A stretch of 64,000 nt of DNA from Promethearchaeota archaeon. Lineage in GTDB: Archaea > Asgardarchaeota > Lokiarchaeia > Sigyniarchaeales > SOKP01. This document shows, in pieces, positions 1-64,000 of this stretch (position 1 is the first letter of the stretch; every line of letters begins with the position of its first letter). The stretch is taken from assembly GCA_029838195.1 (NCBI GenBank), contig JALGVJ010000014.1:32796-96795 (forward strand), in the 5' to 3' direction. The notes beneath the pieces were generated by a model. The model was not told the DNA's origin, made no database searches, and was given only the letters and a program-made list of their open reading frames with translations. A program made the translations under genes and the position numbers.

Positions 1-111
1 AATGAGAACCAATTCTGAATAATTTAAAATTTTCATTTTTTATTTAGATCTTAACTTTTTTATGGAACAAACTCCTTATTTTAATGAAATAAAAGGAGGT
101 AGAGGAGAGCC

Positions 112-771
112 ATGGGATTCCTCATTAGAGTAGCTGGTAAAAATATTGAAGATACTAAGATGTTTTTAGATATTGCCGTAGATTACATAATTGAAGGAAA
201 GATAGTGGCATTTCCCATGGATAGCGTGTATGGTTTGGGAGGCGACCCCTTAAATCTTGACGTTATTGAGCGATTAAACCAGATTAAATTTCAGGAGGAA
301 AATAAAGGATTTTTCTTATTATTAACCGACATGGAAGAAGCAGTAAAGATAGCAGAATTCAATCCCATGGCTCTAAAATTGGCAAAGAAATTTTGGCCGG
401 GCCAACTTAATTTAGTTTTAAAGAGGAAAAGTCCTAGCATCATACCGCCTGAAGTGAGTCTGCATGCGGATACGATTGGAATCCAAGTACCTCAGAACCA
501 ACTCATTCTCACGATCTTGAACTTATTGAAAGAGAGAGGATATTTTGCGGGAATCCTGGCCACTTCTGCGAATTATTCTGATGAGCCTCCTTCGATTAGC
601 GGAAAAGAAGTAGTACGGAAATTTTTAACTCAAATAGATTTAATTTTAGATGGAGGAGTTTCTGAATTTAAAATTCCCACGACAATGGTAGATTGCACTG
701 GAGATACTCCCGTTTTTCTGCGCATTGGCGTTTTAAAGGAAGAACAGATCTTGGAGGCATTAAAAGAATGA
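112..771 (+). CDS. sua5: L-threonylcarbamoyladenylate synthase (Sua5/YrdC/TsaC family)
   Basis: VAFPMDSVYGLG, KFWPGQL, ATSAN, ILDGG, PTTMVD and LRIG motifs; YrdC domain only. Confidence 0.9.
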   Translation: MGFLIRVAGKNIEDTKMFLDIAVDYIIEGKIVAFPMDSVYGLGGDPLNLDVIERLNQIKFQEENKGFFLLLTDMEEAVKIAEFNPMALKLAKKFWPGQLNLVLKRKSPSIIPPEVSLHADTIGIQVPQNQLILTILNLLKERGYFAGILATSANYSDEPPSISGKEVVRKFLTQIDLILDGGVSEFKIPTTMVDCTGDTPVFLRIGVLKEEQILEALKE

Positions 772-794
772 GAAAGAAGAGTTGATGAGATGGC

Positions 795-1337
795 TTGAAT
801 AATTTTAATCTACTTGTATCTACTTCAAGATATAATGAAATAAATGCGGAAGCCGAGATTTGGTTTTGTTTATTGCTCTGTGGGGATGATTATCCGATAA
901 TTTCCAAGTTGGATTTTCCAGGGTTAGTTATTGCGTTGACTAACAAGGATCCTAAGAAGGTAATTCAAGAGTTACGCAAAATTTTAGAGAATGACCCAAG
1001 TTTTTTCCAATTCATTTTAAAAATCATTCCAATAGACATGGTATGTTATACCAATACAAATATAATTAAAGAATTAATTAAGGAATCGTATAGAAAATAT
1101 ATTGATGAACATGAAACTTTTAGAATAATTTTAAATCGTAGAAAGCATGAAAATATCGAGCGTGAAACATTCATAAATACTATTGCTAGCGTGATCGATA
1201 ATAAAGTAGATTTGGAAAATCCGGATAAAATTGTGAGAATTGAAATTTTAGGTAATACATGTGGTATTGCGTTCCTCAAGAATGGGGATATCCTCCAGAT
1301 TTCTGCTGAATTTCATGAAGAGGAAAATTCATTCTAA
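795..1337 (+). CDS. THUMP-domain RNA-binding protein
   Basis: ILKIIPID, TFRI..NRRK and KVDLENPDKIVRIEILG are typical of THUMP; TTG start. Confidence 0.85.
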   Translation: MNNFNLLVSTSRYNEINAEAEIWFCLLLCGDDYPIISKLDFPGLVIALTNKDPKKVIQELRKILENDPSFFQFILKIIPIDMVCYTNTNIIKELIKESYRKYIDEHETFRIILNRRKHENIERETFINTIASVIDNKVDLENPDKIVRIEILGNTCGIAFLKNGDILQISAEFHEEENSF

Positions 1338-1985
1338 GGAAACTTTTTCTAAACTTAATAATGCCATTTCTTCACATATTAAGTCCAATAATACTTTTTC
1401 TGCTATTTCAGGTTCCGAGTAGAGGGTATTCAAGGATCCCTGTTTTATTCCATGGGATTCCAGAATGATTTTAATTTGCTCCTTATTAAATTTATAGAAA
1501 TTTTTAATTTTTTCTAATTTATTGCTTGTTAAGCTTTCAAATTTCACATCACATTCTTTAGTCTTAAATTGTTCTTCTACTTCTTTCATGATTTTTTCAC
1601 AATTATTTTCTGAGGAGATGATGCAGCAAGGAATTCTTTTTTTTAATAATAGTTCATTAGTAACGCCAAAATACTTGAGAGCATTAATAATTTGCCGATT
1701 AGCGGATAAATAGAGGAGGAATTCAATATTTTTAGATTGAGAGATATTAGTGTTATTAGCAAAAGCTTTTTGAACAAAATAAATAGCAGAATAAACATGA
1801 TCTTCATTTAAAATGTATTCGTCATTGAAAAGTTGGATGACAACCTGATTATTTTTTTTTTGAATGGAATCAATAACTTTAAAAGCGGAATCCAAGTCAA
1901 GATTACTCTTTTGAAGATCTAATTGGCACAATCCTACAAAATATAATAGTTCTAAATCTTCAATATAAAATTCTTCTACAATCAT
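1329..1985 (-). CDS. cgi121: KEOPS complex subunit Cgi121
   Basis: IQLFN, NISQSKNIEFLLYLSANRQIINALKYFGV and C-terminal EEMALL. Confidence 0.85.
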   Translation of the reverse strand: MIVEEFYIEDLELLYFVGLCQLDLQKSNLDLDSAFKVIDSIQKKNNQVVIQLFNDEYILNEDHVYSAIYFVQKAFANNTNISQSKNIEFLLYLSANRQIINALKYFGVTNELLLKKRIPCCIISSENNCEKIMKEVEEQFKTKECDVKFESLTSNKLEKIKNFYKFNKEQIKIILESHGIKQGSLNTLYSEPEIAEKVLLDLICEEMALLSLEKVSLE

Positions 1986-1998
1986 GCGTGGTCACGGT

Positions 1999-2766
1999 TC
2001 ATAATGGTAAAGTCCATTGAAGCCAAGAGGGCATTTGAGAGAAATTAATTCTGATAATAATTAAACATATTAGAAAGAATATTAAGTAACTGGTAAAGAA
2101 CCAATCTTTTAAAGTGTATTTGATTTCATGATAAAAGGTCCTTCTTTTCTTGGAGCCAAAGGCTCTTGATTCTAAAGCTTCAGCCACGTTAAATGCTCTC
2201 CTGATAGAACATATTATCAAGGGAATTAATAAGGGAAATAAATTCTTGATCTGATTAATAATGCCTTTTTGTTCCATTTCATATCCCCTACTTTTTTGGG
2301 CATCGATGATGTTCTGAGCTTCCATGGCTATTGTCGGTACGAACCGAAAGGCTAATGAAAATGAAAATCCATATTCATAGGGAATTTTTATGGAGATTAA
2401 AGAAAGTGCTAAATCATTCGGATCCACGGTTAAAAAAAAGATGGAGAATGCAGAGAGCATGATCATTATTCTCAATACCATGGCCAAGGCAAAATTTAAT
2501 GAGAGAAAAAGGGTATTAAGTAGGATGATGAGAAAGATGAGAAAAGACATGCCTTGCACGCTTTTCCACCATTCTTTTATCATTTTGCCTAATAATACGA
2601 TAGGGAGGATGCTTATAAAAATGATAAATAAGGGCATGATTTCCGTGAAAAGCAAGGCACTAATAGCGTAAGTTAAAGCAAATAGGAATTTCGCACGGGG
2701 ATCTAACTCATGAATTAAAGAATCTTTTTTAAGAAACTTGAAGGCTTCTAAAAATTGTAGGGACAT
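1999..2766 (-). CDS. ecfT: ECF transporter transmembrane component T
   Basis: LDPRAK, LAFRFVP, AQKSRG and EALESRAF motifs; adjacent to two ABC ATPases. Confidence 0.92.
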   Translation of the reverse strand: MSLQFLEAFKFLKKDSLIHELDPRAKFLFALTYAISALLFTEIMPLFIIFISILPIVLLGKMIKEWWKSVQGMSFLIFLIILLNTLFLSLNFALAMVLRIMIMLSAFSIFFLTVDPNDLALSLISIKIPYEYGFSFSLAFRFVPTIAMEAQNIIDAQKSRGYEMEQKGIINQIKNLFPLLIPLIICSIRRAFNVAEALESRAFGSKKRRTFYHEIKYTLKDWFFTSYLIFFLICLIIIRINFSQMPSWLQWTLPL

Positions 2767-2777
2767 GTTTCTTTAAT

Positions 2778-3632
2778 TTAACTATTTCCTCTTGTTTTTA
2801 AAAATTCTTGAATAAATTGTATCATATCGTTAGGACTATGAATCTCTTTAGTAATTTTAATGCCCATTTGTTCTAAAGACTCTTTAAACGAATAAATTTG
2901 GGGTAAAATGAGAGAGCCTTTTTTAATCAATGCTTTATTTTTTAATACTAATCTTGTCGGGCCATCTGCCAAAATTTCTCCCTTTTGCATTAAAATTATT
3001 CGAGGCAGATGTTCCATCGCAAATTCTACATCATGGGTGACGATAATAATAGTTTTTTTCTTTTTCTTTTCCTTTTCTAAAAGCTTTAAGAAGAATTGGT
3101 TGTTTTTATAATCTTGTCCAATGGTAGGTTCATCAAAGATTAAGATTTCGGGATCTCTACAGATGATGGAAGCAACGGAGAGTTTTTTCATTTCGCCTCC
3201 TGAAAGATTTAAGGGAGAGCGGGTTTTATATTGATTTAAATCAAAATCCGTGAGGATCGATTGAATAATCTTATTGTATTCTTCTTTATTGATATCTGTA
3301 CTTTTTAAGGAGAATTTGATTTCATCTTCTACCGTATTAGAAAATAATTGATGATTGGGATTTTGAAAAACAAGACCAATTTCTTTTGATAAAGAGGCTG
3401 TAGATTCGGTATTAATATCATTTCCTTTATAAAATATCGACCCTCGAGTAGGACGGAGGAGTCCATTAAACATTTTGATTAAAGTTGTTTTTCCAGCTCC
3501 ATTACTTCCCATTAATCCCACAATTTCACCTTTTTGTACAGAAAAAGTAATATCTTTAAGCACATTCTCATGAGTATTCGGATATTTATACCAAACATGT
3601 AGTACGCTAAGAATGGGAGGTTTTTCGGTCAT
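2778..3632 (-). CDS. ecfA2: ECF transporter ATPase
   Basis: GSNGAGKTT, FQNP, LSGGE, FDEPT, VTHD. Confidence 0.9.
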   Translation of the reverse strand: MTEKPPILSVLHVWYKYPNTHENVLKDITFSVQKGEIVGLMGSNGAGKTTLIKMFNGLLRPTRGSIFYKGNDINTESTASLSKEIGLVFQNPNHQLFSNTVEDEIKFSLKSTDINKEEYNKIIQSILTDFDLNQYKTRSPLNLSGGEMKKLSVASIICRDPEILIFDEPTIGQDYKNNQFFLKLLEKEKKKKKTIIIVTHDVEFAMEHLPRIILMQKGEILADGPTRLVLKNKALIKKGSLILPQIYSFKESLEQMGIKITKEIHSPNDMIQFIQEFLKTRGNS

Positions 3633-3644
3633 TTTTTCGAGTTA

Positions 3645-4490
3645 TTATTCTAAAGAATAATTTTTGATCCAATTTATTGCGCTTTCGATTGAAATAGGGA
3701 TATTTCCTCGAAATAATCTTTTTTCCTTTAATTCATGAAAAACGGAATAAATCATGGGTTTATTAATTTCAATTTTTGGATATAGTTCTCCATTAACGAT
3801 ATTTTTGGCAGAATCATAAGCAAGCACCTTACCATCTTTCATGAGTATGATCTCATCCACTAAAGGCATAATTAGATCCATGCGATGCTCGCTAATAATT
3901 ACGGTTAATTCCAATTTTTTTTGAATCTCTTTTAACACGGAGAGAATTTTACGAGCAAAATAGGGATCGAGAGTAGCAGTAGGTTCATCCAAAACCAAGA
4001 TCTTTGGCTCTAAAACGAGAATTGAAGCAATAGCTACTCTTTGTTGCTCTCCTCCGCTTAAATTAAAAGGTGCTTTATCCATGAGATGCTGAATGTCCAT
4101 TAATTCCGATACTTGTTCAATTTTTTCTTTAATGATTTCTCTGGGTACTCCTAAGTTTTCCAAGCCAAAAGCAATTTCATATTCCACGTTCATGGCAATG
4201 AGTTGATTTTCAGGATTTTGAAACACGATGCCAACTTCCGTGGACAAATCAGCTATTGACGTGGTCGTGGTATCTTTTCCATTTACGAATACATTACCTT
4301 TATAATAGCCGGCATAAAATTGGGGAATTAGACCATTCATGCATCTAATTAGGGAAGTCTTACCCGAACCCGTTTCTCCTGCTAATAAAATGAATTTATT
4401 TTTAGAAATTTTTAAATTGATATCATCTAGGGCATGTTTTTCATTTCCTTTATAGCGAAAATAAAAATGTTTAAATTCTATTATAGCCAT
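3645..4490 (-). CDS. ecfA1: ECF transporter ATPase
   Basis: GETGSGKTS, FQNPENQ, LSGGEQQR, LDEPT, SEHR. Confidence 0.9.
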   Translation of the reverse strand: MAIIEFKHFYFRYKGNEKHALDDINLKISKNKFILLAGETGSGKTSLIRCMNGLIPQFYAGYYKGNVFVNGKDTTTTSIADLSTEVGIVFQNPENQLIAMNVEYEIAFGLENLGVPREIIKEKIEQVSELMDIQHLMDKAPFNLSGGEQQRVAIASILVLEPKILVLDEPTATLDPYFARKILSVLKEIQKKLELTVIISEHRMDLIMPLVDEIILMKDGKVLAYDSAKNIVNGELYPKIEINKPMIYSVFHELKEKRLFRGNIPISIESAINWIKNYSLE

Positions 4491-4531
4491 GAATGCTTAC
4501 TTCTTTTCCGCTAATTAATGTATTAAAACGG

Positions 4532-5581
4532 TCATTCATTTAAAATTTTTAGAATTTTTTTTAGGATTTCTTCAACCGTGCGTTCTAATGATTTTTGACC
4601 ATTAAGGGAGGCTGCGCACGGATGTCCTCCTCCATTTCCATCGGATATATCAGAGACCGATTGAAGAATTTCACTTAAATTCAATCCATATTGATCACAT
4701 AATTTCATTTTAGCTCGCATGCTGATTCTAAAATGTTCTCGCCTTTTTTTTGAGTATACCAAGCTAACATCGCATCCAATTTTTACTAAAAGAGAAGCCA
4801 AATCCGCTTCATGGCTTCCCACGTGAGAGATTCCAATTAGCCACCCCTTTTTTTTCATGAGCTTAAGTCTTTGTAGGCCTTTAATCATCGCAATTTTCTC
4901 GGAAAGGGAAGGCTCCTCTTCAAGCATTTCCATGACATCCTTGATCAGTATGTCTTTTTCATTAAGAAGTAAAGCCGCTCTTTTGATGGTATCATTATTT
5001 CCATGCATGAAAAACCCGCTATCAATTAAAAGACCGGCGAGTAATAGAAATTTAAGGGAAGTAGGTAATTTAATATCAAGGATTTTACCAATTTCCCAGA
5101 TGATTTCAGAAGTGGAAGAAAATTGAGGAAGAATGAGATTAAATTCGGTTAAATTAGAATTCTGTTTCATTATTGTCGGAACATGATGATCAATAAAAAA
5201 ATAGGGGTAATTTTTTAGCGTGAAATTTAATTCTCTCATGAAAGTAATTTGATTCGGATTATTTGTATCTAATATAATGATAACATCGCCAAGGAAAGAT
5301 GGGGGATTAGACTCCAACTCAATTGATATTTCGGGAAATTTTTGTTTAAATTTATGAAGATAAGTTTGAGATGATTTTGATAAGCGAGCATGAAGGATGA
5401 ACTTTTTTTTTTTATCTTGGAAAGCAAGGGTGAGAACGTGTTTAAAAACAACCAATGAGGCAAGTGCATCAATATCCGCTTGATCATGAGTAGTTAATAG
5501 AATTTTAGATTTATCCTTGAGAAAAGCTATTATTTTAAAAACCACTTGTTCAAGTTCAGATGCTTGATTATTCTTTTTCAA
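4532..5581 (-). CDS. DHH/DHHA1 family phosphoesterase
   Basis: TH..ADIDA, LDT, IDHH, DSG and GGGH motifs; exosome-operon context. Confidence 0.88.
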   Translation of the reverse strand: MKKNNQASELEQVVFKIIAFLKDKSKILLTTHDQADIDALASLVVFKHVLTLAFQDKKKKFILHARLSKSSQTYLHKFKQKFPEISIELESNPPSFLGDVIIILDTNNPNQITFMRELNFTLKNYPYFFIDHHVPTIMKQNSNLTEFNLILPQFSSTSEIIWEIGKILDIKLPTSLKFLLLAGLLIDSGFFMHGNNDTIKRAALLLNEKDILIKDVMEMLEEEPSLSEKIAMIKGLQRLKLMKKKGWLIGISHVGSHEADLASLLVKIGCDVSLVYSKKRREHFRISMRAKMKLCDQYGLNLSEILQSVSDISDGNGGGHPCAASLNGQKSLERTVEEILKKILKILNE

Positions 5582-5708
5582 AAAAACCGCATCCTATTCT
5601 CATGAATTATACTAATTAGATTGAATGAACGGGATGTTAAAAAAACTTGAAATAATCAGAAAAAAAGCAAGAATCCTTTTCTATAATCCCTTGAAGGAAC
5701 ATATTGAT

Positions 5709-6071
5709 TTAAACGCTCTGATTGCGCAAATCTGATTCAAGCGATTTTCTCATGGTATCAATTTGATTTTTCGTGCGGTCGAGCTTTTGTGCTAAGGTCT
5801 TAGATCTCATTTCTAGCGTTGCTTTCATTGACTTTTTTTCCGCCAATAATTTATTTCTATCGCAGCGGACTAATATACCGCCTATCGATTTATATACAAT
5901 TTCCTCGGGATTTGTTTTTTCTAATTCTTCGATAGCTAATTCCGTTTCTCGCAACGAGGTATCAATTTTAAGTTTTTGAGCAGTTAAATAGTCAAAAGTT
6001 TGCTGTAATTTCTGAAAGTTCAATATTTTTTGTTTAACATCTTCGCTTAAATTATCTAAATTAATTGACAT
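5709..6071 (-). CDS. pfdB: Prefoldin beta subunit
   Basis: Coiled coils flanking VYKSIGGILV; conserved gene order. Confidence 0.92.
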   Translation of the reverse strand: MSINLDNLSEDVKQKILNFQKLQQTFDYLTAQKLKIDTSLRETELAIEELEKTNPEEIVYKSIGGILVRCDRNKLLAEKKSMKATLEMRSKTLAQKLDRTKNQIDTMRKSLESDLRNQSV

Positions 6072-6151
6072 GATTTTTTCTTCAATCTTTCTTTTTTAAT
6101 TATATTATTTTATTGGGTTATTAGAAATGTTAAAAAATTTTGGATTTTAAT

Positions 6152-6424
6152 TCATGATTGGGCAATGATCTGAATTGAATTTTCTACGATTTTTCCTAAC
6201 GTAATGATATCATTGATGGAGGCTCGAAACGCCGTGATATCCTTGCTCTTAATTTCAAAGGATAATAAATTTTTTTTCTTTTTTTTCATACTAATTTGGG
6301 AGCGTTTTGTTTGAAGTCTTTTTAATTCGGGAAGATAAGAATTATACGCAATATTTCGATATCGTGAATTGTTAAAAATAAAATTAATCTTCCCTTGAAT
6401 AAAAAAAGCGCTCGAAATTTGCAT
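6152..6424 (-). CDS. pcc1: KEOPS complex subunit Pcc1
   Basis: IKSKDITAFRASIN motif; lies between rpl37ae and prefoldin. Confidence 0.85.
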   Translation of the reverse strand: MQISSAFFIQGKINFIFNNSRYRNIAYNSYLPELKRLQTKRSQISMKKKKKNLLSFEIKSKDITAFRASINDIITLGKIVENSIQIIAQS

Positions 6425-6726
6425 TATTCTTCAATTACTTCCAATTCTCTTTGCTTGCGTTTAGAGATTCTGGAAGATTCTAATCCTCTTTGGGTTATTA
6501 TATAATAGGCACCGCCCGTAAATTTCGCATCACATTTTCTACAATGCCATATACCAGTAGAAACTCTATGGACGGCTCCTCTATACTCGCAACGAGGACA
6601 TTTGATCTTCCCCTTCTCCCGTTCCATGACTTTTCTCCAGCGCTTTCTTAAAGTGGTACCGTATCGAGCACCAAATCTCCCGCTAATACCGCTCTTTGAT
6701 TTTTTTCTTGCCAAAACCCGCACCAA
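6424..6726 (-). CDS. rpl37ae: 50S ribosomal protein L37Ae (eL43)
   Basis: GRFGARYG, CPRC...GIWHCRKC, FTGGAY; true start may be a few codons downstream. Confidence 0.95.
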   Translation of the reverse strand: MVRVLARKKSKSGISGRFGARYGTTLRKRWRKVMEREKGKIKCPRCEYRGAVHRVSTGIWHCRKCDAKFTGGAYYIITQRGLESSRISKRKQRELEVIEE

Positions 6727-6835
6727 TCAATAATTAATCTTGAGTATTAAATGTTCAAACATGAAATAAAATAAAATTTTTACTAATTTCATGATTTTCT
6801 GGCAAAATTAATAGAGACAAAAAAAAATTTTGGGG

Positions 6836-7675
6836 TTAAGACCCATATTGTCTTAAATTCAATTTTTTTCTAAGATCTTCTGCGATTTCTAAAGTTTTTT
6901 TACCCAAAAATTTCAACTCATCAATACTAAACGTAGCAGGACCACTTTTTTGAATGGAGGTGATCTTATTATTTTCCGTTACTGAAATGGAGATTCTCCC
7001 ATCTGAGACTAATTCTTCTGGCAGACTGGGGTCTAAAAATAAAATATCATCGATTTTACCATATGTTACAACGATGGGTAATTCATTAATGATTTGATTA
7101 CTCGTCAAATAATTTCCAGTCCATTCCACGCTTCCACCATTGTCTCCTTCTTTCCATTTTCCTTCCGGAATGCGCATTGAAAGTAAGGCTGTTAAAGCTC
7201 CAATCCCTCCACAATCCACTAAATTTCCCCCATGATTAATCACATACATGTCCACGTATAATATATAAACTGCCTTTCCTTCCTTGATACATAATTTTTT
7301 TGTTTGAAGGCAATCTGCATGACGAATTCCTCTATCCACGACTCTCGCTAATTCTATGGATTGCTCATCTGGAGGGCCACTTTCAAAAAGAGGAGAAGCT
7401 AAGGGAAGCAATTCTGCCATGATAGTACATACACCTTCATCAGGCTGATCGGGAAAAGGTTCTCCGATTTCATATTTCACTCCCGTAATTATCCGACTTG
7501 CAGCTAATCGAACGTCCGAAGATCCTTCTGCGGAAGCGATACAATCCGTCTTTATATTAAAATCCCGATATTCCCATAATCCTCTTCCATCTATTCGATT
7601 TTCATTTTTTAGATTGGATTTTATATAATTCTTCTCGATACTCGAAATCACTCTTTTAATATCCATCATGTTCAC
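6836..7675 (-). CDS. rrp42: Exosome complex component Rrp42
   Basis: RIDGR, FESGPP, ELARVVDRGIR. Confidence 0.95.
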   Translation of the reverse strand: MNMMDIKRVISSIEKNYIKSNLKNENRIDGRGLWEYRDFNIKTDCIASAEGSSDVRLAASRIITGVKYEIGEPFPDQPDEGVCTIMAELLPLASPLFESGPPDEQSIELARVVDRGIRHADCLQTKKLCIKEGKAVYILYVDMYVINHGGNLVDCGGIGALTALLSMRIPEGKWKEGDNGGSVEWTGNYLTSNQIINELPIVVTYGKIDDILFLDPSLPEELVSDGRISISVTENNKITSIQKSGPATFSIDELKFLGKKTLEIAEDLRKKLNLRQYGS

Positions 7676-8460
7676 TCTTCGCCTCTTTCTTGGTTATTTT
7701 TTTCATTTTGTTGAGATATTCGTTCTTGAATATCGATATATTTACGTTTTAAAGCATCTTTCTGGAGGTCATATATCTTTTTCAAGGCTTCTGTTGCCAA
7801 ATCTAAACATTCATTATATTCTTCTAACGTCATGTCTCCATCAAATTGTAAAAGAGAAAATTCATTATTGAACCAAGTCATTGCACACGGAAGGTCTGCT
7901 TCTCCCGCTTTGTCTTCAATGCCACTCAAGTCAACGATTAATTTTCCATCAATTTTACCAACGGCAACAGCCGTTACTAAGCTTCTCATGGGAATACCCG
8001 CATCAGCTAAAGCTAACGAAGCTACCGTGGTACTTGCACATCGCGTTCCCCCATCGGCATCAATAACTTGAATAAAGACTTCAAAACTCGTTCCCGGATA
8101 TAATTCGAGGAACAAAACGGGTTCCAAGCATTCACCGATGATCATGGAAATTTCCTTTTCCCTACGTCCCGGAGCGGGGCGTTTTCTTTCAAATACGGAA
8201 AACGTGGACATTCGGTAAAAAACCCGTAATATGCCCCGGTCTGGTTTAGCAAGATGATGAGGGTGGACTTCTCTGGGTCCGTAGACCGCTGCATAAATCT
8301 TATTGTTTCCCCATTCAATATATGCACTCCCGTCTGCATTATCAATAACTCCTACTTCCATTTTTATGGGCCTTAATTCAAATAGATCTCTACCATCCAG
8401 ACGTTTACCATCTTCTCGGAATAATTTTTCCGGATATTCATCTTTTATTAATAACGTCAT
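7672..8460 (-). CDS. rrp41: Exosome complex exonuclease Rrp41
   Basis: RLDGR, ADGSAYIEWG, VYGPRE, DGGTR. Confidence 0.96.
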   Translation of the reverse strand: MTLLIKDEYPEKLFREDGKRLDGRDLFELRPIKMEVGVIDNADGSAYIEWGNNKIYAAVYGPREVHPHHLAKPDRGILRVFYRMSTFSVFERKRPAPGRREKEISMIIGECLEPVLFLELYPGTSFEVFIQVIDADGGTRCASTTVASLALADAGIPMRSLVTAVAVGKIDGKLIVDLSGIEDKAGEADLPCAMTWFNNEFSLLQFDGDMTLEEYNECLDLATEALKKIYDLQKDALKRKYIDIQERISQQNEKNNQERGEE

Positions 8461-9261
8461 TTATTTAATCCCTCTTTTAATTTTTTCATTTTCAATAAAC
8501 TCTTGCATTCTATCCGTTAGTCCAACGGTATGGGCTTCTGTCGTAATTTTATAAATCGCATCAATTAGCAGGCGCTCATGAGCAAAAGCTGCTGATGGAT
8601 CGCCATAGATTTCAGATTTAATCCAAATTCTCCCATTTTGAGTAACGAATATATTACATTTAGTTAATTTTTTTAAGATTTTAATCATGGAACCGTTTCG
8701 TCCAATGATGCGGGGCACTTTTGGAGGTTCAATGGAAATAATTACACCTCCAGTTTTTTTCCCCAAATATTTACCAATAGTGGTTAATTCGGGTTTATTC
8801 AAGCGATCGGCAGAAAGGACTTTAGCGATTATAGCATCTCCGATCTCATACCTCTCCACCTCTTCTCCTTTTTTATGATCTCCGATTCCCACTTTCACAA
8901 TCCTTTTGAGCCGCCTTTTATCTTTTTTCATCATATTTTTTGGTTTTAAAATGGCAAAATCTTTAGCTCCAATATCACACTTGTATTTCACGGGGTTTTT
9001 ATCAATCACTATTGCTAAAACTTTATCGCCCGGACGAGGTGTATAAAAACCTCGAAGAGGTATTACATTAACATAATTTTTAGTTATTTGTTTTAATCCA
9101 ATGGTTAAAGAGATGATGGCATTTTTTTTTGGATTTATAATCGTACCTCGTCCTGGTAAATAATTTTGCACGTCTTCTGTTAAGACTTCTCCGGGAATAA
9201 CAATTTCCCGTGGAAGTTTATCGTCCTCAAAGACATCTTCTTCTTCAATATCTTCTTCCAT
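8461..9261 (-). CDS. rrp4: Exosome RNA-binding protein Rrp4
   Basis: VIPGE, S1 domain, KH motif VPRIIGRNGSMI, NGRIW. Confidence 0.93.
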   Translation of the reverse strand: MEEDIEEEDVFEDDKLPREIVIPGEVLTEDVQNYLPGRGTIINPKKNAIISLTIGLKQITKNYVNVIPLRGFYTPRPGDKVLAIVIDKNPVKYKCDIGAKDFAILKPKNMMKKDKRRLKRIVKVGIGDHKKGEEVERYEIGDAIIAKVLSADRLNKPELTTIGKYLGKKTGGVIISIEPPKVPRIIGRNGSMIKILKKLTKCNIFVTQNGRIWIKSEIYGDPSAAFAHERLLIDAIYKITTEAHTVGLTDRMQEFIENEKIKRGIK

Positions 9262-9381
9262 TTAATAATCCACACGTTCATTTGTAATTTTAATTAATTT
9301 TATATAATAACAAAGCATGATTATCATTCATTCATCCAAATCAAGAAATTAACAATATAGCAATTAATTAGGTTTTAAAAA

Positions 9382-10173
9382 TTAAGATTTTAAGATTTTC
9401 GTTTGCACGCGTCCATGAGTTAATTTATTTAATTTATCCATTAATTCCATTTGTAAACCAGCGGGAAGGCTTACAACAGCAACCCACGACCCATCAGATT
9501 GCCACTCTTCCTTTTTAATTTGAGCGTATTGAGCTACAATATTATATCCTTTTGCGGTATAAGAGGCAGGTATTTTTAATGCCATTTTTACTTGCTCCAT
9601 TTTGATGGGAATGACAGTTTGAATTTTCTTTACGATATCATCTACTTGCTCTTCAGCACTTTTCGTTATGTCAATTTTAACTCCTGCTTGTTCCATGGCT
9701 TTTTCAATTCTTTCTGGAGGATGGGGCTTTTTATTTTGAGGGTTGATTGCATTTTTCGCAATGATCGTGATTAATTGTTTTAAGATTTTTTGTCGCTCTT
9801 CTTCTCTCTGTTCTTTTGCCCATTGAATCCTTCCTTCTAAAAGAATATGAGCACCAATCTCCATGCTATCTGTTGTATTAAACACGGCTTCCATATCACC
9901 CACGGTAGCCCGTTTTCCCCTTTTTAAATCCTCGTATACATCAAATCTCTCAAAGATTAAGCTTAAATCAATCCGTGGATCTTTTAAAAGCTCATTTACG
10001 GTATATCGCAAATTCTTTTTCCCTTCCTTGATTCGCTTGTTAATTTCTTCTCTTATGATTTTTTTTGCCTCCCATGCTTTCTCCGGGTCCATCAGCATCT
10101 CAAATACTCGTCCTGATTTTTCAATACGTCCAATGATAAATTTTCCTAAATCTGTTCTTGGTCTATCTATCAA
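9382..10173 (-). CDS. Ribosome maturation factor SBDS/Sdo1
   Basis: NPQNKKPHPPERIEKAM, AEEQV, EEWQSDGSW, KLTHG; insertion in the N-terminal domain. Confidence 0.93.
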   Translation of the reverse strand: MIDRPRTDLGKFIIGRIEKSGRVFEMLMDPEKAWEAKKIIREEINKRIKEGKKNLRYTVNELLKDPRIDLSLIFERFDVYEDLKRGKRATVGDMEAVFNTTDSMEIGAHILLEGRIQWAKEQREEERQKILKQLITIIAKNAINPQNKKPHPPERIEKAMEQAGVKIDITKSAEEQVDDIVKKIQTVIPIKMEQVKMALKIPASYTAKGYNIVAQYAQIKKEEWQSDGSWVAVVSLPAGLQMELMDKLNKLTHGRVQTKILKS

Positions 10174-10285
10174 TAAAGGTCCCTTATGATTCTTTTAACT
10201 CACTTTTTTCCTTATCACGCTTTTAGGATTTTTTGTGGAATAAAAAAAGCATTTCCTTAATTCTCATGATAATAAAAAGGAAGTT

Positions 10286-11005
10286 TCAAAATTTTTGAAG
10301 ATATTCCTTCTTTTCCTCCAAATTTAATAATCGAAAAGTTCTATCTTCTTGTAATATAAATGCCATGTCGCAGGTATTTTCGTTCAACTTATCACCCATT
10401 AGCTCTTTTAATGCCCTTAATGGAAGGAGTTTCAATTCTTCGTCATTCATATTCTCATCATAGTGCTCTTCCAAGAACGTCCTTGCTTCATTAGCTCCTG
10501 AACCGATCGCAAATGCTTTATATCCCCACATGGCTCCACTTGGATCAGTTAAAAATAAGGCTGTCGTTCCATCCGTATCGATTCCTCCAATTAGGAAACT
10601 TACTCCAAAAGGACGCACTCCCGCATTTTGAGTAAATGCTTGTTTATATTCACAGATGTTTAAAGTAATGTCTTTTACCGAAATTTTCTCATCATAATTA
10701 AGTAAATTGATTTGAGCTTGCACGCGCGCACGATCAATTAAAACTCGGGCATCTGCGGTCAATCCCGCAATTGCAACTCCAATGTGATCGTCAATTTTAA
10801 AGATTTTTTCAGAGCCTAATTTTATTTCTTGTAATTCAATACTTTTTTTTTCTACCGCAAACACGACTGAATTTTTATTCTTGCACACAATGGCAGTCGT
10901 TCCCCTACGAACTGCCTCAATAGCATATTCTACTTGGAAGAGGCGGCCTTCTGGTGAAAATTGTGTGATTGCCATATCATATCCTCTTCCCGCTTGTTGA
11001 AACAC
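10286..11005 (-). CDS. psmA: Proteasome alpha subunit
   Basis: GYDMAITQFSPEGRLFQVEYA, RPFGVS, TDPSG. Confidence 0.96.
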   Translation of the reverse strand: MFQQAGRGYDMAITQFSPEGRLFQVEYAIEAVRRGTTAIVCKNKNSVVFAVEKKSIELQEIKLGSEKIFKIDDHIGVAIAGLTADARVLIDRARVQAQINLLNYDEKISVKDITLNICEYKQAFTQNAGVRPFGVSFLIGGIDTDGTTALFLTDPSGAMWGYKAFAIGSGANEARTFLEEHYDENMNDEELKLLPLRALKELMGDKLNENTCDMAFILQEDRTFRLLNLEEKKEYLQKF

Positions 11006-11235
11006 TCCTTTGACACCTCTTACAATTAAAATCTTTTAAAATCCTTTAATTACTACTTACTTGTTCTTCTTTGATTTTCTTTTAAATGTCATTAATTAAG
11101 AATGAAATAAATATTTTTTTTAAATAATTTAAAAAATCCTCTGAGAAAAATTTAAAAACATGAAGAGTTCGGTCACCATACTAAATAATCTCCCGTTCTT
11201 GAATCTCCTAAAAAAATTCCCCTAAAATGAAAAAG

Positions 11236-11607
11236 TCATGACCACGCAACCTTGTTCACGTGAATGCTCCACTTTAATAAAAATAAATGCTCATCTCTCG
11301 TGTGTACTAATAAATAATCCCCCTCTTTTGTCTTCGAACCTAATAAATTTCCCTTCTTCTCACTTAGATTCTTGGCTGCGAATTGTAAATCATCATTCTT
11401 TAAAATGACATATCGAACACCTTGATATATTAGAGCGGGCGCCCCATTCTTCCAAGCCGATAAAATATACCGTCCTTCTTCAGAAGTGAGAGCATGAGTC
11501 CCCCATGTGAATAATACCTCCCCATCATTACTTAATATGAAGATCTCTTCCACACCCTCATGCATTCTTACTTGGTCCACCAAAAAATTAAATCTTTCTT
11601 CATTCAT
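11236..11607 (-). CDS. Profilin-like protein (Asgard eukaryotic-signature type)
   Basis: 123 aa; IFILSNDG...W and LIYQGVRYVILKND...AKNL...KGNL pattern matches the profilin beta-sheet core as recalled from Asgard profilins. Confidence 0.6.
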   Translation of the reverse strand: MNEERFNFLVDQVRMHEGVEEIFILSNDGEVLFTWGTHALTSEEGRYILSAWKNGAPALIYQGVRYVILKNDDLQFAAKNLSEKKGNLLGSKTKEGDYLLVHTRDEHLFLLKWSIHVNKVAWS

Positions 11608-11974
11608 GTTAGCATTTTACTCCCTAATTTAATACGCATCCATACTATTTTTACATGTAAACGCTCATACTTAAATGTATCAAATATTCAAAATTTTAAA
11701 GAAAGATTGATGCTCAAGAACTTCAGCATCGAAGGGGATATCATGACCCGATTAAATCTCTCGAGTCCTTACACTCATCATTCCTCTCTCTTCCAACTTC
11801 TTATATTTTCACGCTTCCGAGAAAAGTACAAGAATTCAAATTTTCAAAGTTCATGATATAGGAAAAAATATTAATCAAATCTCATATTATGGGGCTTGAG
11901 AGGTAATATTTTCTACCCCGCCTTAGAAGGCATGCCTCCCACTACTGCTTAACCCATTTATTCCACGAGAAACC

Positions 11975-12760
11975 ATGCCAACCCTCGTATTATCTGATAA
12001 AATTTATAACCCTGCCCTAACAAAAAATTTAAACCATCTGACCACGATCTACTCGAAACACCTGCAAGGTTTTACGAAAGGTTTCGAGCATACTAAAATC
12101 ACTATTAAAAAACTACGCTCTTTTGATCAGAGATTTGAAATCTCCATTAGTGGCCCCGAAGAAAAATTTATCTCTAACTTGCTTAAAAAAGAAATCGGAA
12201 GCATCCTTCAATTTGATGAATTAAAGGAAGGAATCATTCTTAAAGGCACTATGGTTGATGTGGGAAAAGTAGGTTTCGGAATATATGTCGACTGTGCCAT
12301 ATTTAACCCGCAAACTGATGTATTAATCGAACTCCATTCCCTCCGAAAACAATTATGCAACGGGAAAAAATTGTCCTTGAAAACCATTATTCGCACATTC
12401 GATTTCGCCGATCATTTCCCTATCCACGTATCCATTGATAAAATCAACACTAAAAAAAAAGAAATTCATGGCTCACTCGGAAAACCCACTCTCCGCCTTT
12501 TTCAAACTATTATTCAACAACAAGTGGAAGCCATTATTGCTTGCGGGACCACTAAAAGCCAATTTAAAAAAAGCTTGGTCCATCACGGACACCTCAAGGA
12601 TATCAAATTCCTCAAAAAATTATCCTTCCTCGAACACGTCCTACTCTTAAAAAAAGGTACTAATGCCGCCGGCATCATTAAACAAATTGGACCCGAACTC
12701 AGGGGATGTAAATTCATGGTACTCAAGCCCCAAAAAATCGCAACCCTCTTACAAGAATAA
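11975..12760 (+). CDS. Conserved archaeal protein, DUF2110-like (OB fold)
   Basis: G.MVDVGKVGFGIYVD and KKGTNAAGIIKQIGP motifs. Confidence 0.7.
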   Translation: MPTLVLSDKIYNPALTKNLNHLTTIYSKHLQGFTKGFEHTKITIKKLRSFDQRFEISISGPEEKFISNLLKKEIGSILQFDELKEGIILKGTMVDVGKVGFGIYVDCAIFNPQTDVLIELHSLRKQLCNGKKLSLKTIIRTFDFADHFPIHVSIDKINTKKKEIHGSLGKPTLRLFQTIIQQQVEAIIACGTTKSQFKKSLVHHGHLKDIKFLKKLSFLEHVLLLKKGTNAAGIIKQIGPELRGCKFMVLKPQKIATLLQE

Positions 12761-12776
12761 AAGAGGAAATCATGAG

Positions 12777-12886
12777 TGGGCCGGAGGAGGATCGAACTCC
12801 TGACCTTCGCGGTGTATTCGCGAAGAGAAAAATGAACATCTGTCATTCTCTTTAGCGCGACATCATACCCACTAGACTACCGGCCC
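12777..12886 (-). tRNA. tRNA-Val(TAC) with 37-nt intron at non-canonical position 33/34 (intron 12817..12853)
   Basis: Acceptor GGGCCGG/CCGGCCC-A, anticodon stem TCGCG/CGCGA, spliced loop CT-TAC-AC, T loop TTCGATC; strict BHB (central helix CGCG/CGCG, bulges CT^A and AA^T). Confidence 0.93.
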
Positions 12887-12906
12887 CCAGTTTCCGATAT
12901 CTAAAG

Positions 12907-13020
12907 CGCAAGCGGTGGGATTTTCAAGCTCATCAAAATGATGAGAGCTTTTTGAACCCACGGATCCATATGGACACCGGATTAGCAATCCGGCGCTCTA
13001 CCAGGCTAAGCGACGCTTGC
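12907..13020 (-). tRNA. tRNA-Ser(GCT) with 30-nt intron in the T loop, position 59/60 (intron 12921..12950)
   Basis: Acceptor GCAAGCG/CGCTTGC-G, CCGGA-TTGCTAA-TCCGG, long variable arm; strict BHB (TTCA/TGAA, bulges AA^A and AA^T). Confidence 0.93.
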
Positions 13021-13187
13021 GCGTCATTGTACTCAAGATCACGGAGATTATGGGATCTGGGAGGGACGCCGTATTCTCACTTGAGCCCATATTTTGATCA
13101 TAAAGATGGAAAATTTTAATACTTTTTGATGCGGGATTTATTGGGAAAAAATGAAAAGAAAAGGAAAATTAAAGGATATTTTTTCCC

Positions 13188-13670
13188 TCAGTCCGCAATG
13201 ATTTCGAACACCATTTTTTCAATGATTGGCTTCTTAGTATAGCGCTTATCATAATACCAGCCGACCAAGTGAGCCTCCTGGTTTTTTTCGGGAATCGGTG
13301 GAATTATAATTATCATGACACCGTTAGACAGGTATTTTAAGATGCGCTTATCGATGTTATGTAATTTATCATTTCCCGAAGGATGAGAATGCGCTTGCCA
13401 GACGATGTCAACGCCGAGTTCTTGTTTGAATTTGCGCATGTTATAAATCTTAGATTTCTTGTACCGCATCCAGCTTCGGGGCTTTTGATGCGTCTTGGTT
13501 TTTTTTAAATCGGTATTAATGATAAAGCTATTTACAATGCCGAAATTTTCCTTTCTATCAGCAAAAATCCAGAAATGAACGATATAAGGCAGCTCCTCTG
13601 CAGCTTTATTGGTAATTTCGTCAAAAATCCGCTGCGGAATGAGATATCTAAAATCTTTAGCACTGCTCAT
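13188..13670 (-). CDS. MPN/JAB (Mov34) domain protein, divergent
   Basis: WQAHSHPSGNDKLHNID resembles JAMM HxHx7Sx2D with S replaced by H; the upstream catalytic Glu is not evident. Confidence 0.65.
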   Translation of the reverse strand: MSSAKDFRYLIPQRIFDEITNKAAEELPYIVHFWIFADRKENFGIVNSFIINTDLKKTKTHQKPRSWMRYKKSKIYNMRKFKQELGVDIVWQAHSHPSGNDKLHNIDKRILKYLSNGVMIIIIPPIPEKNQEAHLVGWYYDKRYTKKPIIEKMVFEIIAD

Positions 13671-13895
13671 TGTTCTATACCTCTATGATAAGCATAAGGG
13701 GGGATAAAATTTATATTTTATGTTTTTTTCTGCTCTTGAAATCGCTAGCACTCGTCTCATGTATATGACATTCGCTATTCATCTCGTTTCTCTCATGATC
13801 TTCCATTAGTCATCCCTTAAATCGTAAAAATAATATAGTAATGTAAACTTTTTATTATTGATTGAAAACGAAAAATGTAATCAACTCAAGCCACA

Positions 13896-14002
13896 GCAGA
13901 CGTAGCCTAGCTGGTAAGACGCCGGCCTTGAGTGCGCATAGGAGAGACCCATGGAAAGCCGGTGCGCGCAAGCGCTCGGGGGTTCGAATCCCTCCGTCTG
14001 CG
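13896..14002 (+). tRNA. tRNA-Ser(TGA) with 24-nt intron at 37/38 (13933..13956)
   Basis: GCAGACG/CGTCTGC-G, CCGGC-CTTGAG..A-GCCGG, long variable arm, GGGGG-TTCGAAT-CCCTC. Confidence 0.88.
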
Positions 14003-14159
14003 TTCTTTCTCTTGAAATGGACTTGAGTATTTTGCATTATTTTTTTAGAAGATTTGTCTTCCATTTGCGAATGTAGAGTGTGGTTCTTCGTAGAGGAATA
14101 AAATTTTTTAAGTTTTATTAATTAATTAGGATAAGAAAAGTAGATGAGAACAGAAAGGC

Positions 14160-14258
14160 GGGCTATTGGCGCAGGCAGGTAGCGCAGCAGGCTCTTAAGA
14201 GTTTTTAAATCTTGGGGTCACCTGACGGTCGGGGGTTCGAATCCCTCATAGCCCGCCA
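14160..14258 (+). tRNA. tRNA-Lys(CTT) with 22-nt intron at 37/38 (14198..14219), CCA encoded
   Basis: GGGCTAT/ATAGCCC-G-CCA, loop CT-CTT-A^A; BHB with CTCT/GGGG helix and bulges TA^A and TC^A. Confidence 0.92.
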
Positions 14259-14628
14259 TTCTTTTTTAAGACATTTCTTATTTTTGGGGTGTTGAAATTT
14301 TTTGAACTACTAATTTTTTTAGAAGGATCTCATAAGAGAGCTTGTTTTGGACCGAGCCGTGAGGAGAGCCTTGCGGAACAGTAAGGATTTCCTAAAAAAG
14401 GCTAACAGTACCTTAATTAAACCCATATATTTATGGTAAATCATTTAGGGTTGAGGAGAAAGAGTTTTTTTTTAAGATGGATGAAATAAAAAGAGAAAAA
14501 AAGTCTTTTGCTTTAAAATAAATTTAAATTAATCTTGTTTTTTAATGGTTTTAGATGAGATTCGTGAAGAATTTCATTAGCAGAAATTTGTATTTTTGAA
14601 ATAAATTTCTCCCCACGATTAGGTAAAC

Positions 14629-15666
14629 ATGAAAAAGAAAGAACGGGATGGGTCGATGGAGAATGAGTCGAAAGAGGTAAGCAATAATAACATGTTAGGT
14701 GGAAGTACGGATGAGGAAGAATTATTAAAGGCATATTTAGAGAGGAAAGAAAAGCTTCCGCAAGTCATTCAATATGAAAAGGAAACAAGAAATTATGCAA
14801 TTTGGGGAGGAAAACTTACAGAAGACTTTAAGAAATGGTTGAAAGGTGAAAAAGTGAATTCGAAGAAAAAAGAGCGCATAAGCTTTTATGTTACAAGGGA
14901 CATGAAGAGGAAATGGACGGAATTTGCAAGGGAACAAGGGTTTCGCACCATTTCGAAATTCATTCGCCAAACTATTAACAATTTTATTGAACGTGAGGAA
15001 AGCCTCTCGGGAAGGATGGATGAGACCGCATTAAAAGAGTTCTCTCATGCCTTGAAGCAGCCTCTAACTTCAATTAAGGGATATTCTCAATTATTATTAG
15101 AAACGTATAATGAAGAGCTAAATAATGAGATTAGCAAAACCATATGGAACATTTTTCAGCAGAGCCTTCTCTTGGAAAATACCATCAATTCATTTCTTGA
15201 TGATATGAAAAGCGCAAGAAATCAAATTGACATTCTATTAATAGAAGATGACCTCGCAACCATTCGATTGCTGCGCAGTTATTTTCAGAGCAAGGGAATT
15301 AGTTTAAAAGGAGTGGTTTCAGGCTCTAAAGCTATCGAAGTTTTAAAGCAGACACGACCAAGCGTGATTTTATTAGATATCATCCTTCCAGATTTAAGTG
15401 GATATGATATTTGTAAGACCATAAAAATGGACAAGCGGTACAAGGATATTCCCGTCTATTATTTAACCGCTATTGCCCGAAACGAGGTCATGAAGCATTT
15501 GGAGGAAACCGGGGCAAACGGGTATATCTTGAAACCATTTGATTTTGCGGATTTTGAAGAAGTTTTAAAATATCTTGAACAACAAAGCCACGATGAGCAA
15601 GAGAACTCGGGCAATCGGAACAAATTAAATGAGCACGAGGATAAAATGATTGTTAATAAGGAATAA
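14629..15666 (+). CDS. RHH DNA-binding + HisKA (DHp) + receiver protein without HATPase domain
   Basis: ERISFYV..DMKRKW...TISKFIR (RHH); SHALKQPLTSIKGY (H-box); LLIEDD, LLDIILPD, LTA, LKPF (REC). Confidence 0.8.
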   Translation: MKKKERDGSMENESKEVSNNNMLGGSTDEEELLKAYLERKEKLPQVIQYEKETRNYAIWGGKLTEDFKKWLKGEKVNSKKKERISFYVTRDMKRKWTEFAREQGFRTISKFIRQTINNFIEREESLSGRMDETALKEFSHALKQPLTSIKGYSQLLLETYNEELNNEISKTIWNIFQQSLLLENTINSFLDDMKSARNQIDILLIEDDLATIRLLRSYFQSKGISLKGVVSGSKAIEVLKQTRPSVILLDIILPDLSGYDICKTIKMDKRYKDIPVYYLTAIARNEVMKHLEETGANGYILKPFDFADFEEVLKYLEQQSHDEQENSGNRNKLNEHEDKMIVNKE

Positions 15667-15702
15667 TCATGAGAATGATATAATATTTGAAAGGATCCCC
15701 TT

Positions 15703-16680
15703 TCATTCATCTTGCTGGTTATTTCTTTCGGATTCTTTCGATAGTTTCTTCTTTTCACTCAGATAGTTTAATATCATTTCAAAATCAGCGAAGTCAAAGG
15801 GTTTTAGAATGAGGCCATCGGCCATGCTCTCTTTAATGTTTTTTTCCACCTCAGAACGAGGGATGGCAGTCAATAGATAAACGGGAATATCTTTTAATTC
15901 TCGATCCATTTTTATCATTTTGGAAAGGTCGTAGCCGCTTAAATCGGGTAAAATGATATCCAGAAGAATTACTTTAGGGTGGCTAATTTTTAACTCTTCT
16001 ATTGCTTTAGTCCCGCTAATCACGCCCTTGCAAGAAAAACCCTTGCTTTCAAAATAACTGGTCAGCAAGCGAATCGTGCTGAGGTCGTCCTCAATGAGAA
16101 GAATGTCGGTTCCTTCCGATTCCGTACTAATCTTGTCGAGGATGTTCACGATTTTGTTTTCCAACATGATGGAAGAATCAAATATATTTTGAATGGCATT
16201 TCGGATATCTTCATTTAAGATTTTATCTTCCGTTTCCAAGAGGAATTGGCTGTAGCCTTTAATGGACGTAAGGGGTTCTTTAAGGGTATGGGAGATAGAT
16301 TTCATGGCCTCTTTATCTAATTTAAATTTTGCTCCTCGGATGGTTCTAGATTTCTCATCAATGAAATGATTCACGGCTTCTCGAATGAATTTTGAAATGG
16401 TAGAATATCCACATTCCCTTGCAAATTCCGTCCATTTCCTCTTCATGTCCCTTGTAACATATAAACTAATGCGCTCTTTTTCATTCTCGGGTTTTTTTTT
16501 GCCTTTTAACCATTTCTTAAAGTCATTAGTTATTTCCCCTTTCCAAATGGCGTATTTACCCGTTTCTTTTTCATACTGGATCATTTCAAGGGTTTTTTTT
16601 AGTTTCTTGCTGGTATTTATTTTAGAATTCTCGTTTATCTTAGAATGTTCAATATCATTCAAGTTATTAGAATTGGTCAT
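15703..16680 (-). CDS. RHH + HisKA + receiver protein, paralog of 14629..15666
   Basis: Same motifs: ERISLYV..DMKRKW, SHTLKEPLTSIKGY, LLIEDD, LLDIILPD, LKPF. Confidence 0.8.
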   Translation of the reverse strand: MTNSNNLNDIEHSKINENSKINTSKKLKKTLEMIQYEKETGKYAIWKGEITNDFKKWLKGKKKPENEKERISLYVTRDMKRKWTEFARECGYSTISKFIREAVNHFIDEKSRTIRGAKFKLDKEAMKSISHTLKEPLTSIKGYSQFLLETEDKILNEDIRNAIQNIFDSSIMLENKIVNILDKISTESEGTDILLIEDDLSTIRLLTSYFESKGFSCKGVISGTKAIEELKISHPKVILLDIILPDLSGYDLSKMIKMDRELKDIPVYLLTAIPRSEVEKNIKESMADGLILKPFDFADFEMILNYLSEKKKLSKESERNNQQDE

Positions 16681-16723
16681 TACATATAATTTTGCATAAT
16701 TTTGTATATTTTTTGATACTCAA

Positions 16724-16750
16724 TGGTAAAAAATTGGTAAAAAATTGGTA
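16724..16750. repeat. 11-bp tandem repeat (TGGTAAAAAAT x2.5) upstream of the regulator gene
   Basis: TGGTA at 16724, 16735 and 16746. Confidence 0.6.
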
Positions 16751-17632
16751 TAGACCTCTTTTTTTTACAATATTCTTATTAATTTTTTATCCGTTTTATT
16801 TTTTTATGTTAAACCATTAACCTGAAAGAACCACTTTAGTATCGTTGATTAAAATAATAATTTTAAAAATGGGTGAGATTCGTGGATAAAGTTTTAATTT
16901 ATAATTTTTTTATTGGTTTTTACTCATTGGAAATTTTTTATTTTTTTTTTGATTATTACCATTTTTTTTATCAATTCACTATTTTTTTTTGAAATTATTA
17001 TCATTAGTTAAAAAGATTATTGACCCACTTCTTTTGAGGGCAAATTATTATAATGAAAAAAAGGTGGATAATTTATTATAACTTAAAAGAGTTCCACGAA
17101 TATAATCAAGAGAAAAAAATAAATCCATACATGTTAATTCCTTTTTTTCAATTCATTCATTAATTCAATTATAATCCAAGAAATCCAAATCTCTATTTGC
17201 GTTAGAATTCTAAAACTTTTTCTAATCATGAAGATATTATTTTTAATACGCTTGGTGTAAAACTAGTTTGTTTTTGCATATAAAGATAATTCTATGTGTA
17301 ACCCTAAAGGTTTTTTACCCCATTGAAGAATGGTTTGTGCAAAAAATTATACATCAGACTTTCAAGTTTTTTGTCAAATGAATATAAGCGATTATAATCT
17401 GGAAAATATGAATCTTCAGTTTCTATCAGGAATAGTTAATTTTTCATTTTTAAAGCATTGAAAATTATTACAAAAAAGGGTAAAAATGTTTTGTTTCATT
17501 TGAAGAACTATTTTTTATCTAGTAAAAAGTGAGAAAATATTATATCGAATTTTTTCAAATCGAGTTTGTGACTTTTTGCTTCAGAATGAGGAGACACTGT
17601 GTAAGAATTGTAATTTCGTTCCGACAATAACA

Positions 17633-17640
17633 TTTAAATA
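17633..17640 (+). promoter_or_regulatory. Candidate TATA box for tfb
   Basis: TTTAAATA about 100 bp upstream of the start codon, preceded by an A-rich BRE-like stretch. Confidence 0.4.
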
Positions 17641-17682
17641 TGATAATTGGATCATAAGATCATAAGAATATGTGTAAAAAAT

Positions 17683-17707
17683 TGGATCATTTTTAAAAAA
17701 TGATCCA
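17683..17707. promoter_or_regulatory. Perfect 12-bp inverted repeat upstream of tfb (candidate operator)
   Basis: TGGATCATTTTT-A-AAAAATGATCCA; extra half site ATTGGATCAT at 17647..17656. Confidence 0.55.
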
Positions 17708-17742
17708 TTTCTAATTAAAAAGTATTATCTAATAACAGGGGT

Positions 17743-18636
17743 GTGCAAAAATTGGTCGTTGAAATTGATAATTCAATAAATCGTTGTCCTGAATGTTTCG
17801 GACATGCCATGACAATTCCTGAGAGAGGAGAAACAGTCTGCAAGCAGTGTGGATTAGTAATCACGGAGCGTGAGGTGGATATTCATCATAGCGGCATTAG
17901 AGCATATACCAAACAAGATAAGGAGAAAAAAGAGCGAAATGGCAGTCCGATATCCATTTTAATGCCTGATATCGGTTTGAGCACAATTATTGACCGAACA
18001 AACATTAAAAATCCAGATTTACGACGGGCTGCTAAATGGAACACTCATCTCAATTGGGAAAAGAGAAACATGCTAATTGCAATCACAGAATTAAAGCGAA
18101 TAGGAGGAAACTTAAATTTTCCGGACCACGTGAAAAAAGCTGCTGTCCGGCTATACAAAGAAGTATTTAAAAGAAATTTACTGCGAGGAAGATCGATTAA
18201 TGGAATGATCGCTGCTTGTGCTTACTACGTGTGCAAAAATGAAAAAGTTCCCATTACCTTACAAGAAATTTTAGATGAATCTTCCATAAGCGAAAATATT
18301 GTAAAAAGATGTTATAAAATATTGGTGAGTGAATTAAAATTGAAAACATCACATATAGATCCTGTATCTCTCATCCCTAGATATTGTGCGGATTTAAAAT
18401 TAGACATCCATATAGAAAAAGAAGCTATTAGAATTCTCAAGAATTTCATAAAAAGGGCCCCCATTTCCGGAAAAGATCCTAAAGGGCTCTGTGCAGGCGC
18501 CATTTATTTGGTAGCTAAATTAAATAACAAAAAGATCTCTCAAAAGGATATTGCGCAAGTCATTGGGGTGACGGAGGTCACTCTCCGAAGCAGGTACAAA
18601 GAGCTGCTGAAATGCATCAGTTATCATATTAATTAA
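17743..18636 (+). CDS. tfb: Transcription initiation factor IIB (TFB paralog)
   Basis: CPEC...RGETVCKQCG Zn ribbon, LLRGRS, GKDPKGLCAGAIY, VTEVTLRSRYKEL. Confidence 0.95.
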   Translation: MQKLVVEIDNSINRCPECFGHAMTIPERGETVCKQCGLVITEREVDIHHSGIRAYTKQDKEKKERNGSPISILMPDIGLSTIIDRTNIKNPDLRRAAKWNTHLNWEKRNMLIAITELKRIGGNLNFPDHVKKAAVRLYKEVFKRNLLRGRSINGMIAACAYYVCKNEKVPITLQEILDESSISENIVKRCYKILVSELKLKTSHIDPVSLIPRYCADLKLDIHIEKEAIRILKNFIKRAPISGKDPKGLCAGAIYLVAKLNNKKISQKDIAQVIGVTEVTLRSRYKELLKCISYHIN

Positions 18637-19044
18637 ATTATTTCTCTTTTTTTGCGAAGTAGATTTAGCTTTTCCAATTTTTTTCAAATTCTTTCGAAAA
18701 TTTTTCCAGAATTCAAGAATTCCAAAATTACAAAATTTCTTAACCGTCATTCATACCTCCAAGAATGACCAAGTTGTTAAGTAAATTAGATTTGAAATAA
18801 CACAAGAATTCTGGGCTTTTTAAAATTATAAACAAATACTTTACTTGAAGGAAAATAATTTGAAAAAAATCCATTTGAGAAATGTTGAAATGTATTAGTT
18901 ATCATATTAATTAAATTTTTTATCTCTTTTTCTTGAAAACGAGTTGTTTAGGTATTTTAAACTAGTTTTGCGAAGGGAATGATTTCCTTATAGAATGAAA
19001 GAGATGATTTTATAAGAGAATTTATTTAAATTATTTAAGATATT

Positions 19045-19779
19045 TTATTTACGATATCCTGTCCTACGTGCGGCTATTTGGCCTACTTTGCGGCCAGGAG
19101 GTGCATTTCTTGAAATAGTGGTTGGTTTATGTGGAGATTGTTTAGCTCCCCCGCCAAAAGGATGTGAACATGCATTCATGGCGACGCCTCGCACGATGGG
19201 CCATTTTTTAGCTTTCGATCGCAAGTAATGAAATTTATTTCCAGCTTTTAAAAAGGGTTTGTCTGTCCGTCCCCCACCAGCAACCACACCAATGGTACAG
19301 AGGCAATCTTCATGGAACCATCGGGTTTTTTTCGAGCGGAACAAGACATTAACTTTATTCCCAATTTTATCCTTTATAATTGCTCCAACTCCAGAAGCTC
19401 TTGCGAATTTTCCCCCATCTTGTGGGAAGCTTTCGATATTACATATTACGGTGCCAAGAGGCACGTTTTTGAGGGGTAATATATTCCCAACTTGAATTTT
19501 TTCATTTTCCCGCTTGGATTGAATGAACTCATTGCCGACGAAGATGCCTTCTGGTGGAAGGTATAAGGATCGTACTCCATCTTCATATTGAATTTCAGCC
19601 ACGGGAGCTCCACGTCCAGGGGAATGAATTAAGTCAATGACTTTAAACTTATAGAAGTTTATATCCGGGGTGAAGGAGCGATATTTCACGCGTCCCACGT
19701 GGCGATGGCTAGGGCTGCGAGCCCACAAGTTTCCTCGGCCTTTTCTTTGTGCTAAGATACGTTTTCCCATGGTATTCAC
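19045..19779 (-). CDS. rpl2: 50S ribosomal protein L2 (uL2)
   Basis: MGKRILAQRKGRG, VRGVAMN..HPFGGG, PPGRKVGQIAARRTG; probable start at 19770. Confidence 0.97.
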   Translation of the reverse strand: MNTMGKRILAQRKGRGNLWARSPSHRHVGRVKYRSFTPDINFYKFKVIDLIHSPGRGAPVAEIQYEDGVRSLYLPPEGIFVGNEFIQSKRENEKIQVGNILPLKNVPLGTVICNIESFPQDGGKFARASGVGAIIKDKIGNKVNVLFRSKKTRWFHEDCLCTIGVVAGGGRTDKPFLKAGNKFHYLRSKAKKWPIVRGVAMNACSHPFGGGAKQSPHKPTTISRNAPPGRKVGQIAARRTGYRK

Positions 19780-19900
19780 TTAAGTATTAATATTTAATTT
19801 AATTAAGGAATCTATAAAATTTTTTCCATGCGAAAAGAATCGGTTATTTTAAGATAATGGAACGAGAAAGGAGGATAATGAGAGAAAAATGGGTTCATGA

Positions 19901-21259
19901 TTAAAATAATTTTTTCGAGAGGAGGGAATCGATATCATAATTATAAGCGATGGGGATTTCTCGATCTAAGATTTCTCCAGCAATGTTTTGCAGTAATAAG
20001 GTCTTGATTTCGTCAGGATCGGAAGTTTGACCAAGTACCCATCCTAATTTAACGTAAGCTACTTCCAAGAGCATGTTTTTTCCGGGAATGACCCCCAAGT
20101 TTTGTAGTTCTCTTCCCGTGGAATAGACATTCATGCCAACAAAGCCATGTAATGTTTGGGTGGTCATGAGAACGGTAATTCCTTCTTCAACTGCTCTTTT
20201 GATGGCGTCATAAGTATAATTACCGACGTGGCCCAATCCAGTTCCCGCAATCACGATTCCTTTATACCCGTTATCCGTGAAGTAATCTATTAATTCACCT
20301 TTCATGCCGGGATAAGAATAGATTAGGGCGATTTTTTCTTCGAACTTGGTATTAGCAACAGTTTTAAGGTTCTTGTTCTTAGTTTTAATTTTTTTGAACC
20401 ATTTTATCATTCCATTTTGTACCATGCCTAGGGGGATGTCATTAATAGTTCGAAAGGCGTGTCGGGCGGAAGAGTGCATTTTTCTCACGAGCGTGCCTTT
20501 ATGAATCAACCCATATTCATGAGAGGTGGAGCCCAGCATTACAACGACGACTTCTACGAGATTTGAAGTTGCTACTGTGGCGGCGTTAATCAAATTCATC
20601 GCAGCATCCGAGGAAGGACGATCAGAACTCCTTTGGCTTCCAACAAGAACTACGGGAATGGATAAATCATGCAGCATAAAAGCTAGAGCTGCTGCCGTGT
20701 AGCTCATGGTATCAGTTCCGTGGCCAATGATGATCCCATCAATTCCCGAGTTGGCGGCTTTTTCAATTTTTTTGGCTAAAGTTTGCCAATATTCCGGTTT
20801 CATGTTTTCGGAAAGTATTTCAAAAACAATTTCCGTGTCAAGATTACAAATTTCAGCTAGTTCGGGCACGGCGCTGTATAATTCACTTGGCGTGAACGAA
20901 GGGATGACAGCACCGGTGGTATAATCTAAGCGGGAGGCTACTGTTCCCCCCGTTCCAAATAATTTTACATGAGGCAAGTGTTCATTCAATGGAAATTCTT
21001 TTTCGGGAATCTTGTAAATAGCTTTTTTTTTACCAATTTTTTTTATTTCTTTAATTTTGGAGACATGGATGCCAATGTTATAATTATTTTCTAATTTAAT
21101 TTCCACGAAATCCGGGTGTGAATATTCATTTCTCGGTAATAATATACCATCGTAGATTGAGGTATCGGTTTTTATTTGAAGGATGTCCCAAATTTCCAAC
21201 TCATGATCTTGAAGGAACTTTTTAGTTTTCCCCTTGTATCCTTTTAATTCTTCGGTCAT
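19901..21259 (-). CDS. gatD: Glu-tRNA(Gln) amidotransferase subunit D
   Basis: TGGTVASRLDY, HGTDTM, GSQRSSDRPSSD, RKMHSS. Confidence 0.96.
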   Translation of the reverse strand: MTEELKGYKGKTKKFLQDHELEIWDILQIKTDTSIYDGILLPRNEYSHPDFVEIKLENNYNIGIHVSKIKEIKKIGKKKAIYKIPEKEFPLNEHLPHVKLFGTGGTVASRLDYTTGAVIPSFTPSELYSAVPELAEICNLDTEIVFEILSENMKPEYWQTLAKKIEKAANSGIDGIIIGHGTDTMSYTAAALAFMLHDLSIPVVLVGSQRSSDRPSSDAAMNLINAATVATSNLVEVVVVMLGSTSHEYGLIHKGTLVRKMHSSARHAFRTINDIPLGMVQNGMIKWFKKIKTKNKNLKTVANTKFEEKIALIYSYPGMKGELIDYFTDNGYKGIVIAGTGLGHVGNYTYDAIKRAVEEGITVLMTTQTLHGFVGMNVYSTGRELQNLGVIPGKNMLLEVAYVKLGWVLGQTSDPDEIKTLLLQNIAGEILDREIPIAYNYDIDSLLSKKLF

Positions 21260-23182
21260 TTATTTCACCTCTTTTATTGTTTTAGTTAGTAAAGTTTTTA
21301 ATTCTTTTGATACGACGGCACCATCGATTTTGCCTCTTACTTGTTCCATTATTTCGCCCATTAAAGGTCCCATAGCACGCATTTCTTTTTCTTTAATCAA
21401 GGAAAGATTGTTATCGATAATGTCTTGTATTAAATTTTTTAAATCAGTAATAGAAATTTTTTGAAGGTTTAATTTTTTTCTTATATCTTCGATAGAGAGA
21501 TGGGGGGAATCCGCCTTTAAGGCCATGATTTCTTCGATGGCTTCCTTACCGATTTCATTCGATTTCAAGAGAGTAAAGATCTCTTGATAATCCTTCTTTT
21601 TTAAGTTTTCAAGATTTTTTCCTTCCCTTCGCAAAGCTATGGTAGTTTCTAACAAGGTTGTAATGATTAACATGGGATTTTCCGGATAAATTTTCAAGAG
21701 AGTTTCAAACAGGTCTAATTTTCCCGTAAAAATGAGTTCTTTTATCATTCTTTCTTCTATCTTGAATTTCTTTGAATATTCTTGAATAATTTTCCATGGA
21801 TGAGGAGGAAGGTTCTCTCGAATAGATTCAATTTCTTGTTCCGTATTTAGAATGGCAAGAGAGTCCGTATCAGGATATAATCTCGCACCGCCATGTAATT
21901 CCCTTAGAAATTCGGTATTTCCATTCTCCAATGCTTTTCTTGTTTCGGGAGGGACTCCGTTAAAAGCATCTTGTACTCGCTTTATTATTACATTCATAGC
22001 TTTACTTATTTCTTTAGGTGTACCTAACACTAACACGAAACAATCATTTTCTTTAGAGTTCAATTTTTTCCTAATCATGTTAATTTCTTTTTCATCAAAT
22101 CCATACTTATTCAAATCTTCATCTGAATGAATGATGCCTTTTAAGCCAGAGATTGATTTAACCTTGCTACTCACTTCGGTTCCAAACCGATAGTCAGGCA
22201 TTAGTTCCATTCCAAAAAGTCCTTTAAATCCCGTAAAATTGATGCCAACTAATTTTTTATCGGATTTTATGCCTTTGACAATGAATCCTTTTTTTTTCAA
22301 GTTGATAACGTTGGAAACATCGATTATTTCTTGGTTTACATCATTCGGGGTCAATTTTCTTGATTGTAATTCTTTTTTCAATTTCAATAGATTTACTTGT
22401 CTTAGGACTTCATGTTCAATGAGGAGGGGAATCCAATCTAATTTTTGAACACCTTTGATCTCAATTCGTGTTCCATTTTTAATGCTCACGTTAATATCTT
22501 GTCGAATGGAACCCAAGATTCGTTTTACGTCAGTCATCCATAATAAAAGTCCCAATCTTTCGGCACATTCTTTACATTCGATGGGATCATTAATTTCGGG
22601 TTTTGTAGTGACTTCTACTAAAGGAACTCCCAATCGATCTAATCTGAAATAGTTCGTTTTGCCTTCGGTTTTAATCTTTCTTGCGGCATCTTCTTCTAAA
22701 CATAAAATATCAATGCCTATTTTTTTCCCTCCCTCAAGCTTAATATATCCTTCTTTAGCTAAAATCATGGTCCTCTGAAACCCACACGGAACACTTCCAT
22801 CAAGATAATTTTTTCTGCAAACGTGCATTTCCTCAACGACATCCGCATTTAAGAGTAAAGCAATTTGAAGGGCAATTTTTTTGGCCTCTTCATTGCAAGG
22901 GAAGGGAGGCGTTTCATCTAGTTCATAGGTACAAATTACATCGCCATACCCTTCATAAATAATGGTCATATCTTTTTCGTATTCCGTTAACATAGCTTCA
23001 TCATACGTCCCCATTTCCCCTAATACCGGGCGCATAAAACGTTTTACCCGAAAATCCGGTTCTCTTGAGCCTTGAAGCTCATTAGGACAACGACAAAAAA
23101 GTTTTGTTTTAGAATCAAGTTGTTGATGGATTTCTAAACCGCATTTAAGTCCCAATTTCTGATAATCGAGGATACTTTTCAC
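21260..23182 (-). CDS. gatE: Glu-tRNA(Gln) amidotransferase subunit E
   Basis: GLEIHQQL..KLFC, GFQRT, LEEDAAR, RLDRLG.PL.E, RLYPDTD. Confidence 0.96.
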   Translation of the reverse strand: MKSILDYQKLGLKCGLEIHQQLDSKTKLFCRCPNELQGSREPDFRVKRFMRPVLGEMGTYDEAMLTEYEKDMTIIYEGYGDVICTYELDETPPFPCNEEAKKIALQIALLLNADVVEEMHVCRKNYLDGSVPCGFQRTMILAKEGYIKLEGGKKIGIDILCLEEDAARKIKTEGKTNYFRLDRLGVPLVEVTTKPEINDPIECKECAERLGLLLWMTDVKRILGSIRQDINVSIKNGTRIEIKGVQKLDWIPLLIEHEVLRQVNLLKLKKELQSRKLTPNDVNQEIIDVSNVINLKKKGFIVKGIKSDKKLVGINFTGFKGLFGMELMPDYRFGTEVSSKVKSISGLKGIIHSDEDLNKYGFDEKEINMIRKKLNSKENDCFVLVLGTPKEISKAMNVIIKRVQDAFNGVPPETRKALENGNTEFLRELHGGARLYPDTDSLAILNTEQEIESIRENLPPHPWKIIQEYSKKFKIEERMIKELIFTGKLDLFETLLKIYPENPMLIITTLLETTIALRREGKNLENLKKKDYQEIFTLLKSNEIGKEAIEEIMALKADSPHLSIEDIRKKLNLQKISITDLKNLIQDIIDNNLSLIKEKEMRAMGPLMGEIMEQVRGKIDGAVVSKELKTLLTKTIKEVK

Positions 23183-23328
23183 GTTAATTCACATCATGTT
23201 AAAACCTAATTTTTAATAAAAACTTCATGGAAAATAAATTAATATCTCATTAAATAACATGATAAAAACAAATTTAATTTATTCAATATTGCCTATTAAA
23301 AGCCTCATTCATCAAGTATTTAATAGCA

Positions 23329-24414
23329 TTACGTGAGAAAAAAAACACCTTCGCTTTCTATTACATTCGAATGATGAGAAAGGAAATCAATTAGAAAATT
23401 TAACTCTCTTTTAAATCTTTCAGGATTCAATTTAAACTTAAAACTTAATTTCATTTTGCTTTCAATTTCAATCCAGTGGAGCTTCTGAAAGAACTCCAAT
23501 AAGCTCAAAAGAAATTTATCTTTAGAATATTTACCAAACTTTCTTAGATCATTTTCCATTTTTTTTAAAATTTGTTCGAATACTCGATAATTTTTGTGGA
23601 CTATAATAATATTTTTATCCGTAGCAAGTTTTTGAAAAAAATACCGATGATCTTCTTCATTGATGATATTTTCGAAATGAATGATTTGAGATAAATTATG
23701 ATATGTAAGAGCTTGTCGCTCTTTTTCTCTAGATATATCCTTACAAAAGAGCAAGTCTGTCAATATTACATACATGATACACGTTAAATTTTCCATATCT
23801 TGATGAAACCTTACAACTTTAACACCCAAATATCCAAGAAGGCTTGCATTTAGCTTCATATTTTCAAAAAGGAGGAGGGGAGAGGCTCCTTTAATCTTGA
23901 TTTCAAAAGAAAAATCTTGATCGGAATTAGTATTCAAGGGATTTATATTTATCTTTTCTACAATCGTTTTATGAAGATTTGAATTCGCAAATCCATTGAG
24001 GAAATTAAAAACTTTAGTTTTATCCTTAATTGGTAAATTTTCTTGAAAAATGGATAGTATGTTAATAAACAGCTTTGGAGAATCGTGAAAATGAAAAGGC
24101 ATGTATTTATTTAGTTTTATTAAATCTTCATATTGAAGAGATAATGCTTTAAAAGAGAGATTATCATAAAATTGAATTATATTACCCCCGATAATTTTTT
24201 TGATATCATCAAGAGATTTATTTTCTTTAAAAAAATTCATTACATTTTCCATTAAAAAATGGATTGTTGAGGATAAACTTTTAAAATTCTTATCATGAGG
24301 ATTTTTACCTTGTTGCTCATTGTAATATCGAACTATTCTTTCTTTTAAGGAGGAGGGAAGGACAATGGTTACTCTCTCTGTTTTTTTATTAGATAAAAAT
24401 TTTTTCGAACTCAT
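23329..24414 (-). CDS. Hypothetical protein with possible N-terminal RHH, paralog of 24454..25530
   Basis: RVTIVLPSSLKERI...FKSLSS; shares HNLS and FxKLHWI motifs with its neighbour. Confidence 0.6.
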   Translation of the reverse strand: MSSKKFLSNKKTERVTIVLPSSLKERIVRYYNEQQGKNPHDKNFKSLSSTIHFLMENVMNFFKENKSLDDIKKIIGGNIIQFYDNLSFKALSLQYEDLIKLNKYMPFHFHDSPKLFINILSIFQENLPIKDKTKVFNFLNGFANSNLHKTIVEKININPLNTNSDQDFSFEIKIKGASPLLLFENMKLNASLLGYLGVKVVRFHQDMENLTCIMYVILTDLLFCKDISREKERQALTYHNLSQIIHFENIINEEDHRYFFQKLATDKNIIIVHKNYRVFEQILKKMENDLRKFGKYSKDKFLLSLLEFFQKLHWIEIESKMKLSFKFKLNPERFKRELNFLIDFLSHHSNVIESEGVFFLT

Positions 24415-24453
24415 TTAATCCCATTTGAATTATTTAATTAAAAAAGAGATTTT

Positions 24454-25530
24454 TCAATTTTTAGGGATAAGATTGATTTTATTTTCTTTTAAATGTTGGA
24501 GCTCGGCATATTGAGAAAGGAATTCCTTTAAATAATCTATCTCCTCTTTGGAATGCTCATTAGAAAGGTTAATGTTAAAAATTAGTTCTTCATCATTTTC
24601 GATTGAAATCCAATGCAATTTCTCAAATATTTTTAATATGTTTAAAAGAAAATTTTCTTTTTTCCCAAATTTTTCAATATCTTTAAGGAACATGTCTATC
24701 CAATAATCTCGAGTTTTATCTATATTAAATTTAACCACGCATTCTTTATCTTCCGCAAGTTTCATCCATAAGTGATATTCCTTCTCATCATTGATTATTC
24801 GTTCATGATTTACAAAAAATGAGAGATTATGTTGAATCAATTTTAATCGTTCTGAAGTAGCGATTTCACTTTGATATGCCAGATCAGTATCTTCAAAATA
24901 ATATCTACAATACTTCGATTTCTCATTATACAAGCAGTCTGTAATCTTCAATCCAACATAACCATAAATCGCAGCGATCATTTTACAATTTTCAAAATGG
25001 AGGTTTTGATACGTGCCGATGTATTCTAACTTGAATTTGGAAGGAATTCCTCTTTCAATTTCCTCGAAATTATACTCCTTGGTTAATTTATTAGAAATTG
25101 CATAGTTTCTAAAGCGTTCGTGTTTTAACATTAAATCATCCACATCACGAGGGATTTGAATATAAAATTCTTTCAAGGCCAAGAAAAAATCGGTCATGTT
25201 ATCATAAAAAGAGATGTCATATTTATTCGGTTGCACGGCAACCTCATAATAAGGAATAGTGGCACGGAAACTATATTTATCATAAAAAGTTACCATGGTA
25301 CCATCCGCATAATTTTTTAAATCATCCAAAGTTTTTCCACTTTCTAATAAATTCATCACGTTTTCCAAGACATAGTTATAAAACGCAGATACACTCTTGT
25401 ATCTTTCATCATTGGGTTGCATTTTAGCTTTTTTATTAACATGGCGAGTTATCCAATCTTTTAAAGCCGGCGAAATGGATATCGTTTGTCGGGTTATTTT
25501 TTTATTGGAGGCCTTTTTTTTAACTGACAT
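24454..25530 (-). CDS. Hypothetical protein with possible N-terminal RHH, paralog of 23329..24414
   Basis: RQTISISPALKDWI...YKSVSAF; long ORF colinear with its neighbour. Confidence 0.6.
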   Translation of the reverse strand: MSVKKKASNKKITRQTISISPALKDWITRHVNKKAKMQPNDERYKSVSAFYNYVLENVMNLLESGKTLDDLKNYADGTMVTFYDKYSFRATIPYYEVAVQPNKYDISFYDNMTDFFLALKEFYIQIPRDVDDLMLKHERFRNYAISNKLTKEYNFEEIERGIPSKFKLEYIGTYQNLHFENCKMIAAIYGYVGLKITDCLYNEKSKYCRYYFEDTDLAYQSEIATSERLKLIQHNLSFFVNHERIINDEKEYHLWMKLAEDKECVVKFNIDKTRDYWIDMFLKDIEKFGKKENFLLNILKIFEKLHWISIENDEELIFNINLSNEHSKEEIDYLKEFLSQYAELQHLKENKINLIPKN

Positions 25531-25923
25531 AACATGAGTGAAAAATATTTGATTTAATTATTCATATATTAAATTTATTAATATCTTAAATTTATTTAAA
25601 TATTTGTGAAAAATTTCACTTCAAACAAGATTTTGAAAATACATGTTACTTATAATATAGCGTATTTTCTAAAATTTTTTTGCTACCTAAATGCGTGGAA
25701 AAAGGTTGGAATATTTTTTTTCCCCTAAAGTTAATATCTAGATTTAAATACTATTGCAAAATCTTAATATTCGAGATTTTAAGTCATAAAAATTTAAAAT
25801 CTCATGATGAAGTGATTTCGATCTCACCTAAACGGGTAGATAAAAGGAAAGGAGGCGAATAATAAAGACAAAAATCCCCCAATCTTTTACTCCCATCTTT
25901 CATTTTTTACCATTCCTTTAAAA

Positions 25924-27586
25924 TTAAATCAATTTTTTTGAAACATAAGGACCATCTTTTTGATATCCTTGGTTATAAAACCATTGTTTAACGCCTAATC
26001 CACTAATTACAGCTATTTTTTTTAAACCAAATTCTTCTTTTGAAATTTTTTCTGCTTGTTTTAATAATGTTTTTCCGAGACCTTTGTGTTGGATTTGACC
26101 TTGTTCGCGTGGCGGGGCACCCCAAGGAACTAACATGCCAACGATCTTGATTTCTCGCACGATAGAAGTGTTGCCATCATTTAATTCCTTTCTATGTGCT
26201 TTTTCAGACGGTATTCTCAATCTTAAATAGCCTAATAAGCACGTTCTTTTAATGTCTTCATGAGAGAGAAAAATTTCTTTACCTTCTGAGGCATCATACT
26301 CGTAGCTTAATAACTTAATTTCATTTAAAAGCGCAGCATTGTCTTGATATTTAGGGGTAAGATATCCTAATTCTCTACACCTAATACAACGGCATGAAGC
26401 ATTTTTTTCTTTTAATTTCTCATGGATTAACTGTCTTAAGTTGCTTTTTTTACAGCCCGCTTGAATTAAATAGGCAGGGATATCTCGCATTATTCTCTGA
26501 ATTCTAATATAAGGAGGGAGAGTTTTTTTCACAGACGCTAATAGATCTATTAATTTTTCTTCCGAATAAGGCACATATTTTCCTTTTTTCCACCAAGAAT
26601 ATAACTCAGTTCCTTGAATCACTAAAGTAGGATAGATTTTTAACATATCAGGTCTATAATTAGGATCACTAAATAGTGTTTGGAACATCTCAAGATCTTT
26701 CTGAAGCGAAGAGCCAGGCAAATTGGGCATTACATGAAGATTTACTTTGAATCCAGCATCTTTAGCTATTCGAATTGCTTCAATAGAATCGGCAGTAGAA
26801 TGGCCTCTTTTTATTAATTTATAAATATCATCATAAACGGTTTGCACGCCGATTTCTACTCTTGTCGTACCATAATGAAGCATTAAATCAACATGTTCTT
26901 CCTTGCAGTAATCCGGTCTTGTTTCAATTGTCAATCCAACTAATCTTTTACGTGAACGTTCCGCTTTTTTTTTTGCTTCCTCTAATGAAGTCGTATTTTC
27001 CCCGATTATTCCTTCTAAAGCCCCTTTAACAAAATTTTCCTGATATGAGTGATCTGTCGATAAGAAGGTCCCTCCCATTACGATGAGCTCAATTTTTTAT
27101 GGTGATCCAGGGCATGTCCCGAATCAAGTCCACATCATGACCGATGGCGTCTAAATCAGAAATTCGAGAAAGAACTTGTTCCTTAGGGTCATAATTACAA
27201 TAAATCGACCTCATGGCTGCCGGTTCTCTTCCCGTATATGATTTAGCAACTTTTTCTCCAGGTTGGGAGTGGACACCCGGACAATAAACACATTCACCCG
27301 GACATAGCAAGGGTTTTGTCATGATTGCGATGACCGTTACACCCGAAAGCGTTCTCGTTGAGCGTCTTTTCAGTAATTTTCGTAAAATTTTTTTTTCTTC
27401 TTCAGACGCATGACTCAAGATGGTAGCATTTTTGATGACTTTTGGATAGTGATACTTTTTACCAATCTTACCCTTGAGATTAGTGATTTTGCTTTTAGAA
27501 AAATTGGGTTTCTTAATTAAAACTTCAATTATTTCCCGTGCTATTTTATTTTCCAAATTTAAACTATTATTATCTTTTACATCCAT
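25924..27586 (-). CDS. elp3: tRNA U34 acetyltransferase Elp3 (radical SAM + GNAT), two exons: join(27586..27128, 27096..25924), 543 aa
   Basis: RTLSGV..IAIMTKP, CPGECVYCPG, KSYTGREPAAMR in exon 1; MGGTF, TIETRPD, RVEIGVQ, KIYPTLV, QHKGLG in exon 2; removing 31 nt gives GHDVD-KIELIVMGGTF. Confidence 0.92.
27097..27127 (-). other. Predicted 31-nt BHB-type intron in elp3 mRNA
   Basis: Central helix GTGG/CCAT, bulges AC^T and AA^A, inner helix TGATTC/GGATCA plus GGG/CCC; excision restores the frame. Confidence 0.85.
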
Positions 27587-27789
27587 GGTTGAAACATGAC
27601 ATTCTATTATTCATATTAAATTAGCATCGAAAATATTCTTTTTGGGTCAATTTTTTACCATTTATTAATGCTTTTAATAATTTTGGAAAAATTTTTCCTT
27701 AAAAAAAGAGGGTTTTGAAAGAAGCTTCTACTGCAAGGGAGCTTGAAAAATTAAATGATTAATAACATGAGGAGATAAGGAAATAATGT

Positions 27790-28638
27790 TTAAATCAACA
27801 CTTTCTTTCCCGTAAAATCTCTTTTAAATCTTCCGAAATCATCAACTTTTCTAAGAATTTCAGAATCAAACACGGGGCCATCTGTACATGTTAATAACCC
27901 TAAAGGATCTAACACGCACAGTCCACATAATCCACATCCACATCGCATAATTCTTTCAAGACTAGCTTGTAAAGGAATTCCATATCGTTCGCATGTTTTA
28001 AAAATTTTAAACATCATTTTTTCTGGCCCGCACGTGTATACTAAAAGATTTTTTGTTCTTTCCCTTGGATAGTCTTTTAAGATTTCCGTGAATATATCCG
28101 AGGCCAATCCTTTTAGCGCATAACTCCCATCATCCGTACAATAGAAATTTGATACATTATCCTCAGGAAAATTTTTACAAAATTCTTTAAATATCATCTC
28201 ATCTCTTGTTTTGATGCCTATAACCAACTTGAAGGGATGGTGATTTTCCTTTAATTCTAAAATTAAAGGGCGTAAGGGCGCAAGTCCAATTCCTCCAGCA
28301 ATTATAAATACCTCCTTGCATTTTTCTGGAGGAAGTTCAAATCCATTTCCAAAAGGACCTCTTATTCCAATATAATCGCCAACATTCAAATCTAATAAAG
28401 CTTTCGTGCATTCACCCACTTTTTTAACTGTAATGCTCCAATTTCCTTTAGAATCATAATGGGAAAGAGAAATGGGAATTTCATCCACCCCCGGCACCCA
28501 GACCATGATGAATTGGCCCGGTCTCGGAGAAATATAGTTATTATTTTTTGGATCCACCGAAAAATTGAGGGTTTTTACATTTTTACATTCTTCAACAACA
28601 TGCTCTATTTTTACAGTTCTCACTACATTTTTACTCAA
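27790..28638 (-). CDS. pyrK: Dihydroorotate dehydrogenase electron transfer subunit
   Basis: PGQFIMVW, RGPFGNGF, GGIGLAP, CGPE, MRCGCGLCGLC. Confidence 0.93.
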   Translation of the reverse strand: MSKNVVRTVKIEHVVEECKNVKTLNFSVDPKNNNYISPRPGQFIMVWVPGVDEIPISLSHYDSKGNWSITVKKVGECTKALLDLNVGDYIGIRGPFGNGFELPPEKCKEVFIIAGGIGLAPLRPLILELKENHHPFKLVIGIKTRDEMIFKEFCKNFPEDNVSNFYCTDDGSYALKGLASDIFTEILKDYPRERTKNLLVYTCGPEKMMFKIFKTCERYGIPLQASLERIMRCGCGLCGLCVLDPLGLLTCTDGPVFDSEILRKVDDFGRFKRDFTGKKVLI

Positions 28639-29584
28639 ATTCGGGTTCCTCCTGTATTTCGTGTTTATGAGCTAACCCAATTAACTCCATGATGGTGTTA
28701 TAATTATTTCTCATTAAATATGCTTTTAAATCTTTTATAATTTTCGTGATTACATCAAATCCTTGATATAAAGCAGTTCCCATTTGAACGGCGGAGGCTC
28801 CTGCTAAAAAAAATTCTATGACATCGTGCCACCATGAAATGCCTCCGCATCCAATAATGGGAATTTTTAAAACTTTATATAAATCATATACTTTCTTAAT
28901 TGCAATAGGATGAATCGCTTTACCTGATAATCCTCCCGAGCCATGAGAAAGAATGGGCTTTTGGGTATTAACATCTATAACCATGGCACTAATTGTATTA
29001 ATAGCAACCACCCCATCTGCGCCCGCTTTTTCAGCTGCTAATGCAATATCCGTGATATCGGTAACATTAGGATTCAACTTCACAAATACGGGAAGAGAAA
29101 TTCTCTTTTTAATCTCGTGAACCAATTGAAAAGTTAAATCTTTATCAATACCAATGGAGGAAACTTCTGCATGGGGACAAGAGATATTGAGTTCAAGAGC
29201 CCATGCTCCTGAATTTGCCGCTTTAGTTGCAACATCGATATAAGATTGAATAGAACCCCCAAACACGCTCATTATTAAAGGTAGGCTATTATTTTCCGCT
29301 GCCTTGAGTTCTGAAATAAAATTATCAATACCCGGATTGGCCAACCCCACACTGTTTAAAAAGGTGCCGGGATAAATTTCAATAATGGATGGATTTCTAT
29401 AACCTTTTCTTGGTCTAGGGCCTATAGATTTAGAAACTACCGCCCCGGCACCAGCAGCAAGCGCTCGTTTCATTGTGGACAATGAGACACCAAGAATACC
29501 AGAAGCTAAAATAAGAGGTGTTTTTAATTTTAATTTCGAGAGGTGAGTTTCTAAAATTTTTTCTTGGAAATCATGAGAGCGCAT
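28631..29584 (-). CDS. pyrD: Dihydroorotate dehydrogenase family 1B catalytic subunit
   Basis: LASG, NSVGLANPG, ELNISCPH, VKL.PN, GGLSG, IIGCGGI. Confidence 0.95.
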   Translation of the reverse strand: MRSHDFQEKILETHLSKLKLKTPLILASGILGVSLSTMKRALAAGAGAVVSKSIGPRPRKGYRNPSIIEIYPGTFLNSVGLANPGIDNFISELKAAENNSLPLIMSVFGGSIQSYIDVATKAANSGAWALELNISCPHAEVSSIGIDKDLTFQLVHEIKKRISLPVFVKLNPNVTDITDIALAAEKAGADGVVAINTISAMVIDVNTQKPILSHGSGGLSGKAIHPIAIKKVYDLYKVLKIPIIGCGGISWWHDVIEFFLAGASAVQMGTALYQGFDVITKIIKDLKAYLMRNNYNTIMELIGLAHKHEIQEEPEFE

Positions 29585-29709
29585 GATGAGTTTAATATTA
29601 AATGAATATTTTTTTCATTCAAGATAATTGGTTCTTTACCGTATAAATTTTTTTAAAAGAAAATAATGATTATTATGATTTATAATCTTTTCATGAGAGT
29701 TTAAGAAAA

Positions 29710-30951
29710 ATGAAATGCTTTATTATTGATTGTTATATTGGGATCTTTGCGGTAGATGAGGCGGGAAATATCATAAATTTTCAAGATTTTAATGAGGACA
29801 GAGAGCAAAAAATTGCTTTTTTTCGAGAAATAAAAAATAAGACTCTCACGAGAGAATACAAGACTTTTTTAAACGAATTAGTAAATTCAGGCTTTAATCA
29901 ATTTTTATTTGACAATAAAGAGCTCGCAGATTTAACTTTTAGCGAGCTAGGATACACTTCTAACTTAGTGAAGGATTCAGAAGAATTTAAGAATTTTAGA
30001 TTCAATCTTACGTCCCATTTAAATCGTATTGGAATTCATAAATCTCAAGCGGATTTATTACGAGAATACAAGGAAATAAGTGAAACTTTGATAAAATATC
30101 ACGTGAGTCGGGCGGGAGAAGCTGAAGATTTAATGATCATTCAGACCATAGAAACAATAGATCAGATAAAAAAATCAATCAGTTCATTTACCATGCGATT
30201 ACGGGAATGGTATGGGCTATATTTTCCAGAATTAACGGATAAAATTATTGATGATGAAATCGTATTAGCGCAAATAATATCATACCTAGGGGAGCGAGCC
30301 TCATTCACGGAAGAAAATTTAAAAAATTATTTCAATTTTTCTGAGCATTTAGTTCAGTCATTACAAGAAAAGGCTAAAACATCCATGGGTGCAGAAATTG
30401 ATATCTCCATGATGCAAGCTTTAGCAAATCAAATTCTTTCCTTGAATGAGTATCGGGTTGAGTTGGAGGATTATTTATCACGGTTGATGGAACAAGTAGC
30501 TCCCAATTTAACTGCTGTCATTGGTTCATTAATTGGCGCTAAATTAATGGCTAAAGCGGGGAGTTTAAAAAAAGTAGCTTTCATGCCCGCTTCTCGAATA
30601 CAATTATTAGGAGCAGAAAAGGCATTATACAGATTTCTTAAAACGGGACAAAAAGTACCAAAACATGGGCTTATATTTCAATGGAACCAAATAAGAGGAA
30701 GCCCCGCTAGTATTCGAGGAAATATTGCTCGATTAATCGCAAATAAAATTGCGATTGCCGCAAAAATCGATTATTTTGGAGGGGATTTTAAAGGTGAACT
30801 CCTTTCTCAAGAAATTAATGAAAAAATCAAGATGATTAAAAAAAAACTCCCTCGAAAGAAAAAAAAGGAAGAAATTTCATCCCTCCCCGTTCCAAAAAAG
30901 AAAAAAAAGAAAAAAAACAAGAAAAAGAGGAAGAAATATGGAAAAACTTGA
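29710..30951 (+). CDS. nop5: C/D box sRNP protein Nop5 (Nop56/58)
   Basis: RLREWYG..FPEL, APNL, PASRIQLLGAEKAL, PKHGLIFQ, Lys-rich tail. Confidence 0.95.
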   Translation: MKCFIIDCYIGIFAVDEAGNIINFQDFNEDREQKIAFFREIKNKTLTREYKTFLNELVNSGFNQFLFDNKELADLTFSELGYTSNLVKDSEEFKNFRFNLTSHLNRIGIHKSQADLLREYKEISETLIKYHVSRAGEAEDLMIIQTIETIDQIKKSISSFTMRLREWYGLYFPELTDKIIDDEIVLAQIISYLGERASFTEENLKNYFNFSEHLVQSLQEKAKTSMGAEIDISMMQALANQILSLNEYRVELEDYLSRLMEQVAPNLTAVIGSLIGAKLMAKAGSLKKVAFMPASRIQLLGAEKALYRFLKTGQKVPKHGLIFQWNQIRGSPASIRGNIARLIANKIAIAAKIDYFGGDFKGELLSQEINEKIKMIKKKLPRKKKKEEISSLPVPKKKKKKKNKKKRKKYGKT

Positions 30952-31627
30952 AATACGAGATCATCCCATTTTTAAAGGGGTATATGTATCTCACCATGAA
31001 CAAGGAATGAAATTATACACGAAAAATTTAATTCCCGGAAAAGCGATTTATGGAGAAAAATTAGTACCATATAAAGACTTTGAGTTAAGAGAATGGGATC
31101 CTTTCCGGAGTAAATTAGCCGCCATGATTTTAGAGAGGCCAAAACATAATTATTTAGAGAATAAAAATAGCTGTTTATATTTAGGAGCAGCATCAGGAAC
31201 GACCATTTCTCATTTATCAGATATCATAATTAAGGGAATAATCTATGGAGTAGAAGTTTCCGAAAGAAGCATCCGACAATTAATCCAAAACGTAGCAGAT
31301 AGACCTAATATCATTCCTATTTTAGGGAATGCAAATTTTCCGCTTAATTATGCAAAAGTGATATTCAGCGAAATAGATCTCATTTATCAAGATGTTGCAC
31401 AACCCAATCAAGCGGAAATAGCAATTAAGAATAGTGATTATTATTTAAAAGAAGGAGGAATTGGTATTTTAGCGATCAAATCCCAATCAATAGATAGCGT
31501 GGTGCGATCAAGAGAAGTTTATGAGAAAGAGAAGGAAAAACTTCAAGAAGCAGGGTATAAAATTCTAGAGACGGTTAATATTCATAAACATGCTGCGAAC
31601 CACGTGATCGTCGTTTATAAAAAATGA
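30938..31627 (+). CDS. flpA: Fibrillarin-like 2'-O-methyltransferase
   Basis: WDPFRSKLAA, LYLGAASGTT.SH, YQDVAQPNQ. Confidence 0.96.
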   Translation: MEKLEIRDHPIFKGVYVSHHEQGMKLYTKNLIPGKAIYGEKLVPYKDFELREWDPFRSKLAAMILERPKHNYLENKNSCLYLGAASGTTISHLSDIIIKGIIYGVEVSERSIRQLIQNVADRPNIIPILGNANFPLNYAKVIFSEIDLIYQDVAQPNQAEIAIKNSDYYLKEGGIGILAIKSQSIDSVVRSREVYEKEKEKLQEAGYKILETVNIHKHAANHVIVVYKK

Positions 31628-31737
31628 GTAAAGAGGGGAAAAAGAGGAGTTCTTTTTTAAATTTCCTGAAGTTTAAATAAAAGGACGCTCATGTATTTAA
31701 AATGAGGGGGATATGAGTAAAAAAACCAAGATTTAAA

Positions 31738-32436
31738 TCATAAATAATCGGAGATTTTACGATTATAGAGCTCTTCATCTAATAATTTCTTGATCGTCCT
31801 CCAACTTTTCCTCGCAAAACTAGGAATTTTTTTGTGAATTCGAATATAATTTCTTAAAAATTCAATCGTTTTAGCATCTGAGGGATATCCCGAACCAATT
31901 GGGCCATATTTTTTTTTTAATTCGTCAATTAAATAATCTCGCATTTCTTTAGCTAAAATAGATGCTGCAGAAACAATAGGAAAGAGATCGTCTGCTTTAT
32001 GTTTAGAAACAAGTTCCTTGGGACGGAAATTTAAAGTGTTTAATATTGATTGCCCAAATCTCTCCTCATTCACGTCAGCAGCGTCAATATAAATAATATC
32101 CGGTTTTAATTCATTAATAATGGATTTTATCTTGAGTTCCTCAAGTTGATTTAATGAAAGCTTATTTTCATATCGAGCATCAATTTCTTTAGGTGAAACG
32201 ATTGAAAAAGCATGCGAATGGCAGTTGATTTTTAATATTTCTAAAAAACCTTGTCGTTTTTTTTTTGTTAATTTTTTTGAATCTTTAATCTCAAGTTCAT
32301 ATAAAAAGTCCAATTTGGACTTTAGAAAACAAATTCCACAGATGACCAGAGGACCTATAACGGAGCCTTTTGGGGCCAGATTCTAACTGAATCTTGCTCT
32401 CCCGGCCTCATCAATTCCGCATACTATCTCCGTCAT
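31738..32436 (-). CDS. rnhB: Ribonuclease HII, two exons: join(32436..32399, 32368..31738), 222 aa
   Basis: Exon 1 MTEIVCGIDEAG is missed by the ORF track; the spliced product reads GIDEAGRGSVIGPLV; downstream KDSKKL, KAD...VSAASILAK, GSGYPSD, RKSW. Confidence 0.92.
32369..32398 (-). other. Predicted 30-nt BHB-type intron in rnhB mRNA (contains in-frame TAG)
   Basis: Bulges AG^A and AA^A, central helix GGG/CCC (+C.A), inner helix GC/GC + AGATTC/GAATCT; excision restores DEAGRG. Confidence 0.83.
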
Positions 32437-32604
32437 GTGTTCTTCTTATATTAATAATATCCCATGAATTAAAAAATGTCAAGGTAAAAAAAAATAATTT
32501 AATTGACCATATTACCGGTTTCTTTATACACCAGCATTGGGTTCATTTTCAATTCTTCGAGAAAAAGGGTTATTATCAAATAATCCGTTCTTACCTTTTT
32601 AAGC

Positions 32605-33618
32605 TCATTTTTGTTCTTTTTGGACAAGCTCGACGAATTCTACTTCATCGTCTACTTCTTCTAATTTTTTAATCTTAATAAAAGGAATATGCCTTGCTTC
32701 CAATTTTTCAGGGATCTTGAATTCATTGTTCACGATAAATAAAACGTGTTTTTGGAATAGTTCGGTAAAGATCTTTAAATTATTCAAGAAAAATTCGTTG
32801 AATTTTTTTCTATCTTCAGATACGCCCGAAAGCAAGGGATAAAAATCATCTTCTTGAGTCATGTACCACGATTTTGAAAATAAAGCTAATTCTACCGGAG
32901 CTTGTCCTTTCTTATACCAATAAGAAGAAATTCCAATATCTTCTATTATTTCTTGAAGATGAGTTTCAAAATTAGTTAATTCTTGTTCTTTTTCTGAACT
33001 TTTTTCGTCAAGATCAAATTTGATCCGCCAATCCAAGACATTTATGCTACGATATAAATTATCTTTTTCTAATAGTTCTCTAATTTTTTCAGCCATTTCT
33101 ACTGAAGGGGCCATGCTTTCGTTTTCATAAGCACAAACCGTACGTTTTGTAACATTTAATTTTTCTGACAGCTCTTTTCTGGTTACGCTTTTCTGTTCCC
33201 GTGCGTGTTTCATTTCCTTCCCATCAATAAAAATCACGCCCCCTCCTCGTCGAGCTAAAATGTGAGGATATTGCTGCTTGATCATTATTTTTTCTAAAGT
33301 TTTTAGGGAAATGAACGGTAATCCTTCTCTTAGATAAATGGTATTATCTTCTAAATTTTGATATCTATTTTTCAATCCGATAAGTAAAGGCTTAGAATTT
33401 AATAACAAAGACATGGCTTTAATGTCATTAACCATGTTCATGTTAATATTATCGATATTTGTAAAAAGTTTAACTAAAAACACCAAACGTGAGGTTCTAT
33501 GTTGTACTAATATGTCATAACACAATTTATTCCTTTTCCCGGGAATTTTTACGTTAAACGTTTCATACCCGGCAGCATGTAAGACTTGCTCCACGCGTTC
33601 TAATTCTTTATCAATCAT
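32605..33618 (-). CDS. Archaeal HTH (cro/C1) transcriptional regulator, COG1395-like
   Basis: LVKLFTNID, ARRGG..IFIDG, HTH RKELSEKLNVTKRTVCAYE. Confidence 0.8.
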   Translation of the reverse strand: MIDKELERVEQVLHAAGYETFNVKIPGKRNKLCYDILVQHRTSRLVFLVKLFTNIDNINMNMVNDIKAMSLLLNSKPLLIGLKNRYQNLEDNTIYLREGLPFISLKTLEKIMIKQQYPHILARRGGGVIFIDGKEMKHAREQKSVTRKELSEKLNVTKRTVCAYENESMAPSVEMAEKIRELLEKDNLYRSINVLDWRIKFDLDEKSSEKEQELTNFETHLQEIIEDIGISSYWYKKGQAPVELALFSKSWYMTQEDDFYPLLSGVSEDRKKFNEFFLNNLKIFTELFQKHVLFIVNNEFKIPEKLEARHIPFIKIKKLEEVDDEVEFVELVQKEQK

Positions 33619-33811
33619 GCTCTCCCATTATTGAATATTTATTAAGTTCAAATAAATTTTTCTTTTAACCAAGGAACATAAAATCGCTTTTCTCTATTAA
33701 TTAATAAAATATTTGAGAAAGATTCTTTTTTAAAATTTAATTTAAACTTTATATTTTTTTATGTTAAATAATTTATTCATCTATACTCGATTACAATAAA
33801 TAGTTGTAAAA

Positions 33812-35041
33812 ATGTTAAAAATTAACAAAGCAGACTTCAAACCCATAGAAGAATCCGATTTTCCCGAAATTTGTGAACGAAAAGGTATTGGACATCCCGA
33901 TTCAGTATGTGATGCTGCCGCTGACGCGTGCTCTCGAGCGCTATGCAAATATTATTTTGAACACTTTGGCAGATATTATCATCATAACGTGGATAAGGCT
34001 GTATTAGTAGGTGGAATAGCAAAACCCGCATTTGGAGGGGGCTTGATTCTTGAACCAGAATATTTCTTAATCGTAGGAAGAGCGATAAATCAAATTTTAA
34101 AAGAAAATAAATTAGAATACATTCCAGTCGCAACTATTTGTCTCGATGCGTGCCGAGAAACCGTTTCAAATATTTTTCGAAACTTGGATTTGGATTCTCA
34201 CATTCAATTTGATTACGCAGTGCGGCCAGGTTCTATAGATTTAACAGGTGTTTTTGACGAATCTAATGCAATGGAGCAAGTTCCCTTGGCAAATGATACC
34301 AGTTTTGGTGTAGGTTATGCCCCATTATCAGATGCCGAGAAGATTGCCTTGGAAGCAGAAAGAATGCTCAATTCAGATGCTTTTAAGGAGAAATGCCCTG
34401 CTTCTGGAGAAGATATTAAAGTCATGGTTCAGAGAGTGGGAAAAGATGTGGATATAACGGTATGTGGTGCCATGGTAAGCAAGTATATTAAAGACAAGAG
34501 CGAATACGTGAATTATACAGAACAAATGAAGGATGCCGTGTTAGATTTAGCAGCAAAAATAATTCCTGAAAAAAATGTGAACTGTGCTGTAAACGTGGGA
34601 GATAATATTGAAAAAGGTATTCTTTATTTGACTGTCACGGGTACAAGCGCAGAAGCGGGAGATGATGGGGAAGTTGGAAGGGGAAATCGCAGTAACGGTT
34701 TGATCACTCCCTGTCGTACAATGTCTCTCGAAGCTGTCTGTGGAAAGAATCCCATTAATCACGTGGGAAAGATTTATAACGTGCTTGCAACTAACATGGC
34801 AAAAGAAATAGTAGAAAGAGGCCAGGGCGATATCATTGAGGCTCACGTGAAATTGCTTTCCCAAATTGGAAGACCTATAAATGATCCTTGGGTAAGCTCG
34901 ATCAGCCTCATTCCGGCGAATAACGTGAATTTTTCAAATATTGAAAAAATTGCAAGAGAAGTTTCGGAAGAGAAATTAAGTATAGAAAACATCATCAATT
35001 TAAGAGAAAGATTGATTGCGGGAAAGGAGCAGGTGTTTTAG
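33812..35041 (+). CDS. mat: Archaeal S-adenosylmethionine synthetase
   Basis: [56 protein letters not shown]. Confidence 0.96.
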
Positions 35042-35333
35042 CATTTTAATTTTTTACCTTGAAAAGTGTAATTCATGATTTTCTTTTTTTTATTTTAATT
35101 CTTTCCGAGATTAATAAAAAAATTGATTATTTTACTCCGATCAAAAGAATGTTTTTATTTTCATCTAACATTCGTAAAATGATACAAACATGAAAATTTA
35201 AACGATGAATAGAGATGTTTTTTTTGTCTCTTTTCCTATTAATATTATTAATTACCTAATGAACCTTATTTAATATTTGAAGGAATAAAATTTCTATAAA
35301 TATTTCTTTTATATTGTTATTAAGTGATTTCTC

Positions 35334-35609
35334 GTGAGTTTGGATAAATGGTTAAAAAAAGAGCCCACCTCCTCTAAAAAAAGTAAAAAACCAGAGAAAA
35401 AAAAGGAACAAAAAGATCCTAATGGTCAAGAAACAAAAGAAAAAGAAGTTGTACCAACACCTCAATCGCAAGCTCCCATAAAGGGCTTGAAAAAGCATAT
35501 CTTTTATTGTTCAAGATGCAAATATCAGAAAATCATCAGAAAATCAAAAATTAATGAAAAGGATAAAACTTGCCCTAAATGCAAAAATATAATGAAAGAA
35601 AAACCCTAA
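35334..35609 (+). CDS. Small Zn-ribbon protein
   Basis: CSRC...CPKC at the C terminus, N-terminal MSLDKWL and a low-complexity linker. Confidence 0.65.
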   Translation: MSLDKWLKKEPTSSKKSKKPEKKKEQKDPNGQETKEKEVVPTPQSQAPIKGLKKHIFYCSRCKYQKIIRKSKINEKDKTCPKCKNIMKEKP

Positions 35610-35869
35610 TGACATGATGAGAGTTCGTTATTTAACTCATCTTCAAGTTTAACTCTTGATAACTCTAAAATCCTTTCACAATTTGGACACCTATTCTTTT
35701 TTTTCCGATATTTTAAAATCAGATATATAAATATTCCTAATCCTAAGGTGAGAAAGATCATGAAGCATAAAATCTCGTGATAAATATGATCGAAATTCTT
35801 TCGTGTGGGAACAACAAAGTTCTCACAGGTCGGACAATATACAAGTTCATTTTTTTTAGAAAATGGCAT
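35606..35869 (-). CDS. Small membrane-associated Zn-finger protein (LITAF-like layout)
   Basis: CPTC, hydrophobic segment, CPNC. Confidence 0.65.
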   Translation of the reverse strand: MPFSKKNELVYCPTCENFVVPTRKNFDHIYHEILCFMIFLTLGLGIFIYLILKYRKKKNRCPNCERILELSRVKLEDELNNELSSCH

Positions 35870-36027
35870 GGTTTATTTAGTTCCTTTTATTACCTTTAGT
35901 TTTTTTAAAATTATAATGAAATTAAGCATTTCATTTATTTTAAAATATTGTAAAAACCTTGAAACTTTTAAATTATAAAATTACATGCGAAAAAAGATTA
36001 AATACTTTTAAAAAAGAATCTAGTTTT

Positions 36028-36153
36028 TCACTCCTCTTTATTTTTTTTACTTGATATTAACATGTCCCATCCCGTAGATTTTAAGCCTAAATCCTTGATT
36101 CTTTTTCTTTCTTCTTCCAAATCTTCCTCTTTTTCATTTTCTTGTTCAGTCAT
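36028..36153 (-). CDS. Small hypothetical protein, 41 aa (not in ORF track)
   Basis: MTEQENEKEEDLEEERKRIKDLGLKSTGWDMLISSKKNKEE*; purine-rich coding-like strand filling an intergenic gap. Confidence 0.5.
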   Translation of the reverse strand: MTEQENEKEEDLEEERKRIKDLGLKSTGWDMLISSKKNKEE

Positions 36154-36305
36154 GACTATATACCAACCTAGTTATTCTATTAAATTTTAATCCTTATATC
36201 AATGAATTAAATATACAAATGCATAAATTTAATATTGATGAAATTCATTAAATAAGAGATATTAATTATAATTTTAAAATTGTTTAGATTAATGGTAAGT
36301 GCCTC

Positions 36306-37307
36306 ATGCCTAAGTGCGACCATTGCGGAAACGAAGTAGAGGAAACATATTTTTGTAGCCAATGCGGATTTCATTATTGTTTCTTACACGTGAAACCAGA
36401 GGATCACGAATGTTCTATTATCAAATCCCAAGGTCTAACAATTCAAGAGACGTTTTCTCCAGTAGAGCCCCAACAATGGAACCAAGAAATGGATACAATT
36501 CAACACCATCCCCCAATGGACGATACAAGCCAGAGAGTTAAAAGGGGAACTACGGATGGAAGCTATACATGGTATAGAGAAGAAGTCTACATTCCTGAAA
36601 ATGCGTTTGATCCTGCTTCAGGAATAAAATTTAAGGGGATTTTGCTGTCTCATAAATCCGAAGGCTTACATTTTTTAATAGGCGCCATTTTGATTTTTTC
36701 CATAGGGATTCTTGGATTTTATAATCAAACATTAATCGATTTCGGTTTAGGGTGGATGATTTTCCTTTTAGCGGGATTCTATACAACTGCATTTTTATTT
36801 CATGAATTAGGGCATCGTCAAGTGGCCCGGCATTACGGTTTTCAAACTAAATTTAGACTTCTCACATATGGAATATTCATAACATTAGTAAGTTTATTTT
36901 TAGGTCTTTTTTCGTTATTATATGAACTCCCAACCATTCCTACCTTAGCCCTCCCTGGAGCTGTTGTCGTTTTAGGATTGGACAAGATTGATAAAAAGAC
37001 AGGATATTGTAAAGCAGCAGGACCTTCTATAAATTTAGTGTATGGTATAATTTTATTAGTAATTTCTTTTATTTTGCCAAAAACACTCTATCCGTTGAAC
37101 ATGTTTATTGGATATGCTGCTGCCCTTAATTTTTCATTAGGTTCCTTTAACATGATCCCCGTAGGAATATTGGATGGCTATAACATTTTCAAATGGAACA
37201 AAACGATTTATTTTCTCTTGGTCTCTTCTCTCTTGATTTTACTCATCATCACCCTTGCAAACATTTATGCCCCAATAGAAATTTCAAATTATTTTCCAAG
37301 AAGGTAA
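36306..37307 (+). CDS. AN1-type Zn finger fused to M50 (site-2) metalloprotease
   Basis: CDHC..CSQC..YC..H..PEDHEC; HELGH, AAGP..N, FNMIP.GILDG. Confidence 0.85.
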   Translation: MPKCDHCGNEVEETYFCSQCGFHYCFLHVKPEDHECSIIKSQGLTIQETFSPVEPQQWNQEMDTIQHHPPMDDTSQRVKRGTTDGSYTWYREEVYIPENAFDPASGIKFKGILLSHKSEGLHFLIGAILIFSIGILGFYNQTLIDFGLGWMIFLLAGFYTTAFLFHELGHRQVARHYGFQTKFRLLTYGIFITLVSLFLGLFSLLYELPTIPTLALPGAVVVLGLDKIDKKTGYCKAAGPSINLVYGIILLVISFILPKTLYPLNMFIGYAAALNFSLGSFNMIPVGILDGYNIFKWNKTIYFLLVSSLLILLIITLANIYAPIEISNYFPRR

Positions 37308-37497
37308 GAATGCATTAAAACGGCATGAGGTTTGTTAAAAATGAAAATTTTCTAAACGTGCTAAGATAATAATTTGGATTAAGAACAAACTAAAAAAATG
37401 ATGCTACATGATTTTTATTAAAAACGTATCGCTGTTATTTTTAATCCATTATAAAAATTCTAATATAATTTCTTAAAAAATTAATCGGGTCGTTAAT

Positions 37498-38415
37498 TTG
37501 GCAAATTGTGATTATTGTAATAAACCCATCGGTTATCTTCCTTTTAAATGCAAGTACTGCGGAGGCACATTTTGTAAGATTCATCGATTACCAGAAAATC
37601 ATGAATGCACTTTCTCTATACCTCAAACAATAAAGGAACCCGTGAAAATAAAAAAAACCCGGAAAACTTACAGTAGTGAAGCATTTAAAGAAACGCCCGA
37701 TAGAACATACTTGGATTATAAAAAAGAAGAAGAGCGTCAAAGAGCAAGAGCAAAAAAAATGTATAGACGAACACGGCCAAGACAATACTTTTCTCTAAGA
37801 AGCAGGCCTCTCAGCCCCTATCTTTTATTGATCATCTTCATTTTTTCTATTGTAGCTTTAGTTTTTCCCATTTTTCTCTGCTTGAGTAGTTATACCTTCT
37901 TAAACTATTTCCTCTGGACCTATTTTACTTCCCTTTTTGTAAGCTATTCATCCAGTTATATCGGGATTCTTTTTCTTCTCATTTTAGTATTAATTTTTTA
38001 TAACATCATCAAAACGATTGAAATAAATTTTGGTACTAAATTATTATTCACGTTGTATTTAGTTTCTGCGATGGGGACTGCTCTATTATATTTTTTGATA
38101 TGGACATTTTTGCGTACTTTGGGGATTGACCCTTATACTATCCCTTTTATCGGTTTGGCATCAGGTGCATTATTGGGTGTAATTTGCTTCTTAATCTATT
38201 TTAATTTACGGCAAGAATTCATGTTTCTATTCTTTTTCCTTCCCATACGAATGAGAGGTAGCTTATTGATATGGTTATTGATATTAATTCGATTAATTCC
38301 GGGACTTTTATTTGCTTTAGTGGATTTGCGATATTTAGCAATTTATTTACCAGACTTAGGCGGAATCTTAGCCTCTTATATCTTCTATAAGTACAAATAT
38401 CGCTTGCGGATTTAA
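37498..38415 (+). CDS. AN1-type Zn finger fused to rhomboid-like membrane domain, probably inactive
   Basis: CDYC..PFKCKYCGGTFC..HRLPENHEC; WT.FTSLF, E..FG, GLASGA, PDLGG (catalytic His absent). Confidence 0.75.
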   Translation: MANCDYCNKPIGYLPFKCKYCGGTFCKIHRLPENHECTFSIPQTIKEPVKIKKTRKTYSSEAFKETPDRTYLDYKKEEERQRARAKKMYRRTRPRQYFSLRSRPLSPYLLLIIFIFSIVALVFPIFLCLSSYTFLNYFLWTYFTSLFVSYSSSYIGILFLLILVLIFYNIIKTIEINFGTKLLFTLYLVSAMGTALLYFLIWTFLRTLGIDPYTIPFIGLASGALLGVICFLIYFNLRQEFMFLFFFLPIRMRGSLLIWLLILIRLIPGLLFALVDLRYLAIYLPDLGGILASYIFYKYKYRLRI

Positions 38416-38526
38416 TGGATTTCTCTAAACCGAACATCAAATTAAAAAAGATTTTCAAGGGCGAATGATTATATTTATTATTTTAAAAATGGATAAAGAT
38501 AATATTAATGAGGCAAAGGATTAAAG

Positions 38527-39198
38527 GTGACTGAAAAAAAAGATACGCTAAAAGTTATTGAATTAAATGAAGATTTAATATCAAATAACGAGCGCTTAGC
38601 AAGAGAAAATCAAAGTATTTTAAAAGAAAAGAACATCCGATTTTTTGAAGTAGTGGGGGCAATTGGTGCGGGAAAAACAACCCTCTTGGAGAAAATCATT
38701 GAGCAATTAGCTTCTAAATATAAAATTCTTGTGATTAATGGAGATGTGACCACGCGGATTGACGCGGATAGAATCGAGCGACACGGGGCAAGTTCCATCC
38801 AAATCAATACGGGAAGGGAATGTGCTCTTAATTCGTATCATATTTATCAAGTGATCCAAAATTTGGATATAAATGATTTTTCAGGAGGAATTTTATTCGT
38901 GGAAAACGTGGGAAATCTTATTTGTCCCTCCGATTTTATATTAGGTGCAGAGAAACGAATCGTTGTAGTATCGATAACAGAAGGGGAGTGGGTGATCAAG
39001 AAACACCCATTATTGTTTAAAATGTCCGATTTGGCAGTAATAAATAAAATTGATTTACAAGATGTTTTAGAAGTAAATATTGAGAACATGGTTCAAGATG
39101 CCTTGAGCATAAATCCTATAATGAAAGTGATTTGTACGAGCATGGAAACGGGGGAAGGCATTGCAGAGATTATTGAAGCCTTAGGAATCTTGCTATAG
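38527..39198 (+). CDS. hypB: Hydrogenase nickel incorporation GTPase HypB
   Basis: GAGKTTLLE, GD...DA.RI, ENVGNLICP, S.TEG, NKID. Confidence 0.9.
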   Translation: MTEKKDTLKVIELNEDLISNNERLARENQSILKEKNIRFFEVVGAIGAGKTTLLEKIIEQLASKYKILVINGDVTTRIDADRIERHGASSIQINTGRECALNSYHIYQVIQNLDINDFSGGILFVENVGNLICPSDFILGAEKRIVVVSITEGEWVIKKHPLLFKMSDLAVINKIDLQDVLEVNIENMVQDALSINPIMKVICTSMETGEGIAEIIEALGILL

Positions 39199-39260
39199 GC
39201 GTTAAAAATTAAAGGAATAAAACTAATATTATTTTAATAAACTTTATAGTAAAATGAAAT

Positions 39261-39707
39261 GTGAAATTAAAGGAAATAAATAGAATAATGTTTCGTTCTT
39301 ACAATACCGAGTTACAATCGTTTTTGGATAAAATTGTAAAAGTATATTTAGAGAATGATAAATTTTTTGTGGGACAACTAAAAGGGATTTCAGAAGATTC
39401 AAATTTAATTTTAATCAATGCGAAAAATGAAAAAAATAAGACTTTTCCGAAGATTTTAATCCAAAAAAACTTTTTCAAATACATTACCTTAGAAGAGGAG
39501 CCTTTTCCGATGAAAGCTTTGGCAGATAGAATCTCTACCATTTTTAGCAAGGGGCACGTGAATTACATTGAAGATCAAAACATTATTTCCATATTAAACG
39601 GTAAAATAATTGTAGATGAGAATGGCGTGAGAGGCGAAGGTCCCTCTGCTGAGAGAGTAAAGAAAATATATGCGCAGTTTAAGATGGATCTTGAAGAATC
39701 TTCTTAA
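39261..39707 (+). CDS. Sm/Lsm-like protein with C-terminal domain (SmAP3 type)
   Basis: V.VYL...FVGQLKG...NLILINA Sm fold plus G.GPSAERV C-terminal domain. Confidence 0.75.
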   Translation: MKLKEINRIMFRSYNTELQSFLDKIVKVYLENDKFFVGQLKGISEDSNLILINAKNEKNKTFPKILIQKNFFKYITLEEEPFPMKALADRISTIFSKGHVNYIEDQNIISILNGKIIVDENGVRGEGPSAERVKKIYAQFKMDLEESS

Positions 39708-39781
39708 AACCATCCCTTCTTTATTTTTTTAAAAAACTAGTATCTATTAGCTCAAATACTTTTGTTGGTTTATGGTGAGGG

Positions 39782-40294
39782 TTATTTTTCAAAGATTTCT
39801 AAGAGGTTTTTTAACTGAAGATCCTTCACGATATTTTTTAAGAGTGCTTTTCCTAAAGGCGTGATTTCAATCATTTCTAAATCTTGGAGTTTTGAGATTC
39901 TCATGTAATCTTTATTTATCAAAAATTGGATATCCGTTTCCCAAACATCGGAAAAGATTTCTTTTACATCTTTTAGATTCATATTCTCATCAAATTCTTT
40001 GCTATAAGCAATCAAAAGTGCCAAGATGCCATATTGTTCAGGAGAAATTTCTTTATCCTTTCCTTCCATGGTTAAAATATAATATTTTTCACCATGGAAT
40101 TTAGATGTGATGAGTTCTATTCCAATTTCTTTAAATTTTTCATAAAGGAGCAAAATGACTTGTGGAAACTCAGATTCATTCGGGTAAAGGTTTTTTAGAT
40201 CTTCTTCCCTAGCCATCAAGGCTTGGTTTTGGAGTAAAAATTTACTCAAGGTTTTCACAATTTCACTTAAATCGTCTTGATTCATGGTGTTCAC
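39782..40294 (-). CDS. Tandem winged-helix protein, kite family-like (MAGE/Nse1/Nse3/ScpB)
   Basis: FPQVI..LYEKF..IGIELI...YYILT, PEQYGILALLI, LI.KDY, ITPLGK; adjacent to the SMC-like gene. Confidence 0.55.
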   Translation of the reverse strand: MNTMNQDDLSEIVKTLSKFLLQNQALMAREEDLKNLYPNESEFPQVILLLYEKFKEIGIELITSKFHGEKYYILTMEGKDKEISPEQYGILALLIAYSKEFDENMNLKDVKEIFSDVWETDIQFLINKDYMRISKLQDLEMIEITPLGKALLKNIVKDLQLKNLLEIFEK

Positions 40295-40299
40295 CTTTT

Positions 40300-41880
40300 T
40301 TAAATATTAATAATTTCAATATTCTCAATGGGTTGTTTGAGGGGTAAATTGGACATGATAAAGAGAAAGTCATGGATTTTTAGCTCAATATCTTTTTGGA
40401 TGAGAGGTACAATTTTTTTAATAGTTCTAAAAATGGACCCTTTTTTATTATATATTGGAGGTAAAAACAAATTTGAAAATATAATGGGCTGAATGTCAGC
40501 ATTTATATTCACAGCAATATAGAAACTAATGATAAAAAATACCTTTTCGGGTGTAGTTAACCCTTGAAAAATGAGGTTTTCTTTATCATTTCGATTAAAT
40601 ATGAATCTTAAAAAAAGCTCTTCAAGGGAGTCATTAATCTCGATTTGAATTAGAACAGATAAATTAATTGAAGAAAGAAATTGATTACATGATTTTTCGA
40701 TGTTTTTCATAAAGGATTCAATTTCTTTAAATGCTTTAAACTTTTTATTAATTTGAGAAACGTTCCAAATTTCGTTTTGCTTTTTTATTTCCTCAAGAAT
40801 GGAGTTATTCAATTCCAATAATTGATTTTTTAAATTTATAATTCCGGCAATTGGAGAAATAATCGCTTCGGGGTAATTTTTTTTAATGCCTTTAATAGTG
40901 AGGGAGATTTCTTTTATCTCTTCTTCGATGACTGTTTTATTTCGAACAATTTTTATTTTATTAACGGTTTCAGCGGATAAATTAGAAATATTTTTATTTT
41001 TTAATAAGTGCTGTATTTCTCTTTTTAATTTAGAAATATTATCTAAATCTCTTTGGATGACCTCTTGTAGAGCATCATGATCCTTTTTTATTGCATCAAA
41101 AACTGGCTTTATTTTATTGAGTTTAAGAGAAATTTCGTTCAATTCTTTTTTAAATTGAGAGATTTCTCCTTGTAATTGTTTCGCTTCTTTTTGTAAAGCT
41201 CTAATTTTAGAGAAACGCGAAACATCACGTTCTTCAATAAATTCAAGAGGGAACTCGTCCTTGGAAGGTGTTGGAGGAGAATTGCTTTCTAATTCTCTCG
41301 TAAGAATGTTAATTTTTTTAAAGCATTCTTTTTTCTTATTATTTAATTCTTGAATTTTCAAGGTATATTTATTAATTTGATTTGTTAACTGTTCAATTCG
41401 ATTTTTTTGGTTCAAATAGTCTTCGAGGATATAATTTAATCTTTTTTTATTGGTAGCCAAACTTTCATTTAATTTATTCAATAAATCTGTTTTTGCCGAT
41501 AAATCTGAATAATTTTTTTTAATTTCTGCGAGAGATAGTTCATTTTTTAAGGTTTTTCTTTTGTATTCCAAGATTTGAAAAGTAAATAGGGCGTTTAATT
41601 TAGTTAAAAATTCTAGAAATTGATCACTAATCTTCAAAATATTATTAGAAATGAGTTGATATGCTTGGAATACTTGAGTGAATTCTGATGCTTGATTTAT
41701 TATATCATTTAATGTGAGATTAGAATTCTTCAGCTGAAGTAGTTTTTTAAGAGGTATTAAATGATATTCTTCATGTATTTCAAAATTTTTGAATTGGAGG
41801 ATATTATCAACATCTTGCCCCTTAAACGTGCCTAAAATTAAAGTTACTCGATTTTTGATATCTATTTTTTTTTCATTCAA
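40300..41880 (-). CDS. Degenerate short SMC-like coiled-coil protein
   Basis: Long central coiled coils; N-terminal VTLILGTFKGQ and C-terminal GLTTPEKVFFIISFYIA sit where Walker A and the LSGGE signature would be, but catalytic residues are lost. Confidence 0.55.
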   Translation of the reverse strand: MNEKKIDIKNRVTLILGTFKGQDVDNILQFKNFEIHEEYHLIPLKKLLQLKNSNLTLNDIINQASEFTQVFQAYQLISNNILKISDQFLEFLTKLNALFTFQILEYKRKTLKNELSLAEIKKNYSDLSAKTDLLNKLNESLATNKKRLNYILEDYLNQKNRIEQLTNQINKYTLKIQELNNKKKECFKKINILTRELESNSPPTPSKDEFPLEFIEERDVSRFSKIRALQKEAKQLQGEISQFKKELNEISLKLNKIKPVFDAIKKDHDALQEVIQRDLDNISKLKREIQHLLKNKNISNLSAETVNKIKIVRNKTVIEEEIKEISLTIKGIKKNYPEAIISPIAGIINLKNQLLELNNSILEEIKKQNEIWNVSQINKKFKAFKEIESFMKNIEKSCNQFLSSINLSVLIQIEINDSLEELFLRFIFNRNDKENLIFQGLTTPEKVFFIISFYIAVNINADIQPIIFSNLFLPPIYNKKGSIFRTIKKIVPLIQKDIELKIHDFLFIMSNLPLKQPIENIEIINI

Positions 41881-41923
41881 AATGATTTTAAATTTCCTTT
41901 CAGAGATTTTTTCTCACTTTTGC

Positions 41924-43036
41924 TCATTCTTTTTTAATTTTATCAATGAACCACTGGTATTCTTCTTTCTTTTCTTTTTTTCTTTTCCTTATGAGTTCAA
42001 GAGGATCTTGCTCATCTGGTTCTTGGAGCAAGTATTTATCTTGAAAACTTTTATCCAATTTTGATTTAAATTTTTCTATTTTTTCAGATATTTCTTTACT
42101 AATTTCGAACTCTTTTGAAGGAGACTCATTTTTTAATAATTCTGAGAGTTTGGGTCTATTTTTTCTTCTTTTTATTCTCTCAAATTCTTTTTTAGGTAAT
42201 TTTAAATACTCTTGATATATATCGCGTGGTTCTACATCTGTTGGGCGTTCTTGAGATTCTGGCTTAATTTCTTTTCCATATGGAAAGGGTAATTCTTTTC
42301 CTAAATCCAAATCAATAGATCTCGGTTGCTTATCAAGAGAATTAATAAATTCTTCAAAAGTGAGAGAGATATTCTCTTGAAGCTTTTCTTTAAAACTTTC
42401 GATGAGAACAGGTGGGGTCTCCTGTGGAACCGTTTTTAATTTTTTTTCTATTTTTTTCTTGATAATCGATTGATAAAAAGAGGAGAATTTTTTATTAATT
42501 GATTGAAAAATAGAGTTTTGAGTTAAAGAGTCAATAACATCTAACCATTGAGAGGGGGAAATGGATGAAATGATAGAAGGGTTTCTCACAATCTTGCTAA
42601 CTTTTTTATTTTCGATGTATTTTAAACCCAGAGTTCTGGTGATGGTGTATATCTCTTTTACGTTTTTTAATTCACTATTCAGATCTTTTTTATAAGAATG
42701 AATAAGCATGTCTCGAAATTCTTGAAATCTTTTTAATGCATTTTCAAAATAATTTGTTAAGTTCGAGTTAATCATTTTAAACAATTCAGAAAGGTCTTCA
42801 AGTTGTTCAAGAACCTCCGGATCATTAATGGATGGTTTTAAATCGTCGCTATATTTAAAAAAATTGTTCGATTCTGAAGTTATGACATTTAATTTATCTT
42901 GGATTAAGTAAAATGAGTCCGTCAAATTTTTTATTTTATTTAAATCAAATATATCTGTTTGTTCGCTCATGAGTTTTTTGTATTCTTGACAATTAATTTT
43001 ATTCAATAATTCATCAAATTTCAGGGGGGCCTTCAA
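41924..43036 (-). CDS. Hypothetical helical, charged protein
   Basis: 370-aa ORF overlapping the AAA gene stop; no motif recognised. Confidence 0.7.
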   Translation of the reverse strand: MKAPLKFDELLNKINCQEYKKLMSEQTDIFDLNKIKNLTDSFYLIQDKLNVITSESNNFFKYSDDLKPSINDPEVLEQLEDLSELFKMINSNLTNYFENALKRFQEFRDMLIHSYKKDLNSELKNVKEIYTITRTLGLKYIENKKVSKIVRNPSIISSISPSQWLDVIDSLTQNSIFQSINKKFSSFYQSIIKKKIEKKLKTVPQETPPVLIESFKEKLQENISLTFEEFINSLDKQPRSIDLDLGKELPFPYGKEIKPESQERPTDVEPRDIYQEYLKLPKKEFERIKRRKNRPKLSELLKNESPSKEFEISKEISEKIEKFKSKLDKSFQDKYLLQEPDEQDPLELIRKRKKEKKEEYQWFIDKIKKE

Positions 43037-44081
43037 TACTTAATTTAGACCTTTTAGATCTCAGATTATCTTCTCTGATCGTACTCAATAAATCTTGTCG
43101 ATTGACATGAATAGCCGTGCCACCCACGAGTTTAAGAGATTCATAAAACATATCATAAGTCAAGAGTCCCGTGTGAAATGCTTTAAATAAAGCGACTTTA
43201 ATACCTCTTTCAATATCAGAGCCCGAATAGCCTATAGTCAATTTTAATAGACCATCCTCGGCGTATCTTTTTTCAAATTCTTTCCATAGTAAATTATCCT
43301 CGAATTCAGAAATCTCATGTCCTAATTTTTTCGTTAAATCTTTTGAAATTTTTTCGATTTTCTCATGTTCTTCATTTAATCGTAAATAAATTGTTTCATC
43401 AATTCCGATTTTCATGTTTTTTAATTTATTTAAAAAGGATTCAATAATCTTTTTTCTTAATGTATAATTTGGAAAATCAAATTTTAGGTGAAATGTAAAG
43501 CGTCTCCAAATTGCCGAATCTAATTGGTTTTGATGGTTTGTTGCGCCAAAAATTGCCAATGGGATTCCCTCATAATTAATCCGATCAATTACCTGTAAAA
43601 AAGAGATCACTGCTCGTTTTATTTCTCCAACCTCGTGAATGTTTGATCTTTCAGACCCGATGGCATCAATCTCATCAAAAAACAAAACAAAGGCACCATT
43701 TTCTTTAGCAATTTCAGAAGCTAATTCCACTGCGTTTCTAATATTTTTTATAGTATCTCCTAATAATGGAGAGACCAATCTATCTGATTCAATCACGCAA
43801 ATGGGGATGTTATATTTTTTCGAGAATGCTCTTGTTAAGGAAGTTTTACCCGTTCCCGGGGGACCATAGAGCAAAACTGTAAAATTTGGAATAAGATTAC
43901 TCTTTTTAAATTGTTCGGAAATTTCCTCATATTTTTTTAAAGCTTTAAAAAAATCTTCTAATCTATCTTTCTTGCTTTCATTACCCAAAATATCATCAAT
44001 GGATTCTTTTATTTCTGAGGGTAAATAAACTGCACCATATTTTCCAAGACGTTCTTTTATCTCATCATCCGAGAATGTCAT
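43014..44081 (-). CDS. AAA+ ATPase (classical AAA clade, single domain)
   Basis: GPPGTGKT, FFDEIDAIG, ATNHQNQLDSAIWRRF, GYSGSDIE. Confidence 0.9.
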   Translation of the reverse strand: MTFSDDEIKERLGKYGAVYLPSEIKESIDDILGNESKKDRLEDFFKALKKYEEISEQFKKSNLIPNFTVLLYGPPGTGKTSLTRAFSKKYNIPICVIESDRLVSPLLGDTIKNIRNAVELASEIAKENGAFVLFFDEIDAIGSERSNIHEVGEIKRAVISFLQVIDRINYEGIPLAIFGATNHQNQLDSAIWRRFTFHLKFDFPNYTLRKKIIESFLNKLKNMKIGIDETIYLRLNEEHEKIEKISKDLTKKLGHEISEFEDNLLWKEFEKRYAEDGLLKLTIGYSGSDIERGIKVALFKAFHTGLLTYDMFYESLKLVGGTAIHVNRQDLLSTIREDNLRSKRSKLSIEGPPEI

Positions 44082-44118
44082 TTTATTTCATTTTTTTCTT
44101 ATTTATTTTCATGTATAA

Positions 44119-45369
44119 TTAATTTTCTAAAGTATTACAATATTCTGCTATTTCTATTATTAAATCTTTAAGGTTGTCAATTTGAGCTCCAATAAAATTA
44201 AAGATTTCTTTTCTATATTGGGGGGAATCTCGAATTTTTGTTTTATCCAAACCCAAATAATTCGGAAAACAAATTAATTTCATTAAATAAGGAAGAACTT
44301 TTTCATTTGTCTGTAAATCCTTGAAAATGGAGTAAAAAATATTTTCTTCCGATAATTTCCATTTTAAAATTCCCATGTAAATTAAAAAAGCAAAATTCAT
44401 AGTAATCCAATTGATTAATTCTTTAGAAAGAAAGCCTCTTCTAAAGGAAGCGAAAGCAAGATAATATAAAATTAAAGTTTCATTACTAAATTGAGGAATT
44501 AATCGAATGGTATTATCGGACTGTTTGAGTTCTCTTAAAAAATTGTTTGTTTTCAAAATAAGAAGAAAATCTTTCCGTGGAGCTAAAAAGATTCCATCTA
44601 CTACTTCTAAACCGAAACATTCCGCTATTTTATCAATCGCTTCTTCTTCAGCATTAGCTATGGAATCAATGAAAGGCGAAAAGACCTCATTTTTTAGGAT
44701 CATGGGAATCTCAATTTTTTCTTCACTTGAAGAATTTCCGTAGTTAGGGTCTAAATTGAATAATGACGTAATGTTATTGATGAGTTTATATACGTTCGGT
44801 GTCATTCCTGGGATCATGAAAAAATCAGGATTATCCAATTTTTCTCGATAATGAGTATGAGGCATTAACAAGTGCCTTTGACATTCATAAAATCGTGGTG
44901 CGTGTTTAAGGGCTTTTTCATAAATTTCTTGAACAGAACGTCCTCGGGGAAAAATGATTTCTTCAATAAATTTTACTAATTTGTATAAGTAGGTATTATT
45001 AAAATTTTTTTCATCGGGGTTTGTTATGTTTTGTAAAATGGTCAGAGCATCTATTGACTCTTGAAGAAAATCAATGATGTAATCTTTTATGTCAATCATG
45101 GGAATTCGTTCACGATATTTTAGAATAAAATCTTTTATGATTTCGTATACATTTGTCCTATACATCGCAGAGAATTCTGATAACGCCCTAACTTTACGTA
45201 TATTTCTTTTCTCTTCTTCTTGTCGGATTTTATCTAAAATTTCTAAATCCATTAAAAGATCCGGATCTAAATCACTTATTATTCTCCGTGTTTCTCTTAA
45301 TATGGGACGCATGTGACTGATGAATGTTAAATAACGGGGAAAGATATCATTCCACTTTTCTCTTACCAT
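44119..45369 (-). CDS. Hypothetical protein
   Basis: 416-aa ORF in a co-oriented cluster. Confidence 0.75.
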   Translation of the reverse strand: MVREKWNDIFPRYLTFISHMRPILRETRRIISDLDPDLLMDLEILDKIRQEEEKRNIRKVRALSEFSAMYRTNVYEIIKDFILKYRERIPMIDIKDYIIDFLQESIDALTILQNITNPDEKNFNNTYLYKLVKFIEEIIFPRGRSVQEIYEKALKHAPRFYECQRHLLMPHTHYREKLDNPDFFMIPGMTPNVYKLINNITSLFNLDPNYGNSSSEEKIEIPMILKNEVFSPFIDSIANAEEEAIDKIAECFGLEVVDGIFLAPRKDFLLILKTNNFLRELKQSDNTIRLIPQFSNETLILYYLAFASFRRGFLSKELINWITMNFAFLIYMGILKWKLSEENIFYSIFKDLQTNEKVLPYLMKLICFPNYLGLDKTKIRDSPQYRKEIFNFIGAQIDNLKDLIIEIAEYCNTLEN

Positions 45370-45405
45370 TTTTACTCCAGAATTTTTTAATTATTAGTTT
45401 ATAGA

Positions 45406-46557
45406 TCATATTTCATTTCGGGAATCGGCCCCTACAATTATTTCTGTAAATATATTCGAGATTTCTACGAAAATGGGGATCTCAACTCTACAAAGATTTC
45501 CAAGAATCCATCGATTAACATCTTTGAGGAGGAAACGTACTTGTTTATGAATTCTTTTATTAATATCTGAATCGATCACGTGAGACAACCATAAGCCCCC
45601 ACCAATTCGATAAGCGACGATTTTTATTAAAGGTTCAAAAAGAGAGGATAAAACCTGCTTTAACAACCAGGATTTTGGTATCACGCTCATGTTTTTTTCA
45701 TTAAAACTTGGATCTCGTAAAATTGGATTGGTTTCATCAACCGATAATTTTGGCATGAAACTCAATAATAAAATCAAGGCAAAAATAGCCGAAATTCCGT
45801 TAATTGTATATGTTCCTCCGATTTTATCGGGATTGTCTCTATTTATTGCCAAATTAGCCAAGAACATGCAGATGAAGACATTTCTATCGAATTCTGGGGA
45901 AACATATGCATATCCTAATTCTTCATCAATGATCATATATTTTTCTTCTAAAATTTTAAGTATCTCATCGGGAAAAGTATAAAACGTGTATACTTTTTCT
46001 TCACTCTTTCTTTTATCTTTTTTCACGACTAATTCTTTAGCCACCAACCCAAATAAATTAACTAGTTCTTCCAGTTGTTTTTTGACATAATGTCTTGGCT
46101 TATTAGGATTTCCAAACATGGCATAAAATTGATGATCCACTATATGAAAATCATTTCTACTACTGAATGCTTCCACCATCCTATCTATTACAGGCCCCTG
46201 AAAACCAGAGATGATCGCTTTAGCTTTACTGGCAATAAATCCATTTAATAATTCATTAATGATGAAATCTTGTTCATGAGTTCTAGATTTTAATACGAGC
46301 TTAAATGCTTCAGTAAAATCTCTAGTATTCGGAAAAAATGCATTTTGAATCTTTAAATCAATTGCTTCTTTAAATATTTGTCCTTGATTTCTTGGAAAAT
46401 GTGTTTTCATGGTTTCTAATCTTTGTAACAAAGCTTCTTTTGCGCCAGGGATATTTTCTACATCTCGTTTTTTTAATTCTTCAATGGCTTTATTTACCCC
46501 AACTTTGAAATCATTTAATAATTTATCCCACGTCGGATCAGTTTTTTCTCGTGCCAT
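45406..46557 (-). CDS. Hypothetical protein
   Basis: 383-aa ORF in a co-oriented cluster. Confidence 0.75.
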   Translation of the reverse strand: MAREKTDPTWDKLLNDFKVGVNKAIEELKKRDVENIPGAKEALLQRLETMKTHFPRNQGQIFKEAIDLKIQNAFFPNTRDFTEAFKLVLKSRTHEQDFIINELLNGFIASKAKAIISGFQGPVIDRMVEAFSSRNDFHIVDHQFYAMFGNPNKPRHYVKKQLEELVNLFGLVAKELVVKKDKRKSEEKVYTFYTFPDEILKILEEKYMIIDEELGYAYVSPEFDRNVFICMFLANLAINRDNPDKIGGTYTINGISAIFALILLLSFMPKLSVDETNPILRDPSFNEKNMSVIPKSWLLKQVLSSLFEPLIKIVAYRIGGGLWLSHVIDSDINKRIHKQVRFLLKDVNRWILGNLCRVEIPIFVEISNIFTEIIVGADSRNEI

Positions 46558-46575
46558 TTTCCTTTTTCTCTTTTT

Positions 46576-47547
46576 TTATATTTTCCAATTCATTTCTTTA
46601 GCGATAATTTTTAATGCATCAATTAAAGGAGGTAGCAATTCTTTATTGTAGATATTCGGTGACCCCGTTCCTTTTTTCACTTGCCAGCCCATTTTTATGC
46701 CTTCTCCAATTTCCCCTCTCCCTTTTTTTAGAATTTCTCCTAGGTTGCGCGTCCACCAATAAAAACGGAGCCATTTTTTATTTGGATTTTCAACGGAATA
46801 AATTACAACTACCGCTTTCCATTCTCCCATTAACCATTTGATCGTGATTCCATTTACCGGCATGTAATAGTTTATAGGAAAGTTTGAATGAAATCGCATG
46901 TCCATATCCGCCGGATCTATATTGAAAATAGGTTGATTATATCCTTCCAAAATCACGATTTCACCGCAGTGAGGACATTCATAATGTGCCTTCATTTTTT
47001 CCATTTTCTTATTACATTTCGGGCAAGTATTATTTTCAAGAATTCGCCATTTCAGTATTTCTAATTTTTTTTCCCTTTCGAGTTGTTCTTCTGTTTTTTT
47101 CCCCCTTCTATCATATTTTCCAATAAATTTCCAGTAGGGATCATAATTTTGATCGATCTTTTTTAATGCTCCGATCAAATTTTTCAACACGTAATCTTCG
47201 TGTATTTTAATCATAGCCGCATGACGATAAAACGGTTGTTTCCACCATGATAAACGGACATACCGTTCTCCCTTTAATAAAGGATTTCTGCATGCTAATA
47301 CCCCTAGCATTCTATTTTCTGTCTTATTCACGATTACACCTGATTCTGCGATTTCATATTGCTTATTCAAGGAGGCATGTTCATGAAACCATTCACCGTC
47401 TATTAACGTGCCGGTTGAAACCTTTTCCTTTTTGCTTTCTTTTTCTACTTCTACTGTTTCGTCTTTTCTAATCTTTTTGCAATTTGGACATTGATAAATA
47501 TTTGAAACCAATAATTCCATTTCAATATTACATGCGGGGCACTTCAT
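46576..47547 (-). CDS. Protein with duplicated (Zn ribbon + RxxWW domain) architecture
   Basis: CPAC..CPNC then YVRLSWWK...LIGALKKI; CPKC..CPHC then WLRFYWWT...LIDALKII. Confidence 0.75.
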   Translation of the reverse strand: MKCPACNIEMELLVSNIYQCPNCKKIRKDETVEVEKESKKEKVSTGTLIDGEWFHEHASLNKQYEIAESGVIVNKTENRMLGVLACRNPLLKGERYVRLSWWKQPFYRHAAMIKIHEDYVLKNLIGALKKIDQNYDPYWKFIGKYDRRGKKTEEQLEREKKLEILKWRILENNTCPKCNKKMEKMKAHYECPHCGEIVILEGYNQPIFNIDPADMDMRFHSNFPINYYMPVNGITIKWLMGEWKAVVVIYSVENPNKKWLRFYWWTRNLGEILKKGRGEIGEGIKMGWQVKKGTGSPNIYNKELLPPLIDALKIIAKEMNWKI

Positions 47548-47574
47548 GATTAAACCATCTTTTGTTTTAAAAAG

Positions 47575-48666
47575 CTATTCATTCATTAATAATAAGCGTT
47601 CAAAATCTAAATTCAATAATTTAACTTTTTTTTTAGTTAATGATGACACGTATTTATTAATGGGTATGATTTGATTTCTAAGTTTTATGAGTTTCTCTTT
47701 AATTTTATCAATGACATCCTCTTCATTAAATGAGACCAACTCGATAAATCGTAAATAATCATATTTTTTCTTCTTCCCGGCGTAATAATTTTTTAATTGT
47801 TCAAGTTCTTCATTAATGTTTTCTACTTCTTTCCGATGTGTAATTAAATTCATTAGAGTTTCATGCCATTTTAAATATAAGGGGTCATTTTTATTTACTT
47901 TTTCAGTTTCAAATTTTTCAGAAAGTTTAATTTTTTGATCTTTTAAATATTTAATTACATCCTTATTTTCTTCTAATGCTTTAGTAATTTGCTTCATTGT
48001 TGTTTTACTTATTAAAATAGGATCAAAAATTCCTAAAAATTCATCAATTTTATTTTGAATTTCGACAACTCTTACTTGGAATCCCTCAATCGTATGCTCT
48101 ATTTTAAGGGCTTGATATACATTGCCATATTCCTCCAAAATATTATATAATTCATCCGAAAGAGTATAATCTTCTTCTTTCATTTCAAAGATGAATGGAT
48201 GTATAGTGCCTGAGGATTGACATCGAATACTTTTTAACCGAGTAATTGAAAGATTGAACATTCGCCTCGTCAAGGATTTAAACTTTTTCGAAATAAAAGA
48301 AAATAACGTATCTCCAGGAACTATAATCGTATTATTTTCTATGATGATAGGATCACAAAATCTAATTATGAAATCCTCATCTTTTTGTTCAAATTCTCTT
48401 ACAGTTCTAATATTTCTTATAAACCCTAGATCTATCGCAATCTCGATGAATTCCGGGTCCCAAAAGGTCAAAAGGTTTCCCTTATAAACTTCATCTAACA
48501 TCATTACTCTCTCATATGAATCAATAAGACGTTTATCACTGAGGTCTTTAAATAAATCATTTCTAATCACATATAAGAAAAGAATAATGTATCGCATGGA
48601 AAAATCATCCAAGATTCTAATAATGAGATCCTTATCATGTTCTAAAGATAATTCACGATGTTCCAT
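47575..48666 (-). CDS. Hypothetical protein with C-terminal coiled coil
   Basis: 363-aa ORF, first gene of the cluster. Confidence 0.75.
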   Translation of the reverse strand: MEHRELSLEHDKDLIIRILDDFSMRYIILFLYVIRNDLFKDLSDKRLIDSYERVMMLDEVYKGNLLTFWDPEFIEIAIDLGFIRNIRTVREFEQKDEDFIIRFCDPIIIENNTIIVPGDTLFSFISKKFKSLTRRMFNLSITRLKSIRCQSSGTIHPFIFEMKEEDYTLSDELYNILEEYGNVYQALKIEHTIEGFQVRVVEIQNKIDEFLGIFDPILISKTTMKQITKALEENKDVIKYLKDQKIKLSEKFETEKVNKNDPLYLKWHETLMNLITHRKEVENINEELEQLKNYYAGKKKKYDYLRFIELVSFNEEDVIDKIKEKLIKLRNQIIPINKYVSSLTKKKVKLLNLDFERLLLMNE

Positions 48667-48887
48667 AGAGATCCCAAATCTATTTCTCTTTAATAGTACA
48701 TTTAAATTGTATTAAATAAAAAAAAGCATGGAAGAAAGTGAAGCATTCCTAAAAAATTTTTGGTTTTCGTGGTGTTTTAGTAATCTGGTTAAATTTTCAT
48801 TACAAAAAATATTTTAGGTTAAATTTCTATTTATTTATTAAAGGATAATTTGAATTATTTTTATGAACAAAAAAGAAGGGTGATTTT

Positions 48888-49478
48888 ATGGGTCGAAGAA
48901 AAAGAAAACAACAGACTTACAAGAGAGTTAAACGAGTGCCTAAAATATTCACTTGTCCTAGTTGCGGGGAAAAAGCTGTTAAAGTGACAGACTTAAAAGG
49001 AGGGAAGCCTTTTGCTACGGTAAAATGTGGGAAATGTGGGCTTACTAAGGAGGTCATGGTAAATTCTATTTCAGAACCCGTAGATGCATTCGGTGATTTT
49101 ATTGATATCTATTATGCAGATCAGGAATTGATGCGATTGGAGAAACGGATAAAGAAGCTTAAAGAGGAAGGAGAATGGGGTGAATTAGCTCTTTCATATT
49201 CCATTTTATCCGATCTTTGTAGAACAAAAGCAGCTCTTTTATTAGAAGAAGAAGATGTAGATATGGAGGTAGTAAACGAGTGGAAAATGAGAGCCGAGAA
49301 ATATAAGAAACTTGAGAAAGATGCTTTATTAAATTTAGATTCTGAAGAATTAGAAAGACGCTCTTCCGTGAGAACGGATGAAGAAAGCTTATTTTCAGAA
49401 CATGAAGAGGGAGGAGGCATTCGTCGGGAGAAAAAAATTGATCAAGTATTTGATGATCCGGGTTTTCTTGAATTTTAA
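48888..49478 (+). CDS. elf1: Transcription elongation factor Elf1 homolog with long C-terminal extension
   Basis: MGRRKRK..FTCPSC..CGKC..EPVDAFGDFID. Confidence 0.85.
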   Translation: MGRRKRKQQTYKRVKRVPKIFTCPSCGEKAVKVTDLKGGKPFATVKCGKCGLTKEVMVNSISEPVDAFGDFIDIYYADQELMRLEKRIKKLKEEGEWGELALSYSILSDLCRTKAALLLEEEDVDMEVVNEWKMRAEKYKKLEKDALLNLDSEELERRSSVRTDEESLFSEHEEGGGIRREKKIDQVFDDPGFLEF

Positions 49479-49515
49479 AAGGTGAAAAAGAAAGTATCTT
49501 AAGAAACTTGCGATT

Positions 49516-51261
49516 TTAATCCTTTAGTAATTTTCTCTTAATTTTTGGAGGGATGTGTTCCCAAAGTGGTAATTTAACCATTAGTCGGTAAAATTGTTTC
49601 AGATTTAATCCACGTTTTTTAATGAAATAACTCCAGTTTTGGAAGGCCAATCGATTAAATAAATTCATCAAACTTATGCCAATAGGATTGTATTTAAATG
49701 CGAAAAACCTGGCGATAAAGGCACCCATTCTCTTTGATTGGGAGATGGATTCTGGGTACACCGATTCAGCAAGCGATCTATGAAAAATTTCATAAATGGA
49801 GATAATTGGAATTAAAGTGTTTAACCTTTTTTTTACTTCCTTCTCGTAATCTTCTGAATCAATTGAGAGAGAAGACAGTTCATTAATCTTTCTGGCTGCA
49901 AGGTTAAATTGACGCTCTCTAAAATATAACCACATTTTTGCCATGTGGTCCCTTAAATCTTGTAACTCCTTGATAATCGGACGAATTTCAAAAGAAATAT
50001 TATATTTTTTTTCAAAAAACGAGATGTATGCTAAGAAAATAGAATCTTTTACTTGTTTTTCTAAGAAAAAATCTGGTTCTTGATGCGCTGTTAGTAAAGC
50101 ATGAATTTTTTCATTTTTTTTAGGGTCATGAATGGTATGGGTATAAAGCGGTGAATCAAAAAGCAGGTCTTGTAAATCTTCTAGCAAACGAATGGAATGG
50201 TCAATTTGAATTATTGGAGCAAATTTTTTTGGACAAAATTCTTTTTTATATGGAATTTTTCTAATTCTGTTTAGAAATTTTATGAATCTAAATCTTAAAA
50301 TTTCAAAAAAAGAAAATTGATTTAATTCCTTATTTCGTTGGTGCTTGCAAGTAATTATTTGTTTTTTAATTAGTTTTGATACATTTAATAATTTATGAAC
50401 ATATGAGTAAAAATCCACATCATGCGTGTTGATAATTTCTTCATTGGAAATTAATTTCATTGACATTATATTTTGAGTATTTAGTAGATGAAGGCTCATG
50501 GCATGATCTCCGATCGTATAAGAAAACATGGCATTCTTCAAGGCCTCTCTAATTGAAGGAAATTTCCCTAATTTTTTTGGGCTACTAGCATAATAGCCAT
50601 GGAGGAGGGTATCAAATATTTTAAAATTTTTATCTTGATATTCCGAGAGAATAACGGCTTCGAATTCGCCTGGATGATGACGAATGATATTAAATTTGTT
50701 CCCGACAAGGCTTATTGCTTGATTTGCTTTATGACATACCGTATATACCCATTTAAAGAGGGGGTCCAATATCTCATGAACCTTAGATTCATGATGATAA
50801 AATTGAGGTGAAAATATGATAGGGAATCCAAATCCCCTTGAAGTAGAAAAAATGAATTGAAAGAGATGTCTATATTTTTCTCCCTTTAAAATTCCGGGAA
50901 ATTTAAAATGAAGAACGTATTGAGGGTAAAGTGCGTCAAATCCTAAATTCATCCAAGCTTCGAAAAGTAAAATACTATCGGGAAATCGAAAGGAATCTTT
51001 CTTGCTTGTAAATTCCTCTGTTAAAGCATCTAAAGCTAATGGAATGATGAATAACCAATCACTTTCTTCGAGGGATTTCATTCCTTCTCGAAATTTCTGC
51101 AATATTTTGGGTTTAAGTTCCTTTTGGAGGGCTCTTTTTTTCTTATAATAATCGTTCATTACTCTTAAAAGAGAGATGATTTCTAAAATTTTCCGTTGAG
51201 GATCATCCAAGACTTTTATATGCAAGGGGTTCTCTTCGGACATTTTTAGCATCCCGCCCAC
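49516..51261 (-). CDS. Hypothetical protein
   Basis: 581-aa ORF (likely start at MSEE); no motif recognised. Confidence 0.7.
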   Translation of the reverse strand: MGGMLKMSEENPLHIKVLDDPQRKILEIISLLRVMNDYYKKKRALQKELKPKILQKFREGMKSLEESDWLFIIPLALDALTEEFTSKKDSFRFPDSILLFEAWMNLGFDALYPQYVLHFKFPGILKGEKYRHLFQFIFSTSRGFGFPIIFSPQFYHHESKVHEILDPLFKWVYTVCHKANQAISLVGNKFNIIRHHPGEFEAVILSEYQDKNFKIFDTLLHGYYASSPKKLGKFPSIREALKNAMFSYTIGDHAMSLHLLNTQNIMSMKLISNEEIINTHDVDFYSYVHKLLNVSKLIKKQIITCKHQRNKELNQFSFFEILRFRFIKFLNRIRKIPYKKEFCPKKFAPIIQIDHSIRLLEDLQDLLFDSPLYTHTIHDPKKNEKIHALLTAHQEPDFFLEKQVKDSIFLAYISFFEKKYNISFEIRPIIKELQDLRDHMAKMWLYFRERQFNLAARKINELSSLSIDSEDYEKEVKKRLNTLIPIISIYEIFHRSLAESVYPESISQSKRMGAFIARFFAFKYNPIGISLMNLFNRLAFQNWSYFIKKRGLNLKQFYRLMVKLPLWEHIPPKIKRKLLKD

Positions 51262-51529
51262 GTGTGATAATGATTTCTCAAGTTTTATCCATGATTATAA
51301 TTATTACTCGATGGACCTTATGTAATATAAATTAAAAAAACTATTAATATGAATTGGAATTTAATAAAAAGTTATTTGAAAAGAGAATTTTTCTTAGCTC
51401 GATTTTTACCAGCTTTTTATCTTCCAATATTATACATTTTATTAGTAGAGGAAGGTAATAAAAAGGAGAGATCTCTAAATTAAATAGTACTCGAGTGTAC
51501 TTAGTGCTATTAATTTTAAGGGAAGGATC

Positions 51530-51982
51530 TCATTTTTGCTGTCTTTTAGCAAATAATTCTTTAAGTTCACCCATGATTGCTCCTCTTAGACTCACCGGAT
51601 TGGTAGGGGTGGTTCTAGCAGGAGCAGGAGTGGGTCCTCTTGGAGGGGGTGGAGCTCTCATAGCGCCTCCGCCAGGAGGTCCGCCAGGAGGTCCGCCAGG
51701 AGGTCCGCCAGGGGCTCTACCCGGAGAGACACCAACTTTAGGAGCAACAACACCCGTACCCGTTGATTTTAAGGTGGAGATCTCAGAATTTAAGGAATTT
51801 ATACGCATTTCCAAATTGGAAATTCGTTTATCCACTTGAGCTAAGGATTGATCTACTAAATCCGGGATCCGTAATACAATACTCATTATTTTTTCCACGA
51901 TTTCTCCAAATGAATTTATTTTTTCCTCTATTGGGCTCTTTTTTGCTTCAGCCAAGAATCTATTGAATTCCTCAGCGCACAT
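51530..51982 (-). CDS. Coiled-coil + polyproline + WH2-like C-terminal helix protein
   Basis: Heptads LAQVDKRISNLEMRINSLNSEISTL; (GGPP)n and APPPPRGP; SLRGAIMGELKELF; GGTGA RBS upstream. Confidence 0.75.
   Translation of the reverse strand: MCAEEFNRFLAEAKKSPIEEKINSFGEIVEKIMSIVLRIPDLVDQSLAQVDKRISNLEMRINSLNSEISTLKSTGTGVVAPKVGVSPGRAPGGPPGGPPGGPPGGGAMRAPPPPRGPTPAPARTTPTNPVSLRGAIMGELKELFAKRQQK
51669..51712. repeat. 12-bp coding tandem repeat CCGCCAGGAGGT x3.7 (encodes PPGG)
   Basis: Units start at 51669, 51681, 51693 and 51705. Confidence 0.9.
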
Positions 51983-52283
51983 GATTTAATATTCACCTTT
52001 TTATTAATTATCGTCGGTACTTTTTTTAATTATAATATAGTTTTCTATTTTAATAAATTTATTTTGATGGATAAATTTAATTATTTTCAATTTTTAATGG
52101 CACATTTCCTTTTTTTTCCTCATTTTTACATTTTACAAGTTTAAGGTTCAAGTATTTCACGCAAAATTAAAGAACTTCGCAAGAAATCCTTTAATATATT
52201 ATTTCATTAATTTAAAAATTCCTTGAATATACCATAAATATAAAAAAAGGCAAAAAAAAAGTTATAATAATATTGAGAGAGTA

Positions 52284-52970
52284 TTACCCCATTTCTTTAA
52301 TGGAATTCTTTAATTTTAACCATAGCTCATTGATTTCAGTTTTAACCTCATTTAACTGATTGATTTTTTTCAATAAAATATCGCGTGCTCTGTCAAATTC
52401 TCTTTGAGCATCATTTAATTCCACATCTAATTGATTTAATTTGTCACCTTCAACCATTTTATTCTTAGCATTTTCTACGCTCAAGCCTTTCTTTATAACG
52501 GCAGCCCTCTTATTAGCTTCCTCTTCAAGGGCCTCAGCAAATTCATTCTCTAAATTAATTAAATAATCTTGTTTTACAGCCAAATCTTTTATGGCGTTTA
52601 TGTACTTATCATTTGCTTCTACATAAACATCATTTTCATTCACCATATCCTCAAAAATTTTTACATCTTCATCTTTAACATTGGAAGCATGTTCTCTACT
52701 TAATGTTTGCATTTGTTTTAACAAGTCTCTCATGGTTCGATTGAGTGATTGCCTCGAAATATTCATCGTGGAAAGATTCTCTGCCAATTTTTTTTGAACT
52801 TTAACCACATTTTTTTGATTTTTAGCTAATTTTTTGAGTTTAGATGCGAGTTCTTTTTCCAATTTTGATAAAATGAGTTCATCCTCGTGCGTTATTATAG
52901 GCATTTTTACACCGTTTTGCTTTACGTGTTTTGATATAATACTTAAATTTCGGTATTTATTATGATTCAA
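52284..52970 (-). CDS. All-helical coiled-coil protein, possibly BAR-like
   Basis: About 206 aa from MPII, three long amphipathic helices. Confidence 0.6.
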   Translation of the reverse strand: MNHNKYRNLSIISKHVKQNGVKMPIITHEDELILSKLEKELASKLKKLAKNQKNVVKVQKKLAENLSTMNISRQSLNRTMRDLLKQMQTLSREHASNVKDEDVKIFEDMVNENDVYVEANDKYINAIKDLAVKQDYLINLENEFAEALEEEANKRAAVIKKGLSVENAKNKMVEGDKLNQLDVELNDAQREFDRARDILLKKINQLNEVKTEINELWLKLKNSIKEMG

Positions 52971-53020
52971 GGAAATATAACTATTTTAATTTAATTATCT
53001 TGATTTAAGGTAGCTAAAAA

Positions 53021-54064
53021 TCATGGAGGAAAACAAGCGGTCAATATATTAGTTTTATAATTTGCTTTGATTATTCTAGCGGTAATTTCTTTTCCAATCA
53101 GATCATCTGAATAAGATAAGGGAGAGTTGAGTAGGATCTTAATTCCAAATAAAGGATTATTTTTCAAGTATCCCAAGCATTCATTTTTCCATCGTCCTTT
53201 AGAGATCACGATTAAATCAAGATATTGGTTTTTTTTAAATTTCGGTATGAGAGAATCCTTACAGGGATGGATTCCAAAATCCTTTGGACCTAATTTTAAT
53301 TTTATTTCATGTTTCTTTTCTAATCGCTCTAATTGAGAATAAAAATATCCCCAACTTTTAGGGCGAATTTTTTTTAGTTTTCGTCCTGTAGAATATATCA
53401 AATATTTTTGAATTCCAATTTGAATTTTTTTGTTCGAATATCCTTCTTGGCGTAAGGATTTAACGTACTTGATGATATCTTCAATATCCTTATCATTAAT
53501 ACCAGGAAACCACACAGGAGCAAATAATATATCAATATCCGTGGTTAAAAGGTAATTTACTTGCTCAAGAAGCTTATCAAGCTCATAAGTTTCTTGATTG
53601 CATAAATATCGGGCTAAATTTTGATTTAATGTATTTAGGCTGATATTGATGCGAGTGACTCGCAGCTCATTTAAGCGGTCGATCACGGGTTTCTTTAAAA
53701 GAATTCCATTACTTTGGAGGGTAATGGGATGTATTTGTTTTATCGTCCGGAGATTTTCAATTAATTTGAATAATTCAGGATAAAGTAAAATTTCACCATA
53801 GGGCGAAAAGTGGATTTCAATATTCTTACAAGATGGTTTTTTATCCAAAACCAGTTTTAAATTTTGTAAAATATAGCCTTGGGCAACAATAAAATCCGTA
53901 GTGTAATTGCCGCTATTGACAAAGCAATAACGACATTTAAGATTACAAGTGGTATTAGGTTTTATTTCGATGACATTGGTCCCTCTATCAATAATTCCTA
54001 AAAAATCTATTCCAAAAAGGGGAATTTTAGATTTCTCATCAACTTGAATGAGTCCTGCATTCAT
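53021..54064 (-). CDS. Radical SAM protein (COG2100-like)
   Basis: GIIDRGTNVIEIKP, CNLKCRYC, GE.LLYP, QSNG. Confidence 0.88.
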   Translation of the reverse strand: MNAGLIQVDEKSKIPLFGIDFLGIIDRGTNVIEIKPNTTCNLKCRYCFVNSGNYTTDFIVAQGYILQNLKLVLDKKPSCKNIEIHFSPYGEILLYPELFKLIENLRTIKQIHPITLQSNGILLKKPVIDRLNELRVTRINISLNTLNQNLARYLCNQETYELDKLLEQVNYLLTTDIDILFAPVWFPGINDKDIEDIIKYVKSLRQEGYSNKKIQIGIQKYLIYSTGRKLKKIRPKSWGYFYSQLERLEKKHEIKLKLGPKDFGIHPCKDSLIPKFKKNQYLDLIVISKGRWKNECLGYLKNNPLFGIKILLNSPLSYSDDLIGKEITARIIKANYKTNILTACFPP

Positions 54065-54073
54065 GCGAACAAA

Positions 54074-55147
54074 TCACGGTTTATATCTTAAAATTCCTAC
54101 TAATGAACCAAGATCTTTGAGGCGTTGGCCGGGCGCATTATTGCTACTCATGATGTTAATTTTACCGCCATGTTTCTTAACATTCGTGAGAATGACCTCA
54201 ATAATTTTTTTATTTTTTTTTGAAATACCCCGTAATAATTCATCCACTAATAAAACTTCCTCAATCGCGCCTTTTTCAGACGCTGAAAGTACTTCATTAG
54301 TCCCAATGGCGATTAAATCGGGATCTTTATTGAACAAAGCGAGAATCTTTTCAATTTTTTCTGAGTCTTGAAATATTTTAACTTTTTTTTTCAATCGTTT
54401 TAATTTAGGAGATTTTAACACTTCTAAAATCCCGCTTTTCGTTCCAGAGGTGGCATTTAAATTTTCCAAGGGTGCCAGATGGGAAAAATTTCCATGTTCT
54501 TTAAGGTATTGTTCCAAGTGGATTCTAACACTTCCGGGACCACATATAACTAACAAATTAATTGTAGTATTTTTTAAATTTTCCTCCAGAATTTTTTTAA
54601 TAGCTTCGAAAAATTCTTTATAGCTCTTATTCCTGTCGGATTGATGATATCTCTTGCCAGGAATGTTTTTTTTTACAGTTGCAACATGGTTATAACTAAA
54701 ATTAGTAATGAGGGCTATGGTGGCAAGCCCTGTCTCAATTGCGATAATCAAAATGATAAAATTTTCTTCGAATTGATACGAATTTTTAATCAAATCTAAT
54801 TCATGGCTTAACCATCGTGTCTTTTTAATTTCCACTATATTATTAATTTCAATATTAAAGGTATGGTAAGAACCATGGCTAACATAATCGTCCGGGCCCT
54901 CAAAAATTTTCCCCTTGATCCTCAACCGATTCGAGAACTCATGAAATGCAAGCTCTTCTACATCTAAGGTTAAGCGCATCGTCTTTCTTTCTCCCGAAGT
55001 TCCTTCTTTAAGAATCACCCTGCGCCGTGTTACGGTAGTGACGTGATCATTTTTCGAAATCACGTTATAGAGCGTCCATAAATCATTTAATGATTCAACT
55101 TTAAGGGTCAAACGTCCTTCTTTTAAATCTTTTTCTAATATTTTCAA
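54074..55147 (-). CDS. pelA: Ribosome rescue factor Pelota/Dom34
   Basis: LNDLWTL, FHEFSNRLRIKG, GSYHT, GAIE..L, G..L..LG...GILRY. Confidence 0.93.
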   Translation of the reverse strand: MKILEKDLKEGRLTLKVESLNDLWTLYNVISKNDHVTTVTRRRVILKEGTSGERKTMRLTLDVEELAFHEFSNRLRIKGKIFEGPDDYVSHGSYHTFNIEINNIVEIKKTRWLSHELDLIKNSYQFEENFIILIIAIETGLATIALITNFSYNHVATVKKNIPGKRYHQSDRNKSYKEFFEAIKKILEENLKNTTINLLVICGPGSVRIHLEQYLKEHGNFSHLAPLENLNATSGTKSGILEVLKSPKLKRLKKKVKIFQDSEKIEKILALFNKDPDLIAIGTNEVLSASEKGAIEEVLLVDELLRGISKKNKKIIEVILTNVKKHGGKINIMSSNNAPGQRLKDLGSLVGILRYKP

Positions 55148-55336
55148 GGGTTTGAATCAATCTCGCAAGTTTTCAAATAAAAACATGGATGAACTATAGT
55201 TGTTAGAAATGAGAATGCATCTTTATAAAATAAAAACACTTCTTGCTTAAAAAATTCAATCCCAGAGTTTATACTTATTGAAATTAAAAAATAAAAAAAG
55301 AATGATAAAAAATTGATTTAGGATTGTGGGGAATTT

Positions 55337-55495
55337 TTATTCTATTTTATCTTTTAGAGCTTCTTTTAATTTTTGTACCTCTTCTAATCGTTTCTTTTTC
55401 TCTTCTTCCATCCTTTTTAATTCTTCTTCATCTGGTTTTTGTAATGACACTCCTTTTTTAATTTCTTCCTCAAGCTCTTTATCAATGGGAGACAT
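55337..55495 (-). CDS. 52-aa microprotein with WH2-like motif (not in ORF track)
   Basis: MSPIDKELEEEIKKGVSLQKPDEEELKRMEEEKKKRLEEVQKLKEALKDKIE*; AGGTG RBS upstream. Confidence 0.65.
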   Translation of the reverse strand: MSPIDKELEEEIKKGVSLQKPDEEELKRMEEEKKKRLEEVQKLKEALKDKIE

Positions 55496-55833
55496 TTTTT
55501 AAAAACACCTTCATATCCATGTATAATTTCTCATGAATAATTTTTAATTTATTTCGTATATCTTAAGTAACTAAATTCGCATTTTTAAATTTTGATAATT
55601 CCATAGAATTTGTCATTTTTTTCCACCATTAAGGATTTGTTAATACTTGGGAAAGTAAGAAAAGTCGAATAAAAATCGATTTTCCATGATAGGGACTCCT
55701 CAATTGAATGATTTAAATGAGGTTTTCATTCAAAAATGCGAAGCTAAACATGGAAAGACTTATAAAAAAATGGTTTCCTTAGACCTACTCGTAAATCATT
55801 TGAGATGCCCTTAGAAGATACAGAGTTTAATTC

Positions 55834-56289
55834 TTATAAATTTAATTCCATTAAATAAGCGGGTTCTTTATTACTATAATAATTCTTTAAAATTTTTACA
55901 ATTTTGAAATTCCTTTTTCGATATAAATGGATGGCTATAGCATTTTTAGTTTTTACATTTAATCGAATTTTTTTGATATTTTTCATCATTTTTATTCTAT
56001 TTATCGTGTAATCTAATAACAAGGTCCCATATTTCTTGTTCTGGGCGCTTGGCTTAATTGCGAGATTAATAATATTGACACGATCATGACCTTCTTGCAG
56101 TACGGTAACATATCCAATCAATTCTCTCATTTCATCTTTAATTTCGAAAATAGTGAAAAATAGTAGATGATTCCTTAGCACACTTCTCATGAAATACTCC
56201 GGAAATGCCTCTTTCTTAAAAATTTGTTGCTCGATTTTCATTATTTCAAGTAAATCCTCATGAGTTGCTTTTCTGATTTCAACTCTCAT
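55834..56289 (-). CDS. GNAT N-acetyltransferase (RimI/Ard1-like)
   Basis: INLAI.P..Q.K.YG..LL, LNV...N..AI.LY...F, YYS..E.AY.M. Confidence 0.88.
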   Translation of the reverse strand: MRVEIRKATHEDLLEIMKIEQQIFKKEAFPEYFMRSVLRNHLLFFTIFEIKDEMRELIGYVTVLQEGHDRVNIINLAIKPSAQNKKYGTLLLDYTINRIKMMKNIKKIRLNVKTKNAIAIHLYRKRNFKIVKILKNYYSNKEPAYLMELNL

Positions 56290-57430
56290 GATCTTTAAGT
56301 TCTTCCAGAAACACCTTCAGAGGTGTTTTTTCAGTAATATATTCTTCTTTTTTGATTTCAAAAGGTAAAGTTTCAAAAACATGACATGGAAATTCATTAG
56401 ATTCTATAAAAGCAAGTAATTTTTTATTAAAGATTTTTTTTAAGGGAAATTGTATTCCATCAGAAGCAATCTTAATCTCGTGCTTAGGAATTTTTATTTT
56501 TTTAGATAAAAAGGCTGAAATTTTTTCTACATCATTTTTTGAGCACTCTATTTGTGCATACATTAATAATCCTTCATCCGTGATGATTTCATGGGGTTGC
56601 TTTACTCCTCTTGCTCGTCTTTTATACCGCTCTTTTAATTGCCAATAGTCCTTGCTTGCTATAGTACAGAAATGCATTTTTAATGAGACACGTGGAGCCA
56701 CTTTATTCATTAGCTCAAGGGCGCTTTTTCGGCTATTTTTGACGGATGCGATGGCTCCTTCTTCTAATACGAAGCCCCGCTTTTTTAATTCATTACTATT
56801 TGGAAAACAATATTCAAATTCATTTAGATTAATGAATTGAGCCCCTTCTTCATCGAGATAATAAATAAAATCTTCTAATGTTTTGAGATATTTTTTTTCG
56901 GGGACAACGGGCATTTCTGCACCTACATCCAAATTTTCATGAATAGCTATTTTAATATTTTTCCAAGCAGAAGGAGGGGGATGAAATCGAATTTCATCTA
57001 AGCCAGCCTTTACGAGATCGTTTGCGATAGCCTTGGTAAAATTAAGACCATTAGTGTAGAGATGAACATGGAATTCCCTTCCCTTTGCGTCTTTTACAAA
57101 TTTTAAAAAATCTAAACATTTCCTTAAATTAGAAGGAGTAAGAGGTTCACCCCCAGTGATGCTCATGCCTCTTGCTCTCATGACAGTTAGTTCATGGAGA
57201 ATCTCCTCCTTATTTTGAATTTTTAATTCATTAATATATGTATCTTTTTTATCGCGCCTCTTCATAGAGATAGGACAATACCAATAGCAATGAGTTGGTT
57301 TTTGACATGTTCCATTTAAAAATAGCACTGCCTTGCTCCCTTTAAGACAATATTTACATCCCTTTGGAATTCCTCTTTTCTTGATGTAAAAAGTATTTTC
57401 TTTAGATTGAACGATTTTAACTTCTCTCAT
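56279..57430 (-). CDS. Radical SAM protein (COG2108-like)
   Basis: PKGCKYCLKG.K.VLF, C..CYWYCP, ITGGEP, HLYT, LDEIRFHP, NLNE.E. Confidence 0.88.
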   Translation of the reverse strand: MREVKIVQSKENTFYIKKRGIPKGCKYCLKGSKAVLFLNGTCQKPTHCYWYCPISMKRRDKKDTYINELKIQNKEEILHELTVMRARGMSITGGEPLTPSNLRKCLDFLKFVKDAKGREFHVHLYTNGLNFTKAIANDLVKAGLDEIRFHPPPSAWKNIKIAIHENLDVGAEMPVVPEKKYLKTLEDFIYYLDEEGAQFINLNEFEYCFPNSNELKKRGFVLEEGAIASVKNSRKSALELMNKVAPRVSLKMHFCTIASKDYWQLKERYKRRARGVKQPHEIITDEGLLMYAQIECSKNDVEKISAFLSKKIKIPKHEIKIASDGIQFPLKKIFNKKLLAFIESNEFPCHVFETLPFEIKKEEYITEKTPLKVFLEELKDHES

Positions 57431-58134
57431 TTTTGTAACAACTTACTCCGAATAATTGAATTTTTTTTAGCGAGCTTTTTAAGCACGTCTTCAACGGAAT
57501 CTTCCATGCTTAATGTTTTTTTCAAGAAAACACCCGTTTTTCCGTGTTTTTCTCTTCTTGTTAAAACGGTAATTCTTTCATTTATCGTATTTAAATGAAT
57601 GCCTAATTCTTTTGCGACCATGGGTTCATTATCAATAATGGAGAGTTCTTCATGCCCTACTGGTGTGGGTTTAATTAACACTAATCTCTTGTCCACACCC
57701 GGTACCCTCTCATCCTTTTCCAATAGATGTAAATTTATTTTTCCTCCAAAATCATAAAATTCTGAGGATGTTCGAGTAAACCGAGTCAATGGAAGGGAAA
57801 TGCATTCCAATTCACTTAAATAAATATATAATTTTAGAGGATCGCGGGGTGTTGCCATAATTATTTCTCTAAAAGTACGTCTGTACCCATTCTTGTACAA
57901 AATGAATTCGATTAAATAGGGGGGAATATTTTCAATGAAAATGATATCTATATCACTACTCGGCCTCACATCCCCACGAGCCACGCTTCCATACACGTAA
58001 GGCGACAGACCTTCCTCTTGAAATATTTTAAGTAGTTTTATCGCGTGAGTTCTTTTCTGATTTAATAGGGTCCAGTGCTGTTTTGAATATACTACCGTTT
58101 CTTTATGGGCTCTTAATATTCCTCGTTTTGCCAT
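57427..58134 (-). CDS. Nucleotidyltransferase (COG2413-like)
   Basis: YGSVARGDV..SDIDI, FYDFGG, RVPGVDKRL, GKTGVF. Confidence 0.88.
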   Translation of the reverse strand: MAKRGILRAHKETVVYSKQHWTLLNQKRTHAIKLLKIFQEEGLSPYVYGSVARGDVRPSSDIDIIFIENIPPYLIEFILYKNGYRRTFREIIMATPRDPLKLYIYLSELECISLPLTRFTRTSSEFYDFGGKINLHLLEKDERVPGVDKRLVLIKPTPVGHEELSIIDNEPMVAKELGIHLNTINERITVLTRREKHGKTGVFLKKTLSMEDSVEDVLKKLAKKNSIIRSKLLQK

Positions 58135-58169
58135 GAATGTATTTATAAATTTTTATTTTTTTATGGATT

Positions 58170-58898
58170 TTAAGCATGTATTTGAATGATATCGAGTATT
58201 TTACTCAAAATAATCGTTTCCATTCCTAAAAAACGGCTTTTTGTTTTAAAAAATTCAACATTTCTTAATAAAAGTTCAGATTGATTTTTCAAGAAGGCAC
58301 GTGCGTGCTTGTTTTTAAATTGAAAAAATGATTTTTCACTAAAAATAAAATAAAGTTTATCCTTGAACGAAGGATCGAGAGGTTTTAATGTATTTAAGGG
58401 GTTATTTTTAAATTTTGGATTAAACAATACAATGCTTTTTATCTTTTCATGATTCAGGAGGGATAACGAATTAAAATTTTTCAAGTTTGAAAAAATTAGG
58501 AAAATCGAACGATAACTATTCATCGAGTAATTCTCAAGAGAGAGAGGGTGTAGGTGGAATCGATTGGTATTTTTAGAGATTAGGGAAATTAAATTCTTAA
58601 ATTTCCAAGGTTTAAAATGGAGATTATTTATCTTAGGATTCATGAGGATCACTTTATATCCTATTATTTTTAAAGCAAATGCGAAGTTTTTGAATAGCTT
58701 TTTTTGCCCCCTTTTAAGAAGTACTAATATAACAAGAAGGTTTGACGGTTTTTCATTAGAAAAGTCCATGGATTGATTTAACATTAGAGGATGGCTCCTC
58801 CATCGATACCATCGCTTATAAATTTGAATTGAAATTAAGATAAGGATCAAAAAAAAGATGATAATGCCGTCAATAATGAATAAATTTATTTTTAACAT
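58170..58898 (-). CDS. Hypothetical membrane-anchored protein, possibly a degenerate alpha/beta hydrolase
   Basis: N-terminal TM; GYKVILMN and KIKSIVLFNP strands; no GxSxG. Confidence 0.45.
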   Translation of the reverse strand: MLKINLFIIDGIIIFFLILILISIQIYKRWYRWRSHPLMLNQSMDFSNEKPSNLLVILVLLKRGQKKLFKNFAFALKIIGYKVILMNPKINNLHFKPWKFKNLISLISKNTNRFHLHPLSLENYSMNSYRSIFLIFSNLKNFNSLSLLNHEKIKSIVLFNPKFKNNPLNTLKPLDPSFKDKLYFIFSEKSFFQFKNKHARAFLKNQSELLLRNVEFFKTKSRFLGMETIILSKILDIIQIHA

Positions 58899-58908
58899 TA
58901 TTAGATTA

Positions 58909-59253
58909 TTATTCTACAACCTCGTCTATCCATTGTAAATAATTTTGATTACCTTTCATGATTTGGAACCCAATGCATTCGGGCACTTCATACTCATGAA
59001 GTTCAAATAGTCGTTTAATCAATTTTTCACTATTAGATTCATTTGTTTTCGCAATTAATAAAGCCTCATTATCTTCTTCAATCTTACCTTTCCAGCGATA
59101 AATTGAAACAATTTGAGGAATGATATTCACGCAGGCGGCAATTTTTTCATTCACTAACGTTCTCGCTATTTTTTTAGCTTGCTCCATGGATGGTGCTGTA
59201 ATGAGAAATAAATAATAATTCATCATCTTTTTCCTTTTCATATTATTTTTCAT
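58909..59253 (-). CDS. cutA: Divalent-cation tolerance protein CutA
   Basis: IAACVN, SIYRWKG.IE...E, H.YEVPE, YLQW. Confidence 0.93.
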   Translation of the reverse strand: MKNNMKRKKMMNYYLFLITAPSMEQAKKIARTLVNEKIAACVNIIPQIVSIYRWKGKIEEDNEALLIAKTNESNSEKLIKRLFELHEYEVPECIGFQIMKGNQNYLQWIDEVVE

Positions 59254-59505
59254 TTATTTATCATTACTGCTAATTTTTTTTCTCTTTAATTTTTCACTGA
59301 TTATAGTACTTCTCCATGTGATAATGTTTAAAATTGGAACTTAAAATACTTAATCTTGAAAGTTATAATATAATCGTCAGTAAAAAAATTCTTTAAACTA
59401 AAATTTAATAACCTTGATTTAGTTTATTATTTTAAATAATCTAGAATTAATAGATAATAATGAATTTCAAGGGTATAAGATTAATTAATTTCGGTAAATA
59501 CAAGG

Positions 59506-64000: not shown

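What the first reader, a model, noticed from the sequence alone, without database searches (positions are those of the whole stretch)
27097..27127. tRNA-type (BHB) intron in the elp3 protein-coding gene
Seen (minus strand): GAT GTG GAC^TTGATTCGGGACATGCCCTGGATCACCATAA^AAA ATT GAG. The 31-nt insert shifts the frame to a TGA, but folds with 3-nt bulges (ACT, AAA) around a 4-bp helix GTGG/CCAT, with a strong inner helix and a weak outer helix. Cutting after the second nucleotide of each bulge, the established EndA rule, gives GHDVD-KIELIVMGGTF and a full 543-aa Elp3. Known: archaeal mRNA introns are documented mainly for crenarchaeal cbf5. Inference: Elp3 expression depends on EndA/RtcB splicing, coupling U34 modification to tRNA-splicing capacity.
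Basis: partly seen in the sequence, partly recalled or inferred. Interest (0 to 1): 0.93.

Follow-up and report, generated by a model that had tools for sequence, protein, structure and literature searches.

The report
tRNA-type mini-intron in Asgard elp3
The only gene for the tRNA-modifying enzyme Elp3 in this Asgard (Promethearchaeota) archaeon is interrupted by a 31-base insert shaped like an archaeal tRNA intron, and comparison with relatives indicates that the tRNA-splicing enzymes must cut it out of the mRNA, which the papers I could search document inside a coding sequence for only one archaeal gene (cbf5).

Summary
On the minus strand, a 31-nt insert (27097-27127) splits an otherwise intact, single-copy elp3.

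- **Exact boundaries.** Removing exactly these 31 nt gives a 543-aa Elp3 that aligns with solved Elp3 structures without a gap (…GHDVD|KIELIV…).
- **Fold.** The insert forms a bulge-helix-bulge core: GUGG/CCAU between bulges AC|U and AA|A, plus a 9-bp inner helix. At a fixed position this geometry has a chance frequency of 8e-6 in this genome.
- **Relatives.** Sixteen further alleles (3+ genera, several metagenomes) carry a 31-nt insert at the same codon boundary. The core never varies. In the inner helix, 7 of 9 pairs show changes on both sides.
- **Selection.** Both exons are under strong purifying selection (dN/dS about 0.1, dS saturated).
- **Polymorphism.** An allele 98% identical in exon 2 lacks exactly the 31 nt.
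- **Enzymes.** The genome encodes an (alpha-beta)2-type EndA, and RtcB lies in the same window.

No RNA data were available, so splicing itself is inferred.

The intron is patchy: 5 of 116 genomes of the family that gave an elp3 match, none found outside the family, and absent from the congener.

This scan has already reported BHB mRNA introns in other genes of this genome, and an Elp3/RNase HII pair in another genome. I found no published report for Asgard archaea.

The parts
27128..27586 (-). elp3 exon 1 (153 codons, ATG at 27586; ELP3_N domain and the radical-SAM Cys cluster CPGECVYCPG)
   Evidence: ORF list; Pfam ELP3_N; aligns to 6ia8 up to D133; only copy in the genome
27097..27127 (-). 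31-nt BHB-type intron
   Evidence: Sequence; fold; 31 nt at the same codon boundary in 17 alleles (alignment A2); pair counts; precisely absent from a 98%-identical allele
25924..27096 (-). elp3 exon 2 (390 codons plus stop; rest of the radical-SAM domain, Radical_SAM_C, acetyltransferase domain)
   Evidence: ORF; Pfam; aligns to 6ia8/6iad from K134 to the end, E 1e-114; only copy
27130..27133 (-). 5' strand of the central 4-bp helix H (GUGG, exon 1: the Val codon GUG plus G of Asp)
   Evidence: Pairs with CCAU 27099-27102; invariant in 17/17 intron-bearing alleles. GTG is used in only 3 of 19 intron-less relatives read
27099..27102 (-). 3' strand of the central helix H (CCAU, intron)
27127..27129 (-). 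Bulge 1 (A C | U); predicted 5' cut between 27128 and 27127
   Evidence: Fold; the cut after the second bulge nucleotide is the boundary required by the protein alignment; rule as stated in PMC2738675
27096..27098 (-). Bulge 2 (A A | A); predicted 3' cut between 27097 and 27096
   Evidence: Same as bulge 1. In DZ-type alleles it is an exact 3-nt bulge between H and an 11-bp outer helix
27103..27126 (-). Inner helix h' (27118-27126 with 27103-27111, 9 bp) and 6-nt loop (27112-27117)
   Evidence: Across 17 alleles, 90% of cells pair, 7 of 9 pairs have changes on both sides, and 0/500 shuffles reach the covariation score or the percentage of cells paired (4/500 reach the count of pairs changed on both sides)
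27167..27177 (-). Candidate 5' strand of a long-range outer helix h (exon 1, 40-50 nt upstream of the 5' cut); weak in this genome (7 of 11 pairs, run of 5)
   Evidence: It is 10-11 of 11 pairs in the six DZ-type alleles counted. Intron-bearing alleles average 9.6 pairs, intron-less ones 6.3. No covariation
27085..27095 (-). Candidate 3' strand of the outer helix h (first nucleotides of exon 2 after bulge 2)
60583..61890 (+). RtcB RNA ligase gene (the enzyme expected to join the exons)
   Evidence: PF01139 match, 553 bits, full profile

Best explanation
The 31 nt at 27097-27127 (minus strand) are an archaeal bulge-helix-bulge (tRNA-type) intron inside the elp3 coding sequence of a Promethearchaeota (Asgard) archaeon.

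Proposed mechanism:
1. In the pre-mRNA, exon nucleotides GUGG pair with intron CCAU to form the 4-bp central helix.
2. On one side lie the bulge AC|U and a 9-bp intron hairpin. On the other lie the bulge AA|A and a weak, long-range outer helix. This is a relaxed hBHBh' / HBh'-type motif.
3. The genome's heterotetramer-type splicing endonuclease (a catalytic alpha and a His-less beta subunit) cuts after the second nucleotide of each bulge.
4. RtcB joins the exons (…GUGGAC|AAAAUU…) and probably circularises the 31-mer.
5. Only the spliced mRNA encodes the 543-aa Elp3.

Shown here: the insert, its exact boundaries, the conserved fold with compensatory changes, selection on both exons, a presence/absence polymorphism at exactly these boundaries, and the enzyme genes.

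Inferred: cleavage, ligation and translation of the spliced form.

The intron is most likely a tolerated, sporadically inherited or recombination-spread element rather than a regulator.
For: 1. **Exact colinearity.** Removing exactly 31 nt restores a gap-free alignment with solved Elp3 structures and with about 110 uninterrupted orthologues.
2. **Geometry predicts the boundaries.** The cuts predicted from the BHB geometry are the boundaries required by the protein. The chance frequency of this geometry at a fixed site is 8e-6.
3. **Conserved length and core.** 17 distinct alleles all have a 31-nt insert at this codon boundary: G000, two congeners at 97% and 88% aa identity, AMARA_1S, TEKIR_6S, DZ3M.111, DZ2S.179 and 10 metagenome, ENA or Logan contigs. 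The core GUGGAY…CCAUAA|A is invariant.
4. **Covariation.** In the inner helix 90% of cells pair and 7 of 9 pairs change on both sides. None of 500 shuffles reaches the covariation score or the paired percentage, and slid controls pair at 29-41%. The 88% congener differs from G000 at 6 intron positions: 3 in the loop and 3 in the stem, all three keeping a pair.
5. **Selection on both exons.** Both exons are open in every intron-bearing allele. dN/dS is 0.05-0.22 with synonymous sites saturated. The six codons between the intron and the first Met of exon 2 (KIELIV/I) vary only synonymously or conservatively, so they are translated in frame from upstream.
6. **Exon constraint specific to intron-bearing alleles.** In the 15 codons before the intron, synonymous-codon identity is 0.75 between G000 and other intron-bearing alleles against 0.37 with intron-less ones. 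Background across the other windows is roughly 0.3-0.65.
7. **Precise polymorphism.** L077 (intron-bearing) and L086 (intron-less) are 98.1% identical over 1357 nt of exon 2, and L086 lacks exactly the 31 nt.
8. **Single copy.** elp3 is single-copy in a 96.6%-complete genome.
9. **Enzymes.** EndA alpha (best PDB match the A. pernix catalytic subunit 3P1Z_B, aligned without gaps across the crenarchaeal-loop region) and a His-less beta subunit are present. RtcB is present. Three intron-containing tRNA genes lie in the same window.
10. **Other genes of this genome.** RNase HII and a DUF1512 gene show the same kind of insert.
Against: - No RNA evidence: no RNA run holds the locus, and no near-identical full-length protein that could come from a spliced cDNA was found among 5.8 billion proteins.
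- The folding energy of a 71-nt window is not exceptional (z = -0.74).
- The central helix never varies, so it gives no covariation.
- The outer helix is weak in G000 and shows no compensatory change.
- On a short alignment RNAalifold preferred other partners for GUGG and CCAU.
- The alleles are related, so covariation counts overstate independent events.
- The genome bin has 7.9% estimated contamination.
Confidence: 0.85

Rival explanations
1. Split gene without splicing. The two ORFs are translated separately (an N fragment ending in the insert and a C fragment starting at the Met of MGGTF) and assemble into an active Elp3.
For: An in-frame ATG lies 7 codons into exon 2, and public annotation calls the C half from it (P0001, P0002 and others). 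Split genes are known in some archaea (own knowledge).
Against: This does not explain the constant 31-nt length, the invariant BHB core, the compensatory changes in the hairpin, or the synonymous constraint on exon 1. Nor does it explain the protein-level conservation of the six codons upstream of that ATG. The read-through tails differ completely between alleles. The break lies inside the radical-SAM barrel.
Confidence: 0.05
2. Translational recoding. The ribosome bypasses or frameshifts across the 31 nt, as in the 50-nt hop of phage T4 gene 60.
For: A stable hairpin directly follows the take-off position.
Against: There is no matching take-off and landing codon (GAC or GAT before the insert, AAA or AAG after it). 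The conserved features are those of a BHB motif rather than a bypass element. Earlier cbf5 cases were likewise first mistaken for frameshifting (PMC2738675).
Confidence: 0.03
3. Broken gene or artefact. The insert is a recent disabling insertion (pseudogene) or an assembly error.
For: The gene is called as two ORFs, and the bin has 7.9% estimated contamination.
Against: Contigs from two independent studies carry the insert. 17 diverged alleles keep it with both exons intact and dN/dS about 0.1 at saturated dS. The genome has no second elp3.
Confidence: 0.02
4. The intron is spliced and also regulates: Elp3 output is tuned by EndA/RtcB capacity, coupling wobble-U34 modification to tRNA splicing.
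For: Elp3 would depend on the enzymes that mature its own substrates. tRNA genes with introns and rtcB lie in the same window.
Against: The intron is missing from 111 of 116 family genomes with an elp3 match, including the congener, and from all genomes sampled outside the family. The gene tree needs at least 5 gains or losses. Similar inserts sit in unrelated genes such as RNase HII and DUF1512.
Confidence: 0.05

Closest known systems
BHB intron in the cbf5 (pseudouridine synthase) pre-mRNA of Crenarchaeota (Watanabe 2002; Yoshinari 2006; Yokobori 2009, PMC2738675)
   Same: A short intron inside a coding sequence. The motif is BHB-like and often relaxed, with cuts between the second and third nucleotide of each bulge that coincide with the exon borders. 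It is associated with a hetero-oligomeric EndA. Its distribution is patchy, with inferred gains and losses.
   Different: Different host gene (elp3) and different phylum (Promethearchaeota/Asgard). The length is constant at 31 nt. The outer helix is long-range, with about 33 nt looped out. Splicing of cbf5 was confirmed by cDNA; here it is not.
Archaeal tRNA and rRNA BHB introns processed by EndA and RtcB (Marck and Grosjean 2003; PMC5829648)
   Same: Same 3-4-3 bulge-helix-bulge core, cut positions and enzymes. Asgard archaea are reported to have (alpha-beta)2 EndA with the L1 loop that allows relaxed motifs, and this genome has alpha and beta subunits.
   Different: The substrate is an mRNA, so half of the motif must be built from codons. 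This leaves a synonymous-site footprint in exon 1.
46-nt BHB intron in the 5' UTR of Haloferax volcanii HVO_1309 (PMC7714728)
   Same: An mRNA substrate of the splicing endonuclease.
   Different: That intron lies in the untranslated leader and does not interrupt the reading frame. It was shown experimentally by circRNA-seq and in vitro cleavage.
Unconventional splicing of HAC1/XBP1 mRNA in eukaryotes (own knowledge)
   Same: A small intron (26 nt in XBP1, 252 nt in yeast HAC1) is removed from a coding mRNA by an endonuclease that leaves 2',3'-cyclic phosphate ends, and a tRNA ligase rejoins the exons (RtcB in animals). Removal changes the reading frame.
   Different: The endonuclease is Ire1, which is not a Sen/EndA homologue; it cuts stem-loops rather than a BHB; and it is a regulated stress response. 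There is no evidence of homology.

Membership tests
Archaeal BHB (tRNA-type) intron in a protein-coding mRNA | [quoted passage not shown] | tested here: met
   GUGG/CCAU with bulges ACU and AAA; core invariant in 17 alleles
Archaeal BHB (tRNA-type) intron in a protein-coding mRNA | Flanking helices h' (inner) and h (outer) | tested here: inconclusive
   h' is met: 9 bp, with 7 of 9 pairs covarying. h is only 7 of 11 pairs in G000. It is long-range (about 33 nt looped out), reaches 10-11 of 11 pairs in DZ-type alleles, and shows no covariation. The motif is therefore relaxed (HBh'-like).
Archaeal BHB (tRNA-type) intron in a protein-coding mRNA | Cuts after the second nucleotide of each bulge give the correct mature sequence | tested here: met
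   The predicted cuts equal the boundaries required by the PDB alignments, by intron-less orthologues and by a 98%-identical intron-less allele
Archaeal BHB (tRNA-type) intron in a protein-coding mRNA | Host encodes a splicing endonuclease able to cut relaxed motifs, and an RNA ligase | tested here: met
   EndA alpha with the Y/H/K context, and a His-less beta. The best PDB match is the A. pernix alpha subunit, with the loop region aligned without gaps. RtcB is present. Enzyme activity on relaxed motifs was not tested.
Archaeal BHB (tRNA-type) intron in a protein-coding mRNA | Spliced RNA (exon-exon junction) and excised, circular intron observed | not testable with these tools
   No RNA run holds the locus; no candidate cDNA-derived protein was found
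Elp3 (radical SAM / acetyltransferase tRNA U34 modification enzyme) | ELP3_N, radical-SAM, Radical_SAM_C and C-terminal acetyltransferase domains in one chain, colinear with solved Elp3 | tested here: met
   Pfam. 6ia8, 6iad and 6qk7 align end to end over both exons. Exon 1 carries the Cys cluster and exon 2 the QHKGLG motif.

The most novel reading that the evidence does not exclude
The elp3 intron is one member of a population of about 30-nt BHB mini-introns that sit in many protein-coding genes of Loki-type Asgard archaea and share boundary features (…GGAC|N … CCAUAA|A in elp3 and in a DUF1512 gene). On this reading they move between alleles by recombination together with a short exon flank. 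Cutting and rejoining of mRNAs by the tRNA-splicing machinery would then be a routine step of gene expression in the closest archaeal relatives of eukaryotes.
Probability: 0.5. Interest if true: 0.9.

Novelty: new member of a known kind. Interest (0 to 1): 0.75.

Why it matters
In the papers I could search, splicing of an archaeal coding sequence by the tRNA endonuclease is confirmed only for cbf5 of Crenarchaeota (PMC2738675; PMC7714728 still says so in 2020). I found no report for Asgard archaea.

A conserved and selected BHB intron in elp3 has three consequences:
- It extends endonuclease-dependent mRNA splicing to the archaeal lineage closest to eukaryotes.
- It shows that current annotation splits such genes into two ORFs; public records call only the C half as Elp3.
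- It gives a compact, well-defined substrate of about 170 nt for testing Asgard EndA and RtcB in vitro.

The near-identical intron-bearing and intron-less alleles, with a patch of divergent flank between them, also offer a way to study how such introns are gained and lost.

Tried and rejected
- **RNA evidence.** No RNA holder was listed for the locus. The four runs laid were DNA contigs only, so expression and splicing could not be examined.
- **Spliced cDNA among proteins.** A search of 5.8 billion proteins found no full-length protein closer than 74% to G000's exon 2, so no candidate cDNA product.
- **Other elp3 introns in the phylum.** In a 301-genome sample, double matches outside the family were contig breaks or, in G277, a plain frameshift.
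- **Wider DNA pattern scans.** Scans of genome and metagenome collections returned only this family plus chance hits in bacteria and one Woesearchaeota record.
- **Repeat or mobile element.** The 31-mer has no second copy in the genome at up to 6 mismatches.
- **Genome-wide census of BHB mRNA introns.** A strict scan gave 1354 candidates and a relaxed one 629, with no length peak. Most are false positives at gene borders or in junk frames, so I give no count. The strict scan recovers elp3 and an E2-like gene but misses the relaxed RNase HII intron.
- **Adjacent outer helix.** A conserved outer helix directly next to bulge 2 in G000 was not found; only the long-range candidate remains.
- **P0052/L078.** This looked like another split allele but is an intron-less gene cut by a contig end.

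Full report
**1. The observation**

On the minus strand the sequence reads …GGT CAT GAT GTG GAC, then 31 nt (27127 down to 27097), then AAA ATT GAG CTC ATC GTA ATG GGA GGG ACC TTC. The ORF list shows two consecutive same-strand frames. One is 27089-27586 (165 aa, ending at a TGA one codon past the insert). The other is open from 27096 down to 25924.

Pfam places ELP3_N in the first frame and Radical_SAM plus Radical_SAM_C in the second. Against solved structures, the first half aligns to Methanocaldococcus infernus Elp3 (6ia8) up to D133 of …VGHPTD. The second half aligns from K134 (KIELII MGGTF…) to the last residue, with E = 1e-114. Exactly 31 nt therefore have to disappear, with no residue gained or lost.

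**2. The fold**

The minimum-free-energy structure of 71 nt contains (U)GUGG/CCAU(A), a 3-nt bulge ACU and a 9-bp hairpin. Its energy alone is not exceptional (z = -0.74).

The geometry is that of an archaeal bulge-helix-bulge motif:
- The exon nucleotides GUGG (27133-27130) pair with the intron nucleotides CCAU (27102-27099).
- Bulge 1 is A C | U (27129-27127).
- Bulge 2 is A A | A (27098-27096).

Cutting after the second nucleotide of each bulge is the rule stated for cbf5 introns in PMC2738675. It removes exactly 27127-27097.

The protein alignment fixes the boundaries independently, so the right chance estimate is the frequency of this geometry at a given site. For length 31, 71 of 9.02 million positions of this genome have all 13 pairs, which is 8e-6.

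**3. The organism and its enzymes**

The window is C23:32796-96795 of a 4.5-Mb, 94-contig genome with 33.5% G+C. It is estimated to be 96.6% complete with 7.9% contamination. Relatives found with the intron pattern are titled Promethearchaeota archaeon, and the DNA occurs in hydrothermal-vent metagenomes.

The genome has one elp3 only. The relevant enzymes are:
- A 202-aa EndA catalytic subunit. Its best structural relative by sequence is the alpha subunit of the Aeropyrum pernix heterotetramer (3P1Z_B), aligned without gaps through the region of the crenarchaeal loop.
- A 199-aa paralogue that lacks the catalytic His, that is, a beta subunit.
- RtcB, which lies in the same window at 60583-61890.

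PMC5829648 reports (alpha-beta)2 EndA with the L1 loop for Asgard archaea and links that loop to cleavage of relaxed motifs. Three tRNA genes in the window carry inserts of 24-41 nt in the anticodon arm.

**4. Relatives**

- Of 135 genomes of the same family, 116 gave an elp3 match. Most of these had an uninterrupted frame of about 540-570 aa, and a few were cut by contig ends.
- Five (G000, G006, G049, G084, G094; three genera) had a frame that closes just upstream of KIEL. Each of these has a 31-nt insert at the identical codon boundary.
- The other genome of G000's own genus (G001) has none.
- DNA pattern scans added seven metagenome contigs. Truncated Elp3 gene calls in the protein collection led to five more alleles, including two close relatives of G000 with 97% and 88% aa identity.
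- In a 301-genome sample of the phylum, no interruption was found outside this family.

**5. Structure conservation**

The 17 distinct alleles align without gaps (A2). All inserts are 31 nt. GUGGAY before the insert and CCAUAA|A at its end are invariant.

Counted on the stated structure:

| Helix | Cells paired | Variation |
|---|---|---|
| Central helix | 100% | never varies |
| Inner helix | 90% | 7 of 9 pairs change on both sides (G-C/A-U, U-A/C-G, C-G/G-C and others) |
| Outer helix (candidate) | 81% | no compensatory change |

None of 500 shuffles reaches the observed covariation score or the paired percentage. Sliding one strand drops pairing to 29-41%.

The 88% congener differs from G000 at six intron positions. 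Three are in the loop and three in the stem, and each stem change keeps a pair.

With 75 nt of upstream flank, the unconstrained fold of most alleles contains the BHB core. In seven alleles it also shows an 11-bp (10-bp in two of them) helix between the first nucleotides of exon 2 and exon-1 nucleotides -50 to -40. This leaves AAA as an exact 3-nt bulge, with about 33 nt looped out on the other strand. In G000 this helix is weak (7 of 11 pairs). Overall the motif is best described as relaxed.

**6. Is the gene alive?**

- Both exons are open in every intron-bearing allele.
- Between G000 and the others, dN/dS is 0.08-0.17 in both exons. Synonymous sites are at or near saturation (dS about 1.4-3.4). 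The intron has thus persisted through long divergence in a gene under purifying selection.
- The six codons between the intron and the first Met of exon 2 change only synonymously or conservatively. This argues that they are translated from upstream, against a separately translated C fragment.
- Exon 1 carries a footprint. In the 15 codons before the intron, synonymous-codon identity is 0.75 between G000 and other intron-bearing alleles but 0.37 with intron-less ones. Other windows range from roughly 0.3 to 0.65.
- The Val codon in helix H is GTG in 17 of 17 intron-bearing alleles, against 3 of 19 intron-less relatives read.

**7. Gain, loss or transfer**

On a tree of exon-2 proteins the intron-bearing genes are scattered among intron-less ones. 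G000 pairs with the intron-less G001, and well-supported branches force at least five changes.

One pair is especially telling. L077 (intron-bearing) and L086 (intron-less, 542-aa gene call) are 98.1% identical over 1357 nt of exon 2, and L086 lacks exactly the 31 nt. Their differences cluster around the site:

| Region relative to the intron | Divergence |
|---|---|
| -101 to +45 | about 13%, all spaced by multiples of three |
| Rest of exon 2 | about 2% |
| Further upstream in exon 1 | about 6% |

This pattern fits replacement of a short tract by recombination with a divergent allele, either bringing the intron in or removing it. It also fits rapid synonymous readjustment after gain or loss. 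I cannot separate the two.

**8. Rivals**

- A pseudogene or assembly error is excluded by sections 4-6 and by independent DNA contigs.
- Separate translation of two fragments, or ribosomal bypass, cannot be excluded without RNA or protein data. Neither explains the conserved length, the BHB core, the covariation or the exon footprint.

**9. Context**

The same window holds a second such insert. It is 30 nt long (32369-32398, minus strand), lies in RNase HII between GIDEAGR and GSVIGPL, and has a central helix of three pairs plus a C.A mismatch. Exon 2 matches the Pfam profile from position 9.

My strict genome scan recovered elp3. The relaxed scan turned up a 31-nt insert in a DUF1512 gene (C70:22132-22162) that ends in the same CCAUAA|A. 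G000 and G001 are interrupted there, while other relatives have a frame about 12 to 40 aa longer. I did not obtain a reliable genome-wide count.

Earlier notes of this scan list BHB-type inserts in TFE, dnaG, pyrG, an E2, a MoxR ATPase and other genes of this same genome. They also list an Elp3/RNase HII pair in another genome. These are leads that I only partly tested.

**10. Literature**

The searches found cbf5 as the only confirmed coding-sequence case (PMC2738675) and a 5'-UTR intron in Haloferax (PMC7714728). I found no paper on BHB introns in Asgard protein-coding genes or in elp3. A 2026 preprint treats Asgard tRNA introns only.

**Verdict**

This is a real, conserved BHB-type intron in elp3. 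It is very probably removed by EndA and RtcB, but RNA-level proof is missing. It is a new member, in a new gene and a new phylum, of a kind known from cbf5.

Noticed in passing
window 32369-32398 (minus strand): A second BHB-like mRNA intron: a 30-nt insert in RNase HII between GIDEAGR and GSVIGPL. Its central helix is GGG/CCC plus a C.A mismatch, with a 9-position inner helix carrying one mismatch. Exon 2 matches Pfam RNase_HII from profile position 9.
   Followed up: partly
G000:C70:22132-22162 (L081:233-263): A 31-nt insert in a DUF1512 membrane-protein gene with ends like those of elp3 (…GGAC|A … CCATAA|AAA). G000 and its congener G001 have the frame closed there, while other relatives have a frame about 12-40 aa longer. 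Exon 2 starts at profile position 21.
   Followed up: partly
G000:C72:37243-37273 (minus strand): The strict scan also flags a 31-nt hairpin insert in an E2-like gene (…FPPNYPFQPP | …WHPNI). The exact phase looks off by a little.
   Followed up: no
window 12777-12886 (-), 13896-14002 (+), 14160-14255 (+): Three tRNA genes within 1.5 kb, each with a 24-41-nt insert in the anticodon arm by Rfam. ARAGORN found only one of them and could not name it.
   Followed up: partly
L033 (G000:C53, locus 1492-1812, minus strand): A 106-aa fragment nearly identical to part of the EndA beta subunit lies on another contig. It could be a duplicated piece, a strain variant or bin contamination.
   Followed up: no
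L077 versus L086: Alleles that are 98% identical, one with and one without the intron, show a patch of about 150 nt (-101 to +45) with about 13% purely third-position divergence centred on the intron site.
   Followed up: partly
L041, L038, L055 (exon 1, about -45 to -26 from the intron): In AMARA-type alleles the exon-1 stretch AAAUCUC-GAAUUA-GAGAUUU forms a perfect 7-bp hairpin, where DZ-type alleles instead use these bases for the long-range outer helix.
   Followed up: no
G100:C139:10305-11471 and G277:C18:25533-27102: Two intron-less elp3 genes in relatives have other defects: one in-frame TGA (G100) and one frameshift near residue 331 (G277).
   Followed up: no

What the first reader, a model, noticed from the sequence alone, without database searches (positions are those of the whole stretch)
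32369..32398. Second BHB-like mRNA intron, in the catalytic DEAGRG motif of RNase HII
Seen (minus strand): GAG GCC GGG AG^AGCAAGATTCAGTTAGAATCTGGCCCCAAA^A GGC TCC. The 30-nt insert carries an in-frame TAG in its hairpin loop and separates the catalytic D/E residues from the rest of the enzyme. It forms bulges AGA and AAA around GGG/CCC (fourth pair C.A, so a relaxed motif). Standard cleavage restores GIDEAGRGSVIGPLV (222 aa). Gene callers would report an N-terminally truncated protein.
Basis: partly seen in the sequence, partly recalled or inferred. Interest (0 to 1): 0.9.

Follow-up and report, generated by a model that had tools for sequence, protein, structure and literature searches.

The report
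tRNA-type mini-intron splitting Asgard RNase HII
The only RNase HII gene of this Asgard archaeon is broken inside its active-site codons by a 30-base insert shaped like the introns archaea cut out of tRNAs, so its messenger RNA almost certainly has to be cut and rejoined, something the papers I could search document inside a coding sequence for only one other archaeal gene; no spliced RNA has been seen here.

Summary
Confirmed. Window 32369-32398 (minus strand) is a 30-nt insert with an in-frame TAG after the second base of the Arg codon of DEAGRG in the single rnhB of a Promethearchaeia (Lokiarchaeia) genome; removal gives a 222-aa RNase HII. In the family, 83 genomes carry a 28-31-nt insert at this site and 43 lack it exactly. 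Stops differ (TAA/TAG/TGA), four lengths shift the frame, the helix and hairpin covary, exons are under purifying selection (dN/dS 0.16), and cutting after the second bulge base restores EAGRG in 82/83. Seventeen distant archaeal rnhB genes (Micrarchaeia, Thermoplasmatales, others) have 26-38-nt inserts at the same base, all with a full 4-bp helix. The genome encodes a broad-specificity-type EndA and RtcB. Best reading (0.9): an EndA/RtcB-spliced BHB mRNA intron, like cbf5. Spread looks homing-like: presence switches together with a 36-nt flanking patch, and 5/17 distant carriers have a LAGLIDADG gene just upstream, which this class lacks. elp3, tfe, rpl11 and an aldolase gene here are interrupted likewise. 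No RNA evidence obtained. The scan noted this rnhB intron and its endonuclease partner before, on other genomes.

The parts
32399..32436 (-). rnhB exon 1 (38 nt): start codon to the first two bases of the Arg13 codon; holds Asp9 and Glu10
   Evidence: D9 and E10 invariant in 80/80 intron-bearing copies
32369..32398 (-). 30-nt BHB-type intron
31738..32368 (-). rnhB exon 2 (631 nt with stop)
   Evidence: TIGR00729 positions 10-207, 187.7 bits over cut-off 123.3; T. kodakarensis-type RNase HII structures E 1e-50
32401..32404 (-). central helix, exon strand (CGGG)
32398..32400 (-). 5' bulge AGA; predicted cut after its second base
32375..32397 (-). 23-nt intron hairpin with 5-nt loop
32383..32385 (-). 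in-frame TAG that ends translation of the unspliced RNA after 17 codons
32371..32374 (-). central helix, intron strand (CCCA); outermost pair is a C.A mismatch
32368..32370 (-). 3' bulge AAA; predicted cut after its second base
27097..27127 (-). companion 31-nt BHB-type intron in elp3 (separate gene, same mechanism)
   Evidence: joined frame 543 aa, the two halves match ELP3 positions 2-137 and 142-522
60583..61890 (+). rtcB RNA ligase gene (candidate joining enzyme), matched part
   Evidence: PF01139, 553 bits, no stops

Best explanation
The insert is an archaeal bulge-helix-bulge mRNA intron. The rnhB transcript folds so that four exon-1 bases pair with four bases near the intron's 3' end, between two 3-nt bulges. 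The cell's (alpha-beta)2 tRNA splicing endonuclease cuts after the second base of each bulge, RtcB joins the exons, the Arg codon is rebuilt (AG+A) and a 222-aa RNase HII with all its acidic active-site residues is made. Unspliced RNA gives a 17-residue peptide. SHOWN: insert, fold, conservation, covariation, register, selection on the exons, presence of the enzymes. INFERRED: the cutting and joining themselves. Second, weaker layer (about 0.55 on its own): the intron spreads as DNA by homing. It sits in the probable target of a free-standing LAGLIDADG endonuclease whose gene abuts rnhB in other archaea; in this Lokiarchaeia family it persists without that gene, fixed because only exact loss is tolerated.
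For: 83 family genomes with a 28-31-nt insert at the same base, 43 without any scar. All 83 stop translation; first stop TAA 71, TAG 8, TGA 4; lengths 28, 29, 29, 31 shift the frame. Helix 4/4 paired in 62, 3/4 in 21, never fewer; 93.7% paired against 24-50% when slid; innermost pair seen as U-G, C-G, G-C and U-A. RNAalifold finds helix, bulge and hairpin unprompted; 60 two-sided changes against 14 in shuffles, 0/500 (kin are not independent). Cut after the second bulge base restores EAGRG in 82/83; shifts of -1, -2, -3, +2, +3 in at most 3; +1 in 79. dN/dS 0.156 in intron-bearing pairs, 0.161 in intron-free pairs; D9, E10, D108, D139 invariant. A metagenome search that asked only for the exon codons and a gap found 17 distant rnhB genes with 26-38-nt inserts of unrelated sequence: 17/17 have all four helix pairs, 13 shift the frame. 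Single rnhB in the genome. EndA alpha with catalytic Tyr/His/Lys and the specificity loop; best solved match is Aeropyrum pernix EndA, E 6e-36; RtcB in the same window. Homing layer: intron-free L354 and intron-bearing G038 are 95% identical with 10/190 synonymous differences elsewhere, yet 12 consecutive codons round the junction all differ; at least 12 changes of state on the tree, 7 forced by strong branches; a LAGLIDADG plus winged-helix gene lies directly upstream in 5 of the 17 distant carriers; 6/6 homologues of that gene looked up abut rnhB and 5 of the 6 rnhB genes carry the intron.
Against: No spliced RNA, excised intron or protein was observed; nothing biochemical was tested. In this genome the motif is relaxed (C.A mismatch, weak outer helix; the strict register is 2.4 kcal/mol above the minimum fold). 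The genome also has an RNase HI-like gene, so rnhB may not be essential. For the homing layer: the endonuclease family was not found in 161 genomes of the class, the recoded patch rests on one close pair plus a trend, and its direction (gain or loss) is not fixed.
Confidence: 0.9

Rival explanations
1. Translational recoding: the ribosome reads through the stop (pyrrolysine, selenocysteine or a reassigned TAG), shifts frame, or hops over the hairpin as in T4 gene 60.
For: 79 of 83 family inserts are 30 nt and so in frame; the stop lies on a hairpin; the genome has a tRNA-Sec.
Against: All three stop codons occur, at different positions and often twice; four family inserts and 13 of 17 distant ones shift the frame in both directions; no PylS over cut-off; TAG ends 154 long frames in this genome; take-off and landing codons match in 1 of 83; ten extra unconserved residues would sit inside the active-site motif; recoding does not explain pairing between exon and insert.
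Confidence: 0.03
2. The gene is dead or works as a shortened protein started inside or after the insert; the hairpin is an insertion scar.
For: Gene callers give 191-213-aa products; 41 of 83 introns hold an in-frame ATG open to exon 2; an RNase HI-like gene could cover part of the function.
Against: Exon 1 residues D9 and E10 are invariant in all intron-bearing copies, which makes no sense if exon 1 is not translated with exon 2; dN/dS equals that of intact copies; this genome's intron has no internal ATG; a product without the first two acidic residues should be inactive (own knowledge of RNase HII: Asp7, Glu8, Asp105, Asp135 in T. kodakarensis).
Confidence: 0.03
3. The insert is removed from the RNA (or DNA) exactly as predicted, but by a route other than EndA plus RtcB, such as another nuclease or DNA excision.
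For: The motif here is relaxed; no enzyme was tested.
Against: The conserved geometry (4-bp helix, two 3-nt bulges, cut after base 2) is the EndA substrate; 30 nt is too short for a group I or II ribozyme and Rfam finds none; no repeats at the ends; no DNA contig skipped the insert.
Confidence: 0.04

Closest known systems
cbf5 (pseudouridine synthase) pre-mRNA intron of Desulfurococcales and Sulfolobales (Watanabe 2002; Yoshinari 2006; Yokobori 2009, PMC2738675)
   Same: Short (16-44 nt there, 26-43 nt here) intron inside a coding sequence, BHB or relaxed BHB at the borders, hetero-oligomeric EndA in the host, exact lineage-specific absence, missed by gene callers.
   Different: Other gene (rnhB), other lineages (Asgard, also Micrarchaeia, Thermoplasmatales and Nanoarchaeota-type contigs); several such genes per genome here; patchy recurrence at one base across phyla, a switched flanking patch and a neighbouring endonuclease gene, none described for cbf5 in that paper; splicing proven for cbf5, not here.
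BHB intron in the 5' UTR of Haloferax volcanii HVO_1309 (Schwarz 2020, PMC7714728)
   Same: mRNA substrate of the tRNA splicing endonuclease.
   Different: That one is outside the coding sequence; this one splits an active-site codon, so splicing is needed for any enzyme.
Non-canonical tRNA introns of Asgard archaea (bioRxiv 10.64898/2026.10.13.758758)
   Same: Same motif, same enzyme type, repeated gains in Asgard lineages, not yet shown spliced in a cell.
   Different: That study covers tRNA genes only (no mention of mRNA or cbf5) and found no general route of arrival; here the host is a protein gene and there is a candidate route.
Collaborative homing of phage group I introns with free-standing endonucleases (T3/T7-like phages, cyanophage; PMC2988022, PMC10448857)
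   Same: Endonuclease-free intron in a highly conserved motif, endonuclease gene next to the host gene, flanking exon sequence changing along with the intron.
   Different: The passenger is a protein-spliced 30-nt BHB intron on an archaeal chromosome, not a ribozyme in a phage; the endonuclease is LAGLIDADG plus two winged helices; it is absent from this genome's class; cutting not shown.

Membership tests
Archaeal BHB (EndA-type) intron | 4-bp central helix between exon and intron | tested here: met
   3/4 in this genome (relaxed); 4/4 in 62 and 3/4 in 21 of 83 relatives; 4/4 in 17/17 distant copies; slid controls 24-50%
Archaeal BHB (EndA-type) intron | Two 3-nt bulges on opposite strands, cut after the second base of each | tested here: met
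   Register test: EAGRG restored in 82/83 at the predicted cut, 79 at +1, at most 3 elsewhere; consensus fold leaves both bulges open
Archaeal BHB (EndA-type) intron | Flanking helices (intron stem and exon-exon stem); relaxed motifs keep only one | tested here: met
   Intron stem 88% paired, 8 of 9 pairs with two-sided changes; exon-exon stem weak and not covarying, so a relaxed motif
Archaeal BHB (EndA-type) intron | Exact removal restores the host gene; relatives lack it without a scar | tested here: met
   222-aa frame; 43 family and 20 other class genomes uninterrupted
Archaeal BHB (EndA-type) intron | Host encodes EndA able to cut relaxed motifs, and a ligase | tested here: met
   Alpha and beta paralogues, catalytic triad and specificity loop (PMC5829648 reports this type for Asgard); RtcB. 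Sequence evidence only.
Archaeal BHB (EndA-type) intron | Spliced RNA made in the cell by EndA cleavage and ligation | not testable with these tools
   No RNA run holds this stretch
Collaborative-homing intron | Free-standing homing endonuclease gene beside the host gene | tested here: not met
   Not in this genome nor in 161 genomes of the class; met in 5 of 17 distant carriers
Collaborative-homing intron | Co-conversion of flanking exon sequence with gain of the intron | tested here: inconclusive
   12 consecutive changed codons in one 95%-identical pair and a matching trend; direction unknown; escape of intron-free alleles from cutting would look similar
Collaborative-homing intron | Endonuclease cuts the intron-free site and spares the intron-bearing one | not testable with these tools
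   LAGLIDADG fold and both acidic motif residues are kept, activity untested
Group I or II self-splicing intron | Ribozyme core of well over 100 nt | tested here: not met
   30 nt; Rfam finds only three tRNAs in the window
Pyrrolysine or stop-codon reassignment | One conserved stop codon at a fixed position, with decoding machinery | tested here: not met
   Mixed stops and frameshifting lengths; no PylS

The most novel reading that the evidence does not exclude
Probability: 0.5. Interest if true: 0.88.

Novelty: new variant of a known kind. Interest (0 to 1): 0.75.

Why it matters
Archaeal coding genes are treated as intron-free apart from cbf5. Here a single-copy DNA-maintenance gene in an Asgard lineage, and at least four other genes of the same genome, appear to need splicing by the tRNA machinery. 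That changes annotation (two thirds of the nearest database RNase HII entries lack their catalytic start), puts these genes under possible control by EndA/RtcB, gives a prokaryotic parallel to IRE1/RtcB-type mRNA splicing (own knowledge), and offers a testable answer to the open question of how BHB introns arrive: homing with a neighbouring endonuclease. Both parts can be tested with a 50-nt RNA, a recombinant EndA and a short DNA target.

Tried and rejected
No RNA holder listed for the region; the four DNA runs laid show no joint. The joined form typical of the largest intron-bearing genus was not found in the metagenome contigs, and no full-length database protein was near-identical to an intron-bearing copy: blanks, not evidence. 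P0212 looked like a spliced form but is an intron-free genome. A pattern for the interrupted motif over 400 Asgard genomes rang only in this family; the one outside hit is not an Arg codon and looks like chance; the pattern is strict, so this is 'not found with this query'. The one viral-contig hit was chance. A de novo genome scan for BHB plus joined frames gave 17,047 raw candidates and is useless unfiltered; my filters were tuned knowing rnhB and elp3, so the 19 survivors are neither a census nor an unbiased ranking; seven further survivors that I translated did not look like known genes. Single-sequence folding is only weakly significant. The sigma-70 promoter scan does not suit archaea. 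Three out-of-family loci (G136, G137, G139) were not parsed; their HMM matches had no stops. Paper searches found no report of an rnhB intron or of Asgard mRNA introns; the library lacks most subscription papers, and Yokobori 2009 cites predictions of introns in other protein genes that I could not read. The search for a citation on RNase HII catalytic residues failed. Searches were input slips.

Full report
Observation. The minus strand carries rnhB from 32436 to 31738. Read straight through, the frame gives the start of the RNase HII motif (GIDEAGR), ten extra codons with a TAG, and then the rest (GSVIGPLV). Removing 32398-32369 gives a 222-aa frame; exon 2 matches TIGR00729 from position 10 to the end and solved archaeal RNase HII structures at E 1e-50. 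It is the only rnhB in a 96.6% complete genome. Relatives are labelled Promethearchaeota/Promethearchaeia, so this is a Lokiarchaeia-type Asgard archaeon. The insert is real: a raw-run contig matches it without difference, a second assembly has it letter for letter, and an 88%-identical relative keeps the 23-nt hairpin unchanged although 27% of fourfold sites differ.

Anatomy. CGGG at the end of exon 1 faces CCCA near the intron's end (three G-C pairs, one C.A mismatch); AGA and AAA are the two bulges; the 23 nt between form a hairpin with a 5-nt loop. The minimum-energy fold slips to a 3-bp helix and a 4-nt 3' bulge, 2.4 kcal/mol below the strict register, so this copy is a relaxed motif. On its own the fold is only modestly better than shuffled sequence; the argument is comparative.

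Family census. I read the site in 126 genomes of the family: 83 have an insert of 28-31 nt after the second base of the Arg codon, 43 have none and no scar; 20 genomes from other families of the class are uninterrupted. All 83 inserts stop translation, by TAA (71), TAG (8) or TGA (4), and four shift the frame. The central helix has four pairs in 62 and three in 21; slid by 1-4 bases it drops from 94% to 24-50% paired. RNAalifold recovers helix, bulge and hairpin without being told, and two-sided changes number 60 against 14 in shuffles (relatedness inflates this, the slid controls do not share that fault). Because the bulge letters vary, relatives fix the cut: after the second bulge base EAGRG is restored in 82 of 83; one base later in 79; anywhere else in at most 3. 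That is the EndA register. The exons are healthy: dN/dS 0.156 with the intron, 0.161 without, and the acidic residues D9, E10, D108 and D139 are invariant.

Distant copies. A metagenome search that specified only the flanking codons and a gap returned 25 rnhB genes with an insert at this same base. Seventeen lie far outside the family (38-55% identity, 29-59% G+C); neighbouring genes point to Micrarchaeia and Thermoplasmatales for three of them, and the rest were not placed. Their inserts are 26-38 nt, unrelated in sequence, 13 shift the frame, and all 17 form the full 4-bp helix, with seven or more different exon strands matched by their complements. Since the helix was not part of the query, this is the cleanest test of the motif. 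Within 400 Asgard genomes the strict pattern rang only in this family.

Machinery. The genome has two full EndA paralogues and a fragment. One keeps the catalytic Tyr, His and Lys and the N-terminal loop with its Lys; its best solved match is the Aeropyrum pernix enzyme, the type that Kaneta 2018 (PMC5829648) reports for Asgard archaea and ties to cleavage of relaxed motifs. RtcB lies in this window. Three tRNA genes in the window carry introns. There is no PylS.

Mechanism. Shown: insert, fold, conservation, covariation, register, selection, enzymes present. Inferred: EndA cuts after base 2 of each bulge, RtcB joins AG to A, Arg13 is rebuilt and the active site is whole. Unspliced RNA gives 17 residues; a restart downstream would lack D9 and E10. 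About half of the family's introns (41 of 83) hold an in-frame ATG open to exon 2, which is what gene callers use: 79 of the 120 nearest database proteins lack the motif and this gene is on record as 191 aa. Whether that short form is ever made is unknown; this genome's intron has no such ATG. Confidence in splicing 0.9; no RNA could be had.

Rivals. Readthrough or recoding fails on mixed stops, frameshifting lengths in both directions and unmatched take-off and landing codons. A pseudogene fails on dN/dS and invariant exon-1 residues. An artefact fails on 100 independent genomes and contigs. A ribozyme fails on size.

How it spreads. On the protein tree the intron needs at least 12 changes of state, 7 forced by strong branches (quick tree, one gene, gain and loss not told apart). 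One pair is telling: intron-free L354 and intron-bearing G038 are 95% identical, with 10 of 190 synonymous differences over the gene, but 12 consecutive codons round the junction (36 nt, 11 of them synonymous) all differ. Loss through a cDNA would leave the codons alone; a DNA patch moved by recombination, or escape of the intron-free allele from a nuclease, would not. Across pairs, near-site synonymous difference is low among intron carriers and raised among intron-free copies. In 5 of the 17 distant carriers a 340-aa gene sits directly upstream of rnhB; its model (pLDDT 92.5) matches LAGLIDADG endonucleases such as I-DmoI, with two winged helices behind. Six of six homologues looked up abut rnhB, and five of those rnhB genes carry a 22-43-nt BHB intron. 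This works like collaborative homing in phages (PMC2988022, PMC10448857). It is not a member here: the endonuclease was not found in this genome or its class. My reading is an orphaned passenger; about 0.55.

Not alone. elp3 in this window has a 31-nt insert with a full helix whose removal joins the two ELP3 halves into 543 aa. A filtered scan also gave tfe (TFE alpha, contig C69), an aldolase (C90) and rpl11 (C47); family models confirm a stop inside the first two and a missing start in the third. This is a floor, not a census.

Known and new. Papers I could search give cbf5 as the one confirmed intron inside an archaeal coding sequence (PMC2738675, PMC7714728), a Haloferax 5' UTR case, and heavy tRNA interruption in Asgard archaea with the route of arrival left open (bioRxiv 10.64898/2026.10.13.758758). 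None mentions rnhB or Asgard mRNA introns. Earlier notes of this scan describe the same rnhB intron in other genomes, the endonuclease partner, and joined RNA contigs for other genes; they are unchecked AI notes and I count them as leads only.

Verdict. A real, conserved, very probably EndA-spliced mRNA intron in an active-site codon of an Asgard gene; a new variant of the cbf5 kind, with signs of homing-like mobility. Interest 0.75.

Noticed in passing
window 27097-27127 (-): 31-nt BHB insert in elp3 (helix GTGG/CCAT, bulges ACT and AAA); removal gives a 543-aa Elp3.
   Followed up: partly
G000:C69:44487-44516 (-): 30-nt BHB-like insert with a TGA in the TFE alpha gene; removal restores the STGW motif.
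   Followed up: partly
G000:C90:21989-22018 (-): 30-nt BHB-like insert with a TGA in a DhnA/LsrF-type aldolase gene, right after the DHG motif.
   Followed up: partly
G000:C47:5651-5678 (-): 28-nt frameshifting BHB-like insert in the only rpl11 gene.
   Followed up: partly
window 12777-12886 (-), 13896-14002 (+), 14160-14255 (+): Three tRNA genes, each with an insert in the anticodon arm; ARAGORN finds only 16 tRNA genes in the whole 4.5-Mb genome, which suggests many hidden tRNA introns.
   Followed up: no
L354:356-394 against G038 (L026): Twelve consecutive codons round the intron site differ between two otherwise near-identical genes, one with and one without the intron.
   Followed up: yes
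L250:503-1564 (-): Here the LAGLIDADG-winged-helix frame runs in frame into rnhB exon 1 and ends at the stop inside the intron; splicing would give an endonuclease-RNase HII fusion unless translation also starts at rnhB.
   Followed up: no
L286, L352, L318, L292, L355-L360: A family of at least 440 LAGLIDADG plus double winged-helix proteins (Woesearchaeota, Pacearchaeota, Thermoplasmata labels) that abut the start of rnhB in all 11 loci seen; L357 has the gene but no intron and a DDAGRG motif.
   Followed up: partly
intron hairpin across the family (alignment A1 columns 23 and 29): The loop-closing C-G pair is almost invariant (48 C-G, 2 U-G of 50) and stem letters change more slowly than fourfold sites, beyond what pairing alone seems to need.
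   Followed up: partly
exon codons next to the intron: Glu is GAG in 82 of 83 intron carriers but 27 of 43 intron-free copies, and the Gly before the cut is never GGA in carriers (0 of 83 against 18 of 43).
   Followed up: partly
G000:C53:22042-22209 (-): A third, short EndA-like match (109-aa frame), role unknown.
   Followed up: no
G000:C28:93896-94225 (+): RNase HI-like gene (PF13456), so rnhB is not the only RNase H-type gene.
   Followed up: no
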